From an uncultured Methanoregulaceae archaeon (GTDB taxonomy: Archaea > Halobacteriota > Methanomicrobia > Methanomicrobiales > Methanospirillaceae), in assembly GCA_963841015.1 (NCBI GenBank), contig CAWJAX010000005.1, positions 384,001 to 448,000 on the forward strand: DNA of 64,000 nt. Direction: 5' to 3'. Position 1 is the first letter of the stretch, and each line of letters opens with the position of its first letter. The translations under genes were made by a program, and so were the position numbers. A model generated the notes under the pieces. The model saw only the letters and a program-made list of their open reading frames with translations, searched no databases and was not told where the DNA came from. Shown piece after piece: positions 1 to 64,000 of this stretch.

Positions 1-140
1 TTTTTTTTTCTTATCGAAAAGTTCCAATCTGTAATCCAGGGCAATAGTTTTGCCACCCCCTCATTTCCAATGTTGGAACGTTAAGGCTGATTGTTTGTTA
101 TGCAACAGGTTAATGAACCCGGACATATCCAGTATTTCCC

Positions 141-503
141 ATGAGTGACCGGTTCATTTTTACAAAATTCATGACGGATTGCTACCACTGTAAGCAGGTG
201 GCAGACCAGATCATAAAAGCAGTACCTTACCAGGCGCAGGTAGCATGTGATAACTGCGGTGCGACCCGTATCTTTATCCCCCGCATTGAAGATGTTACTC
301 AGCCCGGAACATTTACCAAGATCGGGTGTTATGATGTCTGGAATCTTCGTGAAACCGCGGAATGCAGAAACTGTCACGTGACGGGTTCCCATGATATTAC
401 GATAGGTTGCCGTCACTTTACGGTCCGTTGCCAGAACTGCGGGTTCACCCATTTCTATAAATTCGATCTCGAATACTTGGCAAAGGATGAACTCAAAGTG
501 TAG
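141..503 (+). CDS. Hypothetical tandem zinc-ribbon protein
   Basis: 120-aa ORF with four CxxC pairs (CYHC, CDNC, CRNC, CQNC) arranged as two similar modules. Confidence 0.75.
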   Translation: MSDRFIFTKFMTDCYHCKQVADQIIKAVPYQAQVACDNCGATRIFIPRIEDVTQPGTFTKIGCYDVWNLRETAECRNCHVTGSHDITIGCRHFTVRCQNCGFTHFYKFDLEYLAKDELKV

Positions 504-579
504 CAAAGAGACCCCTTATTTTTCATGATACTGCGGTAATTTCGGTTTTGGAAAAAAGCTATGAAATATGTGGGGCATC

Positions 580-1311
580 TTAGCCGGTTATGGTAAGGGT
601 ACGACGCTTTTTGGGATCTTTCATCGAATTATGGATCCGTTTCTGGTAGTTTTTTAAGATCTCCCTGAGCTCTGACCGGAGTTCAGGATTTTTTGTCAAA
701 AAAATAAACATGACGGTGGTGTCTGCAATGATGAGCGGGGATACGCCGATCAATTGGGTCACATCTGCTGCTTTCGAATCGGGATCACTACGCCCAAAAA
801 CGCGGTTTCGCTGAAAATGCTGGTAGATCATCAGAATGGATTCGTTATCCAGCTGATCCCAGAATCCTTTAAGCTCGGCAAATGAGAGATGTTTTTCAGT
901 GTAATTGTTCTCTTTTATCCCGATATCCGGGTCGATGAAGAGGAGACAGGCTTGGGGGAAGTGTTCAAGAATACCGGAAAAATAGGTTGATCGTGTCGCT
1001 TGTGAAAAAGTCTCCTCCTTCTCGATCCGAACCCGCACTTTTTTTGTTCCGATGCTCTCCTTGAGTTCTTTGAAATACTCCTTAAGGGTCGCGTAATAAT
1101 TGTCCACATCTTCTTTTGTACGAAAACGCCGGAAACATTCGATCAGGTTTTTATTCCTGCATCCCGGATTCCCCCGGAACCGGGGATAATAGGCTGTCAG
1201 CATGGGGATGATGACCAGCCGGTCGATTTTTCCATGAAAATTTTTGAGGATATCGGTTATGAGATCGTATTTAAACAGGTCTTTTGTGTCCCCGAAAAAT
1301 TTTACATTCAT
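580..1311 (-). CDS. Conserved hypothetical protein, possibly methyltransferase-like fold
   Basis: 243-aa ORF with N-terminal FFGDxxDLFKY, internal LLFIDPDIG and MIYQH motifs; GAGGG upstream of the ATG. Confidence 0.65.
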   Translation of the reverse strand: MNVKFFGDTKDLFKYDLITDILKNFHGKIDRLVIIPMLTAYYPRFRGNPGCRNKNLIECFRRFRTKEDVDNYYATLKEYFKELKESIGTKKVRVRIEKEETFSQATRSTYFSGILEHFPQACLLFIDPDIGIKENNYTEKHLSFAELKGFWDQLDNESILMIYQHFQRNRVFGRSDPDSKAADVTQLIGVSPLIIADTTVMFIFLTKNPELRSELREILKNYQKRIHNSMKDPKKRRTLTITG

Positions 1312-1376
1312 CTGTATGCCCTCATACGAGGATATTTAGAGGGTGGATAAAAAAAGGTTGTGGATAAAGAAACTGT

Positions 1377-1631
1377 CTATTTTTCTTCCCGTATCATAGC
1401 AATCGCTTTTTTCGGGCATTCATTCGCGCAGATACCACACCCCTTGCAGAACATCAGGTCAACATTGAGATCTGCATCGATCGCACAGTCCGGGCAATAC
1501 ATCTCACAGAGACCGCACTGGTTGCACTTGTCTTTATCCACAACAGGTTTAAAGACACGCCACGTTCCGGTCTTTCCTGCCGCTCCCAGTATAGGTTTAC
1601 TCATTGCGAGACGCTGTCGATTCTGGCTCAT
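1377..1631 (-). CDS. porD: 2-oxoacid (pyruvate):ferredoxin oxidoreductase delta subunit
   Basis: KTGTWRVFKP plus two CxxCxxCxxxCP motifs; ATGA overlap with the gamma subunit gene. Confidence 0.9.
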   Translation of the reverse strand: MSQNRQRLAMSKPILGAAGKTGTWRVFKPVVDKDKCNQCGLCEMYCPDCAIDADLNVDLMFCKGCGICANECPKKAIAMIREEK

Positions 1632-2155
1632 TCGCTCATCTCCATGAATGCCGCTTCAGCTGCCTTGACATTGCGCTCATCCGTAAACATTTCCCGGATT
1701 GACTTTTTTGCTGAATCAACCGAAATGATACTCATCTTTGCAAGTGCCCCCAGCACCGGTGTGTTCAGGATAGGGCTTCCGGCAACGACGAGATTCTCCC
1801 TGAGTGCAATACCGGTCAGGTCCACATGACTTGTCTTAAAGCCGGGAAACTCCTTTTTGTGAGCACTGTTAACCAGGACTTTTCCGCCGCTTTTTAATCC
1901 CTGAAATACATCGACAACATCCATTACGCTCGAGTCGAGCACCACGACCATGTCAGGTTTTTTTATCTGACTGTAGATCCTGATTGGTGTATCATTTATC
2001 CGGACGAAGGATACGATTGGTGCACCCCTGCGCTCGGCACCGTAGAACGGGCATGCGGTTGCGTACTTCCCATCATGGATTGCTGAAAGAGCCAGGAGCC
2101 GTGCGGCAGTGACCCCTCCCTGTCCGCCCCTGGAATGGATGCGGATCTCATACAT
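1628..2155 (-). CDS. porG: 2-oxoacid:ferredoxin oxidoreductase gamma subunit
   Basis: EIRIHSRGGQG and YGAERRGAP motifs; ATG at 2155 follows GGGGTGAG. Confidence 0.9.
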   Translation of the reverse strand: MYEIRIHSRGGQGGVTAARLLALSAIHDGKYATACPFYGAERRGAPIVSFVRINDTPIRIYSQIKKPDMVVVLDSSVMDVVDVFQGLKSGGKVLVNSAHKKEFPGFKTSHVDLTGIALRENLVVAGSPILNTPVLGALAKMSIISVDSAKKSIREMFTDERNVKAAEAAFMEMSE

Positions 2156-3260
2156 GGTCACTCACCCCGAACCAGAACTCTTCGCCGACATGACGCTTCA
2201 GGATGAAATCCGCAATATCTTCATAGGTGACTTCCTGGCCACCAAGACCGGCAATCACGCTGAACACATCGGTCTTCTGCTGAGCCTGGATGGATTTTGC
2301 GAGTATTCCCCCGAATCCAAACGAATAGTCGCGGTCGATAACGACGATTTCCTTTCCTTTGAGATCGAGGTCAGGGAACGGGCGCAGCCAGCGCAGGCGC
2401 ATTGAACCTGCCCTGATACCATCCTTGCGGAGCATATCGATCGCAACTTCGGCCTCCTTGCCGAGAGTGCCCATGGAAACAACGACCACATCGGCGTCTT
2501 CACATCGGTAGTCTTCGGTGAATCCGTACTTCCTGCCAAAACGCTTCGCGAACTCCTTCTCGGTTGCCCCGATTATTTTAACTGCATCACGCATCGAGCG
2601 TTCGATATCCCAGCGGAATTTAAAATGCTGGTCAGGGCCGGTAAGCCCGCCATATCCCGCAGGATTCTTCGGATCAATAGCATGGGGGAGGCGCATCGGG
2701 GGTATAAAATCCCCGATTTCGACCGTATCAAGCGGCTGCATGATATGACTCAGGGTGAAACCGTCAAGATTCACCATCACCGGCAACAGCACATCCTTAT
2801 GTTCGGCAATCCGGAATGCCATCAGCGTTGCATCGTATGCTTCCTGCACGGTGCTCACGTACACCTGGAGCCAGCCCGTGTCGCGTTCCTGCATTGCATC
2901 AGTATGCTCCGCCCAGATATTCCACCCGGGACCAATGGATCGGTTTACGTTTGCCATGACAACAGGCAGACGTGCGCCCGCTGCCCAGTTTGTCATTTCA
3001 TGCATATACAAAAGACCATGGGAGCTTGTTGCGGTAAATGTCCGTACTCCGGTGATACTCGCACCGATGCATGCGGCCATCGCGGAGTGTTCACTTTCAA
3101 CCGGAATATAACGACTTTTCAGTTCCCCTGTGGACACAAACTCTGCGATTTGTTCGACGATTTCTGTCTGGGGTGTAATCGGGTACGCGGCGATTACTGC
3201 CGGCTGAACCTGTTTTACTGCTTCAGCGACTGCCTTATTACCGGTTGCGATCTTTTTCAT
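2148..3260 (-). CDS. porA: 2-oxoacid:ferredoxin oxidoreductase alpha subunit
   Basis: AAYPITPQT, VESEHSA, TATSSHGL and GLGG motifs. Confidence 0.92.
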   Translation of the reverse strand: MKKIATGNKAVAEAVKQVQPAVIAAYPITPQTEIVEQIAEFVSTGELKSRYIPVESEHSAMAACIGASITGVRTFTATSSHGLLYMHEMTNWAAGARLPVVMANVNRSIGPGWNIWAEHTDAMQERDTGWLQVYVSTVQEAYDATLMAFRIAEHKDVLLPVMVNLDGFTLSHIMQPLDTVEIGDFIPPMRLPHAIDPKNPAGYGGLTGPDQHFKFRWDIERSMRDAVKIIGATEKEFAKRFGRKYGFTEDYRCEDADVVVVSMGTLGKEAEVAIDMLRKDGIRAGSMRLRWLRPFPDLDLKGKEIVVIDRDYSFGFGGILAKSIQAQQKTDVFSVIAGLGGQEVTYEDIADFILKRHVGEEFWFGVSDHV

Positions 3261-4135
3261 TCCTCAGCCTCCTCAGCAGCCAGTTTCTTGACATTTTTTG
3301 CGATATTCTGCCGGAGCAGTTCAAGCGTTTTTGCATCGATACCCTTAAACCGTCCTTGGGGGGCAAGATACTCTTCGAGAGGAACAGGTTTTTTCATTGC
3401 AGCTTTTGACTGGGGGTTGATGGAGAGCTTTCCGTACTCGCGTTCGTAGAGTATCCACATTCCGGATTTTACGGCAAGCTTTCCCATTTCGACGGATTTT
3501 TCCGTGGAATAACGCCACCCGGGAGGACAGGGTGCAAGGATGTGGATGAATGAAGGCCCCCGGAAGGTGAGCGCTTTCTGCACTTTCTTGAACAGATCCT
3601 GAGGGTAAGCAGCACAGGCAGTCGCCATGTAGGGCGGGTTGTGTGCGGCGATGATCGCATCGATGTCCTTTTTCGCATCTGTCTTACCGGTTGGCGTGGT
3701 GGTCGTGCGGGCGCCTATCGGTGTCCCCCCCGACCGTTGCATTCCGGTATTGCCATATGCCTCATTGTCATAGCAGATGTAGAGAAAATCGGTGCCCCGC
3801 TCAAAAGCACCGGACATCGCCTGGATGCCGATATCAAGGGTTCCTCCATCACCGGCATATACGATCACATTGGTCTTTTTTCCCGAGGCACGGAACGCAT
3901 TTGACATACCCGATGCACATGCAGCAGCAGCACCAAAGGCGATGTTGTAAACGGGTATATTGAAGGCTGTGTTCGGGTAAATGCCCTGTATGACACTTGT
4001 GCAGCAGGCAGGCACGACAAGAACGGTATCAGGTCCTGCCGCCTTGAGCACGTACCTGAGTGCGAGCGAATCGCTGCACCCGGCACACGCGGATGTACAT
4101 TTCAGCACGTATTCTTCTTTAGGAATTTCAGTGAT
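3257..4135 (-). CDS. porB: 2-oxoacid:ferredoxin oxidoreductase beta subunit (TPP-binding); start uncertain, ATC at 4135 or GTG at 4108
   Basis: ACAGC, GDGGTLDIG, YDNEAYGNTGMQ and PCPPGW motifs; frame stays open upstream of the GTG to ITEIPKEEY, with AGGAG 9 nt before the ATC. Confidence 0.9.
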   Translation of the reverse strand: MTEIPKEEYVLKCTSACAGCSDSLALRYVLKAAGPDTVLVVPACCTSVIQGIYPNTAFNIPVYNIAFGAAAACASGMSNAFRASGKKTNVIVYAGDGGTLDIGIQAMSGAFERGTDFLYICYDNEAYGNTGMQRSGGTPIGARTTTTPTGKTDAKKDIDAIIAAHNPPYMATACAAYPQDLFKKVQKALTFRGPSFIHILAPCPPGWRYSTEKSVEMGKLAVKSGMWILYEREYGKLSINPQSKAAMKKPVPLEEYLAPQGRFKGIDAKTLELLRQNIAKNVKKLAAEEAEE

Positions 4136-4517
4136 GGTATCCAGCTCCTGCGGTGATACATAATATGTTAGTAAGCGCGAAAAGAGATCGCGAAACTATC
4201 TTAATACATCAACATGGGTCAAGAAAAAAGTATCATATCGTGCATGACTCCGGTGCTCAAGCAGCATATCTGAATCACTTTCACCCTGCCCGGTGAGGTG
4301 TTTAAAGATATGATATTTCAACAAGGTATGTGGGGAGGAAAAACCCCTCAGTGTCAGGTGCAGGATCATTGCACTTTACCCCTCCCGGCCTCTCATAAAC
4401 CTTACAGAAACCTAAAAAACCAAAAAAAACCACTTTTCTTTTTGTTTTTTTCTGGATGAGCTGATACGTCGGTGTATCCTGTCACATATCATAATATATT
4501 TTAGGATCATTTCTCTA

Positions 4518-5012
4518 ATGTCTTCTATGTCTCTTCGCTCGCTCAATCTCCCCGGTGTCGGAACAAAATATGAATTCGAGACCGATAAAGGTGATACGGT
4601 TGCAATTTTTTTCACAAAAACCGGAACTATCCAGATGTATACCCTCCAGAAAGGCTGCAAAACACCCAGCGCAGCGGAGATGACCCTTGTTGAGGCGCGA
4701 AGACTGGGGAACATCCTCACCGGTGCGATCATGGAAGCGGACCAGGAAAGTGTCGAGATCGCATTCTCGGCGCTTGCCGATCTCCGGGTTACTATCCATT
4801 CGTTCATCATCCCAAAAGCCATTTCCGGAAAAACAATTGAAGATCTCCAGATACGGGCAAAGACCGGGGCGACGGTAATCGCGGTCTGCCGGCATGACAA
4901 GAATATTATCAACCCCCCTCCCGCATTTGTCTTTGAGACCGGTGATGCGGCACTGGTTATTGGAGAAAGTGACCAGATCAGAATGTTTGAGCGCGAAATT
5001 ATGGTGGATTAA
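4518..5012 (+). CDS. Cation:proton antiporter regulatory subunit (KhtT-like, TrkA-C domain)
   Basis: LPGVGTKY N-terminus; GKTIEDLQIRAKTGATVIAV and NPPP TrkA-C motifs. Confidence 0.85.
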   Translation: MSSMSLRSLNLPGVGTKYEFETDKGDTVAIFFTKTGTIQMYTLQKGCKTPSAAEMTLVEARRLGNILTGAIMEADQESVEIAFSALADLRVTIHSFIIPKAISGKTIEDLQIRAKTGATVIAVCRHDKNIINPPPAFVFETGDAALVIGESDQIRMFEREIMVD

Positions 5013-6154
5013 TGGAAGGGATCGTCCTTGCGCTATTCGTCTGCCTTCTCCTGGTGCTCATCACCAAGTACCTGTCGGTTCCTGCAATACCCTTCTATAT
5101 TCTTGCCGGGGTATTACTGGGAAGTGCGGGGCTCGGGCTGGTCACTTCAGATGAGATCAGCCGTTTCCTGTCCGGAATGGGGCTGATATTTTTACTGTTC
5201 TTCATGGGTCTCGGGTTGAAACCCGAGCGTATTGCAGCAAACCGTTCTTCCGTCCTCACCAGTGGGTTCATCGATCTTAATGTCAACATGATTATCGGTT
5301 TTGCTGGGGCATACCTTCTGGGATTTTCGGTTACCGAGTCGCTTATTGTTGCTGCAGCGTTCTATATTTCGAGTACAGCGATGGCAATCACCTCGCTCAT
5401 CGAAAACCGGAAGCTGATGCTCCGAGAAGCCGAAACGGTCATCTGGCTGATGGTCTTTGAAGATCTTATTCTTATCATCTTTCTTGCCCTTATTTCAGCC
5501 GGTAACCAGAACCTGATCGTTTTCCTTGTGAAAATTCTCGGTGTTCTGGGGGTGCTTTATGCATTGGCCCATTATGGTAAAGAATTTCTTATCTCGATTC
5601 TTGACCGTGATGATGAGCTTCCGATCATCTTCACATTTGTTGCCGTGCTCACTACCGCCTCAGTCTCTATGTACCTGGGAATTCCCGAATCAATGATGGT
5701 GATCGCTCTTGGTGTTGCATTTGCAACAACGGATCCAGATGCTTTTGAGCAGCATGCTCGTCCCTTTAAGGATGTTTTTTTGGTCGTTTTCTTTGTTTTC
5801 TTCGGTGTCACTATTGACTTTTCCGGAGGGGTAAACTGGTTTACGATCACTATCATCTGCCTCCTCGCTATCGTGAGTAAGCTCATATCCGGTGTGCTAA
5901 CCGGAATATTCATTCATGGTTCGGCGCTTTCAGGCCTTGAAATCTGGGGAAATACGATTGGCAGGGGGGAATTCTCCATTGCTATTGCTGTTCTCTATGG
6001 CTCTCCGCTTATCGGGACCACGATTGCAGCGATGGTTATCGTAACATCGATCGTTGGATCGTTTGCGGCAAAATACAGTTCATCGTTACGGAGTGGGATT
6101 CTGCACCTGGGACGGAAAAAATCCTCCCCGCGCCGGGTGCATCCGGGACGCTGA
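5012..6154 (+). CDS. CPA2-family cation:proton antiporter (KhtU-like)
   Basis: Multi-pass membrane protein with GLIFLLFFMGL, SSTA, VFEDL and RGEFS motifs; TAATG overlap with the khtT-like gene. Confidence 0.88.
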   Translation: MEGIVLALFVCLLLVLITKYLSVPAIPFYILAGVLLGSAGLGLVTSDEISRFLSGMGLIFLLFFMGLGLKPERIAANRSSVLTSGFIDLNVNMIIGFAGAYLLGFSVTESLIVAAAFYISSTAMAITSLIENRKLMLREAETVIWLMVFEDLILIIFLALISAGNQNLIVFLVKILGVLGVLYALAHYGKEFLISILDRDDELPIIFTFVAVLTTASVSMYLGIPESMMVIALGVAFATTDPDAFEQHARPFKDVFLVVFFVFFGVTIDFSGGVNWFTITIICLLAIVSKLISGVLTGIFIHGSALSGLEIWGNTIGRGEFSIAIAVLYGSPLIGTTIAAMVIVTSIVGSFAAKYSSSLRSGILHLGRKKSSPRRVHPGR

Positions 6155-6157
6155 GTA

Positions 6158-6805
6158 TTATTCGATCAGCACAAGCCCGATCGAGTGGATATCGGAATGC
6201 ATGATCTTCCCATATTCATTATTTTTGCATGGGACCGTTTCAAGTTCCCAGCCAACATTTCTGGCAGTTGCGAACACGTCCATGCCTGCAGCCTCCATGC
6301 TCGGCCGTACCTTATCCATATGCCGGCACTTCCGGCGCATGCTTTCGTCCACTACTCCAGGCGCCTCCTCAGCAACACAGTGCTGGTGCTCGCAGTATAT
6401 GCAGGGATAACCGCCAAACCCGAATGCCTTGTAAAAGCCATCATAGAAAGCAGTCTTTTCAAGCAGGTGCATTGTTCCATTCACCCAGATGATCAGGTCC
6501 CTGAACCAGTCATGAAAGTCATCCGGTATATCCTCTGGCCCAAACGACCCCCGACCAGGTACCCCGTCAAACCGGAGCAGCAATCCGGTGGAGTACTCGT
6601 CTATCATGTGGCGGGTTTCATCGGGGGACGGGGCGTAGGGTGGACAGCCGAAATGCTTGCCATACCCTTTGCAGCCATACCGGCACTTGAACCGAACCCA
6701 TTGGGATACAACAATTTTTTCCGGTGTAATTATCTTGACTATAACACCCTTTCCGCTCGCAATTTTCGTGAGTTTTTCAATTTCATCCGAAATATCCGTA
6801 AACAC
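6158..6805 (-). CDS. DUF2284-like predicted metal-binding protein
   Basis: KCRYGC-YG-CPP, GPCxxC-like and RPSMEAAGMDV motifs; GTG start at 6805 chosen because GGGAG precedes it. Confidence 0.8.
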   Translation of the reverse strand: MFTDISDEIEKLTKIASGKGVIVKIITPEKIVVSQWVRFKCRYGCKGYGKHFGCPPYAPSPDETRHMIDEYSTGLLLRFDGVPGRGSFGPEDIPDDFHDWFRDLIIWVNGTMHLLEKTAFYDGFYKAFGFGGYPCIYCEHQHCVAEEAPGVVDESMRRKCRHMDKVRPSMEAAGMDVFATARNVGWELETVPCKNNEYGKIMHSDIHSIGLVLIE

Positions 6806-7075
6806 ACCCAAAGCTCCCAAAAGAGAAGATGAGAACAGGTACCAATAAAAGTTTGTGCCCGGCTCGTTATGCTTATCAGGTATGCCGCTCTGATTATTTG
6901 GTGTCTGACCCAGGAATAAACGGGAGCGGTACATTCAAAACCTACAGGTAACCTTTCTTTGAATGTCGCAGGGTAGGGATATCTCATAAAACCCTGGAGG
7001 ATTTAACGTGCGGATAGTGCACCGATCTGCATATTATCAGCTATGAACGTGAATTCAGGTGAAGGATGTTTGGGT

Positions 7076-7522
7076 CTATTCCCGGTTATCCTCCTTTTTG
7101 CCCCGCACTTCAATGATGCGTTGCACAACGAACCGTGAACTGCAGAGATCCCCGTTTTCGTATTTGCCGATGCGGACAATTTCCGGAGCCAGCCCGCGTT
7201 CAGTGAGCTGCAGATGTAGTGTTCTCTCATCGAAATGCTGGTTGAATCCTATGGTAATTACATCAGGCTGGATCTCTTTGATCGGGAGGAACATATCCGT
7301 TTTATCCCCAAGAATTGCATGATCTACGGGTTTCAGGGCAGCGACCATCTGGAGGCGGTACTCTTCGGGAATGATAGGACTGGGTTTGTGTCTGACGTTT
7401 GCGTCACGGGCAACGATTACCCAGAGCTCGTCACCCATTTTTTTTGATTCCTCAAGATAGTAAAGATGCCCCGGGTGGAGGATATCAAACGTCCCGGTAG
7501 CGACGACCCGGCGAGGAATCAC
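7076..7522 (-). CDS. ribL: Archaeal FAD synthase
   Basis: VVATGTFDILHPGH nucleotidyltransferase motif; C-terminal CSS. Confidence 0.85.
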   Translation of the reverse strand: MIPRRVVATGTFDILHPGHLYYLEESKKMGDELWVIVARDANVRHKPSPIIPEEYRLQMVAALKPVDHAILGDKTDMFLPIKEIQPDVITIGFNQHFDERTLHLQLTERGLAPEIVRIGKYENGDLCSSRFVVQRIIEVRGKKEDNRE

Positions 7523-7890
7523 CCGATCACCTCAATGGTGTGCGGATTGCCATCTGCCGTAAAACACTGCCAGTCAGACTCGTGATACGGGTAACCGATG
7601 ATAAGGTGATACCGGCCTGTCCGCGGAAAAAAATTCACATCTGCCTGCGAAGGGCGAAGTATACCGTTCGGGTGACTGTGGGCGCTCCCGGCAAGATGGG
7701 TATCAAGTGGCATCATATCAAAGAGAAGTGATGCGGAATCCTCTCCGGCTATGGTGCCCGGGAGCATATTCATCTCCTCAATAATGCCGTCCCGTTCGCG
7801 GAGGAGGGCGACGAATTCATTGGGGTGGCTGGTGCGTCCCAACTCAAGGAGAAGTAACAGGAGTTCCTGTCGGATTCCGCGAATATTCAT
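7519..7890 (-). CDS. JAMM/MPN+ (Mov34) metalloprotease
   Basis: HPNE and HSHPxxxxxPSxxD JAMM motif; stop overlaps the ribL start. Confidence 0.85.
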   Translation of the reverse strand: MNIRGIRQELLLLLLELGRTSHPNEFVALLRERDGIIEEMNMLPGTIAGEDSASLLFDMMPLDTHLAGSAHSHPNGILRPSQADVNFFPRTGRYHLIIGYPYHESDWQCFTADGNPHTIEVIG

Positions 7891-8127
7891 GATTCTGGTC
7901 CTCTGTCAGCACATCAGCGCTGTACCGATCTTTTTTGTTGTGTTCCTAAAATAAACTCTCGCAACAAAGAGAAGGAAATCTTTTTCTGGCAGGGAATGGA
8001 CATCATCCCATTTATCAAGAATATCTGATACAGGTTCTGGAGATTTTATGAGGGGATGTAATTGAGTAATTTTGTTACCTCAAAACATGGTTGGGAATCT
8101 TCCTTCAATACCAACGACACTAAAATA

Positions 8128-8409
8128 TTATTTCCGGCCCGTCACCTTGATGACGTGGTAGCCAAACTGGGTCTTTATCGGGCCAACAACTTTTCCGGGA
8201 TCGTTTTCGAATGCAACTTTCTCAAACTCCGGCACCATCTGACCTTTACCAAACCAGCCGAGATCTCCCCCATCCTTCCGGGAGGGGCAGGACGAGAAGC
8301 GTTTTGCAACTGCAGCAAAATCTTCACCATCATTAATTCTTTTCATTATTCTGTTTGCCTCATCCTCAGTTTTTACGAGGATGTGGGATGCACGTGCCTG
8401 TTGTACCAT
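8128..8409 (-). CDS. ppiC: Parvulin-type peptidyl-prolyl isomerase
   Basis: ASHILVK, SSCPS, GGDLGWF, MVPEFE and TQFGYHVIKV motifs. Confidence 0.92.
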   Translation of the reverse strand: MVQQARASHILVKTEDEANRIMKRINDGEDFAAVAKRFSSCPSRKDGGDLGWFGKGQMVPEFEKVAFENDPGKVVGPIKTQFGYHVIKVTGRK

Positions 8410-8468
8410 ACTTAGAATTGGAAGAATTATGGGATAAAAGAATTGATGGCAAGGAGAACAGATCCCTT

Positions 8469-9881
8469 TTAGAAATCCCCATCCTGTTCAAAGCTCCTGC
8501 CATACCTGATTGCCAGCTCTGCTTTGTATAATTCTCTTCCAAGATACGCGGCATGATCAAGGAGTGAAACATCCTCATGCGACAGGATGGTGTACAGCAC
8601 ATCCTGCCAGTGCCTTCCCCGAACAGCCTTGCCGTGGATCACTGCAATAATATAATCACCCTCAATGCCAATACGGAAGTTGCCTTTTGGATCATACGTG
8701 ATTTCAGCGGGCATTTTCTTTGCAGGGGTTATTGTATCATAGTCAAGCGGTGGTTCACGCCTTTTCCGCTTTTCCTTGAGCACAAGCATATCGATGCCGA
8801 GATCTTTTGGATAGGGGCGGTCAGAGCAGAGTGACATCATTTCTGTCGCCCGACGCATCTCCCGGATTGATCCCATGGTCTTGTCCGAGTGCTCGCTGGT
8901 AAAGATTATTGAAGCGCCCGATTCATATGCCATGCCGGCCAGTAATGCATTAACACCAATGGAGTCTGCATCGAGAAGCTCAACAACGTTCCCGGCACCA
9001 AAGAAGAGCGGATACCCCGTATACTTAAAATTCTTCAGGGAAGTGACAAGACCGGAACCCACCGGCTGGAGCAAAGGATCAGCAATGATACATTCAATGC
9101 CCGCACGTTCTGCCAGCGCAAGGTTCTTTTTAAGCGTGCTGTTGCCCGGTACAATAACAGCTGCAACCCCTGCATCCGCAACATCAGCACCCACTGCGGG
9201 AATGTTGGTCTCCTGCAGGCTGAGGATAATATCAGCCCGCACCAGTGCTGTACGGATCAGATCAGGGTGTTGGGAATCAACAGCGAGAGGGCGGTCAATA
9301 TCATCTAACAAAGAGAAGACCCGCGACACATCCTCCGGTATAGCATCGAAGCCAAACCCAAGGTCAACGATATCGGCACCCGAACCAAAATAGTATTCTA
9401 CTACCTCCCGGATATTGGGACACCTGTGGGCATCCATCACTTCTGCAAGAACCTTGATCCGTGATCCGTCACCGATCTTGGTATTCCGGATCACAAAATC
9501 GAATCCGGCATCATGCTCCCGTTCTCCGATTTTTTTGTACGCGGCTTCTGCTTTTCTCCCGGCAAGAAAGTCGTCAGCGGGAATTGTGCGCGAGAGCGTT
9601 ATCGTATCGAGAAGTGGAAGGATCATCGCAAGGTCTGCAGCATGCCGGGGACCGCGGTAAACAGGGACGCCAGTCTCACGTTCTACCTGTTCAAATGATG
9701 CAGTGCACATACCGGAGACGATTACCAGATCATACTCTCCTTTTTTGATCAGAACATGGAGCATGTGGGGTGTAATAAACGATGCAATTTCTCCCGTCAC
9801 CACTACCTTCGCGTCATAACCCGCCGCCGCACATTTTACCATTTCTTCGGTGGCGGCACCAGTGGGCAGGAGGATGCGCAT
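8469..9881 (-). CDS. Dihydropteroate synthase-like protein (MJ0107 type, methanopterin pathway)
   Basis: GADIVDLG, GNVVELLDADSIG, YPKDLG and LDHAAYLGRELYKAE motifs. Confidence 0.8.
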   Translation of the reverse strand: MRILLPTGAATEEMVKCAAAGYDAKVVVTGEIASFITPHMLHVLIKKGEYDLVIVSGMCTASFEQVERETGVPVYRGPRHAADLAMILPLLDTITLSRTIPADDFLAGRKAEAAYKKIGEREHDAGFDFVIRNTKIGDGSRIKVLAEVMDAHRCPNIREVVEYYFGSGADIVDLGFGFDAIPEDVSRVFSLLDDIDRPLAVDSQHPDLIRTALVRADIILSLQETNIPAVGADVADAGVAAVIVPGNSTLKKNLALAERAGIECIIADPLLQPVGSGLVTSLKNFKYTGYPLFFGAGNVVELLDADSIGVNALLAGMAYESGASIIFTSEHSDKTMGSIREMRRATEMMSLCSDRPYPKDLGIDMLVLKEKRKRREPPLDYDTITPAKKMPAEITYDPKGNFRIGIEGDYIIAVIHGKAVRGRHWQDVLYTILSHEDVSLLDHAAYLGRELYKAELAIRYGRSFEQDGDF

Positions 9882-9922
9882 AAGTTCCCTTAATATCAGA
9901 GAGATAAAAACACTATGATCAG

Positions 9923-10600
9923 ATGCTTATCTGCGATTTGCACGTGCATACCAATTTTTCAAAAGACGGGGAGAGCAGTGTCGAAGAGATCCTCAAAAAA
10001 GCAGAAGAGGTCGGGCTTGACGTAATCGCTATCACCGACCATGATTCTATTGACGGTGCAAAAAAAGCACTTTCGTGCACTACATCTGTTCTTGTTATTC
10101 CGGGTATCGAAGTCTCAACCAAGCAGGGGCACCTTATAATTCTTGGAGTGACTGAGTTGATTCCGGCTGGACTTGATGTAGTTGATACGATTGAGATTGC
10201 CCGGAAAATGGGGGCGCTCCTGATCCTGCCACATCCCTACCATGTCTGGCGTCATGGTGTTGCCCGCCGGAAAAAAGCCGGTATGGGCGCGGTTGATGCT
10301 ATCGAAACGTTCAATAGCCGGTACATTGTGGGTTCAGCAAACCGGAAAGCTGCACGCATTGCAAAAAAGCTGGGGAAACCCTGTGTTGCAGGGAGTGATG
10401 CCCATCACGCGCGATTCGTTGGATTCGGCAGAACTTTTATCGATGCCGAGCGGGACATACCTTCAATCCTTGCTGCAATCCGGGCCGGGAAATTAACCTG
10501 TGGCGGACGACAGACACCTTTGCGGACCTACACACACCAGTCTCTGAACAATACATGGAGAAAGATCAAACGATTTACACGGCGCGTGCATCTCCGATGA
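9923..10600 (+). CDS. PHP domain protein
   Basis: DLHVHT, AITDHD, PHP and GSDAH motifs. Confidence 0.88.
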   Translation: MLICDLHVHTNFSKDGESSVEEILKKAEEVGLDVIAITDHDSIDGAKKALSCTTSVLVIPGIEVSTKQGHLIILGVTELIPAGLDVVDTIEIARKMGALLILPHPYHVWRHGVARRKKAGMGAVDAIETFNSRYIVGSANRKAARIAKKLGKPCVAGSDAHHARFVGFGRTFIDAERDIPSILAAIRAGKLTCGGRQTPLRTYTHQSLNNTWRKIKRFTRRVHLR

Positions 10601-11391
10601 GGCTGGGGTTCCGTGTATCCTATCTGGGAAGCAGGTTTTTTGGCTCCCAGATGCAGGAAGCACACCGCACAGTTGAGGGCGAATTTGTTGCAACCTGCCA
10701 GCGGTTGAGTCTTTTTTCCGATTGGCGTAAAGCAGGATTCCTTTTTGCCGGAAGAACCGATCGCGGCGTCCATGCATGCGGACAGATTGCAGCATTCTCG
10801 ACAGATTTCCCTGACCGTGCAATTCTGACAATGAATCTCAAGCTACCTCCAGACTGCTGGTGCACCGGCTTTGCTGAAGTGCCTCCTGAGTTTCACCCGC
10901 GGTTCGATGCGAAGTCCAGAACGTACCGCTATTATTTCTCAAAATCACCTTCTGACATCTCTTCCATGGAGCGGGCTGCACACTCTTTTACAGGTTGTCA
11001 CAATTTCACAAATTTTGCCCGTGTCGGTGATAAAAATCCCTGGAGGAACATCCTTGAGATTAAGATCGGGGAAAATGAGGGTTTTCATTATCTTGAAGTG
11101 AAGGCGGAAAGCTTTTTGTGGCACCAGGTCCGGTGTATGGCTGCGGCGCTTCTTCAAGTGGGTGAAAATGAACAGGATGAGGCATTTATCTCATCCCTTC
11201 TTGAAGACAAAGCAAAAAGACCCCTGCAGCCAGCCCCGGCTGAAGGACTTATTCTCTGGGATACCGATTGCGGAATTGAGTGGATTCCGATACCCATGGA
11301 CCAGCGAAGCAGTACGCATATGGATCATGTTGTGCGACATCACGCGCTGATGACAAAGGTGTGCAGGGTGTTAAAGACACCGGATTTTTAA
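10597..11391 (+). CDS. truA: tRNA pseudouridine(38-40) synthase
   Basis: YLGSRFFGSQ, AGRTDRGVHA, SFLWHQVR and PAPAEGL motifs; ATGA overlap with the PHP gene. Confidence 0.92.
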   Translation: MRLGFRVSYLGSRFFGSQMQEAHRTVEGEFVATCQRLSLFSDWRKAGFLFAGRTDRGVHACGQIAAFSTDFPDRAILTMNLKLPPDCWCTGFAEVPPEFHPRFDAKSRTYRYYFSKSPSDISSMERAAHSFTGCHNFTNFARVGDKNPWRNILEIKIGENEGFHYLEVKAESFLWHQVRCMAAALLQVGENEQDEAFISSLLEDKAKRPLQPAPAEGLILWDTDCGIEWIPIPMDQRSSTHMDHVVRHHALMTKVCRVLKTPDF

Positions 11392-11443
11392 AAATTACCG
11401 CCCGCGTATTTTTAAAATCCGATCCGGGTAATTATTGTATTTC

Positions 11444-11896
11444 TCATGCACGGCCACTGGTATTTGCAGCAGCACTTACGGCAGAGGCAACGGTTTTCAC
11501 AACACGTCGGTTGAGAACCAATGGGAGGACCCTTTCTTTTTGTGGTCGTTTGACAAACCCGGCAAGCGCATGAGCGGCTGCAACCTTCATCTCATCGGAG
11601 ATCCGAGTAGCATGTACATCAAGAGCACCGCGGAATATCCCTGGAAACGCAAATGTGTAGTTGATCTGGTTGGGATATTCATTTAGTCCGGTTCCTACAA
11701 TTGCCGCCCCGGCCTGACGGGCATCATGGGGAAGAATCTCCGGCATGGGATGTGCAAGTGCAAAGACAATGGGATCCTTGTTCATTGACCGGATCATGGC
11801 CGGGGTAATGACTGCCGGCACTGACACCCCTCTACAGACACCGGCTCCCTGCATTGCATCAGTGAGATCTCCCGTCCGTCCCTTTTTGGTGGTCTG
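11444..11896 (-). pseudogene. Remnant of an NAD(P)-dependent malic enzyme, C-terminal part only
   Basis: PIVFALAHPMPEI, YPNQIN and AFPGIFRGALDV match the malic enzyme C-terminus with degenerate residues; an in-frame TAG lies just upstream and the N-terminal domain is absent. Confidence 0.75.
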
Positions 11897-11928
11897 CTAT
11901 CAATCTTGTCTTGAGAAACAGGGAAATA

Positions 11929-12354
11929 TTAAGGGATGGTTGTTCCAAATGTCGTGTCAATCCATGCCTCAATCAGGTCCCGCACCTTACGATAACCTTC
12001 GAGGACTTCCTCATCGCTGCCGGGTGTCAGGTGGGGATCTGAAAACCCGTGGTGAATGGTCTTTTTTGCTCCGGATACAATCGGGCAAATGGCGTGGGCA
12101 TTGTCACACAGAGTTGCTGCGAGATCAAAGGAGGCCCCCCCAAACTCTGCGAGGGTTTTTGAACGATGGTGAGAGATGTCGATCCCGATCTCCTGCATCA
12201 CGGTTATCGCCCGGGCGCTCACTACAGCCTTACGGGTGCCGGCGGAGAAAGCTTCGTACCGTTCCCCGTATTTTGCCCGGAGCAGCCCTTCTGCCATCTG
12301 GGAGCGGGCGGCATTTGCCGTGCAGATAAAGAGGACCCGCGGTTTTAGTGTCAT
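11929..12354 (-). CDS. arsC: Arsenate reductase, LMW-PTP family
   Basis: FICTANAARSQMAEG P-loop, TLCD-CP and FSDP motifs. Confidence 0.88.
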   Translation of the reverse strand: MTLKPRVLFICTANAARSQMAEGLLRAKYGERYEAFSAGTRKAVVSARAITVMQEIGIDISHHRSKTLAEFGGASFDLAATLCDNAHAICPIVSGAKKTIHHGFSDPHLTPGSDEEVLEGYRKVRDLIEAWIDTTFGTTIP

Positions 12355-12373
12355 GTTTACGAGTTTTATCTCC

Positions 12374-12610
12374 TTAGTTGTCCGTATCGTGCATCATGGG
12401 GCAGGGCACGTTTATAACTATGCGGTATTCTCTGCTTTCACCATAGAATGACAACAGACACTGCCGCCCCCGCCCGTCTTTGGGAAGGATCCCCAGCTGA
12501 CGGTCATCAGCGCTCAACACCGACTCTACCTTATACCCTTTATCCGGGTTATACCCGCTTGGACTCTGGGCAGCAGTACTTTTTTCCGGAACTATTTTTT
12601 TTGGGGCCAT
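12374..12610 (-). CDS. Hypothetical protein, 78 aa
   Basis: ATG ORF filling the gap directly upstream of arsC; its stop abuts the GGAG RBS of arsC. Confidence 0.45.
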   Translation of the reverse strand: MAPKKIVPEKSTAAQSPSGYNPDKGYKVESVLSADDRQLGILPKDGRGRQCLLSFYGESREYRIVINVPCPMMHDTDN

Positions 12611-12786
12611 CCGGATTCTTTTAACAGTGGTGAATTTCCGGGTATTTATCCTTTTTTTAGAAAAACCAGAAAAAAACTGAATTTTTTTTGGAACTTGTAT
12701 GAAAAAGGAGGTCTTTTCCGATACCCGGGTCCAAGACAGCCCCCCGCTCTTTTTATTATTCCTCCCGCCAACATTCCATCAACGAT

Positions 12787-13281
12787 ATGGTGGCATTTGA
12801 TTGTACCTGGTGCGGAAAGTGCTGTGCGAGCTTCGGGGAGTTTATAAAAATTGAGCGTCAGCTCACCAGCCGCGATTATTATTGCCGGTACGGGATAAAG
12901 AACGAGCTGTTTCTCGCCCATATTGAAGGAGACTTTGGCGACAGTCAACCCCCCTCATCAAAAGACAGTGAAACGGTAAAAGGCTGCCCGTTCATGCGGA
13001 AAAACCCGTCGGGCAAAGGTTTTGCCTGTGCAGTCTATGCCACCCGCCCGCAAATCTGCAGGGAGTTCCGCTGCTACCGGATGGTGATCTATCATAAGGA
13101 GGGTCATGAGTGTGGCAGGATACTGGGACGCAACGAACTAAAAACAAGTGACGAATCACTGGCACAGATCTGGAAAGAATATATCACCCCCCGGCTGCCT
13201 CACCCCAGTGATACCCGATGGGATACTGCCGTGACTGAGGCGCTTGCCGATCACGGATATCTTGGGGAACGGGTTGAATAA
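12787..13281 (+). CDS. YkgJ-family cysteine-cluster protein
   Basis: FDCTWCGKCC, CPF and CAVYATRPQICREF motifs. Confidence 0.85.
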   Translation: MVAFDCTWCGKCCASFGEFIKIERQLTSRDYYCRYGIKNELFLAHIEGDFGDSQPPSSKDSETVKGCPFMRKNPSGKGFACAVYATRPQICREFRCYRMVIYHKEGHECGRILGRNELKTSDESLAQIWKEYITPRLPHPSDTRWDTAVTEALADHGYLGERVE

Positions 13282-13307
13282 TTATTTTGTTGGTACTGCT
13301 GTGACAT

Positions 13308-14096
13308 TTACCTCCCTCCCTTCATAGCAGATACATATTCCTTCAGCTCACGCTCCATTACATCCTTATCCTGAAGGTTCCGTTCGACAATTTCAACAAT
13401 TGCACTCCCGACTATAACACCCTCTGCACCAGCACTGGCGCATGTCTGTGCATGTGCGGGAGTTGAGATGCCAAAGCCGAGGGCAAGCGGAAGCGCTGTG
13501 TGCCTGCGGACACGGTACAGGAGATCGATTGCCTCTTCGGATACCTTTTCACGCACTCCGGTTACCCCGAATGCTGCAATAAGGTAAAGGTACCCCCGTG
13601 CTTTTGCAATGATCTTTTTCATCCGATCATCAGAGGTTGTCTGGGCGACAAGAAAGATGGGATCGATACGGTACCGCGATGCAACTGCACAGATCTCCCC
13701 AGCCTCTTCGACCGGCATATCGGCTATCAGGATACCGTCAACACCTGCATCGTGCGCTTCACGGTAGAACCGCTCGATACCGCGGTGATGGACAATGTTG
13801 TAATAGGTAAGGAACACGATCGGCACCTCGGATTCCCTGCGGATCTCCCGTACGATGTCAAACACGGTATCCGGTGTTGTGTTGGCGGCAAGCGCCCTTT
13901 CATCGGCTTTCTGGATTGTCGGACCATCCGCCACCGGGTCAGAGAAGGGCACCCCCAGTTCAAGGATGTCCGTTCCCCCGGCTATCAACGCCCGGGCAAT
14001 CCCGATACAGGTGTCCTTATCCGGATCCCCGGCTACCACAAAGCCGATGAACGCCGGCCTTTTCAATGCGGTAAAAGCCTTCTCGATCCGTCCCAT
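13308..14096 (-). CDS. trpA: Tryptophan synthase alpha chain
   Basis: ELGVPFSDPVADGPTIQ, GFGIS and GVIVGSA motifs. Confidence 0.95.
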   Translation of the reverse strand: MGRIEKAFTALKRPAFIGFVVAGDPDKDTCIGIARALIAGGTDILELGVPFSDPVADGPTIQKADERALAANTTPDTVFDIVREIRRESEVPIVFLTYYNIVHHRGIERFYREAHDAGVDGILIADMPVEEAGEICAVASRYRIDPIFLVAQTTSDDRMKKIIAKARGYLYLIAAFGVTGVREKVSEEAIDLLYRVRRHTALPLALGFGISTPAHAQTCASAGAEGVIVGSAIVEIVERNLQDKDVMERELKEYVSAMKGGR

Positions 14097-15277
14097 CAGG
14101 ATCTCCCCGTTATGGCTGCCACTTCAGCCACATCCTTGTCGCCACGCCCCGAGAGATTGATGACAACGATGTCATCACGGTCAAACCGGTCCGCATTCTG
14201 CATCACATAGGCTACCGCATGGGCTGACTCCAGTGCCGGTATGATTCCCTCAGTTTTTGAGAGGAACCTGAAAGCGTCCAGTACTTCAGGGTCATTGACT
14301 GCTGCGTAGGTCACGCGGTTGTTGTCCCTGAGCATCGCATGTTCCGGACCAACACCCGGGTAGTCAAGCCCGGCTGAGATACTGTGCGTGGGTAACACCT
14401 GCCCGTTCTCATCCTGTAAGAGGTAAGAAAGCGTCCCGTGCAGTACTCCCACATCGCCGGCACAGAGCGTGGCAGAATGCCTGCCCGTTTCAATCCCTTC
14501 ACCTCCGGCTTCGATCCCGATCAGTTCCACCTCATCAGAAAGGAACGGGTAGAAGATCCCGATCGCATTCGAACCCCCGCCTACGCAGGCAACAATGGTA
14601 TCGGGGAGCCTGCCCTCTTTTTTCATCATCTGTTCCCGTGCCTCTTGGCCAATTACCGACTGGAAGTCCCGGACCATGAGCGGGTACGGGTGCGGGCCTA
14701 CAACAGAGCCGATAAGATAGTAGGTGTCCTGGACGTTTGCAACCCAGTCGCGGAGTGCTTCATTGATCGCATCCTTGAGTGTCCGTGTCCCTGATTTCAC
14801 CGGGATCACCGTTGCGCCCATCAGTTCCATGCGAAAGACATTGAGCGCCTGTCGCCGGGTGTCCACCTCGCCCATGTAGACTTCGACAGGGATGCCAAGT
14901 GCTGCACCGACAATCGCCGTAGCAACCCCGTGCTGCCCGGCGCCGGTCTCGGCAATCAGCCGTTTCTTGCCCATCCGTTGTGCAAGAAGCGCCTGCCCAA
15001 GGGTATTGTTCAGTTTATGTGAGCCACCATGCACAAGATCCTCGCGCTTCAGGTATATCATACACCCGAGTTCCCGTGAGGCATTCGGACAGAAGGTGAG
15101 TGGTGTCTCGCGCCCCGCGTATTCTGCCTGCAATGCTGCAAGATCGCTGATGAACTGCGGATCCCTTCTTACCCTTCCGTACGCATCTTCAAGTTCGATG
15201 AGGGCGCTCATCAGGGTCTCTGAGACATACTGCCCACCGTATTTTCCATATCTTCCCTTTGTCGTCAGACTACTCAA
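14096..15277 (-). CDS. trpB: Tryptophan synthase beta chain
   Basis: [24 protein letters not shown] and [11 protein letters not shown] motifs; start codon (TTG or nearby CTG) uncertain. Confidence 0.95.
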
Positions 15278-15846
15278 CTCCGTGCTGCCGCGATGAACGC
15301 AGCAATTTTTTGGTGATCTTTGATACCCGGTACCTTCTCAATACCGCTTGCTACGTCAACGGCATACGGCTGGACCTGCCGGATGGCCTCTGCCACATTT
15401 TCCGGATTCAGGCCTCCTGCAAGGATTACCGGTACTTTCGCTCTCCCGACAACATCGCGGGCATGAGACCTGTCAAAGTCTCTCCCGCTGCCGTGGCTCT
15501 CATCTACGATAATTGCGTCACAGTCTTCAGGCAGCGGTTTGTCCCGCCCGATTACCCGGATCACCCTTGCGCCCGGTTTGTTCAGGAATACAAAAGGGTG
15601 AGATATCTGGATTGCATCCGGGTTGAGTGCAAGGATTTGTTCGAGGTCGTTGTCTGATGAGGTGTGACTCACCGCGACTCTTGTGGTAAATGGTCCCACC
15701 GCATCAAATATTTCCCGAGCCCGTGCCGGCGTGACATTCCGGAGGGATGCGGGGGAAAAAATCACGACACCTATTGCATCCGCGCCGCACGCTTCCGCAA
15801 ATCGGGCATCGTCCGGCCTTGTAATTCCGCAGCACTTTATGCGCAT
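15274..15846 (-). CDS. trpF: Phosphoribosylanthranilate isomerase
   Basis: [17 protein letters not shown] and DVASGIE motifs. Confidence 0.93.
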
Positions 15847-16592
15847 ACAAATTCCTCGAGTTTTTTTTCAGGCCGTTGCTGCTCCATGATCGATGAACCG
15901 ATCAGGAATGCATCGCAGAAGGGTTTCAATTCCCTGATATCATCTGCTGACCGCATACCGCTCTCGGATACGATCGCTCTCCCGGCAGATCGAATGCTTT
16001 CTGACAGCTGGCGGGTAGTGGAACGGTCGATGGTAAGAGTCGAGAGGTTACGGTTATTGATCCCGATCAGTTCAGCCCGCGTGGCAAGGGCGGTCTCCAC
16101 CTCCCCTGCGTTATGGACCTCGACAAGCGGTTCAAGGCCGTAATCGTATGCAAGATCAACAAATACAGGAAGACGATCTTTAAGCACCGCTGTAATCAGC
16201 AGTACCGCATCAGCCCCGAGTGCCCGGGACTCAGCGATCTGGTGTTCATCGATAATGAAGTCCTTGCGCAGAACCGGTATACTTACTGCAGATTTTACCC
16301 GTGCGATATCCTGTCCTGTTCCCCCGAAGTAATAGGGTTCCGTCAGGATCGACAGTGCGACGCATCCACTTCCAGAAAGTGCACCGGCCATCATCTCCAT
16401 ATCCACATTGCGCCGGATGACTCCCCGGCTGGGAGAGGTGCATTTTATCTCTGCGATGACAGCATTCATGCCGTTTCGGTTCCGTATCGCATCGATCAGG
16501 CTTACCTGAGGGTAAAAACCGTTCTCGGTAAAAGATGCAGGCAGACGGGCAACCCTTTTTTGGGTGCACCGGATAATCTCATCGAGGATCAT
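15837..16592 (-). CDS. trpC: Indole-3-glycerol phosphate synthase
   Basis: [22 protein letters not shown] and VSESG motifs. Confidence 0.94.
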
Positions 16593-17608
16593 GCTATCCC
16601 TCGTGTTGCATCCACCAGTGCAGTGAGCCGGGCAGATGCATTCCCTGAATCTATGGAAATGGCGGCAAGCCGTATCCCTTCATGAAGATCCTGTGCCACC
16701 CCGCCAACGTAGATTGCTGCTCCTGCATTCATGAGCACGATATTACGTGCTGCACCCCGCTCACCCTGCAGGATGTCCCTGATGATACCGGCGTTCGTCT
16801 GAGCATCACCTCCTCTGAGATCCGCTGGCTGTGCAGGTGCTATGCCAAACCTGTCACAATGGATCGTGTACTCCCGGATTATACCGGTATGAAGCTCGGC
16901 AACCACGGTCTCCCCGGTAGTTGTTATCTCGTCGAGACCGGATCCATGAACGACCATCGCCCGCGAGAGCCCGAGAATGCGCAGCACCTCTGCCATGGTA
17001 CTGGTAAGCCCCGAACGGTAGACGCCCAGGATCTGTGCCTGTGCACCTGCGGGATTTGCCAGAGGACCGAGAATGTTGAACACGGTCCTGCACCCGATCT
17101 CACTTCGTGCGGTCATGGTATGTTTCATCGCAGGGTGATAATAAGGGGCAAAGAAAAAGGCAATTCCGACCTTTTCCACAATATGTGCCTGCAATTCCGG
17201 TGCAGTTGCTAAATTTACTCCCAGTGCTGCGAGGACATCTGCCGAACCACACCTGCTGCTCATGCCCCTGTTGCCGTGTTTGACTACCGGACAACCGGCC
17301 CCTGCGGCAACAAAGGCAGAAGCGGTGCTGATGTTGAAGGTCTGCACCCCGTCTCCCCCGGTACCGCAGGTGTCTACCAGTATTCGCCCTATCGCCGGCT
17401 TTACTGTTATTGCATGATCCCGCATTACCCGGGCAAATGCAGCAATCTCTTCTGCGGTTTCACCCTTCATGCGTAATGCAAGGAGAAAAGCACCGATCTG
17501 CGCCTGTGATGCTCTCCCCTCCATAATTTCTCTCATCACATCAGCAGCTTCAGCAGCAGTAAGATCCTGCCGCCCGGCAAGTTTTGTGAGAGTCTCTTTG
17601 AACATCAT
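16589..17608 (-). CDS. trpD: Anthranilate phosphoribosyltransferase
   Basis: [19 protein letters not shown] and GLDE motifs. Confidence 0.95.
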
Positions 17609-18186
17609 TATGCCACCAAAGTGCCGGTAAGGAAATTTCTGATAATCCGATCGCCTTCCTGCGAGAGTATGCTCTCCGGGTGGAACTGCACCCCCTCTAT
17701 GGGAAAACAGGAGTGCCGCACTCCCATGACATACCCATCATCCAGGCTCGTAGCAGTCACCCTGAGTTCATGCGGAAGCGAATCTTTACCAGCAACCAGT
17801 GAATGGTACCGGGTTGCGATGAATGGTGCCGGAATACCGGTAAAAATCCCCTTACCATCATGCTGGATCGCGGAAGTCTTGCCATGCATCAGGTGATCTG
17901 CCCTGATGACTTCTCCCCCGAATGCAGAGCATATAACCTGGTGGCCGAGACAGACACCCAGCGTTGGAATTGTCCTGCTCATGGTGTCCAGTACTTCCGG
18001 ACAGACCCCCGAATCATGAGGAGTCCCCGGTCCGGGTGAAAGGATAATTCGCTCGCACCCGGACTTTTCAAGGCGTTCAAGAGGTGTATCGCAGGTCATA
18101 ACAACCGGATTGCCCCCAAGTTTGCCTACCTGCTGGTACAGGTTGAAGGTGAAACTGTCATAGCAGTCCACAATAAGGACTTTCAT
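17608..18186 (-). CDS. trpG: Anthranilate synthase component II
   Basis: [20 protein letters not shown] and QFHPES motifs; ATG at 18186 overlaps the trpE stop. Confidence 0.94.
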
Positions 18187-19724
18187 GAAAATACACCCGC
18201 CATCTCGATCGCACGCAGCATTGCGGATGCCTTGCTTCCGGTCTCCTTCCATTCATTTTCAGGGATCGAATCAGCAACAATTCCCGCTCCTACCTGTATG
18301 TAAGCCCTCCCATTGCGTACAATAATTGTCCGGATGGCAATGGCGAATTCAAGATTCCGGTCAAACCCGATATAACCAACAGCACCGGCATAGAGGCCAC
18401 GTTTTTGTGATTCTTCTTCTTCGATAATCTGCATCGCCCGTATTTTTGGGGCACCCGAAACCGTGCCGGCAGGAAAACAGGATTTGAATGCGTCATAACA
18501 GTCAAGGTTATCTTTGAGCATGCCATTGACCGTTGAAACAATATGCTGGACATGAGAGAATTTCTCGATACCCATAAATTCATCGACCTCCACGGAACCG
18601 AACCTGCACACCCTTCCCAGATCGTTTCGTGCAAGATCTATGAGCATCGTGTGTTCAGCCCGCTCCTTGGGATCCGCTAAGAGCTCGCGTGCAAGCAGTG
18701 CGTCTTCACGGGCATCGTGTCCCCGTGGACGGGTACCGGCGATCGGTACTGTTGTCACCCGCCGTTTTTCGACCCGCACAAGCATCTCCGGGCTCGCTCC
18801 AATAACCCGCTCGTCGCCAAAATCGAGATAATACATATACGGGCTCGGGTTGATCTCCCGGAGGGCGGCATAGATCGCGAATGGATCGTTCTTCACCGCA
18901 CACTCCATCCTGTGCGAGAGCACTGCCTGGAAGATGTCCCCTGCGAAAATATGTTCCTGTACATTCCTCACGGATCGCTCAAACTCTCTCTTCGATAGTG
19001 AAGGGATATATTCCGGTCTTTTTCCTTTTCCCTGCTTCAGCACAGCGCCGGTATGTTTCTTAGGTTTCAGGCCGGCAATATGCACCCGCAGGGTCTGGAT
19101 CTTATCAACACTGTGGTGATATTCTTTGACAAGGTCGGAATCGTAGGTGAGGAACGGGCTTGAAAAGATGAAGAGTTTGCGTTGTGCGTGATCAAAGATG
19201 ATGCAGTCTTTGGTAAGCATGAACCGGGCATCGTGATTTTCGCAGTCGCGGTTCTGTACCGAAGTCCGGCTGCTGTTGGTTCCCCTGCCAACTTTTCCAA
19301 AGAGGGAGTGCACGCAGTCATACGCGAAGTAACCGACCATTCCCCCGAAAAACCGGGGTGCGTTTACGTTCATATAGCAGAACCGGGAGAGGATTGATTT
19401 GATCTTGTCGACTGGGCTCTCCCCTTCAGGATCTTTTGCAATCGCAGTATACGGTTCATTTCCCTGAACATCTGCTGTATGCCCTATCGTGACCACGAAT
19501 TCGGGATCAATTCCGATATAAGAGTAGCGTGCAATTTTTTCGCTGCCTTCCATAGATTCGAGCAGGAATCCACATCCGTTCCTGGTGCCTGAGTACACAT
19601 CCAGGGGTGAGATATCCGGCAACGGAAGTTCAGCACAAAGGGGGATGATCAGCGGTTTTGGCTGATCATTCACTGCGGTGAGGTATTCCTGCAGTCCAAG
19701 GTTTAAGATGAGATCGTTTTTCAT
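18183..19724 (-). CDS. trpE: Anthranilate synthase component I
   Basis: LLESMEG, NPSPY, PIAGTRPRG, AEHTMLIDLARND and PAGTVSGAPK motifs. Confidence 0.95.
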   Translation of the reverse strand: MKNDLILNLGLQEYLTAVNDQPKPLIIPLCAELPLPDISPLDVYSGTRNGCGFLLESMEGSEKIARYSYIGIDPEFVVTIGHTADVQGNEPYTAIAKDPEGESPVDKIKSILSRFCYMNVNAPRFFGGMVGYFAYDCVHSLFGKVGRGTNSSRTSVQNRDCENHDARFMLTKDCIIFDHAQRKLFIFSSPFLTYDSDLVKEYHHSVDKIQTLRVHIAGLKPKKHTGAVLKQGKGKRPEYIPSLSKREFERSVRNVQEHIFAGDIFQAVLSHRMECAVKNDPFAIYAALREINPSPYMYYLDFGDERVIGASPEMLVRVEKRRVTTVPIAGTRPRGHDAREDALLARELLADPKERAEHTMLIDLARNDLGRVCRFGSVEVDEFMGIEKFSHVQHIVSTVNGMLKDNLDCYDAFKSCFPAGTVSGAPKIRAMQIIEEEESQKRGLYAGAVGYIGFDRNLEFAIAIRTIIVRNGRAYIQVGAGIVADSIPENEWKETGSKASAMLRAIEMAGVFS

Positions 19725-19855
19725 AGCTGAAATTTCCCCTCCCCTGGGGCTTCATCGTGAACCACACGGTTTTTCATAGTTTTTGCAATCCCCCAGTAAC
19801 TTTCTGGAGTTCTGCTGTGGGGGGCCAGTTTCTTCCCGGCAACAGTGAAGGTTCT

Positions 19856-19889
19856 CTGTATACAGCTCAACTTTGTACATATTTATACA
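19856..19889 (-). promoter_or_regulatory. trp operon promoter: TATA box overlapped by TRP-box-like sites
   Basis: Minus strand reads TGTATA-AATA-TGTACA (19889-19874), which contains TATAAATA; palindrome CTGTATACAG at 19856-19865. Confidence 0.6.
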
Positions 19890-20056
19890 TTGTTGTATTT
19901 TGTTGGTTATTGATGCATTTTTAAATGCATAATAGCAATTATTGACCAATGGATTCATTCATGCATGATTTGATGAAAAAATGTAGATCGAATAAATGCC
20001 TGGCGGTTATGCATTATCGCTGTTTATGACAGGGCTTTAAATTTTTTGTTTCAGGA

Positions 20057-20428
20057 TTACTCGGTTTTTACTCCACGCACTTTCAACTCTTCAGCCTTTT
20101 TTTTCGAACACTCCTCACACCTGAATTCAGGCTCATGATCCATTGTCCTGTCATATTCTCCCGATCTGACAAGGCGGTATCCCCGGGCAACCTTTCCGCA
20201 GTCCACGCATGAGATATTGTCTTTGACCTCCCACTGTGCAGCGAGCGATTGTGATGTAAAGATGAACTGGTCCACCCAGAAAAAGATCAGTCCTCCAATC
20301 AGGTTTGCCACTATAGCTGCGACTAGCCAGCCATACGGGGCTAACAGGATGCCGACCCCGGCCAGGATTGGGGTGCTTGCCTGCCAACGGAGGAGGTAGA
20401 GCCCGTATCGCTTGTAATTGACCTGCAT
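20057..20428 (-). CDS. Conserved hypothetical membrane protein with C-terminal zinc ribbon
   Basis: Two hydrophobic segments followed by CVDC and CEEC. Confidence 0.75.
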   Translation of the reverse strand: MQVNYKRYGLYLLRWQASTPILAGVGILLAPYGWLVAAIVANLIGGLIFFWVDQFIFTSQSLAAQWEVKDNISCVDCGKVARGYRLVRSGEYDRTMDHEPEFRCEECSKKKAEELKVRGVKTE

Positions 20429-20703
20429 ACCAGATGATTCTCAAACCGAATAATAGTTCTTGTGATAAGAGCAGGCCGAGTCAATGAGGCTGCGTTTAAC
20501 GATTACATTTACTAAAACAATCTTCTGGTTTTTTCTGGGAATCCCCGGGAAGGAGAAGAGATTTCAAGGCTCTTCGAAATGGCGTAAATTCCGGCGTTTA
20601 AAACCGGGAGAAATGCACAAATTACCCCAAATGCAGGAAGGAAGGTCAATCACTATATAGGAAACATGACAAATCCTGTACAGCCTTTCTGGTGAAGAAG
20701 CGT

Positions 20704-21318
20704 ATGGTAAGCTATCAAAAGAAGCCGTTGAGCTGGATTTTTGTTACACGGATGATGACGATCATCTGTTTTCTGATCGTCATGGTCCTGGCAACGATCC
20801 TGACGACAGTCACCACACCCGAGGGTCCTTATCAAAGTGCAGCCGATGGTATTCTTTTTTCAAATTTCTGGCTTCTGCTCTTCATTCTGATTATCTGGTT
20901 TGTTGCTGACATATTCGGTACATTTAAATTTCCCCTTAACCTGCCAGCCCCTATTATCAGGGCTTTTGGCAGTGCATTCTGCATAGCATTCATCCTGATT
21001 GTCTTTCAATGGGTGGACAATACGTATGGCACTACAGTATCGCAGTTCTTTTGGCTGATCCCCTCGGTAATTGTTCCTCTCGTTTTTCTCATCATTCTCG
21101 CAACCGGGTATTATGTTATCTTCAGGCAGCTCTCTGAGCAACCAAAGACCGAAAGTGAAGGGGAAAGTGATACTATTCTGGTGAATGGTGAACGGTATGT
21201 CTCAGCAGCTCAGTCGACTTCAGATGCGAGATCATGGGAAGAAATCGGAGCGGAGTTCCGGGTGATGCTCTATGATATCTTCCACCGCATCCGCGAAGAT
21301 ATCCGGATAAGGAAATAA
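20704..21318 (+). CDS. Hypothetical membrane protein (about four TM segments)
   Basis: Hydrophobic ORF with FPLNLPAPII and SWEEIGAEFR segments; GGTGA upstream of the ATG. Confidence 0.75.
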   Translation: MVSYQKKPLSWIFVTRMMTIICFLIVMVLATILTTVTTPEGPYQSAADGILFSNFWLLLFILIIWFVADIFGTFKFPLNLPAPIIRAFGSAFCIAFILIVFQWVDNTYGTTVSQFFWLIPSVIVPLVFLIILATGYYVIFRQLSEQPKTESEGESDTILVNGERYVSAAQSTSDARSWEEIGAEFRVMLYDIFHRIREDIRIRK

Positions 21319-21338
21319 AAAAGCGAAACCTGGTTAAA

Positions 21339-21572
21339 TCACCAGTCAGGATTATCCAGAAGGAATTTCTTTTCTTTTGCTTCAAGTTCTTCAGGAATCA
21401 GGTGTGCAGGCATACAGATGCACCGGTGCTCTATAAAGATACCTTCTCTGAAGGATCCCTGTGTTTCTCCAGGTCGACATGCCCCATACACATCAGCATC
21501 GCAATCATGATAGACCTGCGGAAGTCCCTCACGGGCTGCACATTCCTTTGCTTCTTTCCAAGATATTGCCAT
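21339..21572 (-). CDS. Small Cys-containing hypothetical protein
   Basis: 77-aa ATG ORF with HDCD, GAC and HRCIC; TATA-like sequence near 21611-21620. Confidence 0.7.
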   Translation of the reverse strand: MAISWKEAKECAAREGLPQVYHDCDADVYGACRPGETQGSFREGIFIEHRCICMPAHLIPEELEAKEKKFLLDNPDW

Positions 21573-21685
21573 AGTACAAGTACAGGTCAGGCAAAACAGA
21601 AGAGGATTTCTTTTTTATAAAGGGATCCCACAGAGTGGTGCTTTATAGATCAAAAACCATAAAAAAGGGAGAAAATTTAATCAGA

Positions 21686-21853
21686 TCAGTACCGGGGTTT
21701 CCGGTGTTTTGGGAGGCAGTCTCTGCAATAGACAGGCCTGCCCTCTGTTGGCTTGAAGGGGACTTCGCATTCTTTTCCACAGTCTGAACAGACCGTTTTT
21801 GTCATTTCTCTGGGACCGAAGTTTTTCGGGCTGCCATAACTCTTCTTTTCCAT
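21686..21853 (-). CDS. CxxC-x17-CxxC domain protein
   Basis: PREMTKTVCSDCGKECEVPFKPTEGRPVYCRDC; ATG at 21853; TTTATAAT about 50 nt upstream. Confidence 0.88.
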   Translation of the reverse strand: MEKKSYGSPKNFGPREMTKTVCSDCGKECEVPFKPTEGRPVYCRDCLPKHRKPRY

Positions 21854-21952
21854 ATTATTACTCTTGCAGTTTTTGTTCTGCAGTTTAAATATTTCTGCCA
21901 AGATTATAAATACATCTGCATGGTGACGAATGAGTTTAGCCCTGTTACAATC

Positions 21953-23083
21953 TCAGGGGATGATCTCACATCCGTTATACTTTTCATGGGAAAAATCTGC
22001 TCGATGAATTGCACCGCAGGCGATAAGGTCTCTTACACGAGGAAGAGCCTTCATCAGACCTGTATGAAGAGTTTCTACGGTACTGCAGACTATCCTGCGC
22101 TCATTCACCCCCCATGGTTTTATAATGTTTGAATAGAGGCATCTCCCCCCACAGAATCCGCGGATTTGACAGTCTGCACACTCCCCATTTACCATAACGA
22201 CCGGAAGATTGCGGGGGTCAGAATCCAGTATGTGCCCTACGTAGTACTGCGACATCCCTATCATCACCGGGCAGGGAGCGATGTGTCCGTCGGTCATAAT
22301 ACTGTAGTTGGCATACCCTGAACCGCACCTGAGACTGCTCTGGCGTTCAAGAAGAAGGTCTTCCATGGGATCAAGGAATGGGTACCAGTGCAACACCTCC
22401 CCCTCGTTTTCCATATGGTCAACCCAGTCTGATACGAGTCTGAGGATACCAGGATTGTAGTTCTCAATAACCCAGTCTCCAAACTGTCGATGTGAAAAAT
22501 CATCGGCAAAATTGGCATCCAGTTGCCAGTGAATGGAAGGGAAGGAATAATCCGGGTTGTCAGCAAGCCAGTGGACTTCTTCGGCAATATCCGTATTCTC
22601 ATTTACGGTCATACGGGCAATAAGTTCATGAATATACCCATTATAGCGGATTTTTTTAATATTCTCCATTACTTTCCGGTACGTCCCTTCACCCCGGTTT
22701 GCATCCGTCAGCTCCTTCCTCCCGTCTAGAGAGACAAGGATCGTAGAGAAACGGTTGATAATTTCAGGAGATAACCGGTCAAGCAGGAGCCCGTTGGTCT
22801 GAATCATAAACCGGTGCACCGGTGCTTCCCGAACGATAGTGCTGACAAGATCTGGGCGCATCAGTGGTTCGCCACCATAGAAGGTGAGTGTTGCTGAAGG
22901 ATCCTTTTTTAAAAAATTGTAGATAAGAGGGAGATCAACATCAAGTTCTGGGGGAAGAAACCGGTCTATCTCCAGGGATACTTTATCCGGGCCCTCCGCA
23001 CCTTCCTTAGCTTCGAATATTTTACCCCGGCAGTAGCTGCAGCAGAGATTACACTCATCTGTGACTATGAGGTGGAAGTGCAC
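21953..23083 (-). CDS. Radical SAM/SPASM protein, AF0577 (TIGR04084)-like
   Basis: CNLCCSYC, FYGGEPL, LRCGSG-PCP and CADC-CGGRC SPASM cysteines; ends in GCEIIP; GTG start at 23083. Confidence 0.85.
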   Translation of the reverse strand: MHFHLIVTDECNLCCSYCRGKIFEAKEGAEGPDKVSLEIDRFLPPELDVDLPLIYNFLKKDPSATLTFYGGEPLMRPDLVSTIVREAPVHRFMIQTNGLLLDRLSPEIINRFSTILVSLDGRKELTDANRGEGTYRKVMENIKKIRYNGYIHELIARMTVNENTDIAEEVHWLADNPDYSFPSIHWQLDANFADDFSHRQFGDWVIENYNPGILRLVSDWVDHMENEGEVLHWYPFLDPMEDLLLERQSSLRCGSGYANYSIMTDGHIAPCPVMIGMSQYYVGHILDSDPRNLPVVMVNGECADCQIRGFCGGRCLYSNIIKPWGVNERRIVCSTVETLHTGLMKALPRVRDLIACGAIHRADFSHEKYNGCEIIP

Positions 23084-23227
23084 GAAAATCTTATCACATA
23101 TGAGATGTGACAGACGATAAAAGGGCAGCATGCAATGGCTGGGTTTTTTGCCGTGGCGAAAAAAATCCCATAAATTTTTTTGAGAAATGCCACAATCTAT
23201 AAACAACCATTCTGGTAATAATCCGGT

Positions 23228-24589
23228 ATGTCCGTGGACCGGTATTATGCTCCAGAGATTGAGACTATGGAGCGGGGAGATCTCGATGCTTTGATAGATG
23301 AACGGGTGCGCTACACCGTTCAATACGCCGCTGAACATTCCCCGTTTTACCGGAAGTGGTTCTCTGAGAACAACATCAACCCCGCAGAAATCAGGGAACA
23401 TGAGGATCTCCTGACCCTGCCAGTTATTTCAGGAAAAACAATAAGGGAGCACCAGCCCCCTGTTACACCTGAATTTGAATTTTTATCCACCAGCTGGAGC
23501 AACGTCTTTTCTATTCAGGAAACAAGTGGGACAAGTGGAACACCCAAGGGTTTTTTCCTGACCTGGGATGACTGGAAGCGTTATGCTGAGAAGTACGCCC
23601 GGAGTTTCGTCTCACAGGGATTTTCGAATAAGGACCGGATTGTAGTCTGCGCATCGTATGGCATGAATGTTGGTGCGAATACGATGACGATAGCCGCACA
23701 GCGCATTGGCATGGGTATTATCCCCATTGGAAAATGTACCTTTGAATCACGGATTCTGAAAAGTTATAAACCCACATCAATTGTGGGGAGTATATTCAAA
23801 CTGCTCAGGCTCGCACGACGGCTCTCTTCGGAAGGGATCAAAACTTCTGACACATCGATCGATAAGCTGGTCGCTGGTGGTGAGGCTTTTGCGGACGAAT
23901 CCCGGGCCTATCTTGCCGAATTGTGGGGAGTGCCGGTCTTTAACACTTATGGGAGCACGGAAGGTACGATGTGTGGTGAATGCACGCAGATTGCCGGGCT
24001 TCATGTCCCTGAAGATCTCGTCCACCTTGATGTCTATGATCCCCGGATGCAGTCGTTTGTGAATGATGGTGAGTGCGGGAGGGGAGTGCTTACCACGCTG
24101 CTGCCGGTTGGTGGTAAGTGTGGTATGTTGCTGATCAATTATGATACCGAGGACACTACTGTAGTTCTCACCCGCGAGCGCTGCAGGTGCGGAAGGACTC
24201 ACATGCGCATCATCAATCCCCAGAGAGAAGCAGAAACCATCTGGTTATTCGGGAACCCTTTCAACCGAAGTGACATAGAGGCAGCAGTTTTCCAGCATCC
24301 GAGTATGGCATATATTACCGGCGAGTATGAAGCCTATGTGTACGATGGGGATATGCCGGGGGAATCCGTGTTGCGGGTTAATCTCGAGTGCTTTGATCCG
24401 GAACACTGCGACCGGCACCTTGTAGAAGATCAGTTTGTTTCGCGTTTCCTGAAGTACAAATCATTGATCGCAGAACACTATCACGACCAGTCATTCCACA
24501 TCGAATTTAAATTTACCGGGCCCCGGGGGCTCGATTTCTATACACTGAAAGGACGCCCAAAACGACTTGTTGACAGAAGGGAACACTGA
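23228..24589 (+). CDS. ftsA: Coenzyme F390 synthetase
   Basis: ETSGTSGTPK AMP-binding loop; CASYGMNVGA, YGSTEG, LINYDTED and GRPKRLVDRR motifs. Confidence 0.85.
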   Translation: MSVDRYYAPEIETMERGDLDALIDERVRYTVQYAAEHSPFYRKWFSENNINPAEIREHEDLLTLPVISGKTIREHQPPVTPEFEFLSTSWSNVFSIQETSGTSGTPKGFFLTWDDWKRYAEKYARSFVSQGFSNKDRIVVCASYGMNVGANTMTIAAQRIGMGIIPIGKCTFESRILKSYKPTSIVGSIFKLLRLARRLSSEGIKTSDTSIDKLVAGGEAFADESRAYLAELWGVPVFNTYGSTEGTMCGECTQIAGLHVPEDLVHLDVYDPRMQSFVNDGECGRGVLTTLLPVGGKCGMLLINYDTEDTTVVLTRERCRCGRTHMRIINPQREAETIWLFGNPFNRSDIEAAVFQHPSMAYITGEYEAYVYDGDMPGESVLRVNLECFDPEHCDRHLVEDQFVSRFLKYKSLIAEHYHDQSFHIEFKFTGPRGLDFYTLKGRPKRLVDRREH

Positions 24590-24881
24590 CGTTTAATTGA
24601 GGAGGATAACGGCAATTTACCCGGCGGGATCCCTCTTGCTGAGATCCAAGAGCCGTTAGGATACACTCACACACATTGCCCTGCCCCCCGGGAGGTATCC
24701 TTGTCTGAACTGCAAAAGATGCGCTTTTCCCTGTTAAAAAAATTACGGCGTAAGTGTTGAATAAAACCGAAATTTAACCGAATAAATCAAAACAGAGCGA
24801 TTTAATTGGGATTCTAATCGGCCTTAATAGTGCGTCACAATGCCAAAAATACCCTCAAAATTTTGGTAAAAATCAGGATTT

Positions 24882-24960
24882 CGACGGACTTCCGACGGAA
24901 ACCTTTTATATTATCAGGCGTTAATTCTCATTATCAAAACCCAATCGTGGTTTTGAGGTG
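24882..24960 (+). promoter_or_regulatory. Promoter and 5' UTR of the small basic protein gene
   Basis: CGACGGA twice (24882, 24893), then GAAAC and TTTTATA; hairpin TCAAAACC/GGTTTTGA; Shine-Dalgarno GAGGTG. Confidence 0.55.
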
Positions 24961-24965
24961 TTTAA

Positions 24966-25181
24966 ATGGGAACCAAAATTGGAAAAGAAAAAATTCAGCG
25001 TGAAAAGGGTTACCTTTACTTCATCGGCAAAGACGGCTATGTATGGGCCGCCCCGATGAAGCACAACAAGACCGGCAAGAAGAAGAAAGTCGGCACTGAA
25101 AAGATCGCAAAAGAATCCGGTTTCATGTACTATATCGGCAAGGACGGATTCGTCGCGAAAGCCAAGATGAAAAACGCATAA
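24966..25181 (+). CDS. Small Lys-rich protein with two internal repeats; putative nucleic-acid-binding protein
   Basis: 71 aa with 17 Lys; duplicated K-G-EKI-xE-G-xY-IGKDG-V-xxxMK unit; strong SD. Confidence 0.85.
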   Translation: MGTKIGKEKIQREKGYLYFIGKDGYVWAAPMKHNKTGKKKKVGTEKIAKESGFMYYIGKDGFVAKAKMKNA

Positions 25182-25201
25182 TTACACTTTTGCTATTGCA
25201 C

Positions 25202-25243
25202 GCAGTCCGTCTGCATGCCGGAAAACCGGCATGACGGGACTGC
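25202..25243 (+). terminator. Strong stem-loop in the 3' UTR (stabiliser or terminator)
   Basis: GCAGTCC/GGACTGC outer stem and CATGCCGG-AAAA-CCGGCATG inner stem, about 20 nt after the stop. Confidence 0.5.
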
Positions 25244-25420
25244 ACATATTTTCTCCTGACAGGAAAGTATCTCGCTTCAGACTCTTTTACCTAATTTTAA
25301 AAATACGCTATAACTGCTTCAGAAGTCCTGCAGATATCCAATTCGCCGGACCTAAAGATTGAATTGCTTTGCCATGTAAAAATGGTTTAATTCCGGTATT
25401 TTTTAAGATGTGACTGTTCC

Positions 25421-26144
25421 ATGGTGTACCTTGTTGATAAAAAATTTCATGACTGGACACATGGACTGGACACCCGAGACAGTATGGTTTCAATCTTTGC
25501 GCATATCCGTGATATCCCGTACTCACTTATTGTTCCATTACAGGATCCCAAAACCTCAATGGAACAACTACTCATTGCTGGTAAAGGATCATGCGGCCCC
25601 AAGCACTACCTGCTCGCGGAGATGTACAGGAAACTGAATTTGAGTGTAGTATTTGCAACGATTGCATTCTCGTGGAACGACCCTGACCTCCAGTACCCTC
25701 CGGACATCCGAAAACAGGCTGTCCGGCTTCCTGTTGCATACCACCTCTCTTGCAGGGTTCAGATTGGGTGCCGCTGGATTCTGGTGGATGCAACGTGGGA
25801 TCGCCCTCTTGGCAGGGCCGGCTTCCCGGTCAATGATCATTGGGACGGTTATTCAGAAACAAGATGCGCTGTAAAACCCCTGATGTCTGCAGTGAGTGCC
25901 GCGTTCTGTCACAAAAGCAAAAACGATCGGTGCTCTATAAATGGAGAAGTCTGAACTTTACCCGATTGAAGGTGAGAAGGACCATTGGGATGGTGAGGAC
26001 CAGGCACGGTATTATCGCGAAAAGGTTTCTGCCCGTACACCAGATGAGTCAGAGCAGATTATGCGGTTTAATCATGATTTTGATGCCTGGCTGGATGACG
26101 TTCGGCAACAGAAGTACAATCTCTCTCCTTATGATTTAAAATAG
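25421..26144 (+). pseudogene. Transglutaminase-like protein, apparently split by a +1 frameshift at 25941-25954
   Basis: GSCGPKH, YHL and VDATWD catalytic-triad-like motifs in the first ORF; the second ORF continues in the +1 frame; may be a sequencing error or two overlapping genes. Confidence 0.55.
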
Positions 26145-26153
26145 AATTCCCCT

Positions 26154-27032
26154 TTAGGAATCTGATAGCAGATTCTTTCGCTCTTGAAGCCGCAGGTTCG
26201 CGGCAAAGGTGCGGGAGAGAAGTGGATTGACTGCCTGAGGGGGTAGTCCAAGGACTGCGGCTGCTTTTCCGGTGAGTTTCATCAGGTCAGGAAAATCATC
26301 GCCCATGGAAGCAAGAACAGCCTCGTGGATCTGCTGGAGATAGTCAAGCGCAAGGTCCATCCCCAGGTAAGCATCATCCCCGTTACGGGGCTCGTCCCAC
26401 GATGAAAGCAGGACCCTGATGCCCCGTATCGCTTTGAGTTTTTTTACCGATTGTACAGATAAAAGGGCATCATCATACACCGGCAGGTCTCCTGCAACAG
26501 GGACTGCATCACCAGAGAAGAGAGCCCCTTCCTGGTGCAGGAAGAGCGAGATTGAACCCGCAGAATGGCCAGGGGTGTACAAGACCTGCATCTCCCCTGC
26601 CCTGGTGTCATCGGGTTCAATCGAATCCCCCTCCACGAGTTCGTTATCGATATGCACCGATCCACCCACAAGCGTTGCGAATCCTGGTACCGGGCGCTCG
26701 CGGTTCTGGAGTGCCACATCTTCAATCCAAGAGCGTTCAGCCGGGTGTGCCGCGACGCTGCATCCGGTCAACTGCTGAATTGCCGCTGCTGCCCCTATAT
26801 GATCAGGGTGGGAGTGAGTCAGGATCATAAGTGCAATGTCAGATGGGTCGCGGCCAATGGACCGGATATACTCAAAGATGGTTTTCTCGCAACCAGCAAC
26901 ACCCGAATCAATCAATGTGATCATTTCACCAAAGATGATATACGAGAATACAAAGCGCTCGATGACCGCCCCGTCGTTGATCGGTATTTTGAATGAGTGC
27001 CTGAGTGCGTGGATAGAGGGGGTGATTTGCAC
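26154..27032 (-). CDS. MBL-fold metallo-hydrolase
   Basis: THSHPDHIG, TPGHS and FSGD motifs. Confidence 0.88.
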   Translation of the reverse strand: MQITPSIHALRHSFKIPINDGAVIERFVFSYIIFGEMITLIDSGVAGCEKTIFEYIRSIGRDPSDIALMILTHSHPDHIGAAAAIQQLTGCSVAAHPAERSWIEDVALQNRERPVPGFATLVGGSVHIDNELVEGDSIEPDDTRAGEMQVLYTPGHSAGSISLFLHQEGALFSGDAVPVAGDLPVYDDALLSVQSVKKLKAIRGIRVLLSSWDEPRNGDDAYLGMDLALDYLQQIHEAVLASMGDDFPDLMKLTGKAAAVLGLPPQAVNPLLSRTFAANLRLQERKNLLSDS

Positions 27033-27122
27033 GGTTTTTCCTGCGTGCGGGTAAAAAATCAGATTACAACTCCTGAAATTTTAAAAGAAATTTCCGGACT
27101 TGGTACCCAAAATACCCTGATA

Positions 27123-27196
27123 TGGGCCCGTCGTGATTCGAACACGAGATCTTCGCCGTGTGAAGGCGACGTCATAGCCAGCTAGACCACGAGCCC
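27123..27196 (-). tRNA. tRNA-Val(CAC)
   Basis: GGGCTCG/CGGGCCC acceptor stem; anticodon arm TCGCC-TTCACAC-GGCGA; TTCGAAT T-loop; no encoded CCA. Confidence 0.93.
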
Positions 27197-27199
27197 GTA

Positions 27200-27270
27200 T
27201 GCATCGACCGGGAATTGAACCCGGGCTATAGGCTTGGAAGGCCTAAGTCATACCACTAGACCATCGATGC
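27200..27270 (-). tRNA. tRNA-Gly(TCC)
   Basis: GCATCGA/TCGATGC acceptor stem; anticodon arm TAGGC-CTTCCAA-GCCTA; TTCAATT T-loop. Confidence 0.93.
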
Positions 27271-27382
27271 TATGATGCTTTACAATTTTAGTGAGCAGTA
27301 GTATTAATCATTCCCATTTCACGGTTTTAAAAAAAGAAAGAGGAATTGTATTTTTAAAAAAATGTTGTTTGAAGTATCTGCG

Positions 27383-28378
27383 TTAGTATCTTTCCGGTAC
27401 CAGGGCTGCAATAAAGGCAATTACCGGCCCGATAATAAGCCCTGCCCAGAAGAGCAGTCCCAGAAGTCCGATTATACCGAGCGAAAATCGATTCGGTTTC
27501 GATAACGGGAATGTTGAACGGGCAATACGAAGAATCCAGACCCCGAGTATGGCTGGAATGAATGCAAAGATGAGTGTTACAATCACACCAGCAGAAAGGC
27601 CAGTTACCATAAGGACCCGTACCATCTGAACAAGTAGAATGCATGCGCTACCAAAATAGCATAATCCGGCAATTGTAACAAGCCAGAATGACCATGGTTT
27701 TTTTATTGGTTTGTTTTGCTCTCGTCGGGCTATGAGGATAAGACCAAGAATCATGATTGTAAGGAGCGGTGCCAGGATTGCGATCAGGGACTGCCCCTCC
27801 CAAATATGCGTATTTATAACACTGACAGGTACGAGAATCCATTCTGAAATACTGAACTCCTCAAGGTAACCAACAGCAATACTGTACTGGGTTTCATCAG
27901 CCGGACTGACAATCGCGACATAGTAGCTTCCTGGCTGGGTGATGTTTTTTGAGTAGGATGCAACGTTAAAAATTGCAGCAGGAGTGAATGGTTCATACTC
28001 TGCAGTGACTGGTTTTTGACCCTTGATCACCTCCGCACTATAACCTTGCGGGATCTCAATGGTTTGAGGAAGAGTGGTGGTGGACCCGGAATTTCCCGGG
28101 CTCAGAACGATGATATCCGGGACCGGCGCATCGAATCCGGGAGTCATCAGAGAAAGCCTGAGCTGGTCACCGGAATTCAGGTTGAACCGGTAATACCCTC
28201 CCTCCCCGGCATCATGGAGATGCCCGTATATTACGTACGATTTGAGGGGATTTTCAATAAAAAGTGCTGAATTTAGATTATTATTATTGTCGGCACTGAT
28301 CGGTACGTGGGAATCCACCGGAAATATAATTCCCATCAGGATGATTAAAAACAGAAGAAGCAGCCAGCGTCTGGTCAT
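27383..28378 (-). CDS. Hypothetical membrane protein with signal peptide and extracellular beta-rich domain
   Basis: Hydrophobic N-terminus, YEPFTP and GSYYVAI segments, then several TM helices. Confidence 0.8.
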   Translation of the reverse strand: MTRRWLLLLFLIILMGIIFPVDSHVPISADNNNNLNSALFIENPLKSYVIYGHLHDAGEGGYYRFNLNSGDQLRLSLMTPGFDAPVPDIIVLSPGNSGSTTTLPQTIEIPQGYSAEVIKGQKPVTAEYEPFTPAAIFNVASYSKNITQPGSYYVAIVSPADETQYSIAVGYLEEFSISEWILVPVSVINTHIWEGQSLIAILAPLLTIMILGLILIARREQNKPIKKPWSFWLVTIAGLCYFGSACILLVQMVRVLMVTGLSAGVIVTLIFAFIPAILGVWILRIARSTFPLSKPNRFSLGIIGLLGLLFWAGLIIGPVIAFIAALVPERY

Positions 28379-28529
28379 GAAAAGTGTATCGATTCCTAGA
28401 GGATATAAACCTGAAGTTCGGACCAGCTACCCCCAGGAAAAAACAGATTGCAGGCAATCGGGTCACCGAGGGAGGGAACCTTCCATTAAAGAATCGTGCA
28501 TACCGGACTTTAAGCACAGGATACCTTTT

Positions 28530-29927
28530 TTAGAGAAATTTATCATGATTGGGAATAATCGGGGTATCTTTTTTCCATAAATGGATATCCCGGGCACGAT
28601 CAAAATAGAATTTGGCCTCCTCAGGTTTTCCCATCTCTTTATAACAAATGCCAATATGATTCCATACATTCGCGTTATTAGGCATCTGGTTTGCCACCAT
28701 TTTGAAGGTCTGGATTGAGGAATCGAGATATTTGTTGCTCATATAGAGGACGCCTATCATTTCGAGTGTTTCACCAAGATTGAAGAGAAGTTCCGGGTTC
28801 TCCGGGGCAAGTTCAACTGCCCGAAGCAATGATTTGAGGGCACTTTTATTGTCCCCCATTTCCCGGAAACAGAGGCCACGATCGTTCCAGACATACGGAA
28901 GTTTATCGTCAATCTCCAGGGCTTTATTGAATGCGACAATCGCCTCCGGGTATTTCTTTTCCTTCAGGTACAGACTGACTCCTTCCTTGTAAAGGGAAGA
29001 GGATTTGCCTGACGACGTGCCGAGAAGCTTATTGACCAGCCCTGCCGGTTTTGATGTTTGCCGGGACGCGGCTTCCGTTATATGGGCAACTGCATCCTGT
29101 GTCTCATCATGTATCACGATATCCTTGAATGTCGCAGTGACGTCGCGCACCGTTTCGACAGCCGCGATAAAGTTCCCCTGCCCGTCATACACCGGCATCG
29201 CTTTCATCCAGAGTGTCCACTCACTTCCGTCCCGTTTTAATCCTTTGGTAACCGCGATAATCGGGCCTTTTGCAACCCTGCTGACTATCATATATTTATG
29301 TCTCTTTATCTCATCATCCGGTTCAAAGATGAGATTTGCCAGCATTTTTCTTCGGGTTCCAAAAAAAGGTTCTGCATAGAAATAATCGCTTTTTTCAATC
29401 AATGCACTTGCCGGTGTATCTGTCAGCTGTTCCATTGAGGTATTCCAGGCAACAACCCTGCCTTCGCGATCTATGGCGAAGCTGGGATCGGATGAAAAAT
29501 TGATCATATCTGAGATTACCTGTTTCGTCGTACCCAGGTTTTTTCCGATATACGTCTTTTCCACGGCAGTTTTGACCAAAGTCACCAGTTCACGGAACTG
29601 AGTCTGTGGATCTTCACCTTTTTTTATGTAAAAATTTGCACCATTATTCATAGCTTCGATTGCTGTACGTTCATTCCCGGCTCCCGTAAAGATAATCACC
29701 GGCGTTGTATTGCCTTCAGAGCGGAGAATTTTTAAAAATTCAATTCCATCGATCTCCGGCATGGAATAATCGACTATGATGGCATCAAAGGTTTTTTCAG
29801 GAAGGATTTTTAGTGCCTCTGTTGCGGATTCTGCTGTGTGGACACTCATTTCACGGGACCGTTCAGAGAACAGTTTGAGCACTTCAAGCAGCGCAGGTTC
29901 ATCATCGATCAGGAGGACAGACAGCAA
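28530..29927 (-). CDS. Response regulator with REC, PAS and TPR domains
   Basis: LIDDE, IVDYSMPEIDG and FTG receiver motifs; PSFAIDREGRVVAWN PAS motif; WNDRG and WNHIG TPR units. Confidence 0.85.
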   Translation of the reverse strand: MLSVLLIDDEPALLEVLKLFSERSREMSVHTAESATEALKILPEKTFDAIIVDYSMPEIDGIEFLKILRSEGNTTPVIIFTGAGNERTAIEAMNNGANFYIKKGEDPQTQFRELVTLVKTAVEKTYIGKNLGTTKQVISDMINFSSDPSFAIDREGRVVAWNTSMEQLTDTPASALIEKSDYFYAEPFFGTRRKMLANLIFEPDDEIKRHKYMIVSRVAKGPIIAVTKGLKRDGSEWTLWMKAMPVYDGQGNFIAAVETVRDVTATFKDIVIHDETQDAVAHITEAASRQTSKPAGLVNKLLGTSSGKSSSLYKEGVSLYLKEKKYPEAIVAFNKALEIDDKLPYVWNDRGLCFREMGDNKSALKSLLRAVELAPENPELLFNLGETLEMIGVLYMSNKYLDSSIQTFKMVANQMPNNANVWNHIGICYKEMGKPEEAKFYFDRARDIHLWKKDTPIIPNHDKFL

Positions 29928-30156
29928 GGTCAGAGCACCCTTTATTAGTAGTTCAATGAGTCCCGGCAGATATAAATATAGGGTTTTTATGACGGCTCAT
30001 CATTATCTCAAGAGGAGATATGAAGGTCAACTGGGACGAAAATCAAATTTGAAAATACCTGCAAATCGACCCAGGGATAAACGATTGAAGAGATGCGTAA
30101 CTATCGATATAAAACAGGATGACTATTTTGAATTAAAAAGGGTGAAAACCGGAAAG

Positions 30157-31038
30157 TTAGTACCCATGTATTTCAGCTTCGATTTTCTCAAGGTTTGCAA
30201 TCCGCTTTTCGAGCGGTGGATGGGTGGAAAGAAGTTCCATAAAAGACCTTCCTGAGAGTGCCGGGATGATGAAGAAAGCATTCGCCGATTCCACCTTTGC
30301 CTTGGCTTCAGCAGGTACTGCATCCATGCGTCCGCTGATCTTGCTTAATGCGGACATGAGTGCTTTGGGGTTCTTCGTGATAAGGGCACTTCCACGATCT
30401 GCTGCAAACTCACGATATCTCGATAGTGCAAGGATGAGTAACGTACTGACCGCATATACGACAATTGAGACAATCCAGATGATGATTGTTCCTCCGCCTT
30501 CCCGGTTGCGCCCCCCTAAAACCGCGGAAAAGAAAAAACTCTGCATGATCATCGAAGCAATCATAGCAATAAAACTGGCCATTGTCATGGTAAGGATATC
30601 CCGGTTTTTCACATGAGCAAGCTCGTGCGCAAGAACGGCCTCGAGCTCCTCCTTATTCAGGAGCCGCATGATCGAGTCTGTGCATGCGACAACGGCATGT
30701 TTTGGACTCCTGCCAGTTGCAAATGCATTGGGTACCGGGCTCTGCATGATTGCAATCTTTGGGAGGGGAAGGTCTGCTTCCTTGCAGAGCTTCCCGACAG
30801 TCTGATGAAGTTCAGGATATTCATCTTTTTCGAGGATCCGTGCCCCTGTAGACCAGAGTACCAGTTTATCTGAGAAAAAGTACTGGACTAATCCCATTCC
30901 TACAGCTAATAACACTATCAACCAGAGACCTGCTCCGAACGCGAGGAGTATGGTCATGAAGACAAGGTAGAGAATCAGCAGCAGGAATCCCGTCAGTACG
31001 ATCCTGCCTGTTAAGCCCCAGTCACGTTTCCATTCCAT
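30157..31038 (-). CDS. htpX: Zinc metalloprotease HtpX
   Basis: PNAFATGR, HELAH, SRYREFAAD and STHPP motifs. Confidence 0.93.
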   Translation of the reverse strand: MEWKRDWGLTGRIVLTGFLLLILYLVFMTILLAFGAGLWLIVLLAVGMGLVQYFFSDKLVLWSTGARILEKDEYPELHQTVGKLCKEADLPLPKIAIMQSPVPNAFATGRSPKHAVVACTDSIMRLLNKEELEAVLAHELAHVKNRDILTMTMASFIAMIASMIMQSFFFSAVLGGRNREGGGTIIIWIVSIVVYAVSTLLILALSRYREFAADRGSALITKNPKALMSALSKISGRMDAVPAEAKAKVESANAFFIIPALSGRSFMELLSTHPPLEKRIANLEKIEAEIHGY

Positions 31039-31216
31039 AAGTGGTACATGTTCGTTATGGGCGCTCTTAAAACATTCGACAATTGCAATAAACGGCGCAA
31101 ATTTTGAGCCTATTCATGGATTCATCAGATGCTTCCTTGCAGAGGGGGTTGGGCATAGGTATTTTCCGCAGGATCAATACAGAAACTATTTTCTTGCTGG
31201 CATCTGACTGGTACGC

Positions 31217-31867
31217 ATGGCTGAAGTCGATCCCGAAGCGCTGGCTGATGTGGCATACGGCATCTTCGAGCACTCCCTGAACCAGGGGCTCCAGAAGCAG
31301 GACAAATACCTTTATGCACTGGTCGAAGGCGGAGTTGACTTCAAACCGGAACTTTCCATAATTTTTGAGAAGTTTGCTCATGAATATCCACAGCTTGCAG
31401 AGGCAATATTGAAACGATTTTCCGATATTGACACAATTTATGGGATGCTCTGCAACGGCGAAGGGGTGATCCCAACCAAAACAACTCAGGCGTACTGGAT
31501 TGTGCAGGACGCTCCGGGAAGTGCTCCTGAGGCAATCGAGGATGAAAATGCAGGGAAATGGCTGATTTTCCAGGAGCCGGACATGGCAGATGAAGCATGG
31601 AAAAAGATCCGGAACGCTACAGTGGCACTCGAGCTCGGTATATCTGCAAAAGTGAGCACATCAAAACCAAACCCGGAATCACGCGATAACCGAAAAGTCA
31701 TCTATGTGTATACAAAAAACTGGGCAGATGAGACAGATGTGATGCGGGTGCGTGAAGTACTCCGCACGCTGGGTTTTATTGAACGGATAGGGTACAAACG
31801 GAATATCGAAACGTTCGCCGGGGAATATGCCAAGAAAGGCAAGCGGGTGACTTACTACTCGGCATGA
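31217..31867 (+). CDS. DUF1917/Bles03-like protein (eIF4E-like fold)
   Basis: GKWLIF, LGISAKVST, VIYVYT, DVMRVRE and IGYK motifs. Confidence 0.75.
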   Translation: MAEVDPEALADVAYGIFEHSLNQGLQKQDKYLYALVEGGVDFKPELSIIFEKFAHEYPQLAEAILKRFSDIDTIYGMLCNGEGVIPTKTTQAYWIVQDAPGSAPEAIEDENAGKWLIFQEPDMADEAWKKIRNATVALELGISAKVSTSKPNPESRDNRKVIYVYTKNWADETDVMRVREVLRTLGFIERIGYKRNIETFAGEYAKKGKRVTYYSA

Positions 31868-31920
31868 TTACAGGTAATAGTAAAAAAGTAAAAAAACTTG
31901 AAAAATATTGAAGATAACAA

Positions 31921-32067
31921 TTACGCCTTTCTTTCCTTGTTCTTGGGGCGCAGGTTCTGGTAACCGCACTTACGGCAGCTGGTTGCGCGTATTGCATTGC
32001 GGGCGTTGCAATGCATACATATTTTCACATTGAGTAACCGGGCTTCGGCTTCGGGGAATTTTGCCAT
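31921..32067 (-). CDS. rpl40e: 50S ribosomal protein L40e
   Basis: Translated by hand (too short for the ORF track): [48 protein letters not shown]. Confidence 0.95.
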
Positions 32068-32112
32068 AGAAATACACTCCTGTCTGCCCTTATAACAAAG
32101 CTGTAAGACATA

Positions 32113-32685
32113 TTAACCATTTGCGTCACGTTTGACTAGTCTGAATTCTTGCGTGAACCAGTCCCTGAATGTTGTAAGAGCCAGTGCACGGTGAGAAATT
32201 CTGCATTTCTCTGAAAGCGGGAGTTCTGCAAGTGTCCGTCCATCTACCTCAAAGATCGGGTCATACCCGAATCCACTGCTCCCACGGGGGGCTGCAACGA
32301 TTCTGCCATGGATAGTTCCAGGAAAGTGACGGACGCCCTGTTCATCTGCGAATGCAATCACTGTCGTGAAATGAGCGTTACGATTCTTCACGTCCATCAT
32401 AATTTTGAGAATACCTTCGTTACCAATCGAATGCAGCACATACGCAGCATACGGGCCGGGAAATCCATTCAGTGCATCGATAGAAAAGCTGGTATCATCG
32501 ACGATGAGTGGGGTGTGGAGATGATCGAATGCATATTGTGCTTTCTGCCGCGAGATCTCAGATACATCGTCTGAACGGAGTTCGGGAATATCGAGCGGTA
32601 CATGGCACACCTCGAGTAAACCCCCGAAAAATTCCGCTACCTCCCTTGCCTTATTGGTGTTGCTCGTAACCATGGTGAGTTTTAT
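32113..32685 (-). CDS. rdgB: Non-canonical purine NTP pyrophosphatase (Ham1/RdgB); start ATA at 32685 or ATG at 32673
   Basis: VTSNTNK, VDDT, GFPGPY, GFGYDPIF and ISHR motifs. Confidence 0.92.
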   Translation of the reverse strand: MKLTMVTSNTNKAREVAEFFGGLLEVCHVPLDIPELRSDDVSEISRQKAQYAFDHLHTPLIVDDTSFSIDALNGFPGPYAAYVLHSIGNEGILKIMMDVKNRNAHFTTVIAFADEQGVRHFPGTIHGRIVAAPRGSSGFGYDPIFEVDGRTLAELPLSEKCRISHRALALTTFRDWFTQEFRLVKRDANG

Positions 32686-34265
32686 AAATATCTCCCCCTC
32701 AGTTCAATCTCATGTTCACGGGTTATGACGTCTGCAGCTTCAGCAAAAGTGTCTGCATATCCCGCCGCAAACGCAGTTTTTAGCACATCAGCACTTTCCG
32801 GTGCTGTACTCTCCAGCGTCTGGAAAAGGACATGAATATCTACACCCCTCTGCTCGATCTCGGAATTTACCTGTGCAAGCCCAAAATCGATCAGTACGCA
32901 GGCACCGTCGTCCTCACGCAGGATCATGTTGCTTGTCGTGAGATCACCGTGTATAATACATGATGTATGCAGCTTGCCGATCATTCGCCCTGCTTTGTAT
33001 GCTGCTGCTTCAGTAAGATTCTGTGTTAGTAATGTCCCCTTCACTTGCTCCATCAGTATGGTATCAGCTGTGATGTCGCTCATGATTGGTGTGGGAACAC
33101 CGCCTTTGCGTGCAGCAGCGATTAATCGTGCTTCTGCCCGGGTTCGCTCTGTAATGAGTCGGTTGTCAAGTGCAGGCGCGCGGTACAGTTTCGGAAGCCT
33201 GCGCTTCTCAGCTTTGCCATTCCGGAACGTAACTATGGCTTCCGCACCCCTTTTCCAGGTATTACGATCCGGAAAAACAACAGGTCTCTTATGAATAATC
33301 TCCTGTTGCCAGGTCACCTCTACATCATCTGAGCGAAATGAGGGCTTGATCTGTGAAGATTCAATGGGGAGTGACAATCCGCTCTCAAGCATCAGTTTTC
33401 CTGTGTAGGCGATCATCGCGCCATTATCTCCAAGGTATTTCTGTTCCGGGACGTAGAATTGTGCACCTCGGTCCTCACACATCAGCCGGAGCATTTCCTG
33501 CAACCGCCGGTTTGCTCCAACACCTCCAACAAGGAGCACCTCCTCTTTTCCGGCAAGTGACATGGCCCGTTCGGTCACTTCAACGCACATTGCGAAAGCA
33601 GTCTCCTGCAGGCTGTAGCACACATCGGGGAGTGTCTCCTTACAATCTTTCGCTGCTGATACAAGGCCGGAAAAAGCGAGATCCATTCCCTTGACCGTAT
33701 AAGGAAGGTTGATGTACTGGCCGAGTTTTGCCTGCGCCTCTATGATTGGACCTCCGGGATGAGGAAGATCCTTGGATCTGGCAAACTTATCGAGAGCATT
33801 GCCAATACCTATATCGAGGGTCTCACCAAAAATCCGGTATCGGCCGTTCAGGAACCCGATCACCTGGGTGTTCGCTCCGCTTGCATAGAGGACAATCGGG
33901 TCATTACAACCGGTGGCAAAACGCCCAATTTCTATATGAGCGATGCAATGGTTGACACCAACAAGGGGGACGCCGAGTGCCAGCGCAAGCGACCGGGCTG
34001 CTGTTGCAACTGTCCGCAGGCAGGGTCCAAGCCCGGGGCCCTGGGAGAATGCTATTCCGGTAATCTTTTCAGGTTCCTGAAGGACTACGGAGATGAGTTC
34101 CTTCATCACTGATGCATGGTGCTGCGCCGCCTCACGCGGGTGGATACCCCCCTGAGCCGGGCTGTACGGTCGCGAAACAAGTGAAATGAGATCCTCGTCA
34201 AAAAGAGCGGCACTGAGGTTCCATGCTGTTCCCTCAATTCCAAGTATCTGCCCAAAAACAGGCAT
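32682..34265 (-). CDS. kae1: Bifunctional Kae1/Bud32 t6A biosynthesis protein
   Basis: GIEGTAW, HCIAH and DNGAMIA motifs, followed by kinase motifs GAEA, HGDLTTSN and IDFGL. Confidence 0.94.
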   Translation of the reverse strand: MPVFGQILGIEGTAWNLSAALFDEDLISLVSRPYSPAQGGIHPREAAQHHASVMKELISVVLQEPEKITGIAFSQGPGLGPCLRTVATAARSLALALGVPLVGVNHCIAHIEIGRFATGCNDPIVLYASGANTQVIGFLNGRYRIFGETLDIGIGNALDKFARSKDLPHPGGPIIEAQAKLGQYINLPYTVKGMDLAFSGLVSAAKDCKETLPDVCYSLQETAFAMCVEVTERAMSLAGKEEVLLVGGVGANRRLQEMLRLMCEDRGAQFYVPEQKYLGDNGAMIAYTGKLMLESGLSLPIESSQIKPSFRSDDVEVTWQQEIIHKRPVVFPDRNTWKRGAEAIVTFRNGKAEKRRLPKLYRAPALDNRLITERTRAEARLIAAARKGGVPTPIMSDITADTILMEQVKGTLLTQNLTEAAAYKAGRMIGKLHTSCIIHGDLTTSNMILREDDGACVLIDFGLAQVNSEIEQRGVDIHVLFQTLESTAPESADVLKTAFAAGYADTFAEAADVITREHEIELRGRYL

Positions 34266-34271
34266 TGGATC

Positions 34272-34457
34272 TTATTTTCTGAATTCAGTATATCCGCACT
34301 TGCCGCATGTGGTCCGGTCCTTATGGTCCGCCATCATGATACCCGGTCCGCAGCGGGGGCAGTATTTCTTGGTTGTAGTAACCTTAGCACCCTCAACCTT
34401 GAAGTACGAACCCCTCTTTTGCCCCTTAGCTGCGGCTGCTTTTTTTGCTGCTGCCAT
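34272..34457 (-). CDS. rps27ae: 30S ribosomal protein S27ae
   Basis: [20 protein letters not shown]. Confidence 0.95.
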
Positions 34458-34459
34458 TG

Positions 34460-34759
34460 TTACGTAGCCCCCTCTTCCTTGGGTTTTGGCATTCCGCGCG
34501 CTGCAAGGTGTGGGCGTTCGGTCTTGTTCCTGCCCTCTTCACTATCATAAATACGTGCTGAACCGGTTATTTCTGTCTTACCGAAGCTGCTGTTGAGGGT
34601 GTCAAGGGTTATCTGATTCTCTTTTACATTAAGCAGGGCACACAGTTTGCCGATAATCTGCATACGGGAGGGGGTCGCACCATCGTATTTGAGGTCAAAC
34701 TGAACCTCTCTTCTGGATAAAAGCTCATTTCTTTTATCGCCGGTGATCTCAAAGTCCAT
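34460..34759 (-). CDS. rps24e: 30S ribosomal protein S24e
   Basis: [13 protein letters not shown] and FG-G-ARIY motifs. Confidence 0.94.
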
Positions 34760-34878
34760 CGATATCCTGTAATTATTGGAAACCGGGTTATTTATAATAT
34801 GAGCCTCACATTGATTCCGGCACTAATTGCAGAAACAAAAAACAGTATGCAGGTTATTTCATGGATACAAAGGGAAAT

Positions 34879-35370
34879 TCATACATCCGTGTGGATAAAA
34901 TGTGTCAGAAACTGGCGTGCGGTTTCTTTTGCCTCAAAGTTTACTCTGCGGATTACGACACCCTGATGTGGCTGTCCATATAACACGATAGCGCCATCTG
35001 GAGCAGCGATAACAAGCGGGATTACCGCGAGATCTTCTTCCCCATCAACAATGACCGTCGCTGGTGGATGCATAATTGCGTTATCGAGCGCGCGAATCAG
35101 CTCATTGGTTAATGTGCCTGCAGGATTTTTCACCCTGATACATTTTCCCTGAATTACCGGCAACTTTTTACATGGTAAGCGCATGGTATACCCGTCAACG
35201 ACGGCAATTGCAGGTGTAATCCCCCTCTTCTGGAGGTTGTGAGTAACTACATCCCCGACTGCATATACGGGGCTGTCTGCAATTAAGGGGATAATCTCAT
35301 CAATATTCCGGTGCAGCTCCCCGAAAGGTTCCTGGAAAAGCTTCCGGTACTCTTCAGGAAGTGTGAGCAT
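34879..35370 (-). CDS. GTP-dependent dephospho-CoA kinase (DUF359)
   Basis: VGDVVT, NPAG, VDGEEDL and YGQP motifs. Confidence 0.88.
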   Translation of the reverse strand: MLTLPEEYRKLFQEPFGELHRNIDEIIPLIADSPVYAVGDVVTHNLQKRGITPAIAVVDGYTMRLPCKKLPVIQGKCIRVKNPAGTLTNELIRALDNAIMHPPATVIVDGEEDLAVIPLVIAAPDGAIVLYGQPHQGVVIRRVNFEAKETARQFLTHFIHTDV

Positions 35371-35576
35371 CAGCGAACCTTCAGCGCATAGCGACCTGGA
35401 AGTTTGATGTTCATCCGTTTCGCAACATCGGAATTTTCCGGATCGATAATGACAAGGTAGCCGGACCAGTCTTCACTCAGATTTGTTGTGCCGCAGATTA
35501 CGCAGTTCTCGCCATCAACGACACGATGACAGTCACGGCACACCTTTCCCTGCTTTTTCTTATTCGCCGGAGGCAT
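35370..35576 (-). CDS. spt4: Transcription elongation factor Spt4 (RpoE'')
   Basis: CRDC-CVICG, WSGYLVIIDP and PGRYALKVR motifs. Confidence 0.94.
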   Translation of the reverse strand: MPPANKKKQGKVCRDCHRVVDGENCVICGTTNLSEDWSGYLVIIDPENSDVAKRMNIKLPGRYALKVR

Positions 35577-36201
35577 GCTCCTTCCTCTTGCCTTTGCCCT
35601 TCTCCTTTACCGCCTCTTTTGATGCTGGAGAGGATTTCTGGTCTTTCTCTTTCTCCTTATTCATTTCTTCTTCAAGCCAGAGTGCCGTGCCCAGACCTGC
35701 CTGTCGCATCGTGAGTCCGATCTTGCTGTCACGTGGCTCCCGCTCATTGAGGGAGAGCGTCACAACACGGACACGGACTACATCGCCTACGCCTATGAAT
35801 CTTTTGGACTCCTGGCAGATAAGACGGGCATTTTTCTCATCGTAATTGATGTATTCATCCGAGATCTGGCTTACGTGCAGCATCGCATCGATAGGACCGA
35901 GACTGACAAAAGCCCCGAAACTTGTTGTTTCGACAACCAGTCCCTCAATGACTTCCTGCAGCGCAAGACGGAGCACGAGCGCTTCAAACTTTACATCATA
36001 ATAGACGCCCCCGTCACCTGGTACGAGTTCACCCTCCCCGACATCATGAACTTTGGTTACACAGATGAAAATTCCGATCTCTTTATCAATACTGCCTTCA
36101 AGCTGCTCCTGCAGAACCTCAAGAATCACTTTTTCAAGTTTCTCACCCAGTCGCTGGGGGGGTACCCTCACTTTGTCCTCAAGCATCAACTTATGATACA
36201 T
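35560..36201 (-). CDS. rpoE1: RNA polymerase subunit E' (Rpo7)
   Basis: VPGDG, FGAFVSLGPIDAMLHVSQI and KIGLTMRQ motifs. Confidence 0.95.
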   Translation of the reverse strand: MYHKLMLEDKVRVPPQRLGEKLEKVILEVLQEQLEGSIDKEIGIFICVTKVHDVGEGELVPGDGGVYYDVKFEALVLRLALQEVIEGLVVETTSFGAFVSLGPIDAMLHVSQISDEYINYDEKNARLICQESKRFIGVGDVVRVRVVTLSLNEREPRDSKIGLTMRQAGLGTALWLEEEMNKEKEKDQKSSPASKEAVKEKGKGKRKEHASGE

Positions 36202-36204
36202 ATT

Positions 36205-36588
36205 TTACCTCCGCAATATCTCCAGTTTTTTCTGATTTCTCATTGATATCACGCTGATACCGCGTGTTAACAGCGCATTCCTGATACGCCGGTCATTGGT
36301 AACCACAATGCATGCATTCCGAGCTGCGTATTCAATCAGCTGCGCATCGATAGATCCCGATTCTAATTCCCCGCTTTCCACGATAGTACATTTCTCACCA
36401 AGCACAAGACCGTGCCGGGCAGCGGCACCATCACGCCCTTTTGCCCGTGAGAGCCCGGTAAGCTCCCCAATTACCGTGGTTAGCACGACCGGTTCAAATG
36501 CTCCAAGGAGCATACGAAGTTCATCGAAGAGATCGATCTGGAATTGCACTGGCATCATGAGTGCATTGGCATCCAGAAGGATCTTCAC
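36205..36588 (-). CDS. PIN-domain protein (Fcf1-like)
   Basis: ILLDAN and VVTND motifs; GTG start overlaps the eif2g stop. Confidence 0.85.
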   Translation of the reverse strand: MKILLDANALMMPVQFQIDLFDELRMLLGAFEPVVLTTVIGELTGLSRAKGRDGAAARHGLVLGEKCTIVESGELESGSIDAQLIEYAARNACIVVTNDRRIRNALLTRGISVISMRNQKKLEILRR

Positions 36589-37820
36589 TCGCTCAGGACT
36601 CCCATCCCGATTAGCCGCCAGCGTGCTCCCACCTGCCGGCTGATAGCTATCCTTGAACCCAGTTCTGCACATACAGGTCGCTTCAGCTGAATTTCAATGG
36701 TGTCTTTTTTCGTATTGCTGACTACGCCAACGGTAACGGCGGTTCCTACTGAAAGCATCAGCGGTTCACTGTGTTTTAACGGTTCAATGACCAGCTCGCT
36801 TGTAGCACCCACAACCCGCTCCATGAGCGTGACCCGGCACCGGATTTTGTCCCATACCGGAGGCAGTTTACCTTCGTGGCCTAGTACCTGACCTGCAAGC
36901 GTGTCACTTTTCGTCAGAGCCGGGTCGAGTCTGGTTCCCACTCCAAGCAGTCCGCCGGGAGTAGCCTCAGCGACCTTGTTAGAACCAGCATTGATCGATG
37001 TGACTTTTGTGGTGATAGGAATCCATTTTATCCTGTTTTCTGTCTGTGTCTGTCTGCCGGGCCGGATCTCGATATCATCACCTTCGCGGAGGATGCCCCG
37101 GATAAGAGATCCCCCAACGACGCCACCTTTCACATCCTTCCAGTTACAGCCAGGTTTGTTAACATCAAACGAGCGGGCGATAAGCATAACAGGTTCGGCA
37201 TTAGGATCACGCACGGGTTCAGGAATTGTCTGATCAAGTGCCTGAACAAGAGCACCAATATTGATTCCTTTCTGCGAAGAAACCGGAATGATTGGTGAGT
37301 TCTCAGCGATCGTTCCTTTAATGAATTTTTTTATCTCATGATAATTGTCGATCGCTTCTTTCTGGCTGACCACATCAATTTTACTCTGGACAATGACGAT
37401 ATTTTTTATCCCAACCAGCTCCAGCGCCATCAGGTGCTCTTTGGTCTGCGGCTGCGGGCACCTCTCACTTGCAGCAATGACCAGCATTGCTCCGTCCATT
37501 AATGCTGAACCGGACAACATCGTAGCCATGAGCGTCTCATGACCCGGTGCATCGACGAAGGAAATTGAACGAAATGGGGTTCCCTTTCCGCCACACACCG
37601 GACAATCGGAACTGGTCGAAAAGGCGTTTGTACCTTCGCACTTTTCGCACCGGTAAAAGGTAGCGTCAGCATATCCCAGACGGATAGAGATGCCGCGTTT
37701 CACCTCTTCACTGTGTCTGTCTGTCCATGTCCCGGTGAGTGCATTAACGAGTGTCGTTTTGCCATGATCGACATGACCTACCACTCCTATATTGACACTG
37801 GGAACTTTTACATCATGCAA
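36585..37820 (-). CDS. eif2g: Translation initiation factor 2 gamma subunit
   Basis: GHVDHGKTT, RGISIRLGY, DAPGHE and QTKEH motifs. Confidence 0.96.
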   Translation of the reverse strand: MHDVKVPSVNIGVVGHVDHGKTTLVNALTGTWTDRHSEEVKRGISIRLGYADATFYRCEKCEGTNAFSTSSDCPVCGGKGTPFRSISFVDAPGHETLMATMLSGSALMDGAMLVIAASERCPQPQTKEHLMALELVGIKNIVIVQSKIDVVSQKEAIDNYHEIKKFIKGTIAENSPIIPVSSQKGINIGALVQALDQTIPEPVRDPNAEPVMLIARSFDVNKPGCNWKDVKGGVVGGSLIRGILREGDDIEIRPGRQTQTENRIKWIPITTKVTSINAGSNKVAEATPGGLLGVGTRLDPALTKSDTLAGQVLGHEGKLPPVWDKIRCRVTLMERVVGATSELVIEPLKHSEPLMLSVGTAVTVGVVSNTKKDTIEIQLKRPVCAELGSRIAISRQVGARWRLIGMGVLSE

Positions 37821-38216
37821 ATGAAATCGAACCTCCTTACTCTCAAAGAAATTTAGAACACCAACACCGTATCTTGAATTAATCCCATTCTTGATTTATG
37901 CACCCGGATATTCTACGAGACATCGATCAGAAAGTCCATGCTGGTTTGATAACACTTATGGACGCGAAAATATTAAATAAGTATCTCGCTGATCGGCAGA
38001 TATCAAAGTTTTATGACTTACCGGGAAACGACGGAATGACCTGAAAAACAATATTTTTTTTGGCATTACAATCCATATTTTTTAGAGTATAAGAACTTGG
38101 ATATGCATTTTTCTGTCATCCCGTTTGCATTATTTTTAGGTCCGAGGGCAGAACTGAACGGTTTGATTGAAATAATGGATTGAACCAGTAAGCCCAACCA
38201 GGATTGAGCGGGAGAA

Positions 38217-38510
38217 TTAACCTCCTCCCTCGCAGCTCTGATCGGTTGCTTTCCACGCGTCCTGCAGATCGCGCCCTGATGCAAACTCTTTCTCTCTTTC
38301 AATTACTTTTTTTGCGTCTTCAATGATTGCCTTCGCTGATTTATCCGGGCCGGTTGCCGGAATCAGATTATCGACTCTGTACAGGAGATTTGTACTGTCC
38401 AGTTCGGCAAACACCTCTCCCCGCACCTCCTCGATACGAAGGATGGTCCCGGTTGTTCCGGTTCGTGGATACCGCACCCGCATGCCGAGAGTAAGTTCTT
38501 CTGCTAACAT
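38217..38510 (-). CDS. DUF2098-like methanogen protein
   Basis: VRYPRTGTTG, LDSTNLLY and C-terminal CEGGG. Confidence 0.75.
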   Translation of the reverse strand: MLAEELTLGMRVRYPRTGTTGTILRIEEVRGEVFAELDSTNLLYRVDNLIPATGPDKSAKAIIEDAKKVIEREKEFASGRDLQDAWKATDQSCEGGG

Positions 38511-38565
38511 AATGGAGAATGATGTATATGCTTGTATAAAGGTGTTTTTCCGCTACATTCAAAAA

Positions 38566-39541
38566 TTACATTCTTATCTTTCTAAGTACTGCCACCATAT
38601 CACGGGTTGTACGACGGGGCTCACTCTCACATGATGGAACCGGCGATCCATAAAGAGAAGAAAAAATCTGGTTGATGGCATCGCCATGTGAAGGTCCATA
38701 CCCCCCTTCGAGCACAAGTGCCAACGGATGATCGGTTGCATCCCTTAAAAGCGCGGTAAGAGTGCCAAAATCCGCTGGAAATAACAGCATACCGCTTTTT
38801 GGATCATCAAAAAGAGGATCCTGCCCTGCGGATACGATTATAACCTCTGGTTTGAACTGCTGGAGAGCGGGGATAAACACCTCTTCAAAAACGAGCCGGT
38901 AATCGGCAATGGTTGATCCAGCCCTCATAGGTGCATTTATGGTGAATCCCTTGCCCAACCCTGTTCCAATTTCATCTACCCAACCGGTGTGGGGAAAGAT
39001 GTTTCCCTGATGGATGGAACAGAAGAGCACGCGATCAGATGCTGAAAAAATTTTCTGAGTGCCATTCCCATGGTGGAGATCCCAGTCTATGATCGCGACT
39101 TTGTCCAGTCGATCCAGTGCAGCAGTGGCAGACTATCGCTACATTGTTAAAAATACAAAAGCCCATTGCCCGGTCAGATTCAGCGTGGTGTCCGGGAGGG
39201 CGAACAATAGCGAAACAGGATTCACCATCAATCGCACGATTCACTGCCTCGATTGCAGATCCCGCTGCACAGGAAGCCACATCGAACGTCTCACGAGTGA
39301 CGTAGGTTATATGATCAATGAAGTGTTGTCCCCCATGCGAAGAAAATTCCCGAATCATGCGGATGTGCGCAGGTGTATGGACTCTGAGCAGGTCTCTCTC
39401 AGTGGCGTAACACGGTGCAATAACTGGTACTTCTTTGGGTATTCCGTCGAGTGCTGCAAGCAACCGGGCACTGCTCTCATCATGGTTCTCCAGATCGTGA
39501 TGAGAGAAAACATCACCGTAAATTGCAGAACATCGTACCAT
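38566..39541 (-). pseudogene. Histone deacetylase family protein, split by a +1 frameshift near 39132
   Basis: RPPGHHA and GFCIFNNVAI in one frame; DWDLHHGNGTQ, SAGQD and LEGGY continue in the next frame; removing one base gives a single continuous ORF. Confidence 0.85.
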
Positions 39542-39624
39542 AACAGTGTTATCCGTATATTATTTTCCTGCCTTCAAAAGGTTTGGTCTCGTCAAATAAA
39601 TAAGGAGAGAAAGAAGCAAATGAA

Positions 39625-42216
39625 TTATTGGATTACTGCACCCTTCATTACGGCGGTTTCAGGCACGTCATATTCCCGTCCCGACGTGATTACTCGGTAT
39701 TTTCCGGTTGTCTTCACTTCATAGGGATTACCGGTTGTTGAATAGGGTACGATAAATTCACCGTTAACGCTCATCTGCCGGTACGTAAAATTTCTGCCGG
39801 TATTGCTGACAAGCGGAACCTCGATGATACCCTCTCCTTTAATATGCGCCCCTTTCACATACTCAAAAACCTTGACGTATTTGAGATCGTTGGTCTTTGA
39901 ATTGAACACATTGCTGGGAGATTCGTGCACCAGCCGGTAATGCCTGAGGGCTGGAACGGTTTCGATTGGCAGTATAATTGCAGGGCTCAAGGCCGCGGCA
40001 TGGTAGCCCGCAGGTGCCTGAAGGTTATATTCAGCTGCACGACTGACTGCCTCACTGGCATTCATTGCTTCTGCTCCGGTGATTACCGGAAGCGAGACCC
40101 GGGAAATGGTCGGGTCGGCGTACTCGATATAATAAGCACTTGATGGTGTTGTCAGGGATCCGTCAAAGTTATGAAGTCGCGAGATCATGGTAAGGTAATA
40201 CTGCTGTGTATTGAGAAGCACGGACTCGTAACTGTTGGGATTGTTCTGTTCAGAAGTAAGCAGGGTCATCTGGTAGGGACTGGCGGCAGCCGATGCATTA
40301 TACCAGGTTGCCATCGCCCAGAATTTTCCGGTATCCATTTCGATATCGGTAATAACATACCGGGTTTTTGCTCGATCAAGCACCTGATTTCCCTCGTCTT
40401 CTGATATGGACATGAAGTAATTTGCAGATCCTGTTGGGCCGACAACTCCTGCCTGGAACGGATTTGCATTTGGAATCCTCTTTGCAATATATGTGATCAT
40501 ATGTCCGTAATCCCACCAGGACATGACCCCATATGCTTCTTGAGGATACTTAAACGTTTCAGGATTGTAAATAGTGAAGTAATTTACACCGGTATCCGGA
40601 GTATTATTTGCCATCCAATCGAGAGATTCCCTCCAGTCAGGATTCATCCGTATGGCATCGCTCGATGCGTTTGAATAGCTGAGTGAAGCAGAGGTGTAAG
40701 CAAACAGAATACCGAGTCCAACGGTAAGAATAACCAACGCAATGGCAAGATAATCCGGTTGAGAGGATCCAGATCCTTTCTTCTGGAGTTTTTTCTGTTT
40801 TTTACTTCGGGGGGACTCCTCTTTTTCCTTGTTGACTTCCGGCGTTTCAGTATCTGATGATATCGATGTTGCCAAACGGCGAATATCCGGCCATCCTCGT
40901 TCAAAAGTAAAACTGATACAAACTGCAGAAAGCAGGGCTACATTTACTGCAAGATAATACTCATACCGGACATGCTGCCATGTTGAAACCAGCATGATAA
41001 GTGACCACACCAGTGCAAAGATCTGGTGAGGGTGCTCATCTTTAACGTTTTTATAGAGCATGACCAGAGCTCCCCCGACCATCAATAAGAGACCATAGTT
41101 AAATGTCATCCATGCAAGAGCTGCTGTCCAGCCACGGGCTTCTTGTACCGTGTTGGTAACTGCAGCTTGCCCAAAAAAAGCGAAGAATGAATTGATAAAC
41201 ATGTCATATATTGGAGGCGCAACGAAATATAGCAGAAATGAAAAAGCAATCCCGGTCCCGATCAGAATCAGAGGATAGTAATACCAGACTTTTTCTTTAA
41301 CGAAGTGTGCAACCCCATAGAGGAAAACCGTTCCGCCAATTAGTGCCAAATAGGCGTACAGATGCCCTATTGAATAAAAGATAAGACTAACCCCGGAACT
41401 TTTAAATCCGTATGCCAGAAGTCCGATAATGGCAATAGCAAAAATTATGATATTAATAACCAGCAGGTATTCACTTGTCCTGCCTCTATAAACATCAATG
41501 ACAAACTGGATAATAGTGAATATGCCGACGATCATTGCAAAGATGATCATTGTCGGCATAACAAACAGGCCAAGGAGGTAAGCGATGCCGCAAAGACCTG
41601 CTAATAAAAGGGTTGTTTTATAAGTACTGATATTTTTCAGCTCGATTTTGGTCTCTTTTTCTGAATAGATCGCGTACATATAGAGCAGGCAGAAAATGGT
41701 AGAAAAAAGAACCTCTGCAATATGGTGATCCATATATCCATAGAATGACCGGTAAAAAAACTGGCCGGATACTACTGCGGTAAAACCTGACGCGAGAAGG
41801 CCTGTTTTCCAGTCACCGCAGATTTTTCCGACAAAGTACATAATCGCTACGATCACCATTCCCATTATCGGTGGAATTAAAAGCCCTGTGCTGATGATCT
41901 CGGGTCGCGTTGTCGCACCAGTAATAATGCAAAATACTGCAATAATCGTAGGGAACAGGGGGCCCCAGGGAACAGGCTGTCCTGTGGGAAATAAGGTCAT
42001 GGGCTCAAACCATGCATAATTCGGGAAGTTTACCAGTATCTGTTCAACCTGGCGCAGGTTATACAGTGGGTCATCGCTTGCCACCATCATCAGGACATCT
42101 GTATTGCCCGTATTGAGCATGGGAAGCAGACGAAGCCAAAGGGCAAAAATCGAAAATAATGCGACAAGGCCGATAATTATCTGGGTTCGGCGGTTTTTAA
42201 GATCAACAAATTCCAT
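39625..42216 (-). CDS. aglB: Oligosaccharyltransferase AglB (STT3)
   Basis: Multi-pass N-terminal region with DHH and TVQE; WWDYG and NPFQ motifs. Confidence 0.93.
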   Translation of the reverse strand: MEFVDLKNRRTQIIIGLVALFSIFALWLRLLPMLNTGNTDVLMMVASDDPLYNLRQVEQILVNFPNYAWFEPMTLFPTGQPVPWGPLFPTIIAVFCIITGATTRPEIISTGLLIPPIMGMVIVAIMYFVGKICGDWKTGLLASGFTAVVSGQFFYRSFYGYMDHHIAEVLFSTIFCLLYMYAIYSEKETKIELKNISTYKTTLLLAGLCGIAYLLGLFVMPTMIIFAMIVGIFTIIQFVIDVYRGRTSEYLLVINIIIFAIAIIGLLAYGFKSSGVSLIFYSIGHLYAYLALIGGTVFLYGVAHFVKEKVWYYYPLILIGTGIAFSFLLYFVAPPIYDMFINSFFAFFGQAAVTNTVQEARGWTAALAWMTFNYGLLLMVGGALVMLYKNVKDEHPHQIFALVWSLIMLVSTWQHVRYEYYLAVNVALLSAVCISFTFERGWPDIRRLATSISSDTETPEVNKEKEESPRSKKQKKLQKKGSGSSQPDYLAIALVILTVGLGILFAYTSASLSYSNASSDAIRMNPDWRESLDWMANNTPDTGVNYFTIYNPETFKYPQEAYGVMSWWDYGHMITYIAKRIPNANPFQAGVVGPTGSANYFMSISEDEGNQVLDRAKTRYVITDIEMDTGKFWAMATWYNASAAASPYQMTLLTSEQNNPNSYESVLLNTQQYYLTMISRLHNFDGSLTTPSSAYYIEYADPTISRVSLPVITGAEAMNASEAVSRAAEYNLQAPAGYHAAALSPAIILPIETVPALRHYRLVHESPSNVFNSKTNDLKYVKVFEYVKGAHIKGEGIIEVPLVSNTGRNFTYRQMSVNGEFIVPYSTTGNPYEVKTTGKYRVITSGREYDVPETAVMKGAVIQ

Positions 42217-42528
42217 GAAATCAACCTTTCTTGGGTATTTGTTTTTAAGTTGAGACCATTAATAAATTTGGTTGAAATCATCAGGTAAAACTCACGAATA
42301 TCTCATCAAAGTGCCGAAATGTCTTGTACCTGTTTTTTTTGGATTAATTGAAAAAAATGAGTCCGGTCATTCATCAAGTAGCATTTTATCCCTTTTTACC
42401 AAGTTGTTCGGTTCATGAAAAGTGGAAGTATTTTTGTCTTCAAGAAGGCTACAAATTAAAATACCCCACTTAGCTTGGTTGTCGCAGGTCACCACCAATA
42501 AATCTGGATTGCAGGCACCAGATTCCTG

Positions 42529-43137
42529 TTATTTTTTCGGTATCTCCCTGATCATTTTCGAAGGAAGAGTCGTTATTTTTGCCGGAGCACCGATCGCGAG
42601 CATATATGCCGGGACATCACGGGTTACGATTGCACCGGCAGCGACCAGCGCTCCCTCTCCTATGCAGACACCGGGGAGCAGGGTGGCATTGGCGCCAATT
42701 GCTGCCCCGTCCTTTATGTGCGGGCCCTGAAGTCCACCAATACGTGTCGGAGGGTACCGGTCATTTGTCAGGACAGCATTGGGTCCGATAAAGACACGGT
42801 TACCGATTACGGTGTCGGTCGGAATATAGACCATGCTCTGCAGGCTTACCTCATCCCCGATAATAGTATTACCTTCAATAACGGTTGCCGTGCCAATGGC
42901 AACGTGGTTGCCTATCCGGGTTTTTTCACGGATCATGACATTGTGCCCGCTCTGAAAATTATCCCCGATCATCACATCACAGTAAATTATAGTGCCTGAC
43001 CTGATAACAGCATTTTTCCCGATTATTGTTCCTGTAAAACTGGTTTCACCAAGGTGATCCCGTGAAGGAAATCCAAGGGTTACCGGTTCGAAAATCTGTG
43101 CTCCTTTGCCAACCGTGTTTATACCATATTCAGTCAT
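42529..43137 (-). CDS. Hexapeptide-repeat N-acetyltransferase (WbpD-like)
   Basis: Left-handed beta-helix repeats; [14 protein letters not shown] and [10 protein letters not shown] motifs. Confidence 0.85.
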
Positions 43138-44879
43138 TCGACAGTCACGCTCTTTGCAAGGTTTCTTGGTTTGTCTACATCACGGTTTAAATCTACCGCT
43201 GTGTAGTAGGCCAGCAGTTGAAGCACGATGAGACTTGTCAGCACCTGGATGAAAGGATGGGACACCGGCAGGGGGATAAAGATATCCACAATCTCAGGAA
43301 GTTCCGAATCACCCTCTTCTCCAAGAGCGATTATGGGTGCCCCGCGGGCTTTCATCTCTTTGATATTAGAAATCATTACCCCATAAGTTTCGCCAGGCAT
43401 GCAGATAGCAACAACCGGTGTTTCTGGTGAGAGCAGGGCAAAAGGTCCGTGCTTCAACTCTCCTGCAGCATAACCCTCTGCATGGATATAGGAGATTTCC
43501 TTCATTTTCAGTGACCCTTCTAGAGACACTGGATAAAAAGGCCCCCTTCCTACATAGAAGATGCTGCGGGCACTACTGCAGAGTCCGACAGCCTCCGATA
43601 AATCCATCAGCAGTACTTCTTCAATTGCCCGGTGCCCGTTAAGCAGAATCTCCTCAAATTCGCCATCACGAATGAAGTTTATAATCTGCATAAGGACTGC
43701 GAGTTGTGCGATAAATGACTTAGTTGCGGCAACACTGATTTCTGGTCCTGCACGCATGAAAAGGGTAAAATCTGTACTTCTGCTTATCGAACTTCCCAGT
43801 ACGTTTGTGATTGCAAGGGTTACGCAGTTGTGCACTTTTGCCTGTCTGAGTGCAAAAATGGTATCAGCGGTTTCCCCGGATTGCGAGATCCCGATTACGA
43901 GTCCCTGGATCGGGGGAGGGAAATATTTGAACTCAGACGCGAAGTCGAGTCGTACCGGGATCGCACAGGAATCCTCAAGCAGGTACTTGAAGATTAGTCC
44001 GGCATTGTACGAGGATCCGCATGCGATTATCGTTACCGAGGGGGGGTTCCTGATCGGGACAGGAAGTGTTTCATCGGTTATTGCCCTGACAGAATTGTAA
44101 AATGCCTGTGGCTGCTCATAGATCTCCTTGAGCATGTAGTGGGGAAACCCGCCTTTTTTAGTGTCTTCCTGTGACCAGTCTATTAGTTCGACAGGCCGTG
44201 TGACCGGCTTACCTTCATGAAAAATCTCTGCCCCCGCCTGAGTTAAACTGGCAATATCTCCATCTTCCAGATACATTGCCCGTTCGGTGTGATCAAGGAT
44301 TGGCATCATGTCGGACGCGGCAAAAAACTCCCCATCACCCACCCCAAGAACAAGGGGGCTTGCATATCGGGCAGCAATAATCCGGTCTTCACCAACAGCG
44401 ATTACCAACAATGCATAGGATCCCGTCAGTTTGGGAATGATCTTCTGGACAGCTGCAAGGAGATCTTTCTCTACTTCATACACCTCTTCGATAAGATGTG
44501 CTACAACTTCAGTGTCGGTTTCAGAGCGGAATATGTGGCCTTTTGCTATCAGCTCCCGTTTGAGCTCTGCATAATTTTCGATAATCCCATTGTGAACTAC
44601 TGCAATCTGGTTGGAACAGTCCATATGCGGGTGGGCGTTAACGTCATTAGGAACACCATGCGTTGCCCAGCGCGTATGTCCTATCCCGATCGCTCCTTTG
44701 AGGTTCATTGCTGAGCTTGATGAATCGGATATCCTTCCCTGGTGTTTGTCCAGCTTGATACCCCCGCTGATAGTGGCAACGCCGAATGAATCATAACCCC
44801 GGTATTCCAGTTTCTTGAGCCCTTCCACTATAATCGGGGCAGCTTGCCTTCTGCCGATATAGCCCACGATGCCGCACAC
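43134..44879 (-). CDS. glmS: Glutamine-fructose-6-phosphate transaminase
   Basis: [23 protein letters not shown] and [11 protein letters not shown] motifs. Confidence 0.96.
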
Positions 44880-44880
44880 T

Positions 44881-46035
44881 TCATATCACCATTGATTCAT
44901 CGGGAAGGATTCGAGAGATGATTTGGCTCCCACCTTCAATTGTGACATTATTACCCACAATGCAGTTTTTGAATATGGTGAAAGGTCCTGATGTGACCTG
45001 ATCGCCAAACACAGCTCCAAATTCCGGTTTTATGACCGTTCCCTCGATATTCATCAGTTTTGCAGATACTGACGTGGTAGTGTGGTCTGCAAGCCGGCAC
45101 CCCTGCCCTGTCACGGTATCGATGATTCGTGAGTGAGAACCGATTGTTGTGTCATCCATGATAACCGAGTTACCAATGAAGGTAAACGGCTCAACCTTCA
45201 CCCGTGAACCAAGACTCGTATTGGGCATTATGCAACAATTGGGGCCAATCTCGCAGTCATTCCCGATGATGACCGGCCCGGATATTATGCTGTTGGGTCC
45301 GATTGTGGTACCTTTCCCTATTCTTACTGTCCCCTGGATGATGGTCTGCCTGCTTGAAGAGCCTTCACGGGCTTCAGGCAGGTCTTTTAACAGGTGCTTA
45401 TTCATCTTCAGGAGGTCCCATGGGTAGATGGCATCCTGCCAGTCATCTGCAATAACTGCATGGAGATGTTCTCCTGATGCGAGCATTGAGGAGACAGCAT
45501 CAGTGATATCGTTTTCACGGATATGCGAAAAAAAGTCTTTTGTTAATGAGTAAATGCCGGTGCTTACCATAAAACTAGGTGAATGCTCTGGCTTTTCGAT
45601 AATCCGGGTCACGAGTCCGTCTTTCAAGAGCACCACGCCAAAGTTTGACGGACTGGGATGTTCTTTTACCAGCATTGCATTTTTGATCTCTTTGATCCTG
45701 CCGATTGAATGAGGATCAATATAGTTATCTCCTGACAGGAGAAGAAAATCCCCTGAAATATGTGATTCAGCACACTTGAGTGCATGAGCAGTACCAAGCT
45801 GTTTGTTCTGAATTACTACTGAAATGGGCACCTCGAGCTGATTTAAAAACCGAATAACCTGTTCTTTCCTATAGCCAACAACAACTACGATATCGCGAAT
45901 CCCGTTTTTCAGCAACGCCTCGATCACGTATTCGATGATCGGGCGGTTTGCTACCGGAAGTAGCGCTTTGGGTCTGCCTCTGGTTAATGGACGGACCCGT
46001 TTTCCTTCTCCTGCTGCTAATATGACTGCCTGCAT
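44881..46035 (-). CDS. Sugar-phosphate nucleotidyltransferase/acetyltransferase, GlmU-like paralog 2
   Basis: MQAVILAAGEGKR-RPK, QLGTAHA and hexapeptide C-terminus. Confidence 0.88.
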   Translation of the reverse strand: MQAVILAAGEGKRVRPLTRGRPKALLPVANRPIIEYVIEALLKNGIRDIVVVVGYRKEQVIRFLNQLEVPISVVIQNKQLGTAHALKCAESHISGDFLLLSGDNYIDPHSIGRIKEIKNAMLVKEHPSPSNFGVVLLKDGLVTRIIEKPEHSPSFMVSTGIYSLTKDFFSHIRENDITDAVSSMLASGEHLHAVIADDWQDAIYPWDLLKMNKHLLKDLPEAREGSSSRQTIIQGTVRIGKGTTIGPNSIISGPVIIGNDCEIGPNCCIMPNTSLGSRVKVEPFTFIGNSVIMDDTTIGSHSRIIDTVTGQGCRLADHTTTSVSAKLMNIEGTVIKPEFGAVFGDQVTSGPFTIFKNCIVGNNVTIEGGSQIISRILPDESMVI

Positions 46036-46043
46036 TCTCTCAC

Positions 46044-47243
46044 CTAACGGATAATTGCATTCTCTCCTATGCATCCGGCAACATACGAGTTGGGTGCAAA
46101 CCGTGCGTTGCTCCCGATCATTGTCCCGACATTGATGGAGCAGTTGATCCCGAACTGGACACCATCGCCAATAATGGCACCGAATTTTTTCCTTCGTGTA
46201 TCTTTTCCACAGACTCTGATAGTGGCATGGTCATGCCGTAAATTTGCAATTTTGGTACCTGCACCAAAATTACATTCTGAGCCAATGATCGAATCTCCGA
46301 TATAGTTGAAGTGTGGGATCTTCGATCCCTTCATAATAATAGAGTTTTTAAGTTCGGAGCAATGCCCGATATGGCAATCGTCGTCAATACTGGTTGCCCC
46401 ACGGATAAAGGCATGCGGGCCTATACGGCAATTCTTTCCTATGATGCATGGCCCTTCGATATAGGTTCCCGATTTCACCACACTCCCTTCCCCGACAATA
46501 ACGGTTCCCCGCATGGATACTCCTTCTTCGACGGTCCCTCTTATATCAGTGGATAGTGTTTCCATGAGCGTAATGTTTGCATCGAGCATATCCCATGGGT
46601 TCCCGACATCCATCCAGTATGATAACCGGTGTGCAGTCAACTTCTTTTCTGCAATATATCCATAAAGGGCATCGGTGAGTTCAAGTTCCCCGCGGCTCGA
46701 AGTCTGAACTCTGTCGACAGCATCAAAAATATCGGGTGAGAAAAGATATGCTCCGGCGTTGATCATATTGGACTGCGGATGTTTTGACTTTTCCTCAAGC
46801 CCGGTTACAAGATTATTTTCCACCATAACAACGCCGTAATCACTCGGGTGATTGGTAGTGCTGATGCTCATGCACGGGGTATGGCATGTGCACAGATCCA
46901 TAATATCCTTGCTTTTAAGTATCATATCGCCATTTAACAGAATAAAAGGCCCGGTAACAAGATGTTGCGCCGATCGCAGAGCATCTGCTGTCCCACGCTG
47001 TTGTCGCTGCGATGCGTAGGTGATCTGAACCCCCAAGGCAGACCCATCCCCAAAGTGCCCGCGAATCTCCCGTTCACCATACCCCACAACAAAGACAAAC
47101 CTGGTGATCCCCGCGTCGCGTGCAGCAAGAACGAGGTGTTCGATCATCGGACGGTTTGCAAGAGGCAGCATTACCTTTGGGCGCTTTGCCGTAAGGGGGC
47201 GCATCCGCTTCCCCTCTCCTGCCGCAAGAACGACACACTCCAT
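46044..47243 (-). CDS. glmU: Bifunctional sugar-1-phosphate nucleotidyltransferase/acetyltransferase
   Basis: LAAGEGKR, RGELELTD, HFNYIGDS and NFGAGT motifs. Confidence 0.9.
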   Translation of the reverse strand: MECVVLAAGEGKRMRPLTAKRPKVMLPLANRPMIEHLVLAARDAGITRFVFVVGYGEREIRGHFGDGSALGVQITYASQRQQRGTADALRSAQHLVTGPFILLNGDMILKSKDIMDLCTCHTPCMSISTTNHPSDYGVVMVENNLVTGLEEKSKHPQSNMINAGAYLFSPDIFDAVDRVQTSSRGELELTDALYGYIAEKKLTAHRLSYWMDVGNPWDMLDANITLMETLSTDIRGTVEEGVSMRGTVIVGEGSVVKSGTYIEGPCIIGKNCRIGPHAFIRGATSIDDDCHIGHCSELKNSIIMKGSKIPHFNYIGDSIIGSECNFGAGTKIANLRHDHATIRVCGKDTRRKKFGAIIGDGVQFGINCSINVGTMIGSNARFAPNSYVAGCIGENAIIR

Positions 47244-47266
47244 ACGTTAAACTCGTACTACAACAT

Positions 47267-48517
47267 TTAAGCAGTTTTCCCCTGCTTAATCCTACTGCGT
47301 CCTTGTTCGAGAATTTCCTTTGCTTTGTGCAGGGTTTTTCCTTCAGCGGTAATTCTTATTTTGGGTTCTGTACCGCTCGCACGGATCAGGCACCAGCCAT
47401 CTTCATCAGCAGTCCTGATCCCATCCGTGGGGCTTGCTGCACCAAGAGCCAAAACGGTTTCCCGTGCAGTCTCGCAGATAAATGATTCCCGAAGAATGGG
47501 GTAAGTCGGCATAGCATCGAGTTCACTGGCGACATTCCACTCAGAGGTGATCTCGCAGAAAAGAGCGGCGGCATACGGGCCATCGGGACAGTAAGAGATC
47601 TTCGGGAAAATCCAAGCCCCTGAGGGCTCACCCCCGAAATCCCCCCACTTCAGGAGTTCTTCAGACACATATGAATCTCCGACAGGTGTACGCCTGACTT
47701 CAGAGATCTCTTCAATAATCATTGATGCGTCACTCGTCGTAACTACCTGTTTTGCGTCAAGATACTTGGCAAAAAGCATGAGAAGATGGTCCCCGTCAAT
47801 GTACCGTCCTTTATTATCAAATGCCATCATCCGGTCTGCATCCCCGTCATGAACCACTGCACATGCAGATTTGGTTTTCTTCACTACTTCTCCAATATAA
47901 CCCACATTCTCCTTCAGTGGCTCTGAAGGGCGGGCAAAATGGCCTGATGGATTGCAATTGATACAGATAATCTTTGCACCAGCTTCTGCCAGAAGATTTG
48001 GAGTGAGAGCACACCCTGCACCATTTCCGCAGTCAACAACAACGTTGGTCCCGGACTCGATATTTACCCTATCCAGAATTGCATTTTTATGAGGTGTAAG
48101 CGCATCTATTGTCTTCTCGCTTCCCTGGTGCTGCCAGTCAGTCCAGTGCTGTTCCTTAATAAGTTCCTCCATCTCTGCCTGCTGTGCCAGAGTAAATGAC
48201 GAACCATCCCTGTTGAAGAGTTTCAAACCGTTATATTCCTCAGGATTGTGGGATGCGGTGATCATGCACCCGGCCTTTACTGTACGTGTACTAAAAGCAA
48301 CAGATGGTGTTGGAGCGATACCGGTGACATGAGCAGTTGCACCACTTCCAAGAATTCCGGATATCACAAGGTGGGCAAGTAGCGGACTGGTAGTCCGTGT
48401 ATCCATCCCTACAAGAATGTCGGAGGTTCCGGATGCCAGCGCAGAACCAACTTTTAAGGCAGTATCGACAAGAGTCTGGTCGAACTTTCTTCGTATTCCA
48501 GAGGAACCGAAAAGCAT
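47267..48517 (-). CDS. glmM: Phosphoglucosamine mutase / phosphohexomutase
   Basis: FGSSGIR, TASHNP, DGDADR and RASGTEP motifs; located in the glm cluster. Confidence 0.85.
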   Translation of the reverse strand: MLFGSSGIRRKFDQTLVDTALKVGSALASGTSDILVGMDTRTTSPLLAHLVISGILGSGATAHVTGIAPTPSVAFSTRTVKAGCMITASHNPEEYNGLKLFNRDGSSFTLAQQAEMEELIKEQHWTDWQHQGSEKTIDALTPHKNAILDRVNIESGTNVVVDCGNGAGCALTPNLLAEAGAKIICINCNPSGHFARPSEPLKENVGYIGEVVKKTKSACAVVHDGDADRMMAFDNKGRYIDGDHLLMLFAKYLDAKQVVTTSDASMIIEEISEVRRTPVGDSYVSEELLKWGDFGGEPSGAWIFPKISYCPDGPYAAALFCEITSEWNVASELDAMPTYPILRESFICETARETVLALGAASPTDGIRTADEDGWCLIRASGTEPKIRITAEGKTLHKAKEILEQGRSRIKQGKTA

Positions 48518-48631
48518 GATGATTAATTGGATCGCTTTTAAAAAAGAGTTTACCTTTCTTATATCGGATCTTTTTTTTTATTTTCTTTTTTACAGGATGC
48601 AAGGGTGCAAATTTTTTTCGGGTAATGTATA

Positions 48632-49240
48632 CTAGCAGGTTCCAAAGGGACACCAGAGCTCAAACTGGTTGAGCCGTGCAACACCGGCAGTTGAAGGGCC
48701 GAGATACATGATCCGTTTTGTATCTTTATAGGTTCGTACGATTTCACCGGTCCCCTTTTCTATAATCCCCTCACCATTTATGAGAATCACGTCAGCGTCC
48801 CTGGGATCTTTGACAAGAGCGCTTCTGAATGCAGCCTCGAAAGCGGGGATACTTCCCCTGCAGAAGATCCTTTTTCCTCCCAGTTCATCCAGCAGTTGCC
48901 TGTAACATTCAGTTTGTGATGATTTGGGACAGGAATGAAGTACTCTCGAGAGGCAGAAAAAGCCCGTTGCCACATTCACAATAGCAACGGCAGCACCACG
49001 GACCTGAGGTGAATCGATAGATGTCCCGAACATGAATGAGATCTTTGTATTTGCCCTTATAGGATCATAAGTAATAAAATCAGCACTCCTCCCGCCAAAT
49101 GACGCAGTCATGCACGCACCACGTTCATACTGACAGTTCACCGTATCCGGACGTACGTCAATGACGACCCCGCTTTCCTCGCAGCCACTGTCTTTCATCA
49201 TCAATTCGAGTTTTTTCACCGTGTCAATGATAAGGTCCAT
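48632..49240 (-). CDS. Hypothetical protein
   Basis: 202-aa ATG ORF starting immediately after the cyclase stop; GPSTAG motif. Confidence 0.7.
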   Translation of the reverse strand: MDLIIDTVKKLELMMKDSGCEESGVVIDVRPDTVNCQYERGACMTASFGGRSADFITYDPIRANTKISFMFGTSIDSPQVRGAAVAIVNVATGFFCLSRVLHSCPKSSQTECYRQLLDELGGKRIFCRGSIPAFEAAFRSALVKDPRDADVILINGEGIIEKGTGEIVRTYKDTKRIMYLGPSTAGVARLNQFELWCPFGTC

Positions 49241-49855
49241 TTATTCACATCCATTTTCATCAAGGAGGACGACGCGCGAAGGTGAACCATCTAATCCTGT
49301 GAGGCGTAACGGCAATGCAACCAGAGTATAATCCCCCTCTTCTACATGAGAAAGATCGAGGAGCTCAATAATGATACATCCCCGGCTTAGCAGCTGACGG
49401 TGCACGGTTCCGTCGCCGTCGTAGGACTCTATTGAAGGGCTATCAATACCAACACATTTCATATTACCAAAGGTGATGAGACGTGCCGCATCTGCTGTAA
49501 GGGAAGGGTAAATCTCTTCAAACCGACCAGTGTTGGAAAATGACGTTTTTAAAAGGAGCCTGTCAACGTTATCCAGCCGCCCTTTCAGGTGATTCGCAGT
49601 TATCCTGGTACCCGCACGGGTTACATCGAGTACCCGGCAGGTTCCCATGACATGCGAGAGTGGAATAGTATCGATTGTATCCCCGGTTTTGAGGTAATGA
49701 ACCGGAGCATCGATATGAGTACCAGTATGGGTGCTCAGGTGCAGACCGGTTATAAGGTAGTTCCCGCGGTCCTCCTGCCGGAATACCGGGTAAATATCCC
49801 CTGGATATATGAGGATACCTTCAGAGAGCGGGCGCGTGATATCAATAATTTTCAC
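49241..49855 (-). CDS. Cyclase family protein (kynurenine formamidase-like)
   Basis: HTGTHIDAP-H, VGIDSPS and DGSPSR motifs; GTG start at 49855 after GGAGTGAG. Confidence 0.88.
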   Translation of the reverse strand: MKIIDITRPLSEGILIYPGDIYPVFRQEDRGNYLITGLHLSTHTGTHIDAPVHYLKTGDTIDTIPLSHVMGTCRVLDVTRAGTRITANHLKGRLDNVDRLLLKTSFSNTGRFEEIYPSLTADAARLITFGNMKCVGIDSPSIESYDGDGTVHRQLLSRGCIIIELLDLSHVEEGDYTLVALPLRLTGLDGSPSRVVLLDENGCE

Positions 49856-49859
49856 AGCT

Positions 49860-50510
49860 CTACTCACTCCATCCGCATTCCCCGATAAGTGGAACGAACC
49901 TGACTCCTCCGTGGTGTTCTTCTGTGATAGATCCATCTTTTTTTCTGAGCCGGATGAGCTCCTGGATATCACGCCCCCCCACGGGTGCTACGAGTCTGCC
50001 TCCTTCCCCCAGTTGTTCGATAAGTGGTTGGGGAACTGATGGTGTCGCAGCAGTAATGATGATTCCGTCATAAGGGGCCTTTTGTGGAGAACCGACTGTT
50101 CCATCCCCCACGATAACTTCAACATTCTTAATGCCGACAGTATCAAGGTTTTCCATCGCCAGTCGTGCAACTTCAGGGATCCGCTCAATGGTTGTCACCC
50201 TTCGGACAAGTGCTGCGAGTACGGCAGCCTGGTAACCACACCCTGTTCCAATTTCAAGCACACTATCGGTTTGTCTGGTGGCAAGGAGTTCTGTCATCAG
50301 TCCAACTATATAGGGCTGGGAGATTGTCTGGCCATTCCCTATTGGTAGTGGGCAGTCTTCGTATGCCGATTTTGTATAGGGTAGCGGAACGAAAAGGTGA
50401 CGGGGGATTTCCTTCATTGCTGAGAGTACACGCTGGTCATGTATGCCCCTGGCTGCAATCTGGTACTCCACCATCCTTAAACGCTCGTCGGCTCGTGGAT
50501 ACAGATGCAT
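49860..50510 (-). CDS. pcm: Protein-L-isoaspartate O-methyltransferase
   Basis: QTISQP, LEIGTGCGY, APYD and VRFVPL motifs. Confidence 0.94.
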   Translation of the reverse strand: MHLYPRADERLRMVEYQIAARGIHDQRVLSAMKEIPRHLFVPLPYTKSAYEDCPLPIGNGQTISQPYIVGLMTELLATRQTDSVLEIGTGCGYQAAVLAALVRRVTTIERIPEVARLAMENLDTVGIKNVEVIVGDGTVGSPQKAPYDGIIITAATPSVPQPLIEQLGEGGRLVAPVGGRDIQELIRLRKKDGSITEEHHGGVRFVPLIGECGWSE

Positions 50511-50525
50511 AAGTTCCTTTTTTTT

Positions 50526-51641
50526 TTAAAATCCTGCTTTTTCCGCAACATCAATTGAGGAATCGATCTGCCTTTGCAGTGCTTCGGGAAGTCCGGCAAT
50601 CTTCACATCCAAAAATCCTCTAATAATCGTTGCCGTCGCTTCGTCTTCGTCAAGTCCCCGAGACATCAGGTATTCGATCTCATCCCTGGCAAGCTTGCCA
50701 ACTGCAGCTTCGTGAGAGAGCTCGGTACCGACAACCGAACCTTCAATTTCCGGGATTGCATAAATGACGCCGTCTTTGAGGATAAGTCCCTTGCATTCAA
50801 GATGGCCGCGGGTTCCGGCAGTTTTTCCATTGATGTGACCCCGTGAAATGATAGTACCGCCTTTCGTTATGGCACGGGTGATCAATTCAGCGCTCGCGCC
50901 CTTCCCTTCGAGGATGGCACGGGATCCGAGATCCATAAATGAACCTGGTGTGGATATGACAACACTGCTGAATCGTGCGACCGAGTTGGCTCCCTTGAGT
51001 GTTGCTGTCGGGTACATCTGAATTTTTTTCACGGGCTGCATACAGACATAGTTGGAAAGGAAAACGCCGTTATCTTCAATGATGGAGGCGCTTCTCGGGT
51101 ACACTTCAATGTTCTCACTCCAGTTGTGGATCATCGTGAAACTGATCTTGGCATTTTTTTTCACAAAGAACTCAGAGATGCCGTAGTGGGCGCCGCCTTT
51201 GCCCACATGCGCCCCACTTGTGCATCCTGAAATGATGTGGAGCTCAGCGCCTTCTTCGGCAACAATAATATTGTGGACATGCTGGATCTGTTCCCTCCCA
51301 AGATAGAGGCAGGCCTGGATGGGGAGAATATTGTTCGAACCCTTGTGGGCAATGATAACATAACCCTTGGGGTCTTTCTGGGCTGCAACGTATTTCGTGA
51401 TGTCATCTTTTTCCGGTGATACTGCCTGCCAGGTATACTCTTTCAGGCCGTCGTATTTTTCCATTGCTTTCTTGAACGATAGGACCTCTATCCCCTGCTG
51501 TGAGCATTCAGCCTGGACGATATCCTGATCCATCTGGAGATAGCTGCCACAACGGTTTGTCATGGCAAGATCGATTCCGGCCTGGGCAACGCGATCCTGA
51601 TCGGATTTTGAAAGTTCAGGGACTTTTACTGGTGACGGCAT
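50526..51641 (-). CDS. sufB: SufB/SufD-family Fe-S scaffold (SmsB type)
   Basis: GHLECKGL, LSHEAAVG and YLMSRGL motifs; ATG at 51641 after AGGAG. Confidence 0.88.
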   Translation of the reverse strand: MPSPVKVPELSKSDQDRVAQAGIDLAMTNRCGSYLQMDQDIVQAECSQQGIEVLSFKKAMEKYDGLKEYTWQAVSPEKDDITKYVAAQKDPKGYVIIAHKGSNNILPIQACLYLGREQIQHVHNIIVAEEGAELHIISGCTSGAHVGKGGAHYGISEFFVKKNAKISFTMIHNWSENIEVYPRSASIIEDNGVFLSNYVCMQPVKKIQMYPTATLKGANSVARFSSVVISTPGSFMDLGSRAILEGKGASAELITRAITKGGTIISRGHINGKTAGTRGHLECKGLILKDGVIYAIPEIEGSVVGTELSHEAAVGKLARDEIEYLMSRGLDEDEATATIIRGFLDVKIAGLPEALQRQIDSSIDVAEKAGF

Positions 51642-52357
51642 TCGAGACACTCCTTGTATCCGCGTTGTTTGATATCTTTTAAGATTTCACGGGGGTTCCC
51701 GTGACACTTGATCTCTCCCTCACACATCACGTGCCCCTTGTCAGCATCAAGATAATCAAGGATAAAACCGGTGTGCGTGATAACAAGTCCGCTTTTTTTA
51801 CGCTTGATAAGATGCTTGTCTTTTTCCAGCAGTGAACCTATGGCGGTACCGATAAGTGAGATGTTTTCCAGATCAACCCCGCTTTCCGGTTCATCGAGCA
51901 TGACGAATTCAGGGTTCTGAATCATCAGTTGCAGTACCTCACTGCGTTTGATCTCTCCCCCAGAAAATCCCTTGTTGATATCGCGCTCTAAAAATTTGTC
52001 CATATGAACGGATTTGGCAAGCTCTGGAATGTTTTCCTCCTTGCTCCGGGAAATGGCGGTGAGCATTTTGCCAAGCTTCAATCCGGATATAGTGGGCGGG
52101 CGCTGGAAGAGCATCCCAATCCCTCGCTTCGCCCGTTCATTCGCTTTCATCGCTGTCACATCTTCTCCTTTGAAGATAATTTTTCCCTCAGTTATCGTGT
52201 AGTTGGCAAATCCCATTATTGTCATCAGGAGTGTTGTTTTACCCGAACCGTTGGGCCCGAGCAGAACATGGGTTTCCCCTTCATCAATGTGGAGATTTAT
52301 GTCGTGCAACACCTCTTTGTCGCCGACTTTCACATGCAGATCTTCAATATGCAGCAT
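51626..52357 (-). CDS. sufC: SufC-like ABC ATPase (SmsC type)
   Basis: GPNGSGKT, FSGGE and LDEPESGVD motifs; C-terminal CLEC. Confidence 0.9.
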   Translation of the reverse strand: MLHIEDLHVKVGDKEVLHDINLHIDEGETHVLLGPNGSGKTTLLMTIMGFANYTITEGKIIFKGEDVTAMKANERAKRGIGMLFQRPPTISGLKLGKMLTAISRSKEENIPELAKSVHMDKFLERDINKGFSGGEIKRSEVLQLMIQNPEFVMLDEPESGVDLENISLIGTAIGSLLEKDKHLIKRKKSGLVITHTGFILDYLDADKGHVMCEGEIKCHGNPREILKDIKQRGYKECLECRHQ

Positions 52358-52478
52358 AGAACAATCGTAGAGATTATGTCGATTACTACATTAAACGCTT
52401 TTCAAGATACTAAAAAAAATGATAATATTTCGGATCTTTTAACACATCATCTGATATAGTACACACAGGATATTTTCC

Positions 52479-53390
52479 ATGAGACCTGAAAAGGTACAGG
52501 ACAAAAAGGGAAAGTCGATTGTCAGGAAAGGTTCAAAGGGTGCAAAAAATTCAGTATTCTCCAGCGAACCGCGTGAGATTTTACCATTTATCAACCGCAT
52601 CCTATGTACGGATGCCCTCAAGGCACTGGCGTGTTTACCGGATCAGAGTATCGACCTGATAATCACGTCTCCTCCCTATAATTTCGGGCAAGAGTACGCA
52701 CAGGACTCCACGAACGATACTCACGAGTGGACCAGTTATTTTGAAAAACTCCTTACTGTGTGGTGTGAGTGTGAGCGGGTGCTCAAGACTGGTGGCCGGA
52801 TCGCAGTAAATATCCAGCCCCTTTTCTCGGATTACGTCCCCACTCACCACGTTATTTCTCACCAGCTTGCCAGTCTTGGTCTTCTCTGGAAAGCAGAGTT
52901 CCTCTGGGAGAAGAATAACTATAACGCAAAGTATACTGCATGGGGGAGCTGGAAATCCCCGTCAATGCCTTATATAAAATATACCTGGGAGTTTATCGAA
53001 GTCTTTGACAAGGTTACCCACAAGAAAGAAGGGCGGCGGGAGGATATCGATATCACGGGTGATGAATTCAAGGAATGGGTACTCGGCAAGTGGTCGTTTC
53101 CCCCGGAGATCCGCATGAAAGATTACGATCATCCCGCGATGTTTCCCGAGGAGCTGCCCCGGCGTTTGATGAAACTTTTTTCATACAAAAACGACATTGT
53201 CCTTGACCCGTTCAATGGTGCAGGGACAACGACACTTGTTGCATGGAAACTGCACCGGCGCTTTATTGGTATTGATATTTCGCAACAATACTGTGATACA
53301 GCGTTACAGCGACTTGTCAACGAGGCGGAAACTGGTGGAGGGTCTTCACCTGAATACCCCCTGCCTTCTTTTATGCCGATGAATCCCTAA
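52479..53390 (+). CDS. Orphan site-specific DNA methyltransferase (beta class, N4-C or N6-A)
   Basis: Catalytic TSPPY precedes HPAMFP and the SAM-binding DPFNGAGTT; no endonuclease gene adjacent. Confidence 0.9.
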   Translation: MRPEKVQDKKGKSIVRKGSKGAKNSVFSSEPREILPFINRILCTDALKALACLPDQSIDLIITSPPYNFGQEYAQDSTNDTHEWTSYFEKLLTVWCECERVLKTGGRIAVNIQPLFSDYVPTHHVISHQLASLGLLWKAEFLWEKNNYNAKYTAWGSWKSPSMPYIKYTWEFIEVFDKVTHKKEGRREDIDITGDEFKEWVLGKWSFPPEIRMKDYDHPAMFPEELPRRLMKLFSYKNDIVLDPFNGAGTTTLVAWKLHRRFIGIDISQQYCDTALQRLVNEAETGGGSSPEYPLPSFMPMNP

Positions 53391-53414
53391 AAGAATAAGT
53401 GATTGCTGGCCATT

Positions 53415-54539
53415 TCAGGACGGCATGTTCTTTTTAACATATTCAAACACACCTTTCCTGTCATACATGTGCTCAAGGATATAATTGTGAACAAGGGCAT
53501 ATTTTTCATATCGGGAAAAAAGCTCCCTGTACGCGTTCAGCCTGGAATTGTAATCTGAAACAAGGGTATTATGAACGGCTACCTGCGCGTTGTAACTGTT
53601 ACTATTTCCGGTATTTCGTATCTCCTGGATTTGTAATTTAAGCTGTGCAATTTTTTCCTTTTGGTAAGTTAGATCAGACTCCATGTTTTTTACCTCGGGT
53701 TCGAGTTCCTTTACTTTCAGGTCCGACAGCACATACATATCGTGAATATGCCGGGTCTCACTTCCTCGGGTGTAGAATTTTGTGCCATTGCTGATGGGGA
53801 TTATAACAGGATCTGAATACAGGATCAGGTTTCCCCCCAGTTTTTCTGTCGGCACCCCGACAAACGAATAATTGGTAGTTTCAATAAAGGTATAGCCAGT
53901 GTTTTTGTAGAGATATTTGTCTGATCCAACTCCAACTGCCATATGAGATTCAGGTACGAACAGGAGCAGGGCGACCGGATACCCTTCCCGTGACAAGAGC
54001 CCGGCTAAAAGCAGGCTTTTGTCATCGCAGTCCCCTGCACGGTCAACAACTGTCTCTACAGGAAATTTTGCCGGGTTCTGCTCCCTTGTTTCATACCTGA
54101 GGGACTGGGTATAGACGGTGATGAGTTCGAAATATTCGTCATCGGAAAGTTTTTCCTGGAGCTTGATTTTGTCAGCTTCTGCCAGAATTGCGCTATAGAG
54201 GCTGTCCTGTGATGGATCCTGTACCATTGCACGGTAACTTTGAGCAAGCCAGACTGTTTCTGAGATATTACCATACACCGTTGTGGCCTTTTCTGCCTGC
54301 CTTGCCCCCTCATAAACCGAAACATTGATGGGAACTGTCAGGAAGATCGTAGTTTTTTCGAACGGGAATTGATGGGAAATAATCATCGGGGATGACCGGA
54401 GACTGGTGAGATCGGGAGCAATATGAGGCGCAATTACCGCTTCTTTGGGAAAAACAACGGAACTTATCAGCACCGCTGTTAATACCAGGATAATAATGAA
54501 TAAACATGCACCCATGAGTTGGAGAAACCGGTTATACAT
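53415..54539 (-). CDS. Membrane-anchored transglutaminase-like protein with C-terminal coiled coil
   Basis: N-terminal TM helix; GDCDDKS, HMAVG and IETT motifs; heptad-rich C-terminus. Confidence 0.75.
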   Translation of the reverse strand: MYNRFLQLMGACLFIIILVLTAVLISSVVFPKEAVIAPHIAPDLTSLRSSPMIISHQFPFEKTTIFLTVPINVSVYEGARQAEKATTVYGNISETVWLAQSYRAMVQDPSQDSLYSAILAEADKIKLQEKLSDDEYFELITVYTQSLRYETREQNPAKFPVETVVDRAGDCDDKSLLLAGLLSREGYPVALLLFVPESHMAVGVGSDKYLYKNTGYTFIETTNYSFVGVPTEKLGGNLILYSDPVIIPISNGTKFYTRGSETRHIHDMYVLSDLKVKELEPEVKNMESDLTYQKEKIAQLKLQIQEIRNTGNSNSYNAQVAVHNTLVSDYNSRLNAYRELFSRYEKYALVHNYILEHMYDRKGVFEYVKKNMPS

Positions 54540-54576
54540 TATTCACGCTTTATACCCGTATTGTTTGTCTGATATA

Positions 54577-55344
54577 TTACAAAATATCCTCTAACTGAGC
54601 AATTGAATCAATAATAAAGCCGGGTTTAATCACCGCATTATCCAACGCCTCTTTCCGGTATTTTCCCGTTCGGACAAGTATACCCTGCATACCTATGGAA
54701 CGGGCTCCGCCAATATCGGTGAGAATATCATCCCCTATCATTGCCACCTGGTCAGCACGGAGTCCCATATCCCGAAGCGCAAGCTCAAAGAACGTTTTTG
54801 AGGGTTTTCCCACGATCATCGCTGTCCTGCCGGTTGCAAATTCGAGAGCCTGGACAAACGGACCTGCTGAAAGTGAGAGACCCTCCGGCGCCATCCAGTA
54901 CCGATCCTTCTCCAAGGCAATCAGGTCAGCGCCGTTCATCAGATGACGAAAAGCAGTGTTCATGCTGTCATACGTTATTTTATCGCCGGCATCACCCACA
55001 ACAACCACATCGACTTTGCGGGAATCGTCACCGGTGCATTCCTGTTCAAAATCCTGGTAAGCGTCGCCCGTTATCATAAGGTAACAATGGTGCTTTCCGG
55101 TCTTTTTCATCCAGGTGACAGCAGCGAGCGGGGGAGTGAAGATGTGCTCGACAGGAATGTCAAATCCCCGCTTTGAGAGCTGCTCCGCAACAGTTTTGCG
55201 GCATTTACGGGTAGTATTGGAAACAAACCTGAACTGGTATTTTTGGTCGCTGATAAGTTCGATGGATTCCCGGGCGCCTTTGACCGTCTGGTCTCCAACA
55301 TATAAAACACCGTCAAGATCGATGAGAAACCCTTTTACATCCAT
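54577..55344 (-). CDS. HAD-IIA hydrolase (LHPP-like)
   Basis: DLDGV, SNTT, GKP, GDD-TD and TGKY motifs; ATG at 55344 after GGAGGTGG. Confidence 0.9.
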   Translation of the reverse strand: MDVKGFLIDLDGVLYVGDQTVKGARESIELISDQKYQFRFVSNTTRKCRKTVAEQLSKRGFDIPVEHIFTPPLAAVTWMKKTGKHHCYLMITGDAYQDFEQECTGDDSRKVDVVVVGDAGDKITYDSMNTAFRHLMNGADLIALEKDRYWMAPEGLSLSAGPFVQALEFATGRTAMIVGKPSKTFFELALRDMGLRADQVAMIGDDILTDIGGARSIGMQGILVRTGKYRKEALDNAVIKPGFIIDSIAQLEDIL

Positions 55345-55727
55345 TCTTTCATCCCACCTCCAGAACTGCCGAAATCCAGTCAGGATACTGTATCGAACAC
55401 TGGCAAATAAGGTATTGTTCTCTGAATCAGAAATATTATCGGCCAAAACTTATCAGTCAGACACTTCCTGCCTTGACGAGAATTTAGCGTTAACGGATAA
55501 AGTGGTGAAGAGATTGTTGAATGGGATTTCCATAACTATATTGAGTTACTCAGCAATGAACATTAAAAACGTCTCTTTCTGTTAATCAGATGACCCTGGA
55601 TAAAGGGAATCCGGAAAAAGGATTTTCAGGCAGTTTACCTTTGCATACATTTCAACCTGAGGCTGATTACTTTCACCCCACACGGATGGATAATTTAAAT
55701 CCCTGCCAACATTTTTGTATTCAGACG

Positions 55728-56810
55728 ATGTCGGCCACCCCTGCTCCCGCGCGGATTGGTTCCCTCTGGCAGCAGCGCCTGGACTCGATGAGGGAATACG
55801 AAGTCGTCCGTGATGGCAACGTTTTTGCAACCGGCTTTGCAAACAGCATGGTCTTTTCCTCAGATTATGAAAAGGCCCGTGACCATCTTGATGGACTCGT
55901 AACGAAGTACCGGAACGTGAGGTTTGAAGACGTCTTTTCGGGAAGTGAGATAGTCAATGAAAGCGGGGCCTGCTTTTTTCAAAAAACCAGACAGGATATC
56001 AGGATCCCGGCGCTAGATATTGACCGGTTCAGGTCAGAAATCTTAAAAGACCTTACCCTTGTGCATGGTATCGGACCAAGAACACAAACACGACTGAAGT
56101 CGAAAGGATACCAGACATTACCTGATCTGGTGCAGCACCCGAAATTCCGTTCACCGGCAAACGATGTGCTGAAATGCCTGCAGGGTGGTAGTTCAACAGA
56201 AATTATGGATTTAATTGGCTACAGGCATGCAAAATCCCATCCGGGAGTTCTGGGGGCGGCTGGACTCCACGAACCGGAAGATTACGTATTTCTTGACATT
56301 GAAACTCTCGGTCTTTTTTCCCGCCCTATTATCCTTTTTGGGGTGGGTAAGGTAGAGAATGGCAATCTCAATGTCCACCAGTACCTGCTCCGCGATATCA
56401 GTGAAGAACAGTCGGCACTGACCGCGACAATTGATCATCTGTCCGGAGAACAACCGGCACTGATAACCTTTAATGGCAAATCGTTTGACGTTCCTTACAT
56501 CTTGGACCGGCTTGCTTACTATGACATGGGTAATTTTGGCAGAATACCTCACTTCGATGTTCTTCACTTCAGCCGCAGGAGATGGAAAGACCGTCTCCAG
56601 TCCCTTCGACTGGCCGCGCTTGAAACGGCCATCCTTGGCATCCGCCGTGATGACGATATTCCGGGGCAGATGGTGCCGGAATTCTATGAAACTTACCTGA
56701 GAACAGGGAACTGCGGACCCCTCGTTCCCATTATTGAACACAATAAACAGGACGTGGTCTCGCTCGCACTACTCTTTTTTTACCTGATGGGGGAGTTTTA
56801 TGGCTGTTGA
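55728..56810 (+). CDS. YprB/MrfB-like RNase H-fold exonuclease with helix-hairpin-helix motif
   Basis: LVHGIGP HhH motif; FLDIET, TFNGKSFD and HNKQD DEDD-type motifs; AT-rich box about 30 nt upstream of ATG 55728. Confidence 0.85.
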   Translation: MSATPAPARIGSLWQQRLDSMREYEVVRDGNVFATGFANSMVFSSDYEKARDHLDGLVTKYRNVRFEDVFSGSEIVNESGACFFQKTRQDIRIPALDIDRFRSEILKDLTLVHGIGPRTQTRLKSKGYQTLPDLVQHPKFRSPANDVLKCLQGGSSTEIMDLIGYRHAKSHPGVLGAAGLHEPEDYVFLDIETLGLFSRPIILFGVGKVENGNLNVHQYLLRDISEEQSALTATIDHLSGEQPALITFNGKSFDVPYILDRLAYYDMGNFGRIPHFDVLHFSRRRWKDRLQSLRLAALETAILGIRRDDDIPGQMVPEFYETYLRTGNCGPLVPIIEHNKQDVVSLALLFFYLMGEFYGC

Positions 56811-59109
56811 TGATGTTCTCCGTCTCCTTGAGGTTAACCCCGTATACCGGAACCGGGTAGTGCATGTAGAAACAATCATACCGGTCCCCCCCCGTTTTGG
56901 GAAACTCCGGGTACTTCTTGGCGATTCGCTTGAATCGTATCTTGGACAGCATCGGATTCAACTCTACTCTCACCAGTGCGAAGCGATAAACCGTATACGG
57001 TCCGGGAAAAATGTGATCATCACCACTCCGACAGCCAGCGGCAAAACTCTTGCTTTTAATCTTCCGGTATTTGATTGGCTTGAATCAGACCCGGAGGTAC
57101 GAGCCCTTTACCTGTACCCGACAAAAGCCCTCTCCAACGATCAGCTTATTACCCTTGAACAGATGGCGAAATTCACCGGTATATCAGCACGGCCGGCTAT
57201 CTACGATGGTGATACCCCTCAGTCAAAAAGGGCAGCGATTCGTGAGAACTCACGAGTCATCATCTCCAACCCTCATGAACTCCACCAGGTGCTGTCCTGG
57301 CATGCGAAGTGGCGCCCGTTCTTTTCTCACCTGAAATTTATCGTGATAGATGAGGCGCATCGATACCGGGGAGTCTTCGGATCTCATATTGCTTTGCTAA
57401 TCAGGAGACTTGTGCGCCTGTGCCATTTTTATGGCTCCTCCCCACAGTTCATTCTCTCGACAGCAACTCTTGCTAATCCGCTGGAGTTTGCCGGCAAGCT
57501 TACAGGACAGCAATTCGATCTTGTGGATGAGGACGGTTCTCCCCACGGGAGGAAACACTTTGTCCTCTACAACCCTTTTTACGATGGTATCGGTGAACGC
57601 TCCACGTACCAGGAGACAAAAGATATCCTGGTGTCCTGTGTGAAAGAGGATCTCCAGACACTTTGTTTCACCGGGTCCCGGAAAATGGCTGAACTTATTA
57701 CCCTCTGGGCCCGGGAAGATGCACGTCGCTCATCTGCCCGTCTTGCAGAATCGATATCAGCCTACCGTGCCGGCTATCTTCCCGAAGAACGGCGCCGTAT
57801 TGAACGCAGCCTGAAAGAGAGTGCCATGAAGGGTGTCGTTTCAACGAACGCACTTGAACTCGGGATCGATGTTGGATCGCTGGATGCAGTCATCATTGCC
57901 GGCTATCCCGGTACAATGATGTCGACCTGGCAGCAGGCAGGGAGGGCCGGGAGGAAAGGGGGTGATTCACTCGCGATCCTTGTTGCTTTTGCAAATCCAC
58001 TCGACCAGTATTTCATGAACCACCCTCAACACTTTTTCAGCCGATCGCACGAGCATGCGATCATAGATACCCGAAATCCTTACATTGTTTCCGGGCACCT
58101 GCTCTGCGCTGCTGCCGAACTGCCCCTCAGAGATGACCCTGATCGCGAGTATTTCGGTGAGCTGTTTCCTGAGCTCCTCTCTGAACTTGCGTCCAGTGTT
58201 CTTATCAGAAAAACAAGCCGGGGATGGGTATATTCCGGACGGGGAAGAGCCGCGGATGCAGTGAGGCTCGATGGCATTCCCGGTTCAACATTCCGTGTCC
58301 TCTGCCATGGCCGGCTGCTCGAGACAATGGACCGGGCGCAGGCATATCGTGAAGCACATAAGGGAGCGATCATGTTGCACCAGGGAGAGACATATGTTGT
58401 CAGCGAAATGGACCTGGAGACCAATACCATCCGGGTAACAGCGACCGACGTGGATTACTACACCCAGCCGCTCAAAGAGGTTGATCTCTCGATTATTGAG
58501 ACCCTGAAGACCTGTCTGGTACAGGGTGCGCGGTGTGCATTTGGGGAAGTAGAAGTAACGGAACGGTATACCGGCTACAAAATCAAGCGCAAAGACACTA
58601 TCATCGGTTTGGAACCCCTTGATCTGCCTCCGATCACTTTCAGGACAAAGGCGTTCTGGGTTATACCCGCACCGGACACCGAACAATGTGTTAAACATTT
58701 AAACCTCGATCTCGCTGGCGGGCTGCATGGCTCTGAACACGCGATAATCGCTCTCATGCCCATGCATGTTATGTGTGATCGATGGGACATCGGCGGATTA
58801 TCGTCTCCGGCGTTTGGTGAGAATTGCGAACCGGTGATTTTTGTCTATGATGGTTATGAAGGGGGGATTGGGCTTGCAGAGAAAGCGTACGAGATTCTTC
58901 CCGATGTGTTTTTGACTGCACATGCACTGGTCCGTGACTGCGGGTGTGAGGATGGGTGTCCTTCCTGCATTTACTCGCCCAAATGCGGGAATGATAACCA
59001 GCCGCTCGATAAAAAAGGAACAATACTGATCCTCGAGGATTTGTGTGCTCTTCAGGAAAAAAGTGAATGTTCCCGATTATCTGCCGAACCCGGCCAGGCA
59101 ATTCCATAA
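56800..59109 (+). CDS. DEAH-box helicase with C-terminal DUF1998 (YprA/MrfA/Hrq1-like)
   Basis: TASGKT, DEAH, QQAGRAGR, YDGYEGGIG and CGCEDGCPSC motifs. Confidence 0.92.
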   Translation: MAVDDVLRLLEVNPVYRNRVVHVETIIPVPPRFGKLRVLLGDSLESYLGQHRIQLYSHQCEAINRIRSGKNVIITTPTASGKTLAFNLPVFDWLESDPEVRALYLYPTKALSNDQLITLEQMAKFTGISARPAIYDGDTPQSKRAAIRENSRVIISNPHELHQVLSWHAKWRPFFSHLKFIVIDEAHRYRGVFGSHIALLIRRLVRLCHFYGSSPQFILSTATLANPLEFAGKLTGQQFDLVDEDGSPHGRKHFVLYNPFYDGIGERSTYQETKDILVSCVKEDLQTLCFTGSRKMAELITLWAREDARRSSARLAESISAYRAGYLPEERRRIERSLKESAMKGVVSTNALELGIDVGSLDAVIIAGYPGTMMSTWQQAGRAGRKGGDSLAILVAFANPLDQYFMNHPQHFFSRSHEHAIIDTRNPYIVSGHLLCAAAELPLRDDPDREYFGELFPELLSELASSVLIRKTSRGWVYSGRGRAADAVRLDGIPGSTFRVLCHGRLLETMDRAQAYREAHKGAIMLHQGETYVVSEMDLETNTIRVTATDVDYYTQPLKEVDLSIIETLKTCLVQGARCAFGEVEVTERYTGYKIKRKDTIIGLEPLDLPPITFRTKAFWVIPAPDTEQCVKHLNLDLAGGLHGSEHAIIALMPMHVMCDRWDIGGLSSPAFGENCEPVIFVYDGYEGGIGLAEKAYEILPDVFLTAHALVRDCGCEDGCPSCIYSPKCGNDNQPLDKKGTILILEDLCALQEKSECSRLSAEPGQAIP

Positions 59110-59121
59110 TCCGGGGAATTT

Positions 59122-59355
59122 TCAATCGATAAGTATTACACGATGTTCCGGGTTCTCCGGCTCATCATCAAAGATAAACAGATCATCTATCCCTGCATGC
59201 AGGGTACGGGCAACATCGTGTGCGAGCCTGAGGGATGGATTATACTTTCCCTGCTCTAAAAAGACGATTGTCTCCCGTCGAACGCCCACTTTTTTGGCGA
59301 GGTCGTCCTGAGTCATGGATAAGCGGGAACGGTACTCTTTTATTCTTGTCTGCAC
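59122..59355 (-). CDS. XRE-family HTH transcriptional regulator
   Basis: [28 protein letters not shown]; GTG start after GGAG. Confidence 0.9.
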
Positions 59356-59376
59356 GGGTATACACTCCAAAATATG

Positions 59377-59772
59377 TTATTCAACATCCCCTCTCTTGAA
59401 CAGGTACATCTGATAAAGCACGGCAGATATTGCAAGCACCATCAAGGAGAGCGCGAGTACAACCTGTGTTCCTAAACGGAGGATGCCCGTGATGTCCAGC
59501 CAGTACAATACTGAAATAAATATAATTCCTGTCAGCCAGGCATAAGAGAGACCATAGGCGCCAATTTTTTTCGATCGCTCATCGGATTCGGGACCATCCT
59601 TATATTGGTGGTGTCGAAGGATTCCAACAACCAGAAATGCACATCCTCCCGTGATGAGAATCATGCTGAAAATAGATCCGCCCGGTTCGAAAACGGAACT
59701 AATGAGGCCGCTCACCAGCATAAGTGTACCGATAATGATACGGTAGAAGTTTCTTTGTAGCATTTTTCCCAT
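59377..59772 (-). CDS. Small membrane protein (DUF2178-like)
   Basis: About four TM segments and a DERSKKI motif; directly upstream of the XRE gene. Confidence 0.78.
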   Translation of the reverse strand: MGKMLQRNFYRIIIGTLMLVSGLISSVFEPGGSIFSMILITGGCAFLVVGILRHHQYKDGPESDERSKKIGAYGLSYAWLTGIIFISVLYWLDITGILRLGTQVVLALSLMVLAISAVLYQMYLFKRGDVE

Positions 59773-59778
59773 ATCCTT

Positions 59779-59828
59779 TGTTATCTATTTCTAACATTCA
59801 GGATTATAAATGTTATCTATTTCTAACA
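59779..59828. promoter_or_regulatory. Duplicated palindromic operator flanking a TATA box
   Basis: TGTTATCTATTTCTAACA occurs identically at 59779-59796 and 59811-59828; minus-strand TTTATAAT lies between them. Confidence 0.75.
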
Positions 59829-59889
59829 CGACATCCATGGAATCCATACGATAATTTCAGGATTACTAAGGGAAAAAGAGAGAGAAAAA

Positions 59890-61542
59890 TTATTCCTGGA
59901 CGATTGATCGCACGGACAAAAACACCGGCCCCCGTACATCCACTTTTTTGTTGTTGTCGGTTACTGCCCGCATCGCGAATTCATCAATTATTAAGTTAAT
60001 GTCACTCGGGAGTTTTGCCATCTTTACCTGGACAACCGTGGATTTTTTACAACGGGCGCTCTCTTCAATCCTGGCTGCTGCAAGCGCTGCAACTGCGGAG
60101 AGATACGTTATGCCCGTTGAAATCCCTTCATTACGTACTTGTTTCCACTTTTCCGCATCCGGGACGCCGAGAATCGAGCCGTCGTGGACGAAGATCTCGT
60201 TGGCACATGCCGGGCCACAGAGCTTTGCATTGGATTCCGGCTCTTCGACAGCCACTTTCACAAGACTCCCTCCAAGAGTTCCTTCCCATGCATCGAACGA
60301 GCAGGGTCCTGGTGCAGTTCCATGTGCGGTGGCGATCCGAATAATCGCTGCAGCAAGCATCTTCCCTTCCGGTGATACGGGTTCTTCGCGCAACCTGACC
60401 GCACGGGCGATATCCCGGTTCGTGAGGGTTCTGGGGAAGAACTGGGGGAAACAGAGTTGCCGTACATCGTTTGCATTATATGCTATCATCGCGAGCCGTT
60501 CAACGCCGAGTCCGAGGTTCATGACAGGGACGCCAATACCGTATTCGGCAAGTGCTGAGGGGGAGTACATGCCAAAGGTGGCCACTTCCACCCAGCCATG
60601 TGCCGGGTGTCTTGCGTAGACTTCAGTCTGGGAATCCGGCATATAGTATTTGGAGCGCTTCTCGTCCGGCTGGAACCGGAAATCAGTATACCCGAATGCC
60701 GAGAGGAGTGCCATGCTTACTGCCTTTCCCTCTTCGTTGGTTATGTCCTCCCCTGCTACAATGCAGGACGCAGAATGATAGGTCATAAGGCGTGTCGGAC
60801 CCTCGGCCTGTTCACGACGAAAACAACGGTCGACCGAGAAGAGCCGGAGGGGCATCGGTGTATGTTCCCAGATGGCGCCAAGAGTCATAAACCAGCCGCT
60901 GGTCATATGACTGCGCAGCGTGCTGCGAGAGGACTCAGGGACCAGCGCCCGGAACTCCGGGAAGACTGCTTCAAGGATGTGTACGACAAGTGCATCATCC
61001 ACACCAAGTACCTTTGCCAGCTCTATGGTGAGTTCATCGCCATCTATCTCAGATTTCTTGTAAGCATGGAGGGTTTCACGTAAGCGCTCTTCGGTCTCTT
61101 TTGTCATCGTATGGTACGATGCATGATGATGGCTTTGACCAGCCGGGATCGAATCGTGATGCATGAGCGGACTCCGGTGGCTCTGCAGGATCTCGTTGAT
61201 CTCATCGAGCTGCTTCCTTGCAATTCCGACATTTGGCCTTGGGAGACCGCCGAGATAGAATACGCGGTCGAGCACAGCCATCGCTTCAGGACCAAATTGC
61301 CGGTAGATATCCTTTTCATCGATGATCACCGGGTTTTCAGCTTCGTCAAACCCCAGCGATAAATAGGTCTCGCGCAGCCGGTTTATCGTGGCAAAAACCG
61401 GATGCTCCTGCGCCCTTTTGTAGGTAAGAAACGGGTACTTTCCCTCACTTCCTGCAGGAGTCAGTACCGAAGGCCCTTCATGCCATGCCTCTTCGAAATT
61501 TTCATGCGTCTTTTTCTTCCAGTGTTCAGGATTGAACCTCAT
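59890..61542 (-). CDS. sepS: O-phosphoseryl-tRNA(Cys) synthetase
   Basis: [31 protein letters not shown] and [11 protein letters not shown] motifs; ATGA overlap with tyw1. Confidence 0.94.
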
Positions 61543-62438
61543 TTCACATGCTCCAGGCAAACTACTCTGCTCAATGCATTCTCATCTTTGATCCGGTAAT
61601 CGCATGCAGCTGCTATCTTTTCGGCAAATGAGCGAACCAGCTTATGCTCCGGCATATTCTCGCGTACCAACCGTTTTCTACTGTATCCCAGATACATATA
61701 TCCCTTCACTTCAACGAACATCGAACCGGACTCCTGAAGGAGAGCTGCGTATTTTTCCGGCTCGATATCGTTCAATCCTTTTACTACCGTGATACGGACT
61801 GCAGAGCGGCGTGATCCGAGAAGAGCAAGACTCTCCTTTACCTGTTCCCAGTAATTGTCAAGCGGTCGACAGAGAGAAATATATGTTTCTTCATCCGGCG
61901 CATCAAGAGAGACATACATCTGGTACGGGTGGCAGCGGGCAAGCATGGTGGGATTTGTACCGTTACTCACCAGAAATGTTGTGTAACCTTTCCGGTTGAA
62001 CAGGTCGATGAGTTCGGGAAGCTGCCGGTAGAGTGTGGGTTCGCCGGAGAGCGAGATAGCCACCTGTTTTGGTTCCAGCGCCTCCTTCCACCGCTCTTCA
62101 GTAACGGTATTATCCAGAACAGCATTATACCCGGCAAGCGCCTTTTTCTGGAATTTTGGAATTCCCGCAAGGATTGTTTCCGGGGAGCACTCTTCTTCTT
62201 CCACCACTTCATGTTCAAATGAGCGCCAGCAGAAACGGCATCGCTGGTTGCAGCGCAGGGTTGGAGTCATCTGGACACAGCGGTGGCTGGCAATCCCGTA
62301 GAACTGGTGCTTGTAGCACATATCGCCGCCGGCAAGCGACCGTTTGCACCACATACAGGGCTTGAGCGCTGCTGATGATGTCTTTGAAAAAAACTGGTAA
62401 CCCTGCCTGCGCAGGGCATCACATGGTTCTGATGGCAT
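61539..62438 (-). CDS. tyw1: 4-demethylwyosine synthase (TYW1/Taw1 radical SAM)
   Basis: [24 protein letters not shown] and SLSGEPT motifs. Confidence 0.92.
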
Positions 62439-64000
62439 CGATTCCCAGCGTTTCGAGGGCTTCTTTCAAGGTATTCTGCACCGCCCTGACCAGTGTAAGC
62501 CGGCGATTTCGGATCATCCCCTCGCTTTTCAGGACCTGTTCGAAATGATAGAACGTGTTGAAGATATCCGCAAGTTCCCGGGAATAGGTGGCAAGTATGT
62601 GAGGGTGGAGCTCTGCTGCGATCTTTTCGATAACTGAGGGGAACTTGGCGATCTGCTTGGCGAGTGCAATCTCCTGCTCCGATTCAAGGTCGTAACATTC
62701 GGTGAATGTGCCTGCCTTCTCAAGAATACTGCAGGCACGGGCATGAGCATACTGTATGTATGGTCCGCTCTGGCGCTCGAAGTCCAGCGCCTCCTTCCAG
62801 TCAAAGACCGTGCTTTTCTCTGGAGTTACCTTTACTATATCATAGCGGATAGCGGCAAGACCGACCGATTTTGCGATTGACCTCCGCGTCTCTTCGTCCA
62901 GTTCCGGTCTCCTGATGGTGACTTCATCAAATGCACGTTTCCTGATCTCCATTATCAGGTCGTCAGCTGAAACGAATTTCCCGGCGCGGGTACTCATAGA
63001 ACCTTCCGGGAGGGAGACAAACTCGAAGTGGACGATCTCCGGAGCTTTATCTCCGAGAAGTTTCATGGTACACTGAAGTTGTGCTGCGATCAGTTTATGG
63101 TCGGCACCGAGAACATCAATGACACGGTCGAAGTTTGCCGCCTTCCATGCGTGGTAGGCGAGATCGCGTGCAGCGTAGACAGAAGTCCCGTCACTCCGCC
63201 GGATAACATATTTATTTGTAAAGCCGAATTCCTCAAGATCAAGAGCAAGGGTCTCTTCATCCCGTGCCTGGGGGAGTTTCCGCAGTTTTGCAATGATCCG
63301 GTCGGTATAGCCATTCCGGATGAAATCGCTTTCCCAGACGAAACGGTCATGCACTACATTGAGATCCTTCATTGTTACCTTGAACCCGTCAAGACAGCGG
63401 GAGACCTCCCGGCGAAATTTTTTTACTGCTGGCGGATCTCCATTTTCTACCAGCTGCATCAGGGTGTTTACCTGGAGGGTTATGGCAGGATCCCTTTCAA
63501 TTTCCCTGTTGGCAGCGATGTACACCCGGGCTATATGGGCATCCTCTTTCTCCCCTGACATTGGGGTGCTGTCAAGGTTATCAAATCCCCAGACAACGAT
63601 CGCAATCTGGCGTCCCATGTCATTGACATAGTACTGCACTTCCAGCCCGTACCCTGCCTTGCGGAACACCCGTGCCAGTGTATCACCGATGATTGAGTTC
63701 CTGATGTGCCCGACATGGAGGGGACCATTCGGGTTGGCACTTGTATGTTCTAAAACAACCCGGACTCCTTTTTTTGAGAGCGAACCATATCCGGGTTTAA
63801 CTGCCTCCTTCAATGCTTCACTGACATATTCTGCGCCGAAAATAAAGTTGATATAAGGCCCTTTTGCTTCAATAGTGATACCCTTGAGTGAGGGGTCTTT
63901 TACCAGCTCAGCTGCAAGGTCTTTTGCGATCAGGGCTGGAGCCTGTTTTCTTTGTTTTGCGAGTGTGAATGCTATGGTTGTGGCCAGATCGGCATGCTCC
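62419..64000 (-). CDS. argS: Arginyl-tRNA synthetase (5' end lies outside the window)
   Basis: EHTSANPNGPLHVGH, MSTR and YIQYAHAR motifs; frame is open to the window edge (EHADLA, GPYINF). Confidence 0.95.
   Translation of the reverse strand, partial: EHADLATTIAFTLAKQRKQAPALIAKDLAAELVKDPSLKGITIEAKGPYINFIFGAEYVSEALKEAVKPGYGSLSKKGVRVVLEHTSANPNGPLHVGHIRNSIIGDTLARVFRKAGYGLEVQYYVNDMGRQIAIVVWGFDNLDSTPMSGEKEDAHIARVYIAANREIERDPAITLQVNTLMQLVENGDPPAVKKFRREVSRCLDGFKVTMKDLNVVHDRFVWESDFIRNGYTDRIIAKLRKLPQARDEETLALDLEEFGFTNKYVIRRSDGTSVYAARDLAYHAWKAANFDRVIDVLGADHKLIAAQLQCTMKLLGDKAPEIVHFEFVSLPEGSMSTRAGKFVSADDLIMEIRKRAFDEVTIRRPELDEETRRSIAKSVGLAAIRYDIVKVTPEKSTVFDWKEALDFERQSGPYIQYAHARACSILEKAGTFTECYDLESEQEIALAKQIAKFPSVIEKIAAELHPHILATYSRELADIFNTFYHFEQVLKSEGMIRNRRLTLVRAVQNTLKEALETLGIDAIRTM

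What the first reader, a model, noticed from the sequence alone, without database searches (positions are those of the whole stretch)
24882..25243. Small Lys-rich tandem-repeat protein with strong expression signals: candidate uncharacterised chromatin or RNA-binding protein
Seen in sequence: a 71-aa protein with 17 Lys and 1 Arg against 6 acidic residues. It is built from two near-copies, KIGKEKIQREKGYLYFIGKDGYVWAAPMK and KVGTEKIAKESGFMYYIGKDGFVAKAKMK, joined by a basic linker. The gene stands alone with a TATA box, a GAGGTG Shine-Dalgarno, many TTC/ATC/GGC/AAG codons and a strong 3' hairpin. I cannot match it to histone, Alba, MC1, Cren7 or a ribosomal protein. Inference: an abundant beta-hairpin nucleic-acid-binding protein, possibly a nucleoid protein.
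Basis: partly seen in the sequence, partly recalled or inferred. Interest (0 to 1): 0.7.

Follow-up and report, generated by a model that had tools for sequence, protein, structure and literature searches.

The report
Uncharacterised small basic tandem beta-hairpin protein
This is a real, transcribed and very strongly conserved 71-residue lysine-rich protein with no known family or fold, found in most sampled Micrarchaeota and in Methanoregula-type methanogens, and it most likely binds DNA or RNA, though that has not been tested.

Summary
Window 24966-25181 (+) encodes a 71-aa, 8.0-kDa protein of pI about 10, built from two 29-residue repeats that are 17/29 identical. It has a conserved BRE/TATA, a GAGGTG Shine-Dalgarno and a strong 3' hairpin.

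It matches no Pfam, NCBIfam, PHROG, PADLOC or PDB entry. AlphaFold2 gives a confident all-beta model (pLDDT 90.6) with no structural neighbour (Foldseek best E 0.61; VIA best Z 2.8).

The family:
- It was found in 171 of 201 sampled Micrarchaeota genomes, in Methanoregula (41/41) and some other Methanoregulaceae, and in Thermoplasmata MAGs. Rarer relatives occur in viral contigs and as fusions.
- It is 77% identical between the window's Methanoregula and a micrarchaeote, against 43% (S6e) and 49% (aIF2-gamma). dN/dS is 0.03-0.06. This points to ancient horizontal exchange plus intense constraint.
- Contigs from four RNA libraries cover the gene.
- 156 of 157 short-form members have pI of at least 9.

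Best reading: an abundant, sequence-nonspecific nucleic-acid binder, either a chromatin protein or an RNA/ribosome-associated factor. No tool here could tell these apart. Adjacency to S6e/aIF2-gamma is confined to one clade (2 of 40 in a broad sample).

A 74-aa lysine-rich "novel fold" candidate NAP of Methanomassiliicoccales (Hocher 2022) may be related; I could not test this.

The parts
24896..24913 (+). BRE-like CGGAAACC followed by a TATA box TTTTATATTA (archaeal promoter)
   Evidence: Read. GAAACCTTTTATA is conserved in 11 of 11 Methanoregula-type upstream regions aligned. Its function as a promoter is inferred from the archaeal consensus (established knowledge), not measured.
24935..24955 (+). 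Conserved 5'-UTR stem-loop (CAAAACC ... GGTTTTG) at the inferred 5' end of the mRNA, abutting the Shine-Dalgarno
   Evidence: RNAalifold on 11 loci gives 11 pairs. 10 of the pairs show no change on both sides (two sequences break one outer pair) and 1 pair has CG to UA compensatory changes in 4 sequences. A transcription start near 24935 is inferred from the usual TATA spacing of about 26 nt. An RNA contig of run X2 starts at 24947.
24955..24960 (+). Shine-Dalgarno GAGGTG, 5 nt before the ATG
   Evidence: It is invariant in the 11 Methanoregula-type regions and also present in L070. It is absent in the 3 Methanolinea-type regions, which look leaderless.
24966..25181 (+). CDS of the 71-aa basic protein (stop codon TAA included)
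   Evidence: 398 homologous clusters. dN/dS 0.03-0.06. RNA-library contigs of four runs cover it.
24975..25061 (+). Repeat 1 (residues 4-32): short strand, loop, beta-hairpin (strands 16-20 and 26-30)
25062..25085 (+). Basic linker (residues 33-40, HNKTGKKK)
   Evidence: Mean pLDDT in this stretch is about 93.
25086..25172 (+). Repeat 2 (residues 41-69): short strand, loop, beta-hairpin (strands 53-57 and 63-67)
25202..25243 (+). 3' hairpin followed by TTTT at 25249-25252 (likely terminator or 3'-end stabiliser); another TTTT lies at 25188-25191
   Evidence: Fold of 25182-25270: -35.4 kcal/mol, z -5.0. 14 consensus pairs, 4 of them with compensatory changes among 6 Methanoregula loci.

Best explanation
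The gene encodes a small, highly basic, all-beta protein made of two copies of a roughly 33-residue module. Each module is a short strand, a loop, and a tight G-x-D/K-G beta-hairpin rich in Tyr/Phe/Trp. The two modules are joined by a Lys-rich linker.

I think it most likely acts as an abundant, sequence-nonspecific nucleic-acid-binding protein. Lys and Arg side chains of the linker, the termini and the hairpin flanks would contact the phosphate backbone, and exposed aromatic residues of the sheets would pack against bases or a groove. On this reading its role is architectural or chaperone-like, on DNA (chromatin) or on RNA.

Shown: the gene, its conservation, its presence in RNA libraries, the predicted all-beta fold, the uniformly basic charge and the phyletic pattern. 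Inferred: the binding, the mechanism and the abundance.

The family appears to be at home in Micrarchaeota, where it is close to a core gene. The Methanoregulaceae copy is best explained by ancient horizontal exchange followed by very strong purifying selection.
For: - Charge: pI 10 and net charge about +11 in 71 aa. The basic character holds family-wide: 102 of 102 close homologues of 65-80 aa, and 54 of 55 representatives of 60-85 aa, have pI of at least 9. Some members add K/R-rich or KA-rich tails, for example P0260, P0145 and P0228.
- Constraint: dN/dS is 0.03-0.06 within Methanoregula. The protein is 77% identical to the copy in L080, while S6e and aIF2-gamma of the same two genomes are 43% and 49% identical.
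- Housekeeping pattern: found in 171 of 201 sampled Micrarchaeota genomes of 0.5-1.6 Mb and in 41 of 41 genomes of the window's genus. It is single copy in its own genome.
- Gene organisation typical of abundant small nucleic-acid binders: it is monocistronic, with conserved BRE/TATA, Shine-Dalgarno, 5' stem and 3' hairpin. RNA-library contigs from 4 runs in 4 studies cover it.
- Contexts: a viral-contig member lies among DNA-metabolism genes, namely a ResIII/SNF2 helicase and YopX. Zinc-ribbon fusions exist: P0121 and P0122 by sub-threshold Pfam matches, P0271 by the database's precomputed Pfam domains, and P0124 and P0125 by C-terminal Cys pairs read.
- Histones: 26 of 101 Micrarchaeota sampled had no histone-fold match, and all 26 carry this protein. 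None of the 101 lacked both.
- Fold: the predicted structure is confident (pLDDT 90.6, pTM 0.71).
Against: - No sequence or structural similarity to any known nucleic-acid-binding fold. The PDB sequence search gave 0 hits. Foldseek best E was 0.61, VIA best Z 2.8 and BFVD best E 0.42.
- The only recurring weak resemblances are to beta-propeller blades and choline-binding hairpin repeats, which are not nucleic-acid binders.
- Two of three divergent Halobacteriota copies are not basic, with pI 6.4 and 5.0.
- The module is also fused to membrane proteins, to a protein whose N-terminal region looked to me like an M48-type peptidase (by eye, not scanned), and to other unrelated regions. That fits a generic binding module.
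- The window's genome already has two histone genes and one Alba gene.
- The histone cross-tabulation is weak: by my hand calculation hypergeometric P is about 0.08, and the genomes are related to each other.
- Abundance is not measured, because contig depth cannot rank genes.
Confidence: 0.5

Rival explanations
1. It is specifically a chromatin (nucleoid-associated) protein. It coats or bends genomic dsDNA alongside histones and Alba in Methanoregula, and is a principal NAP in Micrarchaeota.
For: It is small, basic and monocistronic with strong expression signals, as known NAPs are (the single-gene-operon criterion is described in bioRxiv 10.1101/2021.07.08.451601, section 6, read). 26 of 101 Micrarchaeota had no histone match and all 26 carry it, and none of the 101 lacked both. 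Horizontal spread across phyla is easier for a nonspecific DNA binder than for a part of a machine (inference). The viral copy sits among DNA-metabolism genes.
Against: 67 of 101 Micrarchaeota have both histones and this protein. There is no complementarity with MC1, which was found in 0 of 201 genomes of the class. No known DNA-binding fold was detected. The possibly related candidate in M. luminyensis was only nominally nucleoid-enriched.
Confidence: 0.3
2. It is an RNA-binding or ribosome-associated protein, such as a lineage-specific ribosomal protein, an rRNA or mRNA chaperone, or a translation or hibernation factor.
For: In one Micrarchaeota clade it lies directly upstream, on the same strand, of rpS6e (10 of 19 loci) and aIF2-gamma (12 of 19 loci). 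In other clades aEF-1beta lies downstream (5 of 40) or SRP54 is the neighbour (also L088, L099 and L100). Its lysine-rich composition, very slow evolution and near-universal presence in reduced genomes resemble ribosomal proteins.
Against: In a broader sample, S6e is directly downstream in only 2 of 40 Micrarchaeota loci. The commonest neighbour there is a divergent PAC2-family gene (19 of 40). In Methanoregula the neighbours are an AMP-binding enzyme, a radical-SAM protein and an MBL hydrolase. The family was not found in four other families of the class (0 of 88 genomes), so it is not part of the general archaeal ribosome. Transferring a lineage-specific ribosomal protein between phyla would need a matching rRNA site (inference). 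No ribosomal Pfam family matched.
Confidence: 0.25
3. It is a protein-protein or ligand-binding beta-hairpin repeat module, related to propeller blades or cell-wall-binding repeats. It would act as an adaptor or assemble into an oligomeric ring, and its basic charge would be incidental.
For: The alignment profile weakly hits designed PQQ-type propellers (Cake8, E 8.8e-5, made of many sub-significant stretches) and a choline-binding protein. Choline_bind_2 is a weak hit in 17 of 49 members, best E 0.028. The module occurs in multi-repeat proteins and in fusions to membrane and other domains. Two divergent copies are neutral or acidic.
Against: All these matches are below the curated thresholds. 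156 of 157 short-form members are strongly basic. The protein is cytoplasmic by sequence: I saw no signal peptide or TM segment by eye, and ran no predictor. AF2 folds the monomer confidently as a self-contained unit.
Confidence: 0.15
4. It is a gene of mobile-element or viral origin, for example a phage DNA-binding or anti-defence protein, carried as cargo rather than as a host housekeeping gene.
For: Distant relatives were found on 3 viral contigs, one of them beside a Tad2-like gene. One atlas neighbour cluster is 57% viral among the members that have a record. The distribution across phyla is patchy.
Against: It is single copy with stable synteny within Methanoregula. It was found in 171 of 201 Micrarchaeota. 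dN/dS is 0.03-0.06. There were no matches in 50,697 phage records or 72,556 plasmids, none in PADLOC, and no mobile-element genes lie beside it in the window.
Confidence: 0.05

Closest known systems
Candidate NAP WP_019177984.1 / AGI86273.1 of Methanomassiliicoccales (Hocher et al., Nat Microbiol 2022, PMC7613761; passages read; section 6 of the bioRxiv version read)
   Same: [quoted passage not shown] It is highly abundant (1.34% of the M. luminyensis proteome). Its patchy distribution was explained by horizontal acquisition. My family also has members in Thermoplasmata MAGs (P0137 cluster).
   Different: Homology was not tested, because I could not obtain its sequence. No protein named as Methanomassiliicoccales, Sphingomonadales or Rhodobacterales appeared.
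Sul7d/Sac7d and Cren7 (7-kDa chromatin proteins of Crenarchaeota; properties recalled from established knowledge; the abstract of PMC3592393 was seen in the listing)
   Same: They are of about 7-8 kDa, lysine-rich, all-beta and encoded by stand-alone genes. They are abundant nonspecific dsDNA binders that use a beta-sheet face.
   Different: No Pfam match. No chain named Sul7d, Sac7d or Cren7 appears among the rows shown for Foldseek or VIA. The taxa differ. This protein is an internal tandem repeat, which those proteins are not.
PQQ/BamB-type beta-propeller blades and choline-binding (cell-wall-binding) beta-hairpin repeats
   Same: They share a sequence motif, G-aromatic-L/M-Y-aromatic ... 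x-D-G-aromatic-V, that forms a tight beta-hairpin and is repeated in tandem.
   Different: The matches are sub-threshold, with single stretches at i-Evalue of about 100. This protein has only two units, is very basic, is cytoplasmic, and is predicted to fold on its own.
Archaeal histones, Alba and MC1
   Same: They are candidates for the same cellular role. Histones and Alba coexist with this protein in the same genome.
   Different: The window protein has no sequence match to PF00808, PF01918 or PF05854. It is predicted to be all-beta, whereas the histone fold is helical.

Membership tests
Histone fold (PF00808) | Match to the CBFD_NFYB_HMF profile; a helical histone fold | tested here: not met
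   Pfam scans of the protein and of all 49 alignment members show no PF00808 hit. The model is all-beta. The profile does find two true histone genes elsewhere in the same genome.
Alba (PF01918) and MC1 (PF05854) | Match to the family profile | tested here: not met
   No hit for the protein. Alba is found elsewhere in the genome. MC1 was not found in the genome or in any of 201 genomes of the class.
Sul7d / Cren7 (SH3-like chromatin proteins) | SH3-like beta-barrel fold | tested here: inconclusive
   No such chain appears among the Foldseek rows (best E 0.61) or the VIA rows with Z of at least 2. Absence from a list does not exclude the fold.
Ribosomal protein families | Match to a ribosomal-protein profile; conserved position in ribosomal gene clusters | tested here: not met
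   No ribosomal Pfam or NCBIfam hit. Adjacency to S6e is seen in 10 of 19 close Micrarchaeota loci but only 2 of 40 in a broad sample. Physical association with ribosomes cannot be tested here.
PQQ-like beta-propeller repeat / choline-binding repeat | Profile match above the curated threshold; four or more blades, or arrays of many repeats | tested here: not met
   Choline_bind_2 best E is 0.028 in 17 of 49 members, below the cut-off. The Cake8 hit at E 8.8e-5 is built from stretches that are individually non-significant. There are only two units.
Hocher 2022 candidate NAP family (WP_019177984.1) | Sequence homology to WP_019177984.1 / AGI86273.1 | not testable with these tools
The searches that return names showed no Methanomassiliicoccus or Methanomethylophilus protein.
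Hocher 2022 candidate NAP family (WP_019177984.1) | Small, basic, lysine-rich, single-gene operon, no known domain, novel predicted fold | tested here: met
   71 aa, pI 10, 17 Lys. Monocistronic. No domain match. No structural neighbour. These are shared properties and do not prove kinship.
Nucleoid-associated protein (functional class) | High cellular abundance and association with the nucleoid or DNA | not testable with these tools
   Only presence in RNA-library contigs is shown. No proteomic or binding data exist for this family in the papers searched.

The most novel reading that the evidence does not exclude
This is the founding member of a new class of archaeal chromatin protein with a previously unseen tandem beta-hairpin fold. 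It would be a principal DNA-coating protein of Micrarchaeota, including the roughly one quarter of sampled genomes with no detectable histone. It was exchanged horizontally with Methanoregulaceae and Thermoplasmata. It may be the same family as the abundant 'novel fold' candidate NAP of Methanomassiliicoccales.
Probability: 0.25. Interest if true: 0.8.

Novelty: new variant of a known kind. Interest (0 to 1): 0.62.

Why it matters
Archaeal chromatin is built from a patchwork of lineage-specific small proteins, and DPANN archaea are almost unstudied in this respect. Here is a protein kept in most sampled Micrarchaeota despite extreme genome reduction. It evolves more slowly than translation factors, and it has neither a name nor a recognisable fold.

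If it binds DNA, it adds a new fold to the repertoire of chromatin proteins and another example of such proteins moving between phyla. If it binds RNA or the ribosome, it is an unrecognised housekeeping factor of two abundant wetland and sediment lineages. Either way it is a short, easily expressed target (8 kDa) with a clear set of decisive experiments. It may also give a structural and evolutionary context to the unexplained top NAP candidate of Methanomassiliicoccales.

Tried and rejected
- Family libraries: Pfam, NCBIfam, PHROGs and PADLOC gave nothing at or above threshold.
- PDB by sequence: 0 hits with the single protein. The alignment profile gave only weak repeat-level hits.
- Structure searches: no significant neighbour in PDB by Foldseek, in 48,161 representative chains by VIA or in BFVD.
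- Protein atlas: only unnamed small proteins.
- Homodimer prediction: score 0.01 against a mark of 0.42, so no verdict. It counts neither for nor against self-association.
- MC1 complementarity: rejected, since MC1 was found in 0 of 201 genomes of the class.
- Operon-based function: no neighbour is conserved across lineages.
- Direction of transfer: the tree of 74 rows over 71 columns is unresolved. 45 of 70 inner branches are drawn open, and each label needs at least 3 changes. I left out identical sequences and all unnamed P hits except 8 used as an outgroup, and that outgroup did not form one side of any branch.
- Link to Hocher's candidate: the accession occurs only in that paper and its preprint. 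Cluster look-ups of 30 divergent members gave organism names only for Thermoplasmata MAGs. Plasmid searches found nothing.
- Phage records: no match.
- The sigma-70 promoter and bacterial terminator scan is not relevant to an archaeon and did not flag the hairpin.
- Parts of the stretch without RNA contig cover are not evidence of transcript ends.
- The first alignment-based scan of genome contigs failed for lack of a conserved stretch and was rerun with the single protein.

Full report

Yes. The window holds an ATG-to-TAA ORF at 24966..25181 on the + strand that encodes 71 residues. A script on the window gives 17 Lys, 1 Arg, 4 Glu and 2 Asp, with pI 10.0 and mass 8.02 kDa. Residues 4-32 and 41-69 are 17/29 identical, and 53/87 at the DNA level.

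The gene is isolated, with 376 nt to the end of the upstream ORF and 239 nt to the start of the next. Upstream lie TTTTATATTA (24904-24913), preceded by CGGAAACC, and GAGGTG (24955-24960). I aligned the upstream regions of 14 other Methanoregulaceae loci with the window's. The BRE/TATA block and the Shine-Dalgarno are conserved in all 11 Methanoregula-type regions. The L070 region keeps the Shine-Dalgarno but has a different TATA block. Three Methanolinea-type regions instead have a TATA about 27 nt before the ATG and no Shine-Dalgarno, so they are probably leaderless.

Between the TATA and the Shine-Dalgarno sits a conserved stem, 24935-24955. It has 11 consensus pairs, one of which shows CG to UA compensation in 4 of 11 sequences.

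The 3' hairpin (25202-25243) is strong: -35.4 kcal/mol for the 89-nt stretch, z -5.0, and 0 of 200 shuffles fold as well. 4 of its 14 consensus pairs show compensatory change among six loci.

The codon claim is only mildly supported, and on small counts.

**2. Is it a real, expressed gene under selection?**

Nei-Gojobori estimates between the window gene and Methanoregula orthologues, where dS is not saturated (0.23-1.17), give dN/dS of 0.027-0.052.

Fifteen runs on record as RNA hold part of the stretch. I laid four of them, from four studies. Their contigs cover the coding region. In run X2 the contigs cover only 24947-25187. All 19 variant places inside the CDS are third codon positions. 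Contig depth cannot rank expression, and DNA carry-over in RNA libraries cannot be excluded. So I claim presence in RNA libraries, not abundance.

**3. What family is it?**

Pfam, NCBIfam, PHROGs and PADLOC give nothing at threshold, and the PDB sequence search gives nothing.

The word-indexed search of 5.8 billion proteins finds 398 clusters. Every named one is 'hypothetical'. They come from Methanoregula, Methanolinea and Methanomicrobiales MAGs, and at 73-80% identity and the same 71-aa length from Micrarchaeota/Anstonellales.

An exhaustive HMMER search of 1.84 billion representatives finds 330 clusters at E of 1e-3 or better. These include four-repeat proteins with a C-terminal zinc ribbon, N-terminal modules on membrane proteins, and multi-repeat proteins.

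The unit is a module of about 33 residues: (K/R)(I/V)G-x-E-x-(I/V)-x-(R/K)-E-x-G-aromatic-(L/M)-Y-aromatic-x(3-4)-G-aromatic-V. The nearly invariant positions are G15, L17, Y18, G24, G52, Y55 and G61.

**4. Structure**

AlphaFold2 on a 49-sequence alignment gives mean pLDDT 90.6 and pTM 0.71. It predicts two beta-hairpins (16-20/26-30 and 53-57/63-67), each preceded by a two-residue strand.

No structural neighbour was found:
- Foldseek against the PDB: best E 0.61.
- VIA-align against 48,161 representative chains: best Z 2.8, and none at Z of 5 or more.
- BFVD: best E 0.42.

The alignment profile weakly resembles designed PQQ-type propellers and a choline-binding protein. Choline_bind_2 is a sub-threshold hit in 17 of 49 members. 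I read this as a shared hairpin motif, not as membership. I had no access to model coordinates, so I cannot describe how the hairpins pack or which residues are exposed.

**5. Distribution and evolution**

The window lies in a 2.28-Mb, 94%-complete Methanoregula-type genome, and the gene is single copy there.
- In the class, 74 of 201 sampled genomes have it. That covers 41 of 41 in the window's genus, 69 of 105 in its family, 4 of 7 in a second family, and 0 of 88 in the four other families.
- In the phylum, the alignment profile finds it in 21 of 301 genomes. This includes weak, divergent copies in another family, present in 4 of 4 genomes.
- In Micrarchaeota it is found in 171 of 201 sampled genomes of 0.5-1.6 Mb. 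Most matches listed have E of about 1e-30 to 1e-37. This tally includes the unpublished genomes G485 and G654.
- It also occurs in Thermoplasmata MAGs (the P0137 cluster, 61% identical). Proteins labelled Woesearchaeota and Marsarchaeota also appear.

Between the window's genome and the micrarchaeote of L080 the protein is 77% identical. S6e and aIF2-gamma of the same genome pair are 43% and 49% identical. Synonymous sites between the two phyla are saturated. I infer ancient horizontal exchange followed by unusually strong constraint. The direction is unresolved, because the 71-column tree has 45 of 70 inner branches drawn open.

**6. Genomic context**

- In the window the neighbours are a radical-SAM protein, an AMP-binding enzyme, an unknown 177-aa protein and an MBL-fold hydrolase. 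None is informative.
- Among the 19 Micrarchaeota loci closest to the query, the gene sits directly upstream, on the same strand, of rpS6e (10 of 19) and aIF2-gamma (12 of 19). Other loci have SRP54 or an RFC-like AAA+ protein beside it.
- I then fetched 40 further Micrarchaeota loci chosen down the ranking (49-79% identical to the query). There S6e is directly downstream in only 2 of 40.
- In those 40 loci the commonest neighbour is a divergently transcribed PAC2-family gene (19 of 40). DUF192 plus an aldehyde dehydrogenase follows in 12 of 40, and aEF-1beta in 5 of 40.
- The divergent Halobacteriota copies lie among metabolic genes.

So there is no lineage-independent operon partner, and the translation-gene adjacency is specific to certain clades.

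**7. Viral and mobile links**

Three IMG/VR contigs carry distant relatives. In the 59.9-kb contig L113, an 89-aa member (36% identical; pairwise E 3e-13) lies between two sets of genes. Upstream is an 883-aa protein with weak AAA and DUF6371 matches. Downstream are YopX and a ResIII/SNF2-type helicase. No match was found in 50,697 phage records or 72,556 plasmids.

**8. Function**

The family is uniformly basic. 102 of 102 close homologues and 54 of 55 short representatives have pI of at least 9, with a median net charge of +10 to +11. Several carry extra K/R or KA tails. Add to this the stand-alone, well-signalled gene, the extreme conservation, and retention in most sampled Micrarchaeota, a reduced-genome lineage. 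Together these most simply suggest an abundant nonspecific nucleic-acid binder. I put that at about 0.5.

Within it I cannot separate a chromatin role (about 0.3) from an RNA or ribosome-associated role (about 0.25).
- For chromatin: 26 of 101 Micrarchaeota lacked a histone match and all 26 have this protein. The 8 genomes lacking this protein all have histones, and none lacked both. This is weak: hypergeometric P is about 0.08 by my hand calculation, and the genomes are related.
- Against any simple substitution: 67 of 101 have both, the window's genome has two histone genes and one Alba gene, and MC1 was found in 0 of 201 genomes of the class.
- A third reading, a generic protein- or ligand-binding hairpin module (about 0.15), is kept alive by the fusions, the propeller and choline-binding resemblance, and two non-basic divergent copies (pI 6.4 and 5.0).

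**9. Literature**

Six full-text searches found no description of this family.

The nearest thing in print is the top candidate NAP of Methanomassiliicoccales in Hocher et al. I read section 6 of the preprint and passages of PMC7613761. That protein is 74 aa, pI 9.64 and lysine-rich. It makes up 1.34% of the M. luminyensis proteome. [quoted passage not shown] The resemblance in properties is striking, and my family does reach Thermoplasmata. I could not obtain that sequence, and its supplementary figures were closed, so kinship is untested.

**10. Verdict**

The protein belongs to an uncharacterised family with no recognisable fold, whose main home is Micrarchaeota. It is a good, cheap experimental target.

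Noticed in passing
window 24935-24955: A conserved 5'-UTR stem-loop lies between the TATA box and the Shine-Dalgarno, at the inferred 5' end of the mRNA. It has 11 pairs, one of them with CG to UA compensation in 4 of 11 loci. It may stabilise the mRNA or serve as an autoregulatory site.
   Followed up: partly
L084, L095 and L098 (Methanolinea-type loci), about 3970-4003: The orthologue here has a TATA-like box about 27 nt upstream of the ATG and no Shine-Dalgarno, so it is probably leaderless, unlike the Methanoregula version.
   Followed up: no
window 24921-25064 (-), and the 'f1' ORFs in many loci: An antisense ORF overlaps the gene in many genomes (42 of 80 loci in my ORF clustering). It looks like a by-product of the Lys-rich coding strand and not a gene.
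   Followed up: no
window 27200-27270 (-): A tRNA gene, the only Rfam match at gathering score in the whole 64-kb window.
   Followed up: no
window about 36600-37799 (-): The genome's aIF2-gamma gene lies about 11 kb downstream of the finding (G000:C5:420600-421799). The S6e gene is far away on the same contig, so the Micrarchaeota-type adjacency is not present here.
   Followed up: partly
window 21953-23401 (-) and 23228-24589 (+): The radical-SAM ORF and the AMP-binding ORF overlap by 174 nt at their 5' ends on opposite strands as listed. One of the start codons is probably further in.
   Followed up: no
L113 2341-7694: A 59.9-kb viral contig carries an 89-aa member of the family between an 883-aa protein with weak AAA/DUF6371 matches and YopX plus a ResIII/SNF2 helicase. 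This looks like a replication or DNA-metabolism module.
   Followed up: partly
L115 4570-6890: A second viral contig has a short partial match to the family, next to a Tad2-like (Thoeris anti-defence) gene and a ParB-N6/N4 DNA methylase.
   Followed up: no
L106 2746-3165 and L107 5205-5699: GNAT acetyltransferase genes lie within two genes of the divergent family copies in two Halobacteriota genomes of one family. This could be kinship synteny, or a hint of lysine acetylation.
   Followed up: no
Micrarchaeota loci L116-L155: A PAC2-family (proteasome-assembly-chaperone-like) gene is transcribed divergently from the gene in 19 of 40 diverse loci. It is the most widely conserved neighbour.
   Followed up: partly
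P0260: One relative consists of a single repeat followed by a long Lys/Ala/Pro-rich tail that, from recalled knowledge, is reminiscent of histone H1 or HU tails.
   Followed up: no
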